A DNA stretch of 38,981 nucleotides. Origin: a virus (Duplodnaviria > Caudoviricetes). Location of the stretch: IMG/VR virus record IMGVR_UViG_3300020043_003188, positions 1 through 38,981 of that record, one strand, 5' to 3'. Below the pieces are notes generated by a model. That model was not told where the DNA came from. It ran no database searches and saw only the letters and a list, made by a program, of their open reading frames with translations. Made by a program: the position numbers and the translations under genes. This document shows positions 1 to 38,981 of this stretch, in pieces. The stretch's first letter is position 1, and the number at the start of each line of letters is the position of its first letter.

Positions 1-112
1 GGTAGTAGAGAATAGCCGCATCAGCATCAATGTGCGCTGTTTCGGCATCGGATTTATCAACTTCAGCCAGCATTTGCATAGCTTCTTCAATCTGTCTTTG
101 GTTAGTTTGCAT
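1..112 (-). CDS. Partial hypothetical protein (allele of 5360-5548), runs off the contig end
   Basis: MQTNQRQIEEAMQMLAEVDKSDAETAHIDADAAILYY matches the N-terminus of 5360-5548. Confidence 0.8.
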   Translation of the reverse strand, partial: MQTNQRQIEEAMQMLAEVDKSDAETAHIDADAAILYY

Positions 113-296
113 CGTCGATTTTGTTTAGGTTGTTTAGTTGTTCCGCGATGTGCTTCCCCACCGCGATGGGATCGAACAAGGGCATTCCGTCCTTCATTAT
201 GTGTGGAATATATCCATCAGCGGCCCATAGGGCAACCACGGCAGGCGGAAGTTTCAATTCGTCTGCCATTTCGTGCAAGTCAAATAATCGTATCAT
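102..296 (-). CDS. Excisionase/MerR-like HTH protein (allele of 5176-5385)
   Basis: LFDLHEMADELKLPPAVVALWAADGYIP...GMPLFDP fits the HTH_17/Xis pattern; ATGA overlap with the upstream gene. Confidence 0.65.
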   Translation of the reverse strand: MIRLFDLHEMADELKLPPAVVALWAADGYIPHIMKDGMPLFDPIAVGKHIAEQLNNLNKIDDAN

Positions 297-652
297 GCTA
301 TTTTTTCTGTTTGGGTTTTCTCATTTTCGGGGACAGCTTCATTTATCAGCCGCTCCAGGACTAGCTTCACCTTGTCGGCAAATCCGTTGCTATGCTCGAT
401 GAGGAAGCGCACACGCTCCCGTGCATGGATGATCGCCCCGTGATGCCGGTCGAGCCTGTACCCCGTTTCCTGCAATGAATGGTTTTCGCTCCAGATGGTC
501 GCCACCAGTTGACGAGGGACAACCCATCGCGCAAAGCGTGAGCGGCAAAGGATCTGCTCTGGAGTGACGGCAAAGACCTCCGCCACTATGCGGACGAGGA
601 AAGCGAATTTGTCGGCCTCTGTGTCCTCGTAGAGTCTCCAGTTAACTTTCAT
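293..652 (-). CDS. Stand-alone DnaA C-terminal (domain IV)-like HTH protein
   Basis: VAEVFAVTPEQIL-RSR---VVPRQ---SLQETG--LDRHHGAIIHA follows the Bac_DnaA_C pattern; ATG at 652 (alternative GTG at 658). Confidence 0.8.
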   Translation of the reverse strand: MKVNWRLYEDTEADKFAFLVRIVAEVFAVTPEQILCRSRFARWVVPRQLVATIWSENHSLQETGYRLDRHHGAIIHARERVRFLIEHSNGFADKVKLVLERLINEAVPENEKTQTEKIA

Positions 653-884
653 CGTCACCCCCTTTCACAACGGCGATCTTTTCGATCCATGGTTTGAGGT
701 GTTCGTCAAGTTGCTCGATAGTATATTTTCCAAACAGCCCCGACGAGACATTCATGCGAATCATTGCGATCAACTCGCTGGCTATAACCGCTAACCTGTC
801 GCGTTGCTCTTCGACGGCAATAATTTCAGACTCAAGCCGATCCAAATCAAACGCGCTTATCGTCACATCGTGAGTTCGGCCCAT
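642..884 (-). CDS. Hypothetical early protein
   Basis: 80-aa ORF, GGAGG upstream, tiles with its neighbours. Confidence 0.7.
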   Translation of the reverse strand: MGRTHDVTISAFDLDRLESEIIAVEEQRDRLAVIASELIAMIRMNVSSGLFGKYTIEQLDEHLKPWIEKIAVVKGGDDES

Positions 885-1282
885 GCGCCCTCCTTTCCGC
901 TTTCATGGGTTTGGCGTTCGAAATCCGATTTTATCTTTAGGTAGGCTTCCTTATATCCCGTTTTCATTGCCTTTTCCCATTTTATCTCATTTTTTAACTC
1001 ATCACAAATTTTTTTCATGTCTTCCAGTGTAGCTTTAGGATCTTTCCCATTTGCAATTCTAACACGGTGGTGTCCAGCAATTTTTCCGAAATAATCGAGT
1101 GAGCCTTTGGCTGCCTCAATTCCAAAGCAAACATATAGCCGGCCATTTTCTGAAGCAGCAAAAACTGAGCTTCCGGTTTCATCGTCAATAGAGTTTAGCG
1201 ACCTGCCAGATATTCCGCGCCATTCTCCATTTAATGTCAGAATCTCAAAAGTATATGGTTTTGTGTCTGTTTTCCTGCTCAT
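863..1282 (-). CDS. Hypothetical early protein, AT-richer than neighbours
   Basis: 139-aa ORF, GGAGG plus ATGA overlap. Confidence 0.7.
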   Translation of the reverse strand: MSRKTDTKPYTFEILTLNGEWRGISGRSLNSIDDETGSSVFAASENGRLYVCFGIEAAKGSLDYFGKIAGHHRVRIANGKDPKATLEDMKKICDELKNEIKWEKAMKTGYKEAYLKIKSDFERQTHESGKEGAWAELTM

Positions 1283-1467
1283 GCCGCACCTCCCCCGTCT
1301 AGGTCATCTTTGACTACATAGGCCGCCCAGACTGCCACAGAGAGCAGGGACGACCCGTAGAACGCCCACATTTTCCACTTCGAGGAACCCTCAAAGCCGG
1401 AGTCCACGAATAGGAACAGGCCAAGATGCGCGAAAATGGCTATTGCTAGGACTGCTTGGCTTTTCAT
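1279..1467 (-). CDS. Small two-TM membrane protein
   Basis: Two hydrophobic stretches; GGAGG plus ATGA overlap. Confidence 0.7.
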   Translation of the reverse strand: MKSQAVLAIAIFAHLGLFLFVDSGFEGSSKWKMWAFYGSSLLSVAVWAAYVVKDDLDGGGAA

Positions 1468-1697
1468 GCGGCCTCCCTTCTTGCTTTTCTTGCTTCTTTT
1501 CGTGCCTCTCGTATGGCATTGGCAAGACGCTTCCTGTCAACTTCCAAGGGTTGCCAGCCAACAAAGACCATTGCATACCGCAATCGCCCCCAGCTAGTCA
1601 CTGCAAGCACTTGGTAGGCATCCCCGCTGAACATTTTGGTTTTAATGTGATAATAACACCCGCTATTGCAGGGTTTTGGATCTCGTTTAATTGTCAT
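1464..1697 (-). CDS. Hypothetical early protein
   Basis: 77-aa ORF with A-rich leader TAAACGAAACAAAAC-ATG. Confidence 0.7.
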   Translation of the reverse strand: MTIKRDPKPCNSGCYYHIKTKMFSGDAYQVLAVTSWGRLRYAMVFVGWQPLEVDRKRLANAIREARKEARKARREAA

Positions 1698-1709
1698 GTT
1701 TTGTTTCGT

Positions 1710-1898
1710 TTAAGGTTTTTCCAAGACCCACGAGAAATCCTTTTCGCTTGGATCGTTTGGTTTAAGGCTCCAGCCAAAACATACCCTCCCCGGCAGGTTG
1801 CATCGAATAAGGGTGTTGCTTTTCGTATTGTTGGGTGATGCCTCAACCCAAAGGGCAAGGGCTTTTTGCATGTCGTTTGCGTTTGTTTCGGTTGTCAT
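1710..1898 (-). CDS. Hypothetical early protein
   Basis: Start moved to the ATG at 1898 (MTTETN...) after an A-rich leader. Confidence 0.65.
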   Translation of the reverse strand: MTTETNANDMQKALALWVEASPNNTKSNTLIRCNLPGRVCFGWSLKPNDPSEKDFSWVLEKP

Positions 1899-1923
1899 CG
1901 TTTTCGTTTCGTTTGTTTTTGTT

Positions 1924-2235
1924 TTATTCAAGCGACCAGTCGGCCCCATCGGTCGGCGAGTCAAGGTGTTTTCGCCCCCATAGGGACTCCAGGCGGTGCA
2001 GGTCGATGCCAAGGCAGGCCAGGACATCCGCGAATGTTAGCTCGTCGATGTCGCACAAGGCCGCGCGGTCGTTCGCGTGGTATTCCATGAACAACGGGAA
2101 CATGTCCTCGTCACCATGTTGGTCAACCCTTTCCGCTGCTTTTTGGATGCATTCAAGCACCCATGGCGCATCCTCGGTTGTCACCCCCGCCCCCGTTATG
2201 AGGGCAAGGGCTTGCGCTTCCCATTGGGTCTTCAT
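1924..2235 (-). CDS. Hypothetical acidic early protein
   Basis: MKTQWEAQ start; GGGGAGG plus ATGA overlap. Confidence 0.7.
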   Translation of the reverse strand: MKTQWEAQALALITGAGVTTEDAPWVLECIQKAAERVDQHGDEDMFPLFMEYHANDRAALCDIDELTFADVLACLGIDLHRLESLWGRKHLDSPTDGADWSLE

Positions 2236-2423
2236 GGCTTCACCTCCCCGTTGCATTGAGGCATCACTTCAAAGCTGTCCGGCGTTAAGGTTTTATCCAC
2301 AAAGAACCCATTCGCGCAGTATGTTGGGACATTTACGGCAAGATGCCATTGCGCCCGTTCCATCGTGTCAAATAGGCCATGCACCGCGAGATGATTTTGC
2401 TTTTCCACAAGTTTGTATTTCAT
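2232..2423 (-). CDS. Hypothetical early protein
   Basis: 63-aa ORF with ATGA overlaps at both ends. Confidence 0.7.
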   Translation of the reverse strand: MKYKLVEKQNHLAVHGLFDTMERAQWHLAVNVPTYCANGFFVDKTLTPDSFEVMPQCNGEVKP

Positions 2424-2680
2424 GCGTCACCCCCTTTCACCTTGGCAATGACGGCAAGGGCGTTTTGCAAGTCATCATCGCTTGCCATTGGGTGCGTCAA
2501 ACTTTGCAATGCGGCGAGCATTTCGGGCGCGGCGGCAATCAAGCGGGCGTTTGCTCTCCATTCATCCGTCAACCCGTGGAGAATTTCCGCAACTTCCGTT
2601 CCGTCTTTACCGTAAATTGCCGGATTTCCGGCGCGTCTGCCTAAATGCCAAGGGCCGCTTGTGTGTGTGTCTGTTTTCAT
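2420..2680 (-). CDS. Conserved phage protein of the HTxGPW...ANARLIAAAPE family
   Basis: HTSGPW and ANARLIAAAPEML motifs, common in phage early regions; function unknown. Confidence 0.8.
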   Translation of the reverse strand: MKTDTHTSGPWHLGRRAGNPAIYGKDGTEVAEILHGLTDEWRANARLIAAAPEMLAALQSLTHPMASDDDLQNALAVIAKVKGGDA

Positions 2681-2684
2681 CGTT

Positions 2685-3077
2685 TCAAAGTGTCGTTTGT
2701 TTTTTAGGATTCATCGAATCCACAAGTTCGATGCAAAGGTTTATTTCTTCGACATAGCTTAAGCCGTCGAAGCCAAGTAGCTTCTCGTCCGCGCTTGTGG
2801 CTGCGGCCAGGGCCCATTCTTTCCCGTCTCTTATGCTCACGGATTTAAGACTTGCAAATCGCCCGTTTGAGACAATCACGGCGAAAACCTCATCGTTCCC
2901 ACGGTGCAATTTGATTGCCCTTGTGCCATGCTTTGCGGACTTGTGGCGCGTGAAGTACCCGAAAGCCGTTTTCCCGTTTATCGGGGTGAATAGCGTTTCG
3001 ACAAGGCCCGCTTTATCGGTAAAGACAAGGCCGCTTGGAGTGGTGAAGTGTGCAATCGTTTTTGTTTTTGTTTTCAT
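2685..3077 (-). CDS. Hypothetical early protein
   Basis: Start moved to the ATG at 3077 (MKTKTKTIAHF). Confidence 0.7.
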   Translation of the reverse strand: MKTKTKTIAHFTTPSGLVFTDKAGLVETLFTPINGKTAFGYFTRHKSAKHGTRAIKLHRGNDEVFAVIVSNGRFASLKSVSIRDGKEWALAAATSADEKLLGFDGLSYVEEINLCIELVDSMNPKKQTTL

Positions 3078-3096
3078 CGTTTCGGGTGGGTTAGGG

Positions 3097-3369
3097 TTAG
3101 AAATTGAGGACATGCGCCAGGGTTTTCCCATCCGCCAGTGTTCCCGTTATGAATGCGCGGTTCCATCCGTTTTCACTAGGCGGTGTACCAGTCTTTTCAT
3201 CTTCGCGCACAAATTTTGCCAGCAATGCGCGGACGGCTTCGCGGTGTACCTCATCGCCGCTCAATTCATGAGGATAGGGTATGCGGATTTTCCCGCGCCA
3301 GCACTTGGCTTCGATCTTTGAACCGCTTGTGTTTGTCGCTGGAATATACTTTGTTTGGATTGCTTGCAT
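3097..3369 (-). CDS. Conserved phage early protein (MQAIQTKYxPxTNTxGSxI family)
   Basis: Recognisable N-terminal motif; start at the ATG at 3369. Confidence 0.75.
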   Translation of the reverse strand: MQAIQTKYIPATNTSGSKIEAKCWRGKIRIPYPHELSGDEVHREAVRALLAKFVREDEKTGTPPSENGWNRAFITGTLADGKTLAHVLNF

Positions 3370-3437
3370 CGTAGTCTGTTTTCTATTTTTTAAGGTTAAA
3401 TTAGGTTTGCCCTGCACCGCGGGCCGCGTCTGGGTTT

Positions 3438-3465
3438 AAGATATTAGCACTTGCTGGCAATGCAA
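3438..3465 (-). promoter_or_regulatory. Possible sigma70-type early promoter
   Basis: TTGCAT-16 nt-TATCTT in the gap upstream of 3369. Confidence 0.4.
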
Positions 3466-3473
3466 GCGGATTT

Positions 3474-3647
3474 TCAAATGAATTTGATTTTTGCGATTTT
3501 TTCGCCGTTGCATTCGTATGATTCGATCGTAAAAATGTCCTCAAATTCCTCAGGAAAAATTCCCGTTGCTATATATTGACGCGCCGCGTTTCCGATCATG
3601 TCGGACATTTCGCGGCTGTCGGGCATAAAATCAAAAATGATCTTCAT
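3474..3647 (-). CDS. Small hypothetical protein, 57 aa (not in the ORF track)
   Basis: Hand translation MKIIFDFMPDSREMSDMIGNAARQY...KIAKIKFI; fills a gap in the operon. Confidence 0.6.
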   Translation of the reverse strand: MKIIFDFMPDSREMSDMIGNAARQYIATGIFPEEFEDIFTIESYECNGEKIAKIKFI

Positions 3648-3652
3648 GATTT

Positions 3653-3793
3653 TTAAGGTTGGGATTTGAATGGCTCGGCACTCATGCGGAAAGCGTCCAA
3701 GTCACTAGGCCCGCCGAATGCGCCGCTTGTGATTGCAATCGCCAGGGCAAGCAAGGCAAGCAAGGCGAGGGAAATGAATGTTTCGCGGATCAT
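3653..3793 (-). CDS. Small membrane/secreted peptide, 46 aa (not in the ORF track)
   Basis: MIRETFISLALLALLALAIAITSGAFGG...; GGGGG plus ATGA overlap. Confidence 0.6.
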   Translation of the reverse strand: MIRETFISLALLALLALAIAITSGAFGGPSDLDAFRMSAEPFKSQP

Positions 3794-3951
3794 GCTTCCC
3801 CCCTTTCCATTTTGCGGACAAAAACCACTGCATCGCGTACATTTTCGCGCGGACTATATCGCCCGCCCTTGAATGAATGCCTTGATTTAAATTCGTATGC
3901 AATGGCCATGCGGGCCGATTCAATCATCGATTGCTTGTTTTGTATTTTCAT
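3790..3951 (-). CDS. Small hypothetical protein
   Basis: MKIQNKQS start after an A/C-rich leader. Confidence 0.6.
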   Translation of the reverse strand: MKIQNKQSMIESARMAIAYEFKSRHSFKGGRYSPRENVRDAVVFVRKMERGEA

Positions 3952-3973
3952 GTCGTTGGTTTGGCTTGGTTTG

Positions 3974-4135
3974 TTATTGCTTCTCAAATTTGACGATTGC
4001 ATCTACTGGCAAGCCATAGGCTTCGCGGTCAGCCTCCCACATTGTACGGGCTTGGTCTTCCGTCTCTGCATCGTACCAATCAACGAAAGGCTCGTTGATG
4101 TGAGGCACGCGCGTGATTGCTTTGTAGGTGTTCAT
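3974..4135 (-). CDS. First early gene, 53 aa (not in the ORF track)
   Basis: Hand translation MNTYKAITRVPHINEPFVDWYDAETEDQAR...; lies directly below a promoter. Confidence 0.65.
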   Translation of the reverse strand: MNTYKAITRVPHINEPFVDWYDAETEDQARTMWEADREAYGLPVDAIVKFEKQ

Positions 4136-4180
4136 TGTATCGTGGTGTTATTGTTATGCGTTGCGCTTGCAACTGGTGAG

Positions 4181-4209
4181 ACAATCGCCACAAATTGCCA
4201 ATAAGTCAA
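4181..4209 (-). promoter_or_regulatory. Sigma70-type early promoter
   Basis: TTGACT-17 nt-GATTGT with A/T tracts upstream. Confidence 0.55.
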
Positions 4210-4577
4210 AAACAAAATCTTCACCGAAGCATAATTTTTTTATTGACCACCAGCCAAACCTTTTAAAACAAGGCATTTCCCGCAATCACAAGCAAGGAAG
4301 AAATCTCACGGCCAGCGTTAACTTCCAAGCACTAGGACAAGCAAACCGCTAGGGAGCCAAGCTTCGGAGCGTCTAATTATTCCCCTTGAATCGCCAGGTG
4401 GTGATGTAAAGTGGAGAGAATAAGAGAAGCAAAGCGGATAGGATAGCATACCCTAAAATCCATTCCCTCATTCAAGAATAACATCCAACACGCGTGATCT
4501 TATTTCGAGGCTCTTCAACTTGACGCGTCGCACGATCTCCTATGGTCGATCGGCTTTGGCTTTCGGAATGCGCAGCA

Positions 4578-4606
4578 AGGATACTCATGCTTTCGGATCG
4601 TGTCAA
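4578..4606 (-). promoter_or_regulatory. Strong sigma70-type promoter near the inferred left genome end
   Basis: TTGACA-17 nt-TATCCT. Confidence 0.7.
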
Positions 4607-4795
4607 GGAGAAATGTTTAATTGCAATTAAGTTGCATTAATGAAATGCCACCAGATGCAGCCCCAGCCAGGCTAAATCCTTAGCAATCTACCACAGATTG
4701 TATGCATCAAGTTTAGCGACAAGCTAAGGTTGCCGGCACTGATCACGCGAACACTGCACGCTTGAACACCAGCAAATCATTACCAATTCACTAAG

Positions 4796-4828
4796 GTATG
4801 GGGGGAGGGGGTCGACCGGCGAAAAGTT
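4796..4828. repeat. 33-bp element, putative terminal repeat or packaging site (copy 1)
   Basis: GTATGGGGGGAGGGGGTCGACCGGCGAAAAGTT is the exact reverse complement of 38846-38878. Confidence 0.9.
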
Positions 4829-5179
4829 AACTGGAAACTCTACGAGGACACGGAGGCCGACAAATTCGCTTTCCTCGTCCGCATAGTGGCGGAGGTCTTT
4901 TCTGTCACTCCAGAACAAATCCTTTGCCGCTCACGCTTTGCGCGATGGGTTGTCCCTCGTCAACTGGTGGCGACTATCTGGAGCGAAAATCACTCACTCC
5001 AAGAGACAGGCTATCGGCTCGACCGGCATCATGGAGCTATCATCCACGCAAGGGAGCGGGTGCGCTTCCTCATCGAGCATAGCAACGGATTCGCCGACAA
5101 GGTGAAGCTAGTCTTGGAGCGGCTGATAAATGAAGCTGTCCCCGAAAATGAGAAAACCCAAACAGAAAAAATCGCATGA
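4823..5179 (+). pseudogene. DnaA-C-like HTH gene, second allele, missing its ATG at the junction
   Basis: Reads KVNWKLYEDTEAD... from codon 2; the ATG is replaced by the 33-bp element. Probably an assembly or chimera truncation rather than real decay. Confidence 0.75.
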
Positions 5180-5385
5180 TACGACTATTTGACTTGCATG
5201 AAATGGCGGAAGAATTGAAACTGCCGCCAGCCGTGGTTGCCCTATGGGCCGCCGATGGCTACATACCACACATAATGAGGGACGGAATGCCCTTGTTTGA
5301 TCCCATCGCGGTGGGGAAGCACATCGCGGAACAACTAAACAACCTAAACAAAATCGACGATGCAAACGAACCAAAGACAGATTGA
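5176..5385 (+). CDS. Excisionase/MerR-like HTH protein
   Basis: Same protein as 102-296, 5 aa longer because of a TAA/GAA difference. Confidence 0.65.
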   Translation: MIRLFDLHEMAEELKLPPAVVALWAADGYIPHIMRDGMPLFDPIAVGKHIAEQLNNLNKIDDANEPKTD

Positions 5386-5548
5386 AGAAACTATGCAGAT
5401 GCTGGCTGAAGTTGACAAATCCGATGCCGAAACAGCGCACATTGATGCTGATGCGGCTATTCTCTACTACCTCAAGGTCACAGGCGCAAGGGAGCTTGCC
5501 GAGGCCTATGAGGATCTGAAACTCGAAGTGGGATTCCGCTTTGCCTAA
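5360..5548 (+). CDS. Hypothetical protein
   Basis: 62 aa; mostly synonymous differences against the other allele support coding. Confidence 0.8.
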   Translation: MQTNQRQIEETMQMLAEVDKSDAETAHIDADAAILYYLKVTGARELAEAYEDLKLEVGFRFA

Positions 5549-5567
5549 TCTGAAAACGAAACAAACT

Positions 5568-6341
5568 ATGGAAAACGACGAAAACAAAAACGATGCGATT
5601 GTGCCGCAGGAAGCACAAAACACGGGCATTCTGGCGCAGGTGCAAGCCGAGACACAGGCATTCGAGCTTGTGCAACGGCAGGCGATGATGCTCTCAAAGT
5701 CAACCCTAGTCCCCAAGGACTTTGCCGGGAATGTGGCGAACTGCGCGATCGCTCTTAACATATCAAAGCGGACACGGCTTGACGTGCTAATGGTCTGCCA
5801 AAACCTCGCAATCATCCACGGGCGACCCTCGTGGTCTGCTACTGCCCTCATCGGCATGATCAACGCAAGCGGGAAGTTCTCGCCCCTGCGCTTTGTATTC
5901 GACTCCGACGAGGCTCCGACATGGTGCTACGCTGTTGCCCGTGACATGGCGACTGGTGAAGAACTCAAAGGCGAGCGCATCACGCTAGAGATGGCAAAGA
6001 AGGAAGGCTGGAGTACCAAAAATGGTTCAAAGTGGCTCACGATGCCTGGACAAATGCTCCGCTATCGTGCCGCTTCATTCTGGTCACGCGCCTATGCCTC
6101 TGATATGTCGCTGGGTATGTACACGCAAGACGAGGTGAGGGACTTTGCAGAACCCCCGCGCAATGTGACCCCAAAGGCAAACCCATTTGTGGCAGAACCA
6201 GAACCTGAACCCGAGCCGGAACCCGAGGTGGTTGAGGCGCAGGTGGTGGTCGAGGAAAAGCCAAAGAAGAACAGCGTAAAACCTCACGCTGACAAGATCG
6301 CCCAAGCATTCGAGGCAATGGCGAAGGAGGTTGAACCATGA
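5568..6341 (+). CDS. RecT/Redbeta-like single-strand annealing protein
   Basis: LVPKDF-GN-ANC-IA, QNL-II-GRPSWS, GSKW-TMP-QML-YRAA-FW-R, GMYT-DE motifs; next to an exonuclease; PEPEPE linker. Confidence 0.8.
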   Translation: MENDENKNDAIVPQEAQNTGILAQVQAETQAFELVQRQAMMLSKSTLVPKDFAGNVANCAIALNISKRTRLDVLMVCQNLAIIHGRPSWSATALIGMINASGKFSPLRFVFDSDEAPTWCYAVARDMATGEELKGERITLEMAKKEGWSTKNGSKWLTMPGQMLRYRAASFWSRAYASDMSLGMYTQDEVRDFAEPPRNVTPKANPFVAEPEPEPEPEPEVVEAQVVVEEKPKKNSVKPHADKIAQAFEAMAKEVEP

Positions 6342-7147
6342 GCGAACTAGTCTACAATCTGGGACGCAAGTATTACGATGGGGGCGCAAGCCCCTCCAAC
6401 TTGGGCGGGCATGTCTCCAAGTCGATGCTCTGGGACTTTTCACAAAGCCCTTGGAAGTGGTTCAATGGCAAGCCCAAGGAGTCAACCCCGGCGATGGAGT
6501 TTGGTAGCCTAGTGCATTGCCTAGCCCTCACGCCGAACGAGTACGCTGAAACCTACGCAGTGAGCGAATACGACTCATTCCGTACCAAGGCGGCGCAGGA
6601 ATGGCGGGACAGCATGACAGCGCAGGGAAAGGTCTGCATCACGCAAGGCCAACTCAATGCGGCGAACGAGTGCGCGGAATCCGTGCTTAATGACCCCGAT
6701 CTACAACCCGTTCTCGTTAATGGGTACAAGACCGAGGTGGCGGCCTATTCCCAAATAGGATCAACCAAGGTGCGTGGGATGATTGACCTTGTGCCGAGCG
6801 AGGGTGACTGCCTCATCGACCTAAAGACCACATCGAGCTTTGGCAATGCCGAGGATCTGGCTGGGCTTGTGGTGCGCCGTGGCTACCATTGGCAGGCTGC
6901 ACTCTACCTCGACCTGTTCAACGCCGCCACGGGGCAAAATAGGACGAATTTTGTGCTTGCCTTTGTCGAAACATCTGCGCCTTATGAAGTGGCAATCGTT
7001 AAATTAACGGATGACTTCATCGACCAAGGCCGAGCAGGATACATGAACGCCATAGCAAAATACCAACAATGCGTTGCGGATAATAAGTTCCCCAAGGCAG
7101 TCGAAGGAATCCAAGAACTCTCATTCCCCAAGTGGGCAATCAAATAA
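6338..7147 (+). CDS. PD-(D/E)XK exonuclease (RecE/ExoVIII, DUF3799-like)
   Basis: SKSML, AMEFGSLVH-L-L-P, RGMIDL...IDLKTT, YHWQAALY, FVETSAPY. Confidence 0.88.
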   Translation: MSELVYNLGRKYYDGGASPSNLGGHVSKSMLWDFSQSPWKWFNGKPKESTPAMEFGSLVHCLALTPNEYAETYAVSEYDSFRTKAAQEWRDSMTAQGKVCITQGQLNAANECAESVLNDPDLQPVLVNGYKTEVAAYSQIGSTKVRGMIDLVPSEGDCLIDLKTTSSFGNAEDLAGLVVRRGYHWQAALYLDLFNAATGQNRTNFVLAFVETSAPYEVAIVKLTDDFIDQGRAGYMNAIAKYQQCVADNKFPKAVEGIQELSFPKWAIK

Positions 7148-7151
7148 TACC

Positions 7152-7475
7152 ATGAAACAGACCATAGACATTAGCATTGATACGACGAAGATCGACAAGA
7201 CGGCTCTCTACGAGTCACCCAAGACAGGTAAGAAGTATCTCTCTGTCACCTTGTTGATGCGCGAGGAGAAGGACAAGTACGGATACGATGGATTTATCGT
7301 CCAGAAGATCAGCAAGGAGCGCAAAGCCGCAGGTGAAAAAGGCCCGATCCTTGGCAACGCAAAGATCATGGACTGGGATGCCATCAAGCAACCTGGCGAT
7401 CACCAGCAGGCGAAGGCAAACGGATACGCCAAGCCTGATAGGTGGGATGATCCAATGGACGATGTGCCGTTTTAG
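7152..7475 (+). CDS. Putative single-stranded DNA-binding protein
   Basis: Acidic DDPMDDVPF tail; GKKYL...DKYG...PILGN core; follows the SSAP/exonuclease pair. Confidence 0.65.
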   Translation: MKQTIDISIDTTKIDKTALYESPKTGKKYLSVTLLMREEKDKYGYDGFIVQKISKERKAAGEKGPILGNAKIMDWDAIKQPGDHQQAKANGYAKPDRWDDPMDDVPF

Positions 7476-7484
7476 TCATTCTAA

Positions 7485-7513
7485 TTGACACCTCGTGGCA
7501 AATGGGGTAGATT
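7485..7513 (+). promoter_or_regulatory. Sigma70-type promoter of the HNH gene
   Basis: TTGACA-17 nt-TAGATT; ATG 9 nt downstream. Confidence 0.75.
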
Positions 7514-7522
7514 CCCATTCCT

Positions 7523-8002
7523 ATGAAGAAATGCTTCAAATGCCACGGGGTGTTCCCATTAACTCAATTCTATAAGCACCCTCAAATGGGTGATGGTCAT
7601 CTAAACAAATGCAAAGAATGCACGAGGAAAGATTCAGCCAAAAGACTTGAAATAAAAAAACAAGATCCAGAGTGGGTCGAGCGGGAACGGATAAGACATA
7701 TAAATAAATTCAGAAAGTATCGACATGGTACAGATGAAGAGATAAAAAAGATAAACGCTAGAGCCATGGTAACTAGAGCAATCGCAGAAAATAAAATCAA
7801 AAGGCTTCCGTGTGTCGTATGTGGTAATCCGAAATCCCAAGGACACCATGAGGACTACGATAGGCCACTTGAAATAACATGGCTTTGCATTAGGCATCAT
7901 AACGATAGGCACATACATTTGACGAATTGTGCCAACATTGGAGAAGAACCGATGGATATTAACCTGTTCGTCAGTAAACTAAAAGAAAACACTTTCCGAT
8001 AA
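7523..8002 (+). CDS. Zn-finger/HNH-like putative homing endonuclease
   Basis: CFKC...CKEC N-terminus; CVVC...GHHEDY--PL---WLC--HH---H; AT-rich. Confidence 0.7.
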   Translation: MKKCFKCHGVFPLTQFYKHPQMGDGHLNKCKECTRKDSAKRLEIKKQDPEWVERERIRHINKFRKYRHGTDEEIKKINARAMVTRAIAENKIKRLPCVVCGNPKSQGHHEDYDRPLEITWLCIRHHNDRHIHLTNCANIGEEPMDINLFVSKLKENTFR

Positions 8003-8006
8003 ACTT

Positions 8007-8213
8007 ATGATTGAAATGATAACACCAATGGAGGCAGAGCGTCTGGGTCATGTCCCACTCACTCGACCATACCGAGAAGACTATGAACACGAAATGAGAT
8101 GGCTTCGCACCGTCCTGCGTGACATGAGGGGATGCAACTTCTCCCTCGTGGATACTGGCAGGGGGCTTGAAGTCTGGCGCGATAAAAAAGAACTAAACAC
8201 GATCAAAGAATAA
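8007..8213 (+). CDS. Hypothetical protein
   Basis: 68-aa ORF within the operon. Confidence 0.7.
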   Translation: MIEMITPMEAERLGHVPLTRPYREDYEHEMRWLRTVLRDMRGCNFSLVDTGRGLEVWRDKKELNTIKE

Positions 8214-8217
8214 CACT

Positions 8218-8376
8218 ATGAAACTGAAACAAATCTACAAACCAGTTCGCGCCATTGGCAGCGATCCGCATTTAACCGTGTCTCTCATGTCTGCCTTGGC
8301 ATCGCCCAAGCATCGCAAGAGCGGACTAATGGAAGCACTCAAACGCCTAGCCAAGAACTATGGAGTTGCTATTTAA
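8218..8376 (+). CDS. Small hypothetical protein, 52 aa (not in the ORF track)
   Basis: Hand translation MKLKQIYKPVRAIGSDPHL...LAKNYGVAI; fills the gap. Confidence 0.6.
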   Translation: MKLKQIYKPVRAIGSDPHLTVSLMSALASPKHRKSGLMEALKRLAKNYGVAI

Positions 8377-8566
8377 CGACCTACCAGAGGAGCTTTCACC
8401 TCGCCTTAAGTGGCAGGAGAAGAAGGGAATCAAGACAATGCGCCGAACAGATGGTAAATGGGTGGCGTACAAGACTGAAACCCGCTTCAACAACTCCGAT
8501 GAAACAGAGGTGGATGCCGTGATAGGACTTGCAAAGAAACTTAAGCTGAAATTGTGGAATGAGTAG
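8360..8566 (+). CDS. Hypothetical protein
   Basis: 68-aa ORF within the operon. Confidence 0.7.
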   Translation: MELLFNDLPEELSPRLKWQEKKGIKTMRRTDGKWVAYKTETRFNNSDETEVDAVIGLAKKLKLKLWNE

Positions 8567-9011
8567 AATCACGATAGGCATAGATCCTGGGGCCAACGGC
8601 TCAATCGCATGGATTGACGAGCGAGGGAAGTCTTGCGTCGAGAAGATGCCAGACACCTTGCAGGACTTGTGGGAGCTGGTCGAATCGATTGCCAGCGTTT
8701 GTAAATATGAAAACAGATGCGCTTGCGTCAAAGCCTACATCGAACAGGTATCAAGCAGCCCACAGATGGGCGTGGTGTCCAGCTTCTCATTTGGCCGAGG
8801 TTACGGCAACCTTGAGATGGCATTGACAGCCGCAGGGATACCCTTCGAGCGCGTTCGTCCACAAGTCTGGCAGAAGGCAATGGGTTGCATGACGAAAGGC
8901 AACAAGAACATTTCAAAGCAGAAGGCTCAAGAGCTATTCCCAGACAAGAAGGTTATTCACGCTACGGCTGACGCATTACTTATAGCACTATACGGAAGCA
9001 GACAACCATGA
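8559..9011 (+). CDS. RuvC-like Holliday junction resolvase
   Basis: IGIDPG, AYIEQV, FSFGRGYG, V-PQ-WQK, ADALLIA. Confidence 0.88.
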   Translation: MSRITIGIDPGANGSIAWIDERGKSCVEKMPDTLQDLWELVESIASVCKYENRCACVKAYIEQVSSSPQMGVVSSFSFGRGYGNLEMALTAAGIPFERVRPQVWQKAMGCMTKGNKNISKQKAQELFPDKKVIHATADALLIALYGSRQP

Positions 9012-9259
9012 AAAAACACCAAGAGATTGAAAACATAATCGGGGACATCTGGTATCAGAACCCAAGGTGGCCATCGACATTCTCCGCATGTTGTACGGGG
9101 TGTGGAAACAATGCGAGGGGTGGCAGGGAATGCATCTATTGTTTGGAAGAGGAGCTTTCTGGATTGACATCCAAGGAATGCGCTAGGCAATTTGTCAGCG
9201 CAGTCAGACAAGTCTTAATGGCAGAAGAGTCCTTACGGGAGTTCGGCAAGCCATTCTGA
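9008..9259 (+). CDS. Hypothetical Cys-rich protein
   Basis: CxxC...CxxC; ATGA overlap. Confidence 0.65.
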   Translation: MKKHQEIENIIGDIWYQNPRWPSTFSACCTGCGNNARGGRECIYCLEEELSGLTSKECARQFVSAVRQVLMAEESLREFGKPF

Positions 9260-9283
9260 AAACAAACAACACAATAATAAGCC

Positions 9284-9466
9284 ATGAAACCACGCATGTA
9301 TAACATCGTTAGGGATTGTGTAGAAAACGGCATCCGTTATGGAATCCGCCGCGCACACAAGCACACAGACGAACCATCCGAGGACTTGCTGGAAAGCGAG
9401 ATTCACTCGGCAATCATGATGGAACTCGATGAGAAGTTCGAGTTTGAAATCCCAAGACTAGACTAA
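9284..9466 (+). CDS. Hypothetical protein
   Basis: 60 aa with A-rich leader. Confidence 0.7.
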   Translation: MKPRMYNIVRDCVENGIRYGIRRAHKHTDEPSEDLLESEIHSAIMMELDEKFEFEIPRLD

Positions 9467-9470
9467 CACC

Positions 9471-9671
9471 ATGAAAAAAAGCGCAACACAGAAACTAGAA
9501 GAGTGGCTCCTTAACGGGAAGACCATCACCGCCTTGCAAGCCCTTAATAAATGGGGATGTATGAGGCTATCGGCACGGATCAACGACCTCCGCAACAACG
9601 GGTTCCCGATCCTCACGGACAGCGTAAAGCAGAATGGCAAGATCTTTGCTCGCTATCGCCTTGCCGCCTAA
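9471..9671 (+). CDS. Winged helix-turn-helix protein
   Basis: L--GK-IT-LQAL--WG-MRLSARI-DLR--G--I...ARY-L, a common phage wHTH family. Confidence 0.8.
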   Translation: MKKSATQKLEEWLLNGKTITALQALNKWGCMRLSARINDLRNNGFPILTDSVKQNGKIFARYRLAA

Positions 9672-9754
9672 AACAATCGGGTATGTCGGTAGCCTAGTTC
9701 ATTGTCGCTGCACCACCCAGCGTCCGGCAAGGTGGTAATTTTACTCAAACTAAT

Positions 9755-10015
9755 ATGCTAAAAGCAATAAACATAATACGCGACTACAAGGAGTGGCTTG
9801 ATGGCGACCGCGACAGGGCTGAACCAAACATGACATGGGTTAGCGGGGCAATTGGGGAGGTTGTTTCTTATTTTGACAACAACACGACAATAAGCGAACT
9901 AACTGAAAAGTTAAGGGCCGAACTTGACATGGGGATAGACGCCATTGTCAAGCGCTTACAATGGAGGCAAGACCAACTAGAGCGCGGCATCAAGGAACTG
10001 AAGAGTGACTATTGA
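9755..10015 (+). CDS. Hypothetical protein
   Basis: 86 aa with a coiled-coil-like C-terminus. Confidence 0.7.
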   Translation: MLKAINIIRDYKEWLDGDRDRAEPNMTWVSGAIGEVVSYFDNNTTISELTEKLRAELDMGIDAIVKRLQWRQDQLERGIKELKSDY

Positions 10016-10039
10016 ATTTCCCGTAGAATCTGATACAAT
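10012..10039 (+). promoter_or_regulatory. Extended -10 promoter, near-leaderless
   Basis: TTGAAT-16 nt-TACAAT with TGn; ATG at 10048. Confidence 0.6.
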
Positions 10040-10047
10040 TCATACAT

Positions 10048-10302
10048 ATGAATAAGCGTTTTGAAAAGAAGGTAAAGAACCCGAAGACGGGTAGAACTAG
10101 GACTGTTAAGTATGGACAGGCGGGTAAAGCAGCGGACGGTGGGGATAGGATTAGGCCAGGCACGGCCAAAGCATCGAGCTATTGCGCGAGAAGCTACGGG
10201 ATTAAGAAAAGGTTGCCAAAAGAAGAGCAGAACAATCCCAATACGCCGAACAACTTGAGTCGAAAGAAGTGGAAATGCTCTGGGCCAAACGCTAAGAAAT
10301 AA
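10048..10302 (+). CDS. Basic phage protein, DUF6321-like
   Basis: TVKYGQ-G...SYCARS...PNTPN---RKKWKC. Confidence 0.65.
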   Translation: MNKRFEKKVKNPKTGRTRTVKYGQAGKAADGGDRIRPGTAKASSYCARSYGIKKRLPKEEQNNPNTPNNLSRKKWKCSGPNAKK

Positions 10303-10307
10303 CCACC

Positions 10308-10478
10308 ATGAGTGCAGGAAAGGGCGACTCACCCAGACGAGTAGATACCAAACGATACAACGAAAACTATGAACGAATCTTTAGAAAAACAACCATCGAA
10401 CAGGAAGCTAAACCAGAAGCGGAAATTCAGCTTCGGGTCGGGGCGGAGGAGGAACCAGCTCCAAGACAAGAAGATTAA
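10308..10478 (+). CDS. Small conserved phage peptide (GKGxxPR...NYxRIF family; not in the ORF track)
   Basis: Hand translation MSAGKGDSPRRVDTKRYNENYERIFRK...; its tail overlaps the next gene. Confidence 0.6.
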   Translation: MSAGKGDSPRRVDTKRYNENYERIFRKTTIEQEAKPEAEIQLRVGAEEEPAPRQED

Positions 10479-10707
10479 CATCCGAGTCTCGCTCTCGGTT
10501 GAGACATTCAAGCGGGTGGACAACCTTGCCAAAAGGATAGATTGCTCGCTTTCTAGTGCCGTAGAAAGGCTAATTAGGACGCAGGAATCGGAGGCTATCG
10601 AGCCTACTCCAGAGGTCAACTGGGACGAGTTCAAGGCCAAGCGGCAGTTCTACCAGCTCACGGATGTTCTGGATGCCTCATTCCGCAGAAGGAGGAGCAG
10701 GGCATGA
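10369..10707 (+). CDS. Ribbon-helix-helix (CopG/Arc-like) DNA-binding protein
   Basis: KINIRVSLSVETFKRVDNLAKRIDCSLSSAVERLI. Confidence 0.65.
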   Translation: MNESLEKQPSNRKLNQKRKFSFGSGRRRNQLQDKKINIRVSLSVETFKRVDNLAKRIDCSLSSAVERLIRTQESEAIEPTPEVNWDEFKAKRQFYQLTDVLDASFRRRRSRA

Positions 10708-11306
10708 ATACTCTCAGGGGATTCCCCAAAAGGGAGTCTAGCCAATGGCGGTGGAAAAAATGGGACATAAGGTCAGATGGTAAGGTTTTTTGGAAATACA
10801 ATAAAAAATGTAGGGACGGTGAGAGGTGGTTAACGTGGGAACAGGCGTTAATTGAAAAGAAAAAAGAATCCGAAGCAGCATTAAGGCGTTATCATAAAAA
10901 CTCAGAAAAGATAAAAAGACAAAGCAGGGAGAGGTGGGCCGCGAACTTGGAAGAAAATCGCAAAAAGAAAAGCGAACAGATGAGGGAAAAAAGAAAGATT
11001 AGTCCAATGTTTTCAATGGCAGATAGACTAAGATCTAGAATTAGAGACTTCATTAGGAATCGAAATTACTCGAAAACATCAAAAACAAGCGTGATGGTTG
11101 GGTGTTCATGGGGTGATCTAAAAGACCATATCGAATCTAAATTCACCGATGGAATGTCGTGGAGAAATAGGCATTTGTGGCATATTGACCACATTGTCCC
11201 GCTTGCGTCAGCTAATTCTGAAGAAGAAATGATTAAACTTAGCCACTACACCAATCTCCAGCCGCTTTGGGCTGAGGATAATTTCAAGAAGGGATCGAAG
11301 TTTTAA
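10704..11306 (+). CDS. HNH endonuclease, putative homing
   Basis: GCS---LK-HIE-KF--GMSW-N---WHIDHIVP...HYTNLQPLWA-DN--K; AT-rich. Confidence 0.85.
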   Translation: MNTLRGFPKRESSQWRWKKWDIRSDGKVFWKYNKKCRDGERWLTWEQALIEKKKESEAALRRYHKNSEKIKRQSRERWAANLEENRKKKSEQMREKRKISPMFSMADRLRSRIRDFIRNRNYSKTSKTSVMVGCSWGDLKDHIESKFTDGMSWRNRHLWHIDHIVPLASANSEEEMIKLSHYTNLQPLWAEDNFKKGSKF

Positions 11307-11324
11307 GTATCAATCTAGAAAACA

Positions 11325-11912
11325 ATGAACACCTTGAAAGGATTTCCGCATCGTTATCAGAATGCCACAGAATGCGTTGGAGACGACTGGTGGGGTCATT
11401 ACCGCCTAGCCCTCGCTACGGTCGATTCTGGGGGCATTGTGGTGATGTACGGGACGAACGGCACGGGCAAGACCCGCATGGCCTATGAATTAGCCAAGAA
11501 ATGCGTACCAAAGGACACACATTATTCCATCGGGGGCATGGGCTGGAACTCTGGAAAGAAGGAAAGACCCGCCATTTACACCACAGCTGTGGACTTATTC
11601 ATGGAGATCCGTGACACCTTCCGCCCAGACTCCGAGCAATCTGAGATGGCGGTGGTGAAGAAATACACCGAGGCAGGGCTACTGGTTTTGGATGAATTTC
11701 AGGAAAGGGGCGAAACCCCATTTGAGGACAGAAAGATCACCAGTATTATCGACGCTCGTTATCAAAACGAAAGGCCTACCATATTGATTTCCAACTACTC
11801 ACGAGAGGAATTTGCCTCAAAATTATCAGCGGCGGTACTGGACAGAATCCGTGAGAACGGGGTTGGCCTACATTTCAACTGGACAAGCTACCGAAAGCAA
11901 GGTAGCATTTAG
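11325..11912 (+). CDS. DnaC/IstB-like AAA+ ATPase (helicase loader)
   Basis: Walker A GTNGTGKT, Walker B LLVLDE, IIDARY---RPTILISN, DRIRE. Confidence 0.88.
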   Translation: MNTLKGFPHRYQNATECVGDDWWGHYRLALATVDSGGIVVMYGTNGTGKTRMAYELAKKCVPKDTHYSIGGMGWNSGKKERPAIYTTAVDLFMEIRDTFRPDSEQSEMAVVKKYTEAGLLVLDEFQERGETPFEDRKITSIIDARYQNERPTILISNYSREEFASKLSAAVLDRIRENGVGLHFNWTSYRKQGSI

Positions 11913-12059
11913 CCAACAACACCCCCGACGCCTCTTGACAATGCGCACCAATGGGGGTTACTTTTATCCTGTGCTAACCTACGCAGAAGTGGACACAATA
12001 TGTCCACATTTCTATAATGTGTAGCATTCTAGCGAATAAGTTGCCAGAATGTGTACTTA

Positions 12060-12287
12060 CTAGGCCAAGGAATACAGGTTGCTGGATCGCCCGTTGATCC
12101 TGCACCTGCGGAACTTTAGTATCCCGTCTGCGGATTTGTTGCGGAGGATTGACCCGGCGTGAGGTATGGACATTCTAGTTCTAGCGGCATACTCGGCCAC
12201 GGTGAACTCGTCTGGACTGCGTGGGTCCTCCTTGCCTATCAGTGCAATTGCTTTGTCCAGTGCGTCTAGTGCTTGTTTCGTTTTCAT
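12060..12287 (-). CDS. Putative winged-HTH protein
   Basis: FTVAEYAARTRMS...L------G-L---R------NLY. Confidence 0.55.
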   Translation of the reverse strand: MKTKQALDALDKAIALIGKEDPRSPDEFTVAEYAARTRMSIPHAGSILRNKSADGILKFRRCRINGRSSNLYSLA

Positions 12288-12290
12288 TGG

Positions 12291-12383
12291 TTAGTACCAG
12301 TAGTCTTGATTTGAGGCGCAGAAAATCACCACCCATACAACTAGGGTAGCAAATACAAACATACTTGCGATTTCAGCTATCAT
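12291..12383 (-). CDS. 30-aa single-TM peptide (not in the ORF track)
   Basis: Hand translation MIAEIASMFVFATLVVWVVIFCASNQDYWY. Confidence 0.45.
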   Translation of the reverse strand: MIAEIASMFVFATLVVWVVIFCASNQDYWY

Positions 12384-12422
12384 GTCGGTGTTCGGCTACA
12401 ATGGTTGGATGTTGGCGATCGG

Positions 12423-13154
12423 CTACAGAATTCCCATCGGGGAAATCCAATCGTTTCCTTCCTTAATGACATTCCATGCCTGCCATGAACCAGTCTTCTC
12501 GTTGATCATGCCGTAAAGGAAACCATTGCGCCACGCAAGTTTGGCTGGGGTTCTGTCGGCATAGGACAACTGGTCGATGTCGGCAAGGCATCCAACGCTG
12601 AATGCCGCCTGTCCGTCCACATGGCGAGCCACATACACATCCGGCTTGTGGACATGACCATGAATTACCGCATTCCATAGCTCAAAATGGCTCTTGGCTG
12701 GGTACATTGTAGCGCGGAACCCATGTATCAATTTTGGGCCACCCTCTGGGAGCATGAGGTATTTACTGATATGGTATGGAACCCACTTGATCTTGCGCTT
12801 ACGGAACTCGTCTTCGGAGGCTTGTGCTAACTTTGCACAATGTTCACGAAGCATGCCATCAGCACACTTGGTTGAGTTCATCCAGATGCGGTCGTCATGA
12901 TTTCCAAGGGTGAGATAGTCCGGCTTAAACTCATCAAGAAATTCAAGGCCCATTTGGTAGTCTTCAGAGATGCCGTCTGCCTTTTCCTCTGGGCTTGCAC
13001 CTCTACGGAGCGGGGAGAAATCCCACAAGTCACCGAGATGAATCTTGTAGTTCGGCTTCCAACTTTTCGCAAAGTCTAGTATCTTCTTTTTAGCCTCTTC
13101 CGAGACTAGGCAGCCGTGGTTATCAGCTGCGACGAGGAACTTTTTGTAGCTCAT
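12423..13154 (-). CDS. Calcineurin-like metallophosphoesterase
   Basis: DNHG, HLGDLWD, GNHD, HG and GHVH motifs. Confidence 0.9.
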   Translation of the reverse strand: MSYKKFLVAADNHGCLVSEEAKKKILDFAKSWKPNYKIHLGDLWDFSPLRRGASPEEKADGISEDYQMGLEFLDEFKPDYLTLGNHDDRIWMNSTKCADGMLREHCAKLAQASEDEFRKRKIKWVPYHISKYLMLPEGGPKLIHGFRATMYPAKSHFELWNAVIHGHVHKPDVYVARHVDGQAAFSVGCLADIDQLSYADRTPAKLAWRNGFLYGMINEKTGSWQAWNVIKEGNDWISPMGIL

Positions 13155-13378
13155 TATTCAGAAGGTATGAGTTTATATGTTATCGTTGAAATAATTCTCT
13201 GTGGTGTCTCAACGCCATTAAGAATGTCTTTTGCATCCTTATCTGGGACTTCGTATCCATCATAAGATAGAATTAGGTTTTGAATGTATTTGATTGACGG
13301 TTGGCCAACATACTCTCCTATCGTCATCCACCGATCCATTGAATTATTTCTCAACAACTCGAATCTCTTGTAGCTCAT
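13154..13378 (-). CDS. Hypothetical AT-rich inserted gene
   Basis: Start MSYKRF at 13378 (ATGA overlap); TAATG overlap with the next gene. Confidence 0.65.
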   Translation of the reverse strand: MSYKRFELLRNNSMDRWMTIGEYVGQPSIKYIQNLILSYDGYEVPDKDAKDILNGVETPQRIISTITYKLIPSE

Positions 13379-13677
13379 TTTGTTTTTCGTTTTGGTTTGG
13401 CGATCACCCTTTCCCACGCTGGGAAGAAGATGTTCTCCAGACAACGGACTACACACTCCTCCATGTCCTCGAATGTTTTCGAGTGAGAGATGCCCGCAAT
13501 GCTGAATGCAGCATGCATCATCTCATGGCGTAATGTGGACTCCATAATGTCTGCATCGGCACTACGAAGGGTAATCCGCATGTCGTCAAGACAAAAATTG
13601 CCATATTCTGCAAGGTTCTCTTCGACGAGGATCTCAACCTCCTGCCCGCCAATACTGACTGATGGGGGGATTTTCAT
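13375..13677 (-). CDS. Small HExxH zincin-like metallopeptidase
   Basis: YG-F------I-L...TLRHEMMHA...EE--V. Confidence 0.7.
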   Translation of the reverse strand: MKIPPSVSIGGQEVEILVEENLAEYGNFCLDDMRITLRSADADIMESTLRHEMMHAAFSIAGISHSKTFEDMEECVVRCLENIFFPAWERVIAKPKRKTK

Positions 13678-14237
13678 CGCGTGGCTTGAAAGTGTTGCCC
13701 ATCGTAATTCCAAAAAGCACCCGCTGGAAGCCATCCCTCTTTGGCGAAGATCTCCATCACTTCAATCGGCATATTCGCAGACTTTGGCCAATGCTCACGG
13801 AATTGATTCGTGCTTGGAGCAAGGTCTATAGCAGCACCCCTAGCATGCAGAGATGGCAAAGATCCACCACGCATGGGCCGGTTGTTGTAGCATCCAGCGT
13901 ACTCCTTCAGCACCCAAGCGTGTGGGGTCTTGGAGATGTTCTCCAGAATGCGGCGTAGGCTGGGAGCTACCTTGTGGTGGCAGCGAATGGACTTAACATT
14001 CTTGCCGTCATAACGAATGTCGAGGTCATTGACTGCAAGGTTGACCAGCATGGACTCCTCACCAGCCCTTCCGTAGAACCTAGTGAGCGCACCTTGGTCT
14101 TGTGTCGGCCAAGGGTGATCTACGGGCATTAGGCTGCGTAGATGATCCTCGCAGGCTTTGATTGACTTCGGCCCCCAGAACCCATCTGGGGTGGCTCCTA
14201 CACGTTTCTGAAGCTCGATGATCTGGTTGTGATTCAT
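13674..14237 (-). CDS. Endolysin: short peptidoglycan-binding motif plus M15-family peptidase
   Basis: LQ--VG--PDG-WGP-S; GCYN-R-MRGG---S-HA-G-AIDL; D--HFQ. Confidence 0.9.
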   Translation of the reverse strand: MNHNQIIELQKRVGATPDGFWGPKSIKACEDHLRSLMPVDHPWPTQDQGALTRFYGRAGEESMLVNLAVNDLDIRYDGKNVKSIRCHHKVAPSLRRILENISKTPHAWVLKEYAGCYNNRPMRGGSLPSLHARGAAIDLAPSTNQFREHWPKSANMPIEVMEIFAKEGWLPAGAFWNYDGQHFQATR

Positions 14238-14278
14238 GACCCTAGTTTACATCACAGGTCAAGACCACCTTGACCTAC

Positions 14279-14455
14279 TCAACGCTTTTTAAGCAGTTTC
14301 CGCAGGGAAAGCAAGCCCACGATAATGCCTATAACGAGGGAGGTTATACGCATCCCCCACTCAACCTGCTCCTGCATGCTGGTAATGACGCCGAGGGCTG
14401 GGGTAATTGTCCCTACAGCCCCATGCAGAAGGTCGCGTCCGTGGTCGGAGATCAT
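14279..14455 (-). CDS. Holin-like two-TM protein, 58 aa (not in the ORF track)
   Basis: Hand translation MISDHGRDLLHGAVGTITPALGVITS...ITSLVIGIIVGLLSLRKLLKKR; basic tail; upstream of the endolysin. Confidence 0.65.
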   Translation of the reverse strand: MISDHGRDLLHGAVGTITPALGVITSMQEQVEWGMRITSLVIGIIVGLLSLRKLLKKR

Positions 14456-14607
14456 CGCCCTGCGTCCCGTGCTTTGATGAGGCCGATGCCTGCCGTTACA
14501 GCGGCGAACGCTCCCATGAAGTCGGGTGCGCCACCTTTGAGGACTTGAACGCCCACATTAGCGAGCGTTGCAACGATAGTAAGAATGCCGAGTGCGGTAG
14601 TTTTCAT
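14452..14607 (-). CDS. Holin-like two-TM protein, 51 aa (not in the ORF track)
   Basis: Hand translation MKTTALGILTIVATLANVGVQVLKGGAPDFMGAFAAVTAGIGLIKARDAGR. Confidence 0.65.
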   Translation of the reverse strand: MKTTALGILTIVATLANVGVQVLKGGAPDFMGAFAAVTAGIGLIKARDAGR

Positions 14608-14625
14608 ATGTATTATGTGTTGAGA

Positions 14626-14946
14626 TTATGCCCAAAAAACATTCGGGACATCTTCAGATTCTGGGCGGGGAATTGAGATGTCGTTTCCAGCTTCATCCTC
14701 GACTGTCCAGTCGGATGACCAGTAGATAAACTGCTCGCCACCCTCTGGAATCGGGATGCCGACGAGATCACGGAAAAGCACCCACCAGTTCGAGCCTTGA
14801 TGCTCACCGATGATGTGGAGCGCGTACTCATGGGACGCGAGGGTGATTTGCTCGTTGCCGTCCTCGTCTATGGTCGCAAAGCCATTCTGCAATCCGAACA
14901 TGACTGCGGTGGTGCGGTCGGGGAATTTGAGAAGGTAGTCCGTCAT
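14626..14946 (-). CDS. Hypothetical protein, possible fibre-associated chaperone
   Basis: 106 aa, ATGA-coupled to the fibre gene. Confidence 0.7.
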   Translation of the reverse strand: MTDYLLKFPDRTTAVMFGLQNGFATIDEDGNEQITLASHEYALHIIGEHQGSNWWVLFRDLVGIPIPEGGEQFIYWSSDWTVEDEAGNDISIPRPESEDVPNVFWA

Positions 14947-16220
14947 GCCGTGAGAGATTGGAGTTTCGCGTTGGGCAGGCGTTTGCGGTAGTAGCGGATT
15001 TCAGATATGACTCCAGACTGCATAGGTTGCCCCCCATTGGAACCAATTTGGAATTGTGTAACTGATGGCAGCGTCAGCGATGTTGAGGTCGCACCAATTA
15101 CTCCATTATTAACAAAGGCGGCATCATTAGTATTAAATGCAAAAGCAGATTTAACAAATGTTGTTGATGGCAGATTGGATGCAGAGTTTAACGTTACAGC
15201 AGGAGTTGCCCCAAAAGTAAAACCTCTAGTATTATTCTGGAGCCTATTTACACATATCTGGAATGTATTTGAAGTATTAAAACCACAAACACCAAGTAAC
15301 CCAGTCGTTAGATGATTGAATTGACTCCCAACCAGAATAGTCCCAAGTCCCGCGTAGAATGACGATATGGAAGCAATACTACACATATCCACGCTACGCA
15401 CGACGATACCAGTCGTCGTCGGGATGTAGGAGGTGGCGAAGGAGCCTGCTTCTATTTGCGCGCCCCAGAGGAGAAAGCCAGATGTTCCGTCACCAGCGTA
15501 AAAGTTTGAATTAAGGTTGGCGGATGAAGCTCCACCAAATCTTACGTTCAGGTTTCCGCTTGCTGTGGCTGTAAATGTAACTGAACACCTGCGCCATCCA
15601 TTTCCTACATCTACAAGTGATGTGCTGGCAAAACCATTGAATTGGCCAACTGCAGGAGATGACGCTGATATGTTAAAGTAAGCCACCCAGTCAACACTAC
15701 CATTGGCAATCCCGACTACTGAGATGGTCGCGAAGTTGGTTTCCGCTGCTTTAAAATAAACACTAATTGTGTAGCTCGCGCCTCCAACTAAAGTAACATC
15801 CTGTCGAAATTGGTGAATGGCGTTTGCTGTTGTTGCGATTAGTTTGTCGGCAGTTGTTGCCCCATCAGGTGAGGTCGCGACATTTAGGTATGGTGGAGTT
15901 CCAGTTTGGTTTAAGTTTACCGAAGACCAAGTCGTTCCAAAGTTCTCACTTTGAAGGCAGCTATTCGTCCCGCTCTCCTCGATCAGCAAGCCCCTGCACA
16001 CACCAGCAGAGGTGTGGTCGAAGCGGGGAATGTTTGTTGCGGCACTTTGGATTAGCCCATTGCTGCCCACGAATGTACCACTACTCGCACGGGTGAATGT
16101 AGGCGTTGGGCCTCTCCTCGCAGTCAGAGTCTTGTCAGCCGCGAACTGGAGGTCGAGGGAGAGTCCGTCTGGGTTAAGACCACCACCTCCGTTTAGCATG
16201 TTTCCTAGGACATATTGCAT
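14943..16220 (-). CDS. Head spike/fibre-like virion protein with carbohydrate-binding jelly-roll domains
   Basis: TFTRAS-GT, PRFDH, GLLIEE--TN, GNGW-RC, WGAQ-E-GSFATSYIPT motifs. Confidence 0.75.
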   Translation of the reverse strand: MQYVLGNMLNGGGGLNPDGLSLDLQFAADKTLTARRGPTPTFTRASSGTFVGSNGLIQSAATNIPRFDHTSAGVCRGLLIEESGTNSCLQSENFGTTWSSVNLNQTGTPPYLNVATSPDGATTADKLIATTANAIHQFRQDVTLVGGASYTISVYFKAAETNFATISVVGIANGSVDWVAYFNISASSPAVGQFNGFASTSLVDVGNGWRRCSVTFTATASGNLNVRFGGASSANLNSNFYAGDGTSGFLLWGAQIEAGSFATSYIPTTTGIVVRSVDMCSIASISSFYAGLGTILVGSQFNHLTTGLLGVCGFNTSNTFQICVNRLQNNTRGFTFGATPAVTLNSASNLPSTTFVKSAFAFNTNDAAFVNNGVIGATSTSLTLPSVTQFQIGSNGGQPMQSGVISEIRYYRKRLPNAKLQSLTA

Positions 16221-16221
16221 A

Positions 16222-16998
16222 TTACCAGCGAAGTTGCATGTTAGCGTTTGTGCGGATGCGATTGCTCACAAAACCGCTAGTGTGATTCTCGTCGAGTCGG
16301 ATAAGCTCCTCCGTCAGTAATGCCTCAGCTTCTGCATCTGCTACAGCTGCCTTTTCTTGCTGCCCTTCAGCGCGGAGGTAGTCGGCGTATGTTCCATGAG
16401 CAAGGTATTGGAACCACTCTGCGGGGACACTGGATGTCTCACCAGCACCGTCTCCATAAGTGTCCGAGAACTGCGCTTTGTAGGTAAGGAATGCGGTAGA
16501 TGGGTTAAGATCGCCAGCAACCAGAGTCGCGCCATCAGCGGTCACGGTGAAGTCAAACTCCTGCACGGAGGAGGCAATGTACGGGGCTTGCTTAAAGAAG
16601 CGCAGGAAGGTGTCCACGCTGCTCTTGCCAGTCTCCGAGTATGGGACATAGCCCAAGGCTTGTCTGACAGTCCCTGTGCCAGTTCCTGCGCCAGTAGCGA
16701 CGAAGTATTCGCCAACTGTACTAGCAGCAGCACCGATAAGTGTGAAGTCAGTATCACCAACGGTTTCGATAAAATATCCCGTGCCAGAGACGGTGGTGGT
16801 GACAGCGACTGGATCGTCAGCAAGGTAGCGTTCCTCGCCAATCTTGAGAAAGCGTGTCCAGTAATTGCTTGAGCGATAGGCTCTCTGCGCCCTGCGATTG
16901 ATTAGTGCCTTAATGCGCCCAGTTTCGATGCTGGCGAACACCACGCCACACAGGGCTTGGATCAGCGAGAACAGGTCAGCGTAGGTTCTGGTCTGCAT
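16222..16998 (-). CDS. Putative head-tail adaptor / tail tubular protein A-like
   Basis: Position after the capsid genes; INR---R-Y----W and P-----YL----ADYL pattern. Confidence 0.55.
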   Translation of the reverse strand: MQTRTYADLFSLIQALCGVVFASIETGRIKALINRRAQRAYRSSNYWTRFLKIGEERYLADDPVAVTTTVSGTGYFIETVGDTDFTLIGAAASTVGEYFVATGAGTGTGTVRQALGYVPYSETGKSSVDTFLRFFKQAPYIASSVQEFDFTVTADGATLVAGDLNPSTAFLTYKAQFSDTYGDGAGETSSVPAEWFQYLAHGTYADYLRAEGQQEKAAVADAEAEALLTEELIRLDENHTSGFVSNRIRTNANMQLRW

Positions 16999-17279
16999 TA
17001 GACGGCGTTAGGGGAAAGTTCTGGGTGAAACTTCTGGAAGTCTCGGATAAACTCACGATCATGCCATGCATCTTCACCATATTTATTGCGGATTAGGAAA
17101 TACTCATGCGTGGGGACAACCGCAACGGCTCGGCCCAACGCACCAGTTTGTACTCCACGAAGGGTGTCGGCCTCTTGTGCTGCAGAAATCTCGCGGAATT
17201 TTTGTTTTGTTTCCATGAGCTGGCGACCAGAGCAAAGCTCCTTTACCAACGCATCGGTCATTGCCTCTTCAGATATCAT
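16998..17279 (-). CDS. Hypothetical post-capsid protein
   Basis: Start moved to the ATG at 17279; TAATG overlap. Confidence 0.7.
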   Translation of the reverse strand: MISEEAMTDALVKELCSGRQLMETKQKFREISAAQEADTLRGVQTGALGRAVAVVPTHEYFLIRNKYGEDAWHDREFIRDFQKFHPELSPNAV

Positions 17280-17291
17280 CGTTTGGTTTGG

Positions 17292-17329
17292 AAGAGAGCG
17301 GAGGATGGGGATAGAACCCACCCCCCGCT
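17292..17329 (-). terminator. Hairpin / weak terminator after the capsid genes
   Basis: AGCGGGGGGTGGG-7 nt-CCCATCCTCCGCT (13 bp, G-U pairs on the minus strand), then CTCTT. Confidence 0.55.
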
Positions 17330-17337
17330 GTCAGGGA

Positions 17338-17775
17338 TTAGGCAAAATTGCCGGGATCAAGGATCGTAAGGGCAATAATCCACTCACCAGCAGTCACGGT
17401 TCCCGTGAAGTTGGTTTCGATCACGATGGGCAGTGCGGATGCGCTGTTGTTAACCACACCATTGCCAGTGTTGGCATCTCCACCAACGGTGAACGAGGCA
17501 CCGGTGTTGAATGCGGCCTTGGTGAGTCCATCGAGGTCGAGTGAGTCGATGTACTCGTTTGGATCAGCAGTGGTGGTTCCGACATCGAGAAGGAGGTCGT
17601 TGGAGGTGCCAGCCGAAGTCACTTGCTCAAACACAGCAGCAGAAGTCACGATACCGCCAGGAGGCAGGATAGCGATGGTCTTTTGTGCGCCACTGCCAAG
17701 CGAGGTGATCTCGGCGGCAGTGAGCTTGTAGATGTCAGTGAAACCGTTGAAACGCTCTTGTTGTGCAACTTTCAT
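17338..17775 (-). CDS. Putative capsid decoration/cement protein
   Basis: 145-aa beta-rich protein directly after the MCP; LPPG-IV, L-VG motifs. Confidence 0.6.
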   Translation of the reverse strand: MKVAQQERFNGFTDIYKLTAAEITSLGSGAQKTIAILPPGGIVTSAAVFEQVTSAGTSNDLLLDVGTTTADPNEYIDSLDLDGLTKAAFNTGASFTVGGDANTGNGVVNNSASALPIVIETNFTGTVTAGEWIIALTILDPGNFA

Positions 17776-17809
17776 ATTCTTATTCTTTCTTTCTGATTAT
17801 TGGTTGAGA

Positions 17810-18799
17810 TTAGGAATAAGCGATCTTGCCGTGTGCGCCGGGATGCTTACAAACAAGCGTACCAACCATGTCCACGAAACCACGCTCGCCACCACCTTGG
17901 TTCTCAAGGCGAGTCGAACCCATCGGGATAAGGGTATTGAAGCCGAGATACTTCGGATTCACCACATAACCGCGAGTTGAGGCAGGCATACAGGACGGGT
18001 TGCCGTTGATGACATTAACGATACCGAAGTCGCTTTCGTACAGAGTCACAGCGTGAGTGACCTTCTTGGACGAAGCGTCTTGGTTAACGCGATACACGGC
18101 TTCAGAAGAAGCAGTACCAGACGAACGGGTGAAGTTGCTGATCACCTTGCGGAGGGCAACACCAGCGATAAGGGTGAGGTTATTGGCCTCGCCATTGACA
18201 GTGTAGATCGACGCAATGATGTCATTGAAGGTCGTCTCGTTAGGTGACGATGTGGCAATCGAAGCCGAAGGCGTACGATAAGCAGCAGGAACATCCGAAG
18301 GGCCAGACGAGCTGAGCCAGTTACCAAGGCCACGGAGGGCGTATGGGGTGCCAGCACCGTTCTCAACGCTACGGTCATTGTCTGAGCAGATAGCAGCCTC
18401 AACATCGCGCTTCAGTTCACGCATCGACTTGGCTTCAGCTTGAGCAACATTGGCTGGGCCAACGGAGCTAACAGCTTGTTGCAGGTTCGACACGATGTAG
18501 TCGCGACGGAAGATTTGGGTGTAGTTGCCAAGACGAGCGCGTGAAGCGAACTTGTCGTCAAAGGCAGTAACATCCGTACCTTCAGAGATACCAGCAGTCG
18601 ATGGAGCCGAAAGAACATCGGCAGTCCACTCACTGAAAGTACCGCTTGATTTGCCCTTGGAGCAAAGGCTAAGGAGCGGGGTTTCTTCTGGAGCAAGGAG
18701 AGTCAGCTCGTTGCTGAGATCCTCGCGGTTGGAAATAGCGGAACCCGTGCCGAGTTTGGCTTGGGGCGCATTTGGTTGATAGGTATTCGAGATACTCAT
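17810..18799 (-). CDS. Major capsid protein (SU10/DUF5309-like)
   Basis: NREDLS, ETPLLS, EW--D, NYTQIF, ELKRD-E, YESDFG; follows the scaffold gene. Confidence 0.88.
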   Translation of the reverse strand: MSISNTYQPNAPQAKLGTGSAISNREDLSNELTLLAPEETPLLSLCSKGKSSGTFSEWTADVLSAPSTAGISEGTDVTAFDDKFASRARLGNYTQIFRRDYIVSNLQQAVSSVGPANVAQAEAKSMRELKRDVEAAICSDNDRSVENGAGTPYALRGLGNWLSSSGPSDVPAAYRTPSASIATSSPNETTFNDIIASIYTVNGEANNLTLIAGVALRKVISNFTRSSGTASSEAVYRVNQDASSKKVTHAVTLYESDFGIVNVINGNPSCMPASTRGYVVNPKYLGFNTLIPMGSTRLENQGGGERGFVDMVGTLVCKHPGAHGKIAYS

Positions 18800-18818
18800 A
18801 ATAGTGATTTAATAAAGA

Positions 18819-19862
18819 TTATTTTAACTTAGCGATTCGTGAGGCAACCCAATCATCGACCGAACCAGTCGTTTCAAACCTGCTGTATGCGTCTTTGACC
18901 TTTGCCTTGGTGTTAGAACCAGACTTAGCCGAACCAGATCCAACTGGGGAAGCGGGTGGTGACACCTTCAACTTGTTCCCAGCTCCAGCTTGGATAGCCT
19001 TAGCTTTCTTTCCAAAGATAGACCTTGCCGCATGAGCAAGAATGTATTCAATTTGCATCCCAATTTCTGGGATTTCGCGTTTCACTCTGGAAACTAGGGG
19101 ATCTTCGACTAGCACTTTGTAGTTCTTTCCGATCTCGGACTCTTCGTCTTGGATCTCTGGAACCTCTTTTCGTGCTGCCTCGGAGTACTGTTTGGACATC
19201 TCCCCGAACTGGGCAACCTTGATCAACTGTTGCTGTTGGGCTGGGATGTACTTTGTCAGTGCCTCTTTAGCGTTCCTGTTGGCCTTGCGGATTTGACGCT
19301 TGGTGAACTCTTTATCGCCAACGGTGATGATGTCATCTGGGCCGTAGTCTTCGTGTTCATCCAAGATCTCGTCCGTTGACTCTAGAGTCTTCGTCATTTC
19401 GTCGTAGAACTCTTTGAGGTTCTCGAAGTTATCCAATTTACGGATAGCCTCTGGAATCTCGTTCTCTTCGACTTGACGAGTCATCTGCGGTTGAGCCGCG
19501 AGCTTCTCCTCTAAGGTTCGCTTTTGGGCGGTGAGTTCACCAATCCTTTGAAGGAGGCGACTCTTACCTTTTTTGGCAAGCTCTTGGATCTGCTCCGGCG
19601 AGAGATTCAACAGGTCTATGTCTGACTGCTCCTCGGTTTCCTCTGGCTCCTCCTCGGACTCTTCCTCGGTTTCCTCCACCTCTTCCTCGTCATCTTGACT
19701 GGCAGGTTCGGTTTCTTCGGTTTCCTCGGCATCCTGGGGTTCCTCTTCAGTCTCCTCTGGTGCAGTTGCTTCCCCAATTCTCCGAGCGATAAGCTCCTCG
19801 AATGAGATATTGTCCACCGATTCTTCAGCCTCGGCGTTAGCTTGATTGGTATTGTTAGTCAT
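18819..19862 (-). CDS. Capsid scaffolding protein
   Basis: Very acidic N-terminus, RI-ELTA coiled coil, directly upstream of the MCP. Confidence 0.75.
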   Translation of the reverse strand: MTNNTNQANAEAEESVDNISFEELIARRIGEATAPEETEEEPQDAEETEETEPASQDDEEEVEETEEESEEEPEETEEQSDIDLLNLSPEQIQELAKKGKSRLLQRIGELTAQKRTLEEKLAAQPQMTRQVEENEIPEAIRKLDNFENLKEFYDEMTKTLESTDEILDEHEDYGPDDIITVGDKEFTKRQIRKANRNAKEALTKYIPAQQQQLIKVAQFGEMSKQYSEAARKEVPEIQDEESEIGKNYKVLVEDPLVSRVKREIPEIGMQIEYILAHAARSIFGKKAKAIQAGAGNKLKVSPPASPVGSGSAKSGSNTKAKVKDAYSRFETTGSVDDWVASRIAKLK

Positions 19863-19901
19863 TTTGTACGCTGGTTAACGCCCTGCGGTGGCGATGAGCG
19901 A

Positions 19902-19930
19902 AGTCAAGCATTTAATCCTTACTAAGTCAA
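19902..19930 (-). promoter_or_regulatory. Probable promoter/operator of the scaffold-capsid operon
   Basis: Two TTGACT boxes 17 nt apart; no canonical -10. Confidence 0.4.
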
Positions 19931-20156
19931 GTAGTTTGGTAAGGTATTGAACCCGGTCGCAATTTGCGACCTTAGATTTGCCGCATAATGTCAGAGATAA
20001 TTGGTAGTTTTTCTGACAGAACCCGTGACAAATAATGGGTAGTTTTTGTCACGAGACTTAACGCAAAAACCGCCCCTATTTGTCGTCACCAATGGCGAGT
20101 AGTTTGGCGTTCTGGCTTTATATCGACAGATGTGGCGAGATCACAGATTGTGATCT
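19931..20156. repeat. Array of short palindromes and GTAGTTT motifs
   Basis: Inverted repeats at 19955-19971, 19989-20018, 20024-20053 and 20138-20156; GTAGTTT at 19931, 20004, 20039 and 20099. Confidence 0.85.
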
Positions 20157-20169
20157 TAAAGATTTCCTA

Positions 20170-20197
20170 TTGACGCAGGGTAAGAATGTGGTATTTT
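20170..20197 (+). promoter_or_regulatory. Sigma70-type promoter facing against the late genes
   Basis: TTGACG-16 nt-TATTTT with TGn. Confidence 0.55.
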
Positions 20198-20203
20198 GGC
20201 GTT

Positions 20204-20311
20204 GACGACGAAGTAGGATTCACGTCACCATTCACCCCTCCGGCGCGTAAAGCAATGGGTCTAGGGCTGGCACGAGTTTTCCTACTTCGACTCGTGCTGG
20301 CCCTTTGTTTT
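20204..20311 (+). ncRNA. Candidate structured RNA / attenuator with pseudoknot
   Basis: 15-bp stem 20263-20277/20290-20304 plus TTGTTTT; loop TCCTACTTCG is complementary to CGAAGTAGGA at 20209-20218. Confidence 0.6.
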
Positions 20312-20712
20312 ACCCAAAAAGCTGGTGACATATTCAAGCAACCGAGGAACGCTAAAACGACCGCACGGAAGCTAGGTAAAAATCTCACAAAGGTGCTGCC
20401 TGATGATCGACGAAGCAGCTTAATAAAGTGTGACGATTAGAGAGCTTGATGCCGCCAACTCACAACCTTCGGCTATCTCTAGTTCCAGTTTAGGCTGGTG
20501 TGCATGTCGTCCTTTCCGAAGAATATACGGGAGTTCTAAAAACACAGTTAATCCGTTATGGGCGAACTGTGTCTGCGAGCCTTCCTCGAATGCCGGGAGC
20601 TACCCTTAATACTAAATTAGCACAAATTAGTACTAAATAAGTAAAGTGTAAGTCAACTTAACGGTAGGTAATACTATACGCCATTGAAGTAGTAAGTAAT
20701 ACTTACGAGTTC

Positions 20713-20753
20713 AAAAGAAACGCCCTCGGCAGGGTTTTAATCTACCGAGGGCG
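20713..20753 (-). terminator. Rho-independent terminator
   Basis: CGCCCTCGGTAG-9 nt-CTGCCGAGGGCG-TTTCTTTT. Confidence 0.85.
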
Positions 20754-20811
20754 AGAACCCAAACTAAACGATGATAAACGAAACAAAACGCACCAACCGA
20801 AGTTGAATGCG
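20713..20811 (-). ncRNA. Candidate trans-acting antisense sRNA
   Basis: c(UUCG)g hairpin, 35-nt U-rich linker, 12-bp terminator with U tract; TTGACA at 20840-20845. Confidence 0.65.
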
Positions 20812-20841
20812 AGAAAGAGCTAGACTATTCTAGCGGGTTTG

Positions 20842-21045
20842 TCAAGCTAAGACTGAGAGTAGCTCATCCAGCGTAGAGATGCTTCCTGCGAGCTTCATCA
20901 CATCATTCGATGTCTCTGCTTGACGGAAATCACCAAAGAACCTCTCACGCTCATCGTGGATGAACTGAAGGATAGCGGCGTATTCCTCTCGGTCACGGAG
21001 GGCTTCTACTGCTACTTGGATGCTTGGTTTCGGTATTGGTGTCAT
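20842..21045 (-). CDS. Small conserved-type protein between portal and scaffold
   Basis: Start moved to the ATG at 21045 (MTPIPKP); helical, G-I--LDELL ending. Confidence 0.65.
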   Translation of the reverse strand: MTPIPKPSIQVAVEALRDREEYAAILQFIHDERERFFGDFRQAETSNDVMKLAGSISTLDELLSVLA

Positions 21046-21171
21046 AGTGATGTTAGATTGGCGGCCTATTAACTCGGAAGCGGATTTGGAATCCGATGAC
21101 CGTCCCCATTTGATCATGGCTCGATAGGCCGAACGAGCATAGCCTTGGGAATTGACCTTGTTAGGATAGTG

Positions 21172-21324
21172 TTACTTGCGTTTTTCTGCGCGTTTGATCT
21201 TGCGTTCTTGCTTGAGCATTTCCTTGGTTGGCTTCTTGCCAGAACCAGCAGCGGCGCGGATGTTGTCCCACATGCCGCGCTTGGACATGGAACCATCCTT
21301 GCGCTTGATCATCTTGGCTTTCAT
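21172..21324 (-). CDS. Small basic protein, 50 aa (not in the ORF track)
   Basis: Hand translation MKAKMIKRKDGSMSKRGMWDNIRAAAGSGKKPTKEMLKQERKIKRAEKRK. Confidence 0.75.
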   Translation of the reverse strand: MKAKMIKRKDGSMSKRGMWDNIRAAAGSGKKPTKEMLKQERKIKRAEKRK

Positions 21325-21327
21325 GGC

Positions 21328-21459
21328 TTACTTGCGTTTGGCGGTCTTCTTAGGCGCACGACTCATCTTGATTTCAATCTCGACATAGCCTTTGCCTTTA
21401 CCTTTGCCTTTACGCTCCATCTTTTCGTGGCCGCAGCCACATGATTTACCTTTTTTCAT
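21328..21459 (-). CDS. Small basic protein, 43 aa (not in the ORF track)
   Basis: Hand translation MKKGKSCGCGHEKMERKGKGKGKGYVEIEIKMSRAPKKTAKRK. Confidence 0.7.
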   Translation of the reverse strand: MKKGKSCGCGHEKMERKGKGKGKGYVEIEIKMSRAPKKTAKRK

Positions 21460-21462
21460 AAG

Positions 21463-21651
21463 TTACTTGCGTTTCTTTGGCATGCCAGCAGAGCTAAGGG
21501 CAATGGCAACTGCTTGCTTACGGTTCTTAACGATAGGGGCTTTCTTTGGGCCTTTGGGGTCACGACCAGCGTGGAGAGTACCTGCTTTGTACTCACGCAT
21601 GACTTTCCCAACTTTCGCCTGTTTGGCCGCTTTTGATTTTGGCTTTTTCAT
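21463..21651 (-). CDS. Small basic protein, DUF6496-like
   Basis: KV-KVM-EYK-GTLH-G...V--RKQA-AIALS-A. Confidence 0.8.
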   Translation of the reverse strand: MKKPKSKAAKQAKVGKVMREYKAGTLHAGRDPKGPKKAPIVKNRKQAVAIALSSAGMPKKRK

Positions 21652-21654
21652 AAG

Positions 21655-23724
21655 TTATCCTTGTTGCATTCCTTGAGTGGTCATGCCGCCCATTTGAGCT
21701 GGGGCCGTGCCAATGCGACCGATCTCAGCGTTTTGCATTTGTTGAAGCTGGAACTGGTATTGCTCCATGTATTTCTGAAGCCTTGCACCGAACGCCTCAT
21801 CCTGCTGTGCGCGGGCTGCAACATCTGGTTGCTGTACATAGGCTTGGATCATTTGCATTGCCATCTGTGCGCCATTAGGCTGGGCAGGAACCTCGATGCC
21901 AGCGAAGATCTTAGCGAGGTCGTCTGTGACATTTTTCTGAACCTTCTGTGCTGCTTCTTCGGCGGGCTGTAGAACATAGTCAGCAAAGATCGGGTTGATG
22001 CTGGATGCCGTAAACTCAAGCAACTTATTGACATCCATAATGCCATTGCGATCAAGTTGGACAAGAGACACCATGTTCTTAAGCTGGGTTTCAGCGGTCT
22101 CTGGGTCATTCGATTGTGAGTCGAAGTTAACCACGATAGAGAAGTTTTCGTCAGCCGAACCTTTAGTCATCACCTGTGGGTTAGGATTGCCAGTAACTTG
22201 AAAGAATACCTCATCTGGCCCCATGCGCTGATAGAGCTTCCACGCCATGTTCAGTACATCGCGGACATGATCCAAGAACTTTGATACCACGAATTGCTGG
22301 CGGGAGGCCGAGATTGGGTTGGACATATCCAGACCAACAGCGCGGTCTGCCTGTGCGGTCATGGATACCTCAACCTCAATAGAACCATTGTCGGCTGGAG
22401 GTGGTGGCCCCCATTGGATCTCCCCAAGACGACGATACGGAACCCTTACTCCTGGCCCCCAATCAGAGGGAGGACGACCAGCCGGGTGCAGCAATGGAGG
22501 GAGAGTAGCCAGAGAAGCACGATCAATACGAGAATCACGCTCGGTCTTGATTTGCATCTGCGCTCCACGGAGAATGTCCGAGAAGGTCTGGGTTTCGTAC
22601 ATGCGCTTCTGGTCGTTCGATAGGCGCGTAACCACAAAGGGGTAGTCGTCATAGCCGTTAAGGAGTTCGTGTTTTGCGTATCCTTCGGTGGTGGGATGGA
22701 AAACCGTGCAGTAGATACCCTCAGAGCCATCCTCTTCGTCGATCAGACGCTGGTAGCCATACACCACCATAATAAGGTCGTTGTCGTCTGAGAGTGGAAG
22801 GCGGTCGATTGTCTTGAGCTTCTCGCCGTCGAGGTACATGGAGTCTTTACCACGGAGAGTCTCAATGGCAGTCTCAACCCAGTCGGCATCCCAGCCCTCA
22901 GAGACAACCTTCTTCTCCAGTTCTTGCGCGGTCATAAATGTACGCCAGAAGACATACGGAGCGCGTTGAGGATCGGTCACATACGACGGGAAAAGCACCT
23001 CGCCATCAGGGGCGCATGAGTAAACTACTGGGCAATCTACCGATGTGCGAGGAATTGAGACTTCAGCTAGGCCCTTCTTGCGGAGGGACATAATAGCCTT
23101 CTTGGCGCGTTTGTCGGACAGATCGGGGAATGCGGTTTGCAGCATACCCAAAACCATCTGGTCATCAGCACCACTAACAATAAGTTCCGCTAGATCGGGG
23201 GAGACTTGTGCGATTTCCTCGATGGATACCTGTTGCAAATATGTCCTTTTTTCACGCTTCCATCCGACATATGACACCATCAGCCCCTTCTCTAGCAGAT
23301 AATTAGCACCCAATTCCATCTGCTGACGGAAGTTTGGGATATAGGTAGAACGCATCCACTTAAGGAATCCGCTCACCATTGAGGCGCGAGGCATGGATGC
23401 CATCGAGGTCGGGAACGCCTTGATATGGGAACGCTGCAGGGCTTGGTCTAGAATAGCCACAAATGCGTCGATACGCTCTCCTACGACATTGACCTCAATA
23501 TCACTCGCTCCCTGCCAAGGGAAGGCATTTGCGCCCTGTTTGCGGAGATCGTCAGACTTGCCCTCCCAGAGGTTTCTGCGGTCATCATACGAACGCAGGC
23601 AGGCCTCAAAGTATTCATCCAAGTCAAGAAGGCATTTGTCGTAGGCATCAGCCAATGCGGTTACATTTGGCCCTTCCTCGACATAGATCATCGACTCTTC
23701 CTGCTCTTCTGTTGGTGCGCTCAT
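21655..23724 (-). CDS. Portal protein
   Basis: 689 aa, downstream of terL, Q-rich C-terminal barrel-type tail as in P22/SU10-like portals. Confidence 0.8.
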   Translation of the reverse strand: MSAPTEEQEESMIYVEEGPNVTALADAYDKCLLDLDEYFEACLRSYDDRRNLWEGKSDDLRKQGANAFPWQGASDIEVNVVGERIDAFVAILDQALQRSHIKAFPTSMASMPRASMVSGFLKWMRSTYIPNFRQQMELGANYLLEKGLMVSYVGWKREKRTYLQQVSIEEIAQVSPDLAELIVSGADDQMVLGMLQTAFPDLSDKRAKKAIMSLRKKGLAEVSIPRTSVDCPVVYSCAPDGEVLFPSYVTDPQRAPYVFWRTFMTAQELEKKVVSEGWDADWVETAIETLRGKDSMYLDGEKLKTIDRLPLSDDNDLIMVVYGYQRLIDEEDGSEGIYCTVFHPTTEGYAKHELLNGYDDYPFVVTRLSNDQKRMYETQTFSDILRGAQMQIKTERDSRIDRASLATLPPLLHPAGRPPSDWGPGVRVPYRRLGEIQWGPPPPADNGSIEVEVSMTAQADRAVGLDMSNPISASRQQFVVSKFLDHVRDVLNMAWKLYQRMGPDEVFFQVTGNPNPQVMTKGSADENFSIVVNFDSQSNDPETAETQLKNMVSLVQLDRNGIMDVNKLLEFTASSINPIFADYVLQPAEEAAQKVQKNVTDDLAKIFAGIEVPAQPNGAQMAMQMIQAYVQQPDVAARAQQDEAFGARLQKYMEQYQFQLQQMQNAEIGRIGTAPAQMGGMTTQGMQQG

Positions 23725-24011
23725 GATGGCAAATATTCGTAGAACTGCTCGCCTACTTCGGGGCGTATCATAACAACTTTTATAGGTTTGCCAACTAGTT
23801 TGTGCGAAACCCGAGGTGGAGCTTTAACTGGGACTGCCTCACCATCCATGCGAACAAGCACCCAGTTAGGGTTTGGGCATGTTCTGATAACTAGATAGTC
23901 ACCCTCGTAGGTGGCATTATCTTGAGATTCCGTGATAGAATCACAAGTTTCTGGCTTAACCTTTGGTGGTCTGCCCCGCTTTGCTGCTTTCTTAGTTGGT
24001 GCTGTTTTCAT
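23721..24011 (-). CDS. Hypothetical protein with AT-hook-like KRGRPPK
   Basis: 96 aa; ATGA overlap with the portal gene. Confidence 0.7.
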   Translation of the reverse strand: MKTAPTKKAAKRGRPPKVKPETCDSITESQDNATYEGDYLVIRTCPNPNWVLVRMDGEAVPVKAPPRVSHKLVGKPIKVVMIRPEVGEQFYEYLPS

Positions 24012-24180
24012 GGTTTTGTTTAGATTTCATGTACTTAATAGCATGCTCAAGAACATCTAGCTCCTCAGTAATTCTAGGGGTTGATTCAGATTTCTCAGCT
24101 TTAGCCCTTTTGAAATATGCTTCCTTCAAACAATCAATAATGAGTTCTTCTGCAACTATCGGCTTGTTTATGGTTTTCAT
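23992..24180 (-). CDS. Hypothetical protein
   Basis: 62-aa ORF within the operon. Confidence 0.65.
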   Translation of the reverse strand: MKTINKPIVAEELIIDCLKEAYFKRAKAEKSESTPRITEELDVLEHAIKYMKSKQNHENSTN

Positions 24181-24186
24181 ATTTTG

Positions 24187-25785
24187 CTAGTAGCCTCCTG
24201 CTCCCTGTCTTGTAGCGATATTTCTGGATTCGTCAATATGATCTATGCCCGCAATAGCGGCGTAACGCAACACATCGACTGGATCTTTCCATGCTTCTTT
24301 TAAACCCCCATCACCCGTGTATTCGCTCAGAGCTTGAATGATGTTCTCGCAGTCGGAGCTGACATAGAAGTGCGGTCGGTTTACGGAGTCGGCTGGCTTT
24401 GTTGTATCCCACGACATCTTGCCAATAAGTGCTTGGAGTCCATCGTCGATGTCTAGTCCAGGAGCAGGAAGGCAAACCATGCCAGCATCATTCAAATCCT
24501 CAATAATGCTAGATGCACCATCTGATGACTGGTACTTAGCCGCCCCAAGGCGAGGGTCGATAAGCCTCTCAAAGATCTTCTCGTCGCCTTCCAGTTCGGA
24601 AATCAAGTCCATGTAGTCACGGATACCGAACCCTTGGCCTTTAGCTCCCGGCCCCGGCATCCACTTGCCACCCTTCCACTCAGCCCAGTCGCCAACCTCA
24701 ACGCCAGGCCACTCACGATAGACCCAGAATGTCCCAGACGCATCAACGGCGATCCACGCCATAAACCAGTTTTTCGATCCAGCAGGATCAATGATGTGAT
24801 AACGCGTGACATTACTAGTCGGAATCTTGTCTGGAGATACGACATTGACTTCTTTGTTGAACTTGGGAAATTTGGTGGCGTGGGACTTAACTGGAACCCC
24901 GTACGCACGAATTAGGATCTCCTCCCGAGGCCGCCCAACTAGTGTCTCCTTAATACGCTCGTAGCCACCGAAAGGGTTATCTTTGCTATGGAAGTAATGG
25001 ACGCTGGCATTGCGCTTCTTACTCCGCTGGACATAGGGTACTAGTTCGCCGCCTAAAAGCTCTGCTTCTTGGCTTTCAATACTAGCCGCCCCATCTAAGT
25101 ATTCCTTAATAACTTCCGTCCACCCATCAATAGGGGTAAATGTAAGCAACAACTTAGCGTCTCTCGTAGCAAGTCGGAATCGAAGCGTATTGATTAGCTC
25201 TGGGCCTAATAAGTATTCGTCAACCCAAGCACCAATGTTGTGCCATTTAGGATTACGGCTGCCAAGTTCTGCACCCTCAAGGATAGTTGGATTGTTCTGA
25301 TATTGAGAGTAGGTCTTGAAAATAATCTGCGACCCATTAGGTAGAATCAGCGAGTTGTCCGTAAACCCGTTCTTCTTCGTGTACGATATGTAGGCGTTAG
25401 CTGATGTCTGCTTGGTACGCATCTCTGCTGGAAGCCACTCCCATACTGCGCTTTGTTGCTGGCGTATGCTAACCTCCGATGTTTGAGCGAAACACATAAT
25501 CTCTGACTTTGGGTTTTCAATGGCAGCTTTGACCACACAGTAAGAACCCCACGCAGTTTTGCCGCTGCGATTGCCACCAAGTGCCAGAACCTCAGACACT
25601 TGCGACAATTGCTCTTCAGCCTTTTCCCAATGCGGAAGCCTAAAGCCATAGCGGAACGGGTCTTTCTCGGCATTCTCGATAGCCTCATGGTACACCCGAT
25701 GAAGCTCAATGAGATCATCTGGCTCCATCAAAGCAACCTCGTCATCGCTGGGAGGCTGTAGGATTGGATGTTTGCGCCACTGCAT
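24187..25785 (-). CDS. terL: Terminase large subunit
   Basis: GGNRSGKT Walker A, WVDE Walker B, LTFTP coupling motif, IIDP nuclease motif, VYRE, D--D-LRY. Confidence 0.93.
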   Translation of the reverse strand: MQWRKHPILQPPSDDEVALMEPDDLIELHRVYHEAIENAEKDPFRYGFRLPHWEKAEEQLSQVSEVLALGGNRSGKTAWGSYCVVKAAIENPKSEIMCFAQTSEVSIRQQQSAVWEWLPAEMRTKQTSANAYISYTKKNGFTDNSLILPNGSQIIFKTYSQYQNNPTILEGAELGSRNPKWHNIGAWVDEYLLGPELINTLRFRLATRDAKLLLTFTPIDGWTEVIKEYLDGAASIESQEAELLGGELVPYVQRSKKRNASVHYFHSKDNPFGGYERIKETLVGRPREEILIRAYGVPVKSHATKFPKFNKEVNVVSPDKIPTSNVTRYHIIDPAGSKNWFMAWIAVDASGTFWVYREWPGVEVGDWAEWKGGKWMPGPGAKGQGFGIRDYMDLISELEGDEKIFERLIDPRLGAAKYQSSDGASSIIEDLNDAGMVCLPAPGLDIDDGLQALIGKMSWDTTKPADSVNRPHFYVSSDCENIIQALSEYTGDGGLKEAWKDPVDVLRYAAIAGIDHIDESRNIATRQGAGGY

Positions 25786-26147
25786 TACTTGGTTTTGTAC
25801 GCACCAGTCTCCATTAAGATGTCCTTAATGTGGTAAACACTATCACATTCTTCGCAACAAAATGCATCATCCTCTGGGGGTAGTGACCCACGATTACCAC
25901 CAACAAAGTGGAGATGACGATATTTTTTGCGACCAAGGCAATGGGAACATACGCCGATAAATGGCTTCATGTGCTTCTCCAGTACCACATTCCAGATCTT
26001 AGCATTGAACTTTTCAGCAAGATACGAGGCGTAGCACAGAGTGTGACATGGGTAGTCAACCCCGTCGTGCGTTACCTTGTAGTGACGGACTAAGTTGCCA
26101 CCATCTTTGAGGTGGTCTGCGTGTCTTGATTCGGGTTCTAGTATCAT
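25785..26147 (-). CDS. Hypothetical Zn-ribbon protein
   Basis: CSHC...CEEC; overlaps both neighbours. Confidence 0.65.
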   Translation of the reverse strand: MILEPESRHADHLKDGGNLVRHYKVTHDGVDYPCHTLCYASYLAEKFNAKIWNVVLEKHMKPFIGVCSHCLGRKKYRHLHFVGGNRGSLPPEDDAFCCEECDSVYHIKDILMETGAYKTK

Positions 26148-26695
26148 TCTACGATTTCTGCTTCAACTGCTTGGGCTTTGACTTTATTGGCAATACGAGA
26201 CTTGGCTTCTGCAATCATCTTGGCGGCATCGTCAATAGACGGCCCCTTGCGATGCTCGACAATGGTACTGGCCATGCCAGATAGCTGTCCAGCCTTATCG
26301 GTCATAATTCCAATAGTCAATGCCAATCTGTCTGGGGAGATTGCCTTAAGCTGGTCTGGATCACGGCTCAGTTGCTCTGCTTTCTCGAACAACAGGTCTG
26401 TGTACTCGGCAGCGGCAATAGCATAGCGTTTAGAGAACTCCTTGCGCTTTGACTCCAGCGTGTCGTTATGCCTCCACTCCAGCGCACGGACAGTCTCATG
26501 CGTGACCTTGCACTTCTTTGCAATAGCATTGATACGCCCACCCTGTGCCAGCATCCAGAGGATCTGTGCCGCCACATTCGGGTTGTAGTTCTCGATAGTG
26601 TTCCGAGGGAATTGCTTCGCCCTTTCCTTGACCTCAAGGAAGAACTCTTTCATCGCCTCTTTGCTATCAATCGCTGATAGGTCTTCGTCGCTCAT
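26144..26695 (-). CDS. Putative terminase small subunit (HTH)
   Basis: LAQGG-INAIAKKCKVTHETV HTH; GI--DK---L-G; upstream of terL. Confidence 0.6.
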   Translation of the reverse strand: MSDEDLSAIDSKEAMKEFFLEVKERAKQFPRNTIENYNPNVAAQILWMLAQGGRINAIAKKCKVTHETVRALEWRHNDTLESKRKEFSKRYAIAAAEYTDLLFEKAEQLSRDPDQLKAISPDRLALTIGIMTDKAGQLSGMASTIVEHRKGPSIDDAAKMIAEAKSRIANKVKAQAVEAEIVE

Positions 26696-26829
26696 TTGGT
26701 CTTCTTGCCGTTTTTAACCTTAACGGCCCCAGAGTGCAACTCTTTTTTGAGCTTATTCTGTTGCGTTGAGGAAAGCGGCGAAACCTTACTGAGCAGGTAG
26801 CGGACTTGCTTTTTGCTCTTTGTTTTCAT
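26692..26829 (-). CDS. Small basic protein, 45 aa (not in the ORF track)
   Basis: Hand translation MKTKSKKQVRYLLSKVSPLSSTQQNKLKKELHSGAVKVKNGKKTK; ATGA overlap. Confidence 0.6.
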   Translation of the reverse strand: MKTKSKKQVRYLLSKVSPLSSTQQNKLKKELHSGAVKVKNGKKTK

Positions 26830-29800
26830 AAATCAACTCACCATTTCGATTGAATCTTGGCGACTGAGGCATCAAGTTATCACGAAGGCTGTAGTACGAT
26901 GTAGAACCGTATGGAATAACAACATCACCAGAAGTCTTGATTGTACTCTGAAGTCGGTCAAACGCAAATGTGCGGTAGATACCAGTCACAAGGTCTGGTG
27001 ACACCTTCTGCATCATTGGGTTGATTCTAAGCTGACGATTTGTTTGAAGACCTTGAACAGAATTAATAAAGTTCTTCCGTCTCTGCCAGTTTTGGGGGTC
27101 TACGCTTTGATAGTAAGCGTCGGTCGATTCACTCCTATTTTGGATCTCAACCGACTTTTCAATATCCTCGTAGATCTTCTTACGGGTTAGATTCAGTTCC
27201 TTCGCAATCTTGTTCTTAACTGCGCGGTCAACATTCTTCTCAAGCTGGCGCAAGTCCATTGCCTCAAGATACAAACGACCATTCTTTAGTATCCACTTTG
27301 TAGGAACCACATAGTTCTCCGTAAGACCGCCAAATTGCTCTGAACGACCTTGTTCGATTGGCTTATTCACAAGAAGAGTGCCATGCTTTGTTGCTGCCTC
27401 AATTTCAGATTGAAGGAGCAAAGCCTTACCAAACTCGCCATCATCAATAACTCCAGCTTCCTCTAGTGCCTTCAAGTGATCCTCGGTAAGAATCCCTTCT
27501 CCATTTCCATTTTTGTCTGGGATAAGAACACCATTTGGCAATTTCTCACCACGCTCTACGATTTGCTTGTTAACTTGATCTAAAACACTTGTCGCTTGAT
27601 AGTGCTTAGGATTATCGGATTTAACATCGACAACTTTCTGGACTCTTGCGGCTTTTGGCTTGCCAGCGGTTTCGCGGTACATTTGGCGCACCATTGCTTT
27701 CACCTCTGGCAGTTCCCTAAACCCATCAGCAAGCAATCCTGTACCCATCACCATACGCCCGCTAGCATCAGTCGCTCCACCCATCTTAAAGTGCAGATTT
27801 TTGACAATAGGGGTAGCATTAAACAATGTTCTAAAGCTGCCCTCAACCGCCCTACGAAGTGGTGTTTTGCGGGATTCCTTGTAAAGGTTTCCTTTAAGTG
27901 TATCCTCTAGCAGCGTCCATACACCTTGATCTGTATAGTATTCAACAGCAAGCTCGCTCAAATCTGCTGGTGGCATGTTGTTTTGCTCGCGCAGGTTGTT
28001 GTACTCATCTGCCCATGCCTTAAACTCTGGATCTAGCGTTCCATCTGGATTACGGACAAGACCCGGTTGAGTGTCATCTCCCAACATCCGCGCCACAATA
28101 GCACCATCTTTTTGCCACACATGCTGAATCATGTGTCCAGCTTCATGCATAGCTACTTCTTTTAAGAACCCAATTTTGTCGTTAACATTTACAACAGCTT
28201 TCTGTCCAACAGGGTCAAACTTGTTATTTCCTGTGGTGTTGATTTTCCACTTAAACATTCCAGGGTATGCCGCATCAATGTTGGAAAGCGCATATCTAAA
28301 GTCACGATCTTTTAGCCCATCAAACATGGCTATTTGGTCAGCATCTAGCTTGTTCCGATAGTTGGTCATTTGGTCAATGTTGACCTGCTCCATGTCCTTC
28401 TTTCCACCAATAATCCGCCCAAGACCACCAAATACCAGAGCATCACGAGCAGCGTATTTAAGCGTGTTCTCGTCAATACCTTGGGAGTTGATAGCGTTGT
28501 ACGACAGCGTTGCAGGTGCGGCTTGAGCCGTGCCTTTGGCTATACTGGCAAAACCCCGTACAAGCGGGGTTGAATAATCACCAAGGGTAGCCACAGCGCG
28601 ACCGATACCCCCAACGCTTTCATTTGCGGCTAGGCGGCGGAAAAATGGTGTTGAGCTACTTCTTTCAAGTAATTCCTCACTAACAGCATTGCCAAATTTT
28701 GACATCTTACGCAGAGCAGGGACAGCGGCAATAAGACCGACCCTAGCACCCATGTAAACACCAATAGCTTGGTGGAACGGAATAGTAAGCCCTGTAGCAA
28801 TTAAAGATGGTATTCTGTACCTAAGAACACTTCTTTCAACCTTCTTTAGAAATCCATTAACAGCAGCAACGCTATTGCCAAGTTTTTCAGCACCGTTTGC
28901 CATGCCTTTGGTTGCCCCAGACGCAACTGCACGAACAGCATCACCAGCTGTTTTGGCTGTATCCAAACCAATCTCAAGTTGATTTGCAGTTTTACTTACA
29001 TTCTGGATACCGTCATCAATAATTCCAAGGCGTGTTTGAACCGCTTGAGATTGAGTTGTTAAGTCATTAAGCCTCTTAGTAAGTTCTGTTGCCTTTTCCG
29101 TAGCCCCAATGCGGAGTGCGTCATCAAGCTGACCAGACACAGCCGAAACCTCATCAGATAGTCTAGCAACATCAGATAAAACACTAGTCCTAGCGGCATT
29201 GAGCTCACGACCATAATTGACAATCTCGATTCCTTTTTTTGCTTGGTTTGCTTTACGGACGGTTTTAATGATATTAACGCCAGCTCCAAGTCCAGCCGTA
29301 GCTAGACCTACAGCAAGTCCTGGAACATCTGCTGGAAGACTCGCGGCAGCGCGAACACTGTTAATATCCTCCTCGTATTTTTTAAGACCTTGCTCTTCTC
29401 CAAGTTCAGCTACATATTGAGATTTTGCTGATTCCTGAGACTGAAGCACCTGCTCTCCAACACCAATTATACTTGCGGTTTCAACCGCATCCATATCTTT
29501 TTGTGACCTTTCAATAAGGGCAAGTTTGTAGTCCCTTTTCTTATTCAACTCGTCAGCTTGTTCTTGCGGGATATTTCCCATAGACACAGCCGCATCAAGT
29601 CTTTGCCTATCAATAAACCTAGTTAATTTAGCTCCGCTTGTTACCGCAGTTTCAAGAATTGAATCAATTGCTTCAGATTTTTTTGCGATGTCTTTTTCGT
29701 ATGCTTGTTTTATTGTCTCTGACTCAGACAAACTAGCAATAGGTGGAGTAACAAGTTGACCAATGCCCTTGCCAATAGCTACAGCACCTTCACCAAATTC

Positions 29801-30286
29801 CTTAAATGCCTCCGCCCATGTTCGCTCTGGCTCTGCGTCAATCCCGCTTTTTTTGCGTATTGCGTACAACTCAGCCTTTTTAAGGTCAATGGCATCATCG
29901 CTCATACCCCCATCAAGATAGGCAGTCGGATCGGTAAGCTCGTCTAGGCTTGTGGTAAAAGCCTCGCCCTTAGTGGTCAATGCTCCGTTCTCTACAAGTC
30001 CACGATCTTCCAAAAGAAGATAGTCCTCGCCAAGTTGTGTTGCATTGCCATCTTGATCCAAAAGACCACGGGCCTTCATTCCCTCTTCGGTGGTGAACTC
30101 TGGGGCTTGATATTTTGGCGCAGAAAGTCTAGGATCATCGAGCTGCATCTCACGCCAATTCGGCGACTGAACAGCTTGACGCTGAACATCTAAGTTCTTT
30201 TTTTCTTGGTCAAGGTACTCAAAAATAGCGTCCCTTTCGAGCTTGCTGATTTCTGGATCTGCCTTCTCTTCTTCTGGAATTGCCAT
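26786..30286 (-). CDS. Large internal virion/ejection protein with HExxH motif
   Basis: 1166 aa, helical, hydrophobic segments, MHEAGH...E; last of the three ejection-type genes. Confidence 0.65.
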   Translation of the reverse strand: MAIPEEEKADPEISKLERDAIFEYLDQEKKNLDVQRQAVQSPNWREMQLDDPRLSAPKYQAPEFTTEEGMKARGLLDQDGNATQLGEDYLLLEDRGLVENGALTTKGEAFTTSLDELTDPTAYLDGGMSDDAIDLKKAELYAIRKKSGIDAEPERTWAEAFKEFGEGAVAIGKGIGQLVTPPIASLSESETIKQAYEKDIAKKSEAIDSILETAVTSGAKLTRFIDRQRLDAAVSMGNIPQEQADELNKKRDYKLALIERSQKDMDAVETASIIGVGEQVLQSQESAKSQYVAELGEEQGLKKYEEDINSVRAAASLPADVPGLAVGLATAGLGAGVNIIKTVRKANQAKKGIEIVNYGRELNAARTSVLSDVARLSDEVSAVSGQLDDALRIGATEKATELTKRLNDLTTQSQAVQTRLGIIDDGIQNVSKTANQLEIGLDTAKTAGDAVRAVASGATKGMANGAEKLGNSVAAVNGFLKKVERSVLRYRIPSLIATGLTIPFHQAIGVYMGARVGLIAAVPALRKMSKFGNAVSEELLERSSSTPFFRRLAANESVGGIGRAVATLGDYSTPLVRGFASIAKGTAQAAPATLSYNAINSQGIDENTLKYAARDALVFGGLGRIIGGKKDMEQVNIDQMTNYRNKLDADQIAMFDGLKDRDFRYALSNIDAAYPGMFKWKINTTGNNKFDPVGQKAVVNVNDKIGFLKEVAMHEAGHMIQHVWQKDGAIVARMLGDDTQPGLVRNPDGTLDPEFKAWADEYNNLREQNNMPPADLSELAVEYYTDQGVWTLLEDTLKGNLYKESRKTPLRRAVEGSFRTLFNATPIVKNLHFKMGGATDASGRMVMGTGLLADGFRELPEVKAMVRQMYRETAGKPKAARVQKVVDVKSDNPKHYQATSVLDQVNKQIVERGEKLPNGVLIPDKNGNGEGILTEDHLKALEEAGVIDDGEFGKALLLQSEIEAATKHGTLLVNKPIEQGRSEQFGGLTENYVVPTKWILKNGRLYLEAMDLRQLEKNVDRAVKNKIAKELNLTRKKIYEDIEKSVEIQNRSESTDAYYQSVDPQNWQRRKNFINSVQGLQTNRQLRINPMMQKVSPDLVTGIYRTFAFDRLQSTIKTSGDVVIPYGSTSYYSLRDNLMPQSPRFNRNGELIYENKEQKASPLPAQ

Positions 30287-30294
30287 TTAATTAT

Positions 30295-32232
30295 TTATTT
30301 GAGCTTACCTCTAAGTTTTTGAGTAGCTGTTTGCGGTTGAGTTTGCGTGCTGGTTTGCTCAGAATCAAGATAATTATCGGGATCTGCAAGAATTGATCTA
30401 ATCTCCCGAAGATATGTAGTCCATGTCTCTTCTGGATCTGTTGTTCTAGGTCTATTTTTGATAAGCATCAACAAGTCTGTATTACTTACCGGTTTAAGTA
30501 AACTTGCCGCATCAAGAACGCTTCCCTCAATAAGCCTATTTAGCCTTTGTTGATCTGATCTTGTCTTTCCACTTTGAGTTCCTAAAAATGGGGCGTACTC
30601 AGCTACACCGGTAGCAAATGCTTCTCCGTATCCAACGGCACTTTTAAGCGCATCAGTAGCCTCACCTTTATTGTCAACAAATTCAGAAATTGTTTTGATT
30701 GCGATGTTTTTTGATGAATCTGCTTTTTCTTTCGCAATTTTTGACTCCTCTGCCCTAGCTTTTTCCGTTTCTGTTGGTGGTCGTGAAACAGTTTGGACCC
30801 CAGCAAGTTCTCCAGTAGGGTTAAATGAAAGCTCATATGTGCCTTCTGGTTTTAATCCAAATCTTTGGGCTTCTTCACCACTTACAATTTTAACTGCTTT
30901 TTGTTGTTGTTGGCCGCCGCTGATTGGTCTTGTAGCAACAACTTGCCTTCTCGCTGGTAGTTGAGGCTGCTGTTGAGCGATACTTGGTTCAGTTGGCATT
31001 CCGCCACCAGCTTGAGCTGTCGCCATTCCAGCACCTTGTTCAATTTGTCTTGCTACTTCGGCTTGCTGCTCTGGAGTGCCAGTTATTTGAGGAGGTGCGG
31101 CCTCTTCAATGCGTCTAAATACTTGAGTTGTGCCAGGATTTCTTGTGGCAACCGAATTCATCCAAGATCCTTTTGAATAATTTTGTTCAAGCGTTCCTCG
31201 TTGTCCACCTCTAAATCCCTTGCTGCTATTTGATGCAATTTCGTTATCGCTAACAAAAATGCCAGTATGTCCAGCTTTTTTACCTCTTGGAGTTACAATA
31301 ATATCTCCAGCTCGGGCTTGGTTGATTGGAATGCTTTGGAATCTTGGGTCGCCACTTAAAGACTCAATCATTTTGGAAGTTGAAAGAGTTCCACCTTGAA
31401 CTAACTCTTCCCCTGTCGCTTGGTTGTAAATTTTGCAAACCGCATCAGCGCATCCAAGGCCTCCACCCTGTGTGCCTGGGGTTTTAGCTGTAGACAAACG
31501 TCCAATATTCATTTGTGCTACTTTAGCAATAGAATCAGAAATGCCTCCGACTTGTGAAGTTTCTGGAAGTTTCTCAACACCGCCTTCGCCATATTTGAAT
31601 TTCACTGGATCAACAATAAGCTCACCAGTGCCAATTACGCGAGGACGACCTTGAGGGTCGTAATTAACATCCATTTCCTCGCTCTGATTGGTTTCGGGAT
31701 CAAAAAATGATAAAGTTCCTTTTGTGAGTTTAGACGCTTCCGCTTGAGCTTTTTGAGCGTATGTTTCAGCTCTTTGTTGTGCAATATCAAGATTTGCTTG
31801 CTTGTAAGCTGCATCTATTTTGGACTCTCTTAGCTTGATAGCTCTATCTTGCGCTCCAATTCCAAGCGTAAATGCGTTAGAGATCCCCTGTGCTGCGGTT
31901 CGGCCAAGTGCCAATGCTTCCATTGGGGAAGTATTCGGATCATTGATTTTAGCCTGCACTGGAGCAAGATAACTTTCAACATCAATCCCAAGGTCTTTGC
32001 CCATTTTAATGGCAGACTCAATACCAGCAGATGTCGCTTTAACTTCAGCATCAATTTTTTTGCGTTCTTTGCGAGCCTCACCGAAATCTGCGATACCCTT
32101 GCCGATCATGGCCCCAAGGTTCTGCATCCCCTGCGCTTGAATATCCGCAGCCCTTGTGAAGCCAGAGTAATCCTGCACAAACATCCGTGGGTCTACACCC
32201 GCTCCTAGCATCTGTCCTTGTCCGTATGGCAT
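30295..32232 (-). CDS. Ejection protein with internal NlpC/P60/CHAP-like amidase domain
   Basis: Q/A-rich helical ends; GCADAV...AGDIIV...GHTGI...SNSS. Confidence 0.65.
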   Translation of the reverse strand: MPYGQGQMLGAGVDPRMFVQDYSGFTRAADIQAQGMQNLGAMIGKGIADFGEARKERKKIDAEVKATSAGIESAIKMGKDLGIDVESYLAPVQAKINDPNTSPMEALALGRTAAQGISNAFTLGIGAQDRAIKLRESKIDAAYKQANLDIAQQRAETYAQKAQAEASKLTKGTLSFFDPETNQSEEMDVNYDPQGRPRVIGTGELIVDPVKFKYGEGGVEKLPETSQVGGISDSIAKVAQMNIGRLSTAKTPGTQGGGLGCADAVCKIYNQATGEELVQGGTLSTSKMIESLSGDPRFQSIPINQARAGDIIVTPRGKKAGHTGIFVSDNEIASNSSKGFRGGQRGTLEQNYSKGSWMNSVATRNPGTTQVFRRIEEAAPPQITGTPEQQAEVARQIEQGAGMATAQAGGGMPTEPSIAQQQPQLPARRQVVATRPISGGQQQQKAVKIVSGEEAQRFGLKPEGTYELSFNPTGELAGVQTVSRPPTETEKARAEESKIAKEKADSSKNIAIKTISEFVDNKGEATDALKSAVGYGEAFATGVAEYAPFLGTQSGKTRSDQQRLNRLIEGSVLDAASLLKPVSNTDLLMLIKNRPRTTDPEETWTTYLREIRSILADPDNYLDSEQTSTQTQPQTATQKLRGKLK

Positions 32233-32236
32233 ATTA

Positions 32237-33040
32237 TTAGTCTTTCATATAGCTTAATTTTTCTTGATCTGCCCAAGGGACAAGAGAGGAAATGTTCTCA
32301 ATAGTCATACTTAGTTTTGGACAGTAAACAAACTTAGGTGATTGTTGGTTCCTATTGATGCAGTTAGTACAGGCATGAACATAATCAACATTGTGACGCT
32401 TGTCTATCTTTTCTCCCCAGACCCCATTGATTTTCTCGTAACGATCTTTATCATATGGAACATTATTTTCCTCAATATAATTCCAGATGTCTTCATGAGT
32501 CCAGTCACGAAGCGGAAACATCATCGTGGCTTGATCAGTCAAAACCCTTGATTCTATTCTTGTTCCAGCATCTCCACCTAAAATCGGGTCTGAGTCGCAT
32601 CCCTTATGACCAATCCACAGGCAATCAAATACTGGCACCTCAAGGTAATGCTGTTTTGGACGCTTAAGAATATCCAAAGCACAAGCAAATTTGGTGTCAC
32701 TTGTTGGCTCAGTAATACCAGTTGGGCAAGTTAAGATTGTTGAATTTACTCTGTAGTGATTCTGAACCTCCCACTCATCGCCTTCTTGTTGGAATGCCGA
32801 TTGATAAGGATGCCATGAGTAAACGAGCAGCTCCCAATCTTGCATAATTTTATCATGGAACTTATATTTCCATGGTTGCCAGGGCTCTCGGAAAAATACC
32901 AATGGCAACTCAATTCCCATGTCTCGCATGATATGCAACAAAACCATACTGTCCTTGCCACCAGACCAACAAATCATTCCTTTCGGAAAGTGCTTTGCGC
33001 CAGAGGCAATTAGCTGTTTTGTTTTTTCGAGCTTCGTCAT
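32237..33040 (-). CDS. PAPS reductase (CysH)-family / PP-loop protein
   Basis: WSGGKDSMVLLH, PLRDWT-EDIW-YI. Confidence 0.85.
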   Translation of the reverse strand: MTKLEKTKQLIASGAKHFPKGMICWSGGKDSMVLLHIMRDMGIELPLVFFREPWQPWKYKFHDKIMQDWELLVYSWHPYQSAFQQEGDEWEVQNHYRVNSTILTCPTGITEPTSDTKFACALDILKRPKQHYLEVPVFDCLWIGHKGCDSDPILGGDAGTRIESRVLTDQATMMFPLRDWTHEDIWNYIEENNVPYDKDRYEKINGVWGEKIDKRHNVDYVHACTNCINRNQQSPKFVYCPKLSMTIENISSLVPWADQEKLSYMKD

Positions 33041-34269
33041 TAAATAAGTCCTGCCCCTACTGCTGTGCCCCCTGCTGCCGCGCCTCCTGCTGCGGCTCCA
33101 CCACCTAAGAATGCTCCAATGCCGCCAGCAGAACCAATTCCAGCCATAAGGCCGCCACCAAGTGCGCCTAATCCACCGAATAATCCAGATCCATAAGAAG
33201 CCTGTGCTTGTGCGTTAGCTGCATTTGCCGCCACAATGTTCTGTCTTTGAGCAGCACCAAGATTAAGCGCAGATCCAACATCAAAAAGCTGAGGCTTACC
33301 AGCACCGATTGCGTCAAGTCCAAGGCCCATCATTTGATTGCCAACTTGGTAAGAAAGAGGCTGGCTTCCAAGCAATTGGAGACCCGGTGCAGTGTAGAAC
33401 TGACCAGCAGCTTGATATGCTCTCATTGCCTCGTCTCCAGCCAAGCCTCGAAGACCCATCCGCATTTTCTCAATGTCCTGCAATTGCCCAAGTCCAGCTT
33501 GTTGCATTTCTGCTGTGGCTTGTGCGCCCGCAAGGCGTTGCCCAAATAATCCTTGTTGTTCAGCCATGCGAAGATTAGCAAGATTCTGGCGTTGCTCAAA
33601 TGCTTGCTGACCGGCCTGTGATGCTTGCGCCCTTCGCCCAGCTAATGCAGCTTCACGGTTTTGGATCTCTGCGGCAATAGCCGCGTTCCCACCTAGTCTT
33701 CCAGCCGATTGTGCGGCCTCCCTCGCCGTTTGTTGCGACGAGCGTTGTTCCTGTGCAGAGAGCGCGCCGCGACGAGCGTAGGCTTCTTGCGCCATCTGGT
33801 TCGCCATTGCAGTATCTTGCTCCGCGGCTTGAATGGTTGGGTCAAAGGTCTGAGGACGAATCCCGTACATTCCAAGTGCCTCACCCATGCGCCCGGCATA
33901 AGCCCCTTCAGCACCTGCGGCTTGAGCGGCAAGGTCTTGCATGCTTTGAACTTGTGCAGCCTGCTCTGGAGACAACGACTCCATGAGTCCACGTGTCATT
34001 CCAGCTTGTCCCGTCATCTGACCAAGTTCAGCCTCACGCGCTGCCCCAAGTTGTTGCGCCGCACCTTGAGTGAACTGAGGTGAAAGACCAAGCATCCCCA
34101 ATCCAAATTGGGAAACATCAGCAAGGTTTTGACGCTGAAACTCTGGGCGATATTGTTGCTCAAATGACAAAATTCCTGGCATTGACTGCTGGAATGCCGA
34201 CAGCAACGAACTAATATCTTTGGAGTAGTCTGCTTTTGGAGCTGAAACTGATTTAGGCTTACTTCCCAT
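33040..34269 (-). CDS. Ejection (DNA transfer/pilot) protein
   Basis: MGS N-terminus, Q/A/G-rich body, Gly/Ala-rich hydrophobic C-terminus. Confidence 0.65.
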   Translation of the reverse strand: MGSKPKSVSAPKADYSKDISSLLSAFQQSMPGILSFEQQYRPEFQRQNLADVSQFGLGMLGLSPQFTQGAAQQLGAAREAELGQMTGQAGMTRGLMESLSPEQAAQVQSMQDLAAQAAGAEGAYAGRMGEALGMYGIRPQTFDPTIQAAEQDTAMANQMAQEAYARRGALSAQEQRSSQQTAREAAQSAGRLGGNAAIAAEIQNREAALAGRRAQASQAGQQAFEQRQNLANLRMAEQQGLFGQRLAGAQATAEMQQAGLGQLQDIEKMRMGLRGLAGDEAMRAYQAAGQFYTAPGLQLLGSQPLSYQVGNQMMGLGLDAIGAGKPQLFDVGSALNLGAAQRQNIVAANAANAQAQASYGSGLFGGLGALGGGLMAGIGSAGGIGAFLGGGAAAGGAAAGGTAVGAGLI

Positions 34270-34273
34270 TGGA

Positions 34274-34612
34274 TTAACTTTCTTTTAACTTTGAATAAAA
34301 CTTGTAAATGTCGTGAGTTCTTACGCGGTCGTTACCTTTAAAGCTGCGTTGGAATGCGATAAAGTCGTAGCTTTGAATATATTTAGATAACGCTCCTCGC
34401 ATATTTCCCGTGGAAAATGTAACAAACAAGGTGTCTCCATCATCAATATGGACTGCTTGAGTTGGGTTTTCACTGAACGAACTAAAGCCAATAGCAAAAC
34501 AATCCATATCGCAAACAACAATACCATGACATAAGTGCCATGTAAGAAGTTGTTGGAAGTCGATACCTTCTTGTTCATATGTTGCTATTGCTTTTGCTAA
34601 ATGCTTGTTCAT
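34274..34612 (-). CDS. Hypothetical protein
   Basis: 112 aa at the position where podoviruses often carry a GNAT-like gene; no motif recognised. Confidence 0.65.
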   Translation of the reverse strand: MNKHLAKAIATYEQEGIDFQQLLTWHLCHGIVVCDMDCFAIGFSSFSENPTQAVHIDDGDTLFVTFSTGNMRGALSKYIQSYDFIAFQRSFKGNDRVRTHDIYKFYSKLKES

Positions 34613-35877
34613 CCAATAACAATTATGTTATTTTCAGTAAAGTTTGCCACACCCCCACTTATATCATCCGTTTCAATTTCTATAGATGTTGTTGTGGCTG
34701 TTGTTCTATCAGCACATGCAAATCTTGGTGAGCCAGAAACTCCAGCACTAGATGTCACAATATAATTCGCGTTAGGCATTGCAACTGTAAATGTAATAGT
34801 AAACTTCCCAGATGCCGTTTTTAACACGCTAGTTACATTTCCAGACGAACGGATAAACCTGTTCGTTAGAGATGCATTTGTAGAACCAGAAGCGTCTCTG
34901 CTCGCATCGAAATTCACCCAAGCCCTAACCCCAAAAATCGGAGCAGATCCACTTTGGTTGCCATCTAGCTTGGCGGCGGTGATTGCGGAGTTGCTTACGG
35001 TTGATGCGGATGACGCGTTGCCAGTCACGTCACCAGTCACATTGCCAGTCAGCGGCCCAGCAAATGCGGTAGCAGTTACGGTTCCTCCAACTTGAAGTGT
35101 GGATGATGGTTCTCCCGAAACGCTTATCCCAACCCGTCCGCTTGATGAAAGTTTGAAGTTAAATCCTTCTGTGCTTCCCCATGGCGTGATGTGATAAAAA
35201 CTTTGTGAAGGAGTAGATGAATTTTCAACAAATCCAGTACTAGCTCCAGTGTTTGTTGCAGAAAAAGTGCCAAACACAAGCGATGAGTATGTCAGACCGG
35301 AAGCTGTGTATGAACTTTTAATTTTAGCGGATGGGTATCCAGTATCAGATATATCAAGCTTCAAACTAGGATTATTTGTCCCAACCCCCACATTCCCGCT
35401 TGCGGTGATACGCATGCGCTCAGTGCTACTAGTCCCCAATGAAATCACACCAGTAGATGTAGTATTGTACAATCCAATGCTGTCTTGCAAACCAGTTCCA
35501 GCTCCAATCCCAAAATCAGTTACAGCAACTGAACTGCCATTGTATTGCAGCATTCGAACACTTGCCCCATCTTGGCGTATTGTTTGACCACCAAAACTTG
35601 GAGAAATCTTTGTTCCAGCAATAGCTGCTGATGCGTTAATGTCAGCATTTACGATAGTGCCATCTACAATGTTTGCCGAAGTGATAGAGTTTTCAGCCAT
35701 TTCGTTAGATGTGATTCCGCCTCCATTAACTGCAAGCTTACCAGTTCCAGTTACCTGTAGCGTGGAACCTTGAATGGCATCGCTGGTAAATGTCGTCTCG
35801 TCGATAATGTTATTCAGCTTGCTGCTTGTAATAGTATCAGTGTTCTGAAATGTGTTGGTGGTGTTTACTACTCCCAT
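34609..35877 (-). CDS. Tail fibre protein
   Basis: IT--KLN, IVDGTIVNADI, ERMRIT-SGNVG-GT--P repeats, RAWVNFD...NV-SV-----G-FTI-F---M-NANY. Confidence 0.8.
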   Translation of the reverse strand: MGVVNTTNTFQNTDTITSSKLNNIIDETTFTSDAIQGSTLQVTGTGKLAVNGGGITSNEMAENSITSANIVDGTIVNADINASAAIAGTKISPSFGGQTIRQDGASVRMLQYNGSSVAVTDFGIGAGTGLQDSIGLYNTTSTGVISLGTSSTERMRITASGNVGVGTNNPSLKLDISDTGYPSAKIKSSYTASGLTYSSLVFGTFSATNTGASTGFVENSSTPSQSFYHITPWGSTEGFNFKLSSSGRVGISVSGEPSSTLQVGGTVTATAFAGPLTGNVTGDVTGNASSASTVSNSAITAAKLDGNQSGSAPIFGVRAWVNFDASRDASGSTNASLTNRFIRSSGNVTSVLKTASGKFTITFTVAMPNANYIVTSSAGVSGSPRFACADRTTATTTSIEIETDDISGGVANFTENNIIVIG

Positions 35878-35880
35878 AAC

Positions 35881-38373
35881 TTATTTCTGTGAAAGGATTT
35901 GTCTATTTGTAATGGAACCTGCCACTTGAATAGAGTGGATCTTAGGTGAACCAATGGTTCTTGTCAATGTGATAGTCCCCGTATAACCTCGAAGTCCGCC
36001 TAGCCTGCATCTAATACTGGCAGTTTCAGCCTCTCCGCTTGTGCTTGGAGACAATATTTGTCCGCCTAGGAAGGTTGTAGTTGACCCAATGCTCTCTGCA
36101 TTATCTGGATCTTCTGTGGCAAACGCTATGTCATATTCACCAAGCCCGCCTGCCAAGTTCTGCATTTGAATCTGCGCGTTCGTAAATCTTTTGCGCTCAA
36201 GCGTATTAAAATCGTAACCACGGCTTGTCACATATGAGTTGATTACTGGAGTAACGACATCCGTGTTATTGTTATCAACGCTCAAAATGTCATTTGACGA
36301 GTCAGATGCGTCAATCTGGTGCAAACCACCATTTGCGCTGACTGCATACAGGTTGTTACGCACACCAGCACTTGCCGTGATAAAGCTTTTGATCAAGAAC
36401 CTAGAGTCTCCGTAAGTGTCCAGCGACTCCCATCCCTTGTTCAAAAAATTATAGACCAAAACTGCGTTGTTTCCACGGGCATCGTTAGAATTAGGCGCGG
36501 CATCCAATGGTACTGCTAGGTAGTACCTGTTGTTGAACAGAATTGCCACTGACTTATCAGCTATATTCTTGTTGATTCTGTCAATGTACGGCTGGATGTC
36601 CTTAGAAAGCGGCTCCTCAGTACCACGAAGGTTGTAATCGTTAAGGAATGTGAGTCCGTAAACACCTTCGTCTGCCAAGAAAAGCATGTTGTTGGCCTGC
36701 ATGACCACGGACTTTCGTGCCAAGCACCCAACCTCGCTGGTTAGCTCCTTAACAACGGTATCTGTTAGACTTCCTTGGGTATTTGCGACAATATGCAAAC
36801 TATTGCGGTTTAAAACCACCATTGCGTCATCGTAGAACCCATGCATCGCAACCACATAGTCAGCAGTACCACCAGAAATGCGGAACTGATTCTCAATCTG
36901 GTCGAATGTGGTGGTGTCTAGAATGTCGGAAACTGCAATCTCATCGGTAATCTTCCTACTGGAATAGACGGGTGCGCTATATGCACCAGATTGGTCGTAG
37001 TAGAATGGAACAAATAACCTGCGCTGGAAGTATGTTCCCCAAGGTGCGCCCGGTTGATGCATAAACCCACCGCCCTCCGTAAATCTTCCACCAAACTCAA
37101 GTTGCTGACTGGAACTCCCAGATGAAATGTTTCCTACAGGGGCATAGAATGTCAGCGTTGTTGCAGTTGCGGAAACTACTTGAAATTGTTTTCCTACAAT
37201 TGATGTGAACTCTGGGATTGTCGCCTCATAAATAACAATAATATCGCCAGCAAAAATAGTAGTATTTCCTAAAGTAGCCTTGGTAACTGTGACCAATCCA
37301 CTTAACACGGTCACATCCGAACCAGTAACTATAAATGTTTGTGGTTGGGTATAAGCACCGCCGGGAGATAGTGTAAACCCATCAGTTATCGTAGCTACCG
37401 TTGTCACAAACGTAGTGCTTGTAGAAATCCCAGATGCCACAAAGGTAAATGTGTCTTGGTCAACAATTGGCGATGCCACCGTGAATGTACCATTTGGAGA
37501 TGTACCACCAGTAAGCCCAGCGATAACCACGGATGATCCAGCCGTAAGCCCGTGCTCACGAACCCTCATCGTTACCACAGTATTTGGACTAGCTGTGGCG
37601 TTTGATGATGCAGATATAACGGGCCTTCCGTTAGGATACCACTCCAAGGCTTGCTCTCCACCCCTAAATAGCATGATCTTGTCAAAGCATTGGATCATGT
37701 CACACTCACTGCTGACGGTCTCTCCAACAGGATATGGAATCGTAGTTGCCGTGTGAGGAGCAATCGTAGAAAGGTCGATCTTCTTGGCGAATGTCTCCAA
37801 CGCCACGATGATATACTCCTTATTGGACTCGTTGGGATCGGAGAACAGGCAGGATGCTAGAACCTCGCTGGCTGCGGCATCGTTAATGTTGATCTGGGTA
37901 ATCCTTGGTGTTGTGTCTAGTGCCACAGCGGTCACACCAGTAACAGGAAATGTCAATGTGTTGACAGTGGCGGCAGTAACTGCCTTCACCCCATTGTTGT
38001 TCGTTCCAGTAAATGTAAGACCGCTGACGATTAGGTTTCCCGGCAATCCAATACCCAATCCGTGATTCGTGGAAGTTGTAATAGTCACCACATTCGCGGC
38101 ATAGGACACCGCAGAAATCGTTAGGTAGTATGGGTTTGGGAGAATGTGAAAAGGAAGGCTCAACGGAACACCACCAGTAGTCAGCACAGGGCTAACAGAC
38201 ACCACGCTCTTGCGAGGCCTCCAGAAACCCTCCATTCGCCCGTTGACGCTCTCTCTAACCTCTCCGGGCTTCAACTGATTAAGCTGCAACCGCTGGTTTA
38301 CGCCGACAAAACCGCGATCACCATCTTCGGCAATCGAGTCGTCTAGCCCACCAGTAGACCTAAACTGGGACAT
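35881..38373 (-). CDS. Tail nozzle / tubular protein B-like with inserted beta-sandwich repeats
   Basis: GF-GVN-R, FQRRL, SD-LD, GCLARKSV, FL-D-GVY, PLS--IQ, NNRYYLAVP; T---HGL insert repeats. Confidence 0.7.
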   Translation of the reverse strand: MSQFRSTGGLDDSIAEDGDRGFVGVNQRLQLNQLKPGEVRESVNGRMEGFWRPRKSVVSVSPVLTTGGVPLSLPFHILPNPYYLTISAVSYAANVVTITTSTNHGLGIGLPGNLIVSGLTFTGTNNNGVKAVTAATVNTLTFPVTGVTAVALDTTPRITQININDAAASEVLASCLFSDPNESNKEYIIVALETFAKKIDLSTIAPHTATTIPYPVGETVSSECDMIQCFDKIMLFRGGEQALEWYPNGRPVISASSNATASPNTVVTMRVREHGLTAGSSVVIAGLTGGTSPNGTFTVASPIVDQDTFTFVASGISTSTTFVTTVATITDGFTLSPGGAYTQPQTFIVTGSDVTVLSGLVTVTKATLGNTTIFAGDIIVIYEATIPEFTSIVGKQFQVVSATATTLTFYAPVGNISSGSSSQQLEFGGRFTEGGGFMHQPGAPWGTYFQRRLFVPFYYDQSGAYSAPVYSSRKITDEIAVSDILDTTTFDQIENQFRISGGTADYVVAMHGFYDDAMVVLNRNSLHIVANTQGSLTDTVVKELTSEVGCLARKSVVMQANNMLFLADEGVYGLTFLNDYNLRGTEEPLSKDIQPYIDRINKNIADKSVAILFNNRYYLAVPLDAAPNSNDARGNNAVLVYNFLNKGWESLDTYGDSRFLIKSFITASAGVRNNLYAVSANGGLHQIDASDSSNDILSVDNNNTDVVTPVINSYVTSRGYDFNTLERKRFTNAQIQMQNLAGGLGEYDIAFATEDPDNAESIGSTTTFLGGQILSPSTSGEAETASIRCRLGGLRGYTGTITLTRTIGSPKIHSIQVAGSITNRQILSQK

Positions 38374-38633
38374 TATGCGTAATACGCAATAACCGTACCA
38401 GAGCTGATTTGAACTTTGGTAAAGATACCACCAATGCCAGCACCAGCAGCAAGTGTCTTGCCATCAAGGTTGGAAATGTCATCCAAGTTACCAGCAGTCT
38501 CACCAGCACCAGACTCAATTACACTGTCAGTAATTGCTTGAATCCAACGGAATAGACCAGTCGCACTGTCAGCACCAGTAAGCACGATGCCACCCATTTG
38601 GCCTTGTAATTGATATGAATCGCCTCTAGGCAT
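38373..38633 (-). CDS. Small virion-type hypothetical protein, first late gene
   Basis: 86-aa beta-rich protein ending SGTVIAYYA; TAATG overlap. Confidence 0.7.
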   Translation of the reverse strand: MPRGDSYQLQGQMGGIVLTGADSATGLFRWIQAITDSVIESGAGETAGNLDDISNLDGKTLAAGAGIGGIFTKVQISSGTVIAYYA

Positions 38634-38845
38634 AATCGTAATAAAGTATCTAAGCGCAAGACCATCCCGCGCTCAACCAACCAATTACCATAACATTACC
38701 AACTCTGTCAACAATAAACACAATAACCCCGATCACGCACATTCCTAGCAAAAACACTAGACCAGCCTAGTAACATTACCACTCGGGAACATCAGCCCCA
38801 TTGTAACAATTTTTCTGGGGCAGGTTTATGGATAGTAATGTAAAA

Positions 38846-38878
38846 AACTTTTCGCCGGTCGACCCCCTCCCCCCATAC
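38846..38878. repeat. 33-bp element, putative terminal repeat or packaging site (copy 2)
   Basis: Exact reverse complement of 4796-4828. Confidence 0.9.
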
Positions 38879-38981
38879 TACCTAACGATTTCTGCGGTGT
38901 CCTATGCCGCGAATGTGGTGACTATTACAACTTCCACGAATCACGGATTGGGTATTGGATTGCCGGGAAACCTAATCGTCA
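38872..38981 (+). repeat. 110-nt fold-back copy of 38025-38134
   Basis: Exact reverse complement, joined through a 7-nt microhomology CCCATAC. Confidence 0.95.

What the first reader, a model, noticed from the sequence alone, without database searches (positions are those of the whole stretch)
20713..20845. Candidate ~100-nt phage sRNA complementary to the start regions of many of the phage's own genes
Seen, on the minus strand: TTGACA (20840-20845; the -10 TAGCTC is imperfect), a c(UUCG)g hairpin (20789-20811), a 35-nt linker UUUUGUUUCGUUUAUCAUCGUUUAGUUUGGGUUCU containing an anti-AUG, and a 12-bp terminator. G-U pairs in both stems fix the strand. Linker complementarity to mRNA starts: 15/15 directly upstream of the ATG at 1697 (1698-1712); 20/22 across the ATG at 1898 (1882-1903); 17/18 across the ATG at 17279 (17274-17291); 12/12 just upstream of the SSAP ATG (5554-5565); 11 nt plus 4 more after a 1-nt bulge at the 12287 start (12273-12287); 9 nt across the ATGs at 2680 and 3077. 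The targets are mostly A-rich, SD-less starts, and genes coupled by GGAGG/ATGA are not matched. Inference: a late-expressed multi-target translational repressor that shuts off early and recombination genes, and perhaps host mRNAs. I know of no described family for it.
Basis: partly seen in the sequence, partly recalled or inferred. Interest (0 to 1): 0.85.

Follow-up and report, generated by a model that had tools for sequence, protein, structure and literature searches.

The report
Phage RNA mirroring gene start sites
A large group of uncultured phages keeps a promoter-hairpin-terminator cassette whose unpaired U/G-rich middle is the mirror image of typical gene start sites, so it likely makes a ~100-base RNA that would block translation of many messages at once, though no transcript or repression has been shown.

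Summary
The element is real and conserved. On the minus strand: TTGACA over a stop codon, 17-nt spacer, -10-like box, UUCG hairpin, open 35-nt U/G linker, terminator. All seven listed matches verify and beat shuffles (top-7: 0/1000 mono, 1/1000 dinucleotide). The same layout lies behind the homologous gene in 156 of 161 phage loci. Stems and loops are swapped freely, and 55 of 56 terminator stems favour this strand. Across 41 linker clusters, CAU is enriched and the reverse complement reads like a start site. Opposite-strand ORFs are not conserved. A second, unrelated phage lineage has a similar cassette. Limits: linker-target covariation is clear in only two clades, much of the start enrichment is compositional, no transcript was found, and the host is unproven. 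Best reading: a GcvB-like multi-target repressor of SD-less starts that spares head genes. No Rfam hit. The scan noted analogous anti-start RNAs in three other phages but nothing like this sequence.

The parts
20840..20845 (-). -35 box TTGACA, overlapping the TGA stop of the upstream 67-aa gene (21045-20842)
   Evidence: over the stop in 111 of 140 records with TTGAC(A/T), and kept behind inserted ORFs in 26
20816..20822 (-). -10-like box after a 17-nt low-information spacer (non-canonical, TA-N4-T here, TTTA-N-T in most clades); function inferred
   Evidence: same class as the scaffold promoter
20789..20811 (-). 5' hairpin with UUCG loop; replaced in relatives by unrelated stems with GAAA, GCAA, GCGA loops or longer stems
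20754..20788 (-). 35-nt single-stranded U/G-rich anti-start linker with one CAU (most clade A relatives have two)
20712..20753 (-). intrinsic terminator: 12-bp stem 20753-20721 plus U tail
1882..1903 (-). predicted target: start at 1898 (early leftward operon), net -22.5 kcal/mol
3060..3092 (-). predicted target: start at 3077, net -22.0
17274..17291 (-). predicted target: start at 17279, just behind the hairpin that follows the capsid operon, net -21.0; no allele-level covariation in relatives
   Evidence: against:
5554..5565 (+). predicted target: leader of the RecT-like annealing protein gene (ATG 5568), net -16.1
12273..12287 (-). predicted target: start of a 75-aa protein with weak winged-helix similarity; top-3 target in 9 of 19 genomes
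1698..1712 (-). predicted target: leader of the gene at 1697, net -12.8
2677..2685 (-). predicted target: start at 2680, net -12.9
19902..19930 (-). scaffold-capsid promoter candidate (TTGACT, 17 nt, TTGACT), same class as the element's promoter

Best explanation
The cassette likely encodes a ~100-nt non-coding RNA, probably made with the head genes, whose open U/G-rich linker is predicted to pair across the A/C-rich leader and AUG of many SD-less messages and would block ribosome entry. Shown: the layout, its strand, its conservation, the lack of a conserved ORF, and complementarity beyond shuffles. Inferred: transcription, late timing, repression. U and G each pair with two bases, so the tract works as a degenerate mirror of the consensus start (A-A-A-C-N-AUG-A-A/C-A-C-A-A). 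Its modules are gained and lost between relatives. In this phage the predicted set is about 16 starts, 12 of them early, recombination or small regulatory genes. Capsid, scaffold, portal and large terminase starts escape. The likely job is to damp early and accessory translation during particle assembly. Messages of the host or of co-infecting relatives with the same start style would be hit too.
For: Layout in 156 of 161 loci, 93 distinct elements (the 5 misses end 53-298 nt into the extracted stretch). Predicted length 62-109 nt. Strand: 55 of 56 stems more stable, G-U pairs 110 vs 6, U in the 8 nt after the stem 6.0 vs 1.25. Linkers: 41 clusters, U+G 75%, CAU 47 vs 8.8 (mono) and 33.9 (dinucleotide), 0/2000 each; 30 of 41 carry a CAU. 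U+G before this terminator 0.74 (n=14) vs 0.51 before other terminator-like hairpins (n=24). Window statistics. Net energy of -12 or better at 12 of 33 early and 4 of 30 late starts; head genes about -3 or weaker. Reciprocal clade match: the window linker scores z 3.8 on its own starts and -1.1 to 0.1 on clade B; clade B linkers score 1.3-3.5 on B and -0.3 to 0.4 on A. In clade B, two linker substitutions are mirrored by two in the TerS 5' region in every record that holds both. A second lineage with lambda-like head genes has the same promoter class, a fast-changing CAU-bearing tract and a terminator in 7 of 8 loci. Precedent: GcvB R1 (PMC3879156, passages).
Against: No transcript: only contigs were available, and the one confirmed RNA run holding nearby sequence does not cover the element. 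No cognate preference in 10 of 17 linkers; cognate z is below 1 in 6 of 17. Shuffled linkers also land in start windows (22 of 72 hits vs 48 of 106 real; windows are 4.3% of sequence), and also favour non-late genes (20 of 25 genomes vs 19 of 25 real). No allele tracking at the 17279 target in clade A. The clade B compensation is one split between two alleles. The winged-helix-like target was picked after the fact and ranks outside the top 10% in 10 of 19 genomes. The -10 box is non-canonical. The accessibility-corrected energies had no shuffle control.
Confidence: 0.6

Rival explanations
1. Same RNA and same pairing, but the selected targets lie outside the phage: host messages (translational takeover) or early genes of superinfecting relatives. 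Matches to its own genes are a by-product of a shared start style.
For: Several linkers match other phages' starts as well as or better than their own: the G037 linker scores z 5.3 on G002 and 0.3 on itself, and G038 and G044 score high nearly everywhere. The linker consensus is a generic start. Verrucomicrobiae are SD-scarce (PMC10783764, passages), and an endolysin look-alike cluster is mostly Verrucomicrobiota (lead only).
Against: Clade A/B reciprocity and the TerS compensation point to own-gene targets. No host genome could be reached.
Confidence: 0.2
2. The unit is a terminator and 3' UTR for the terminase-portal operon. The U/G tract binds a protein or nuclease (S1, RNase, Nus factor), or attenuates read-through, with no trans pairing.
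For: It sits right at an operon end. In the second lineage the terminator lies about 20 nt before the next head gene with no promoter seen between, and some tracts fold onto the downstream leader. About a quarter of linker clusters lack CAU (11 of 41).
Against: A promoter-like -35/-10 pair is kept behind inserted ORFs. CAU enrichment survives dinucleotide shuffles. In the window the linker pairs poorly with the next start (scaffold, -6.1), which has its own promoter.
Confidence: 0.14
3. The plus strand is the meaningful one: a decayed gene start, micro-ORF or ribosome decoy behind a hairpin, like the hairpin-plus-leader starts seen elsewhere in these phages.
For: Real starts directly behind hairpins occur in these genomes. 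Some relatives carry a convergent sigma-factor-like gene whose read-through would cover the tract.
Against: Opposite-strand ORFs run from 2 to over 40 codons in all frames with no shared peptide. G-U pairs, U tails, stable tetraloops and the promoter all point the other way.
Confidence: 0.06

Closest known systems
GcvB sRNA, R1 region (PMC3879156, passages read; PMC2837412, passages)
   Same: An unstructured GU-rich stretch pairs with CA-rich elements at or beside ribosome binding sites of many mRNAs. ACA motifs are translation enhancers and are frequent in the predicted targets here.
   Different: GcvB is a chromosomal regulator of amino-acid uptake genes in enteric bacteria with a conserved R1 sequence. 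This element is phage-borne, has a variable modular tract and carries anti-AUG triplets. No Rfam hit.
S. aureus RNAIII, E. coli CyaR (PMC2837412, passages) and M. tuberculosis 6C sRNA (PMC6486639, abstract only)
   Same: A degenerate element aimed at a general feature of start sites gives many targets.
   Different: They use C-rich loops (anti-SD in RNAIII and CyaR). This one mirrors the A/C-rich leader and AUG of SD-less starts, and SD-led starts are predicted to escape.
Phage antisense RNAs P1/P7 c4, P22 sar and sas, lambda OOP, PreS, VpdS (review PMC12197685, parts 1-4 of 6 read)
   Same: Phage-encoded small RNAs that act by base pairing, some by covering a ribosome binding site.
   Different: As described in that review they have one or a few specific targets, or act through Hfq competition. 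None is described as mirroring the consensus start of many genes. The review's supplementary table of 38 unassigned sRNAs was not read.

Membership tests
GcvB | match to the curated RNA family model | tested here: not met
   no Rfam hit at the element in the window or in 16 relatives' loci
GcvB | unstructured GU-rich pairing region | tested here: met
   linker mostly unpaired; U+G 75% in 41 clusters
GcvB | targets are CA-rich elements at ribosome binding sites | tested here: met
   in silico only:
GcvB | regulon of host amino-acid transport genes, Hfq-assisted (Hfq dependence recalled) | not testable with these tools
   host genome not reached
trans-acting base-pairing sRNA (class) | own promoter and intrinsic terminator | tested here: met
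   by conservation only:
trans-acting base-pairing sRNA (class) | no conserved coding frame | tested here: met
   opposite-strand ORFs unconserved; linker indels of varied length
trans-acting base-pairing sRNA (class) | discrete transcript | tested here: inconclusive
   only contigs, little coverage
trans-acting base-pairing sRNA (class) | seed-target covariation | tested here: inconclusive
   present in clades A and B; absent in 10 of 17 linkers and at 17279
trans-acting base-pairing sRNA (class) | pairing-dependent repression | not testable with these tools
   needs reporters
P1/P7 c4 antisense RNA | family model match and an antirepressor target downstream | tested here: not met
   no Rfam hit; no antirepressor among 40 proteins scanned

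The most novel reading that the evidence does not exclude
A phage RNA that mimics, in antisense, the consensus start site of an SD-poor host and acts as a general brake on translation initiation. It would shut down host and competitor messages while the phage's own head genes escape through different, more structured leaders. The design appears in at least two unrelated phage lineages.
Probability: 0.3. Interest if true: 0.9.

Novelty: new variant of a known kind. Interest (0 to 1): 0.76.

Why it matters
Phage sRNAs in the review read have narrow targets. An RNA that targets the start-site consensus itself would be an RNA-only route to the early-to-late switch or to host takeover. It would also read out what defines a strong start in SD-poor bacteria such as Verrucomicrobiota, where initiation is poorly understood. 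The family is large (93 distinct alleles here) and modular, and it offers natural compensatory pairs, so it can be tested with simple reporters.

Tried and rejected
Expression: 8 runs listed, none holding half the words. Runs laid on the window and on L028 gave contigs only; parts without cover prove nothing. One contig in a probably-DNA run matches 20735-20846 and then diverges, which fits a cassette boundary at the -35 box. Host: the capsid scan of genome contigs found nothing. The terminase scan hit a 3-kb contig in a Nanopelagicaceae MAG, likely misbinned: the 40 of 72 called starts printed from 80 kb of that MAG did not look A/C-rich, judged by eye. RecT homologue and cluster look-ups gave no organisms. 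Phage C75C1 is syntenic but has no element in its 55-nt gap before the scaffold gene and no host on record. An exact 24-mer of the linker found no other contig, and a double-CAU-plus-stem pattern found none. Most of the 68 hits lack a terminator and look like chance; part of that output was cut. One search used a mis-registered structure string and is discarded; one search gives the consensus pairs (3 of 9 with changes on both sides). The shuffle run timed out and was redone with my own approximate duplex scorer. My gene caller recovered 53 of 63 curated starts and missed some starts in relatives, which blunts. A lambda boxA/boxB reading (recalled motif) was dropped because the GCTCTTT stretch is not conserved. 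The only PDB hit for the winged-helix-like family was a PPR repeat protein with no passing stretch, ignored. Literature searches for a like RNA returned nothing matching, judged from listings.

Full report
Setting. The window is a whole 38,981-base virus record, rated complete. Recombination and replication genes (RecT-like, exonuclease VIII, resolvase, DnaC-like) lie at 5.5-11.9 kb, and a long minus-strand packaging and virion region has the major head gene at 17.8-18.8 kb. The element sits at the end of the terminase-portal unit, upstream of the scaffold-capsid unit. The host is unknown. The only lead is an endolysin look-alike cluster that is mostly Verrucomicrobiota, a group reported as SD-scarce (PMC10783764, passages).

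Observation. The reported parts are present at the stated places. The listed matches verify, and the seven best non-self ungapped hits in the genome fall at six gene starts. On 63 curated starts the top-7 mean score is reached by 0/1000 mononucleotide, 1/1000 dinucleotide and 4/1000 CAU-keeping shuffles. So a subset of starts is matched, not all. With opening costs, 16 starts reach -12 kcal/mol or better: 12 of 33 early and 4 of 30 late. Capsid, scaffold, portal and large terminase lie at -1.5 to -3.2, and all 8 SD-led starts at -7 or weaker (no shuffle control).

Conservation. I took the best 80 of 113 and the best 80 of 356 loci encoding the upstream protein. With the window that makes 161 records and 115 distinct downstream sequences. 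A promoter-like box plus terminator was found in 156, giving 93 distinct elements; the 5 misses are cut short. Of 140 with TTGAC(A/T), 111 have it over the stop codon and 26 keep it behind an inserted ORF, so it is not a by-product of the stop. Clade B appears to use a box inside the gene. In 25 promoter clusters the 17-nt spacer has low information and a -10-like box follows. The scaffold-capsid promoters look the same, which is the basis for inferring late timing. The 5' hairpin is swapped between unrelated stems with UUCG (22 of 93), GAAA (6), GCAA (4), GCGA (2) or other loops. Of 56 distinct terminator stems, 55 are more stable on this strand, with 110 vs 6 G-U pairs and U tails on this side only.

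The linker. In 41 clusters below 80% identity, the 30 nt before the terminator are 49% U and 26% G. CAU occurs 47 times against 8.8 and 33.9 in mono- and dinucleotide shuffles (0/2000 each), and 30 of 41 clusters carry one. The reverse complement around these triplets reads A-A-A-C-N-AUG-A-A/C-A-C-A-A, a start-site consensus (compare called starts). Relatives differ by gain and loss of whole anti-start modules. Other terminator-like hairpins in these genomes are not preceded by such tracts on average (0.51, n=24, vs 0.74, n=14), and some of the high ones are real starts read backwards. Frames on the opposite strand run from 2 to over 40 codons with no common peptide, which rejects a micro-ORF.

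Whose starts? In a 17-linker by 21-genome matrix, clades A and B prefer their own starts reciprocally (7 of 7 linkers). The other 10 show no preference, 6 of 17 have cognate z below 1, and some match foreign phages best. In clade B, two substitutions in the hairpin loop are mirrored in the TerS 5' coding region in every record holding both, and the winged-helix-like start shifts the same way; this is a single split. Clade A shows no such tracking at the 17279 start. The best-paired families overall are RecT, TerS, the 12060-12287 family and the 2420-2680 family. Capsid, head closure and the 17338-17775 family are among the worst. The 12060-12287 start ranks in the top 3 in 9 of 19 genomes from four groups; its protein has only weak helix-turn-helix hits in 2 of 17 members. 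Genome-wide, 48 of 106 strong matches fall in start windows covering 4.3% of sequence, but shuffles give 22 of 72. Composition therefore does much of the work and order adds about twofold. That composition is itself conserved, so this weakens 'tuned to own genes' more than 'anti-start RNA'.

Second lineage. A pattern scan found record G032, with a portal, head protease and capsid of lambda-like order and no match to the window's capsid. In 7 of 8 loci it has TTGACA, a TTAGCT box, a CAU-bearing U/G tract that changes while the protease stays 95-100% identical, and a terminator. There the unit overlaps the protease gene end and precedes the next head gene closely, so an attenuator role is possible.

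Mechanism and comparison. The most likely reading is a ~100-nt RNA with a protective 5' hairpin, an open degenerate anti-start tract and a terminator. It would pair over leader and AUG and exclude the 30S subunit (inferred from established sRNA behaviour). It works like GcvB's GU-rich R1 on CA-rich enhancers (PMC3879156) but is not a GcvB member: there is no Rfam hit. The phage sRNA review read in parts 1-4 of 6 (PMC12197685; supplement unread) describes nothing of this design, and searches listed none. Earlier scan notes describe analogous anti-leader RNAs in three other phages (unchecked), and none matches this sequence.

Verdict. A real, conserved, undescribed RNA cassette with good comparative support for anti-start pairing. 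It has no expression or functional proof, and it is open whether the main targets are the phage's own genes, the host's or a competitor's. Interest 0.76; new variant of a known kind.

Noticed in passing
window 20170-20605 (+): Promoter-like TTGACG-16-TATTTT with TG, followed by about 400 nt of hairpins including a long stem with U tail near 20262-20310, converging on the element; partly conserved in G001-G003. Whole-region fold z only -1.6. An RNA-run contig covers 20406-20599 (not proof of transcription). Possible second non-coding RNA.
   Followed up: partly
window 1-649 and 4823-5471: 649-nt inverted duplication, 94% complementary, holding a DnaA-C-like HTH gene; could be a chimeric assembly or a real rearrangement.
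   Followed up: partly
window 11922-11958 (+): Rfam abiF RNA hit just over the cut-off (37.5 vs 37), overlapping a TTGACA-18-TACTTT promoter-like site after the DnaC-like gene.
   Followed up: no
L007 4313-4804 (-); similar DNA after the terminator in L008, L011, L018, L039, L042: Some relatives carry a convergent gene with sigma-factor similarity ending at the element's terminator; absent from the window.
   Followed up: partly
L007 3986-4174 and others: Variable Met/Gly/Pro-rich small ORFs inserted between the upstream gene and the cassette in 26 records; no PHROG hit for the one scanned.
   Followed up: no
promoters of the element and scaffold gene across relatives: The -10 boxes are consistently non-canonical (TT-N-A-N-T or TA-N4-T after 17 nt); may mark a host-specific or phage-activated promoter class.
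   Followed up: partly
window 17296-17330 (-): Conserved hairpin between the capsid operon and the 17279 gene; the best late target site lies right behind it.
   Followed up: no
L330-L336 (record G032 and kin): Unrelated phage lineage with a similar promoter-tract-terminator unit inside its head operon.
   Followed up: partly
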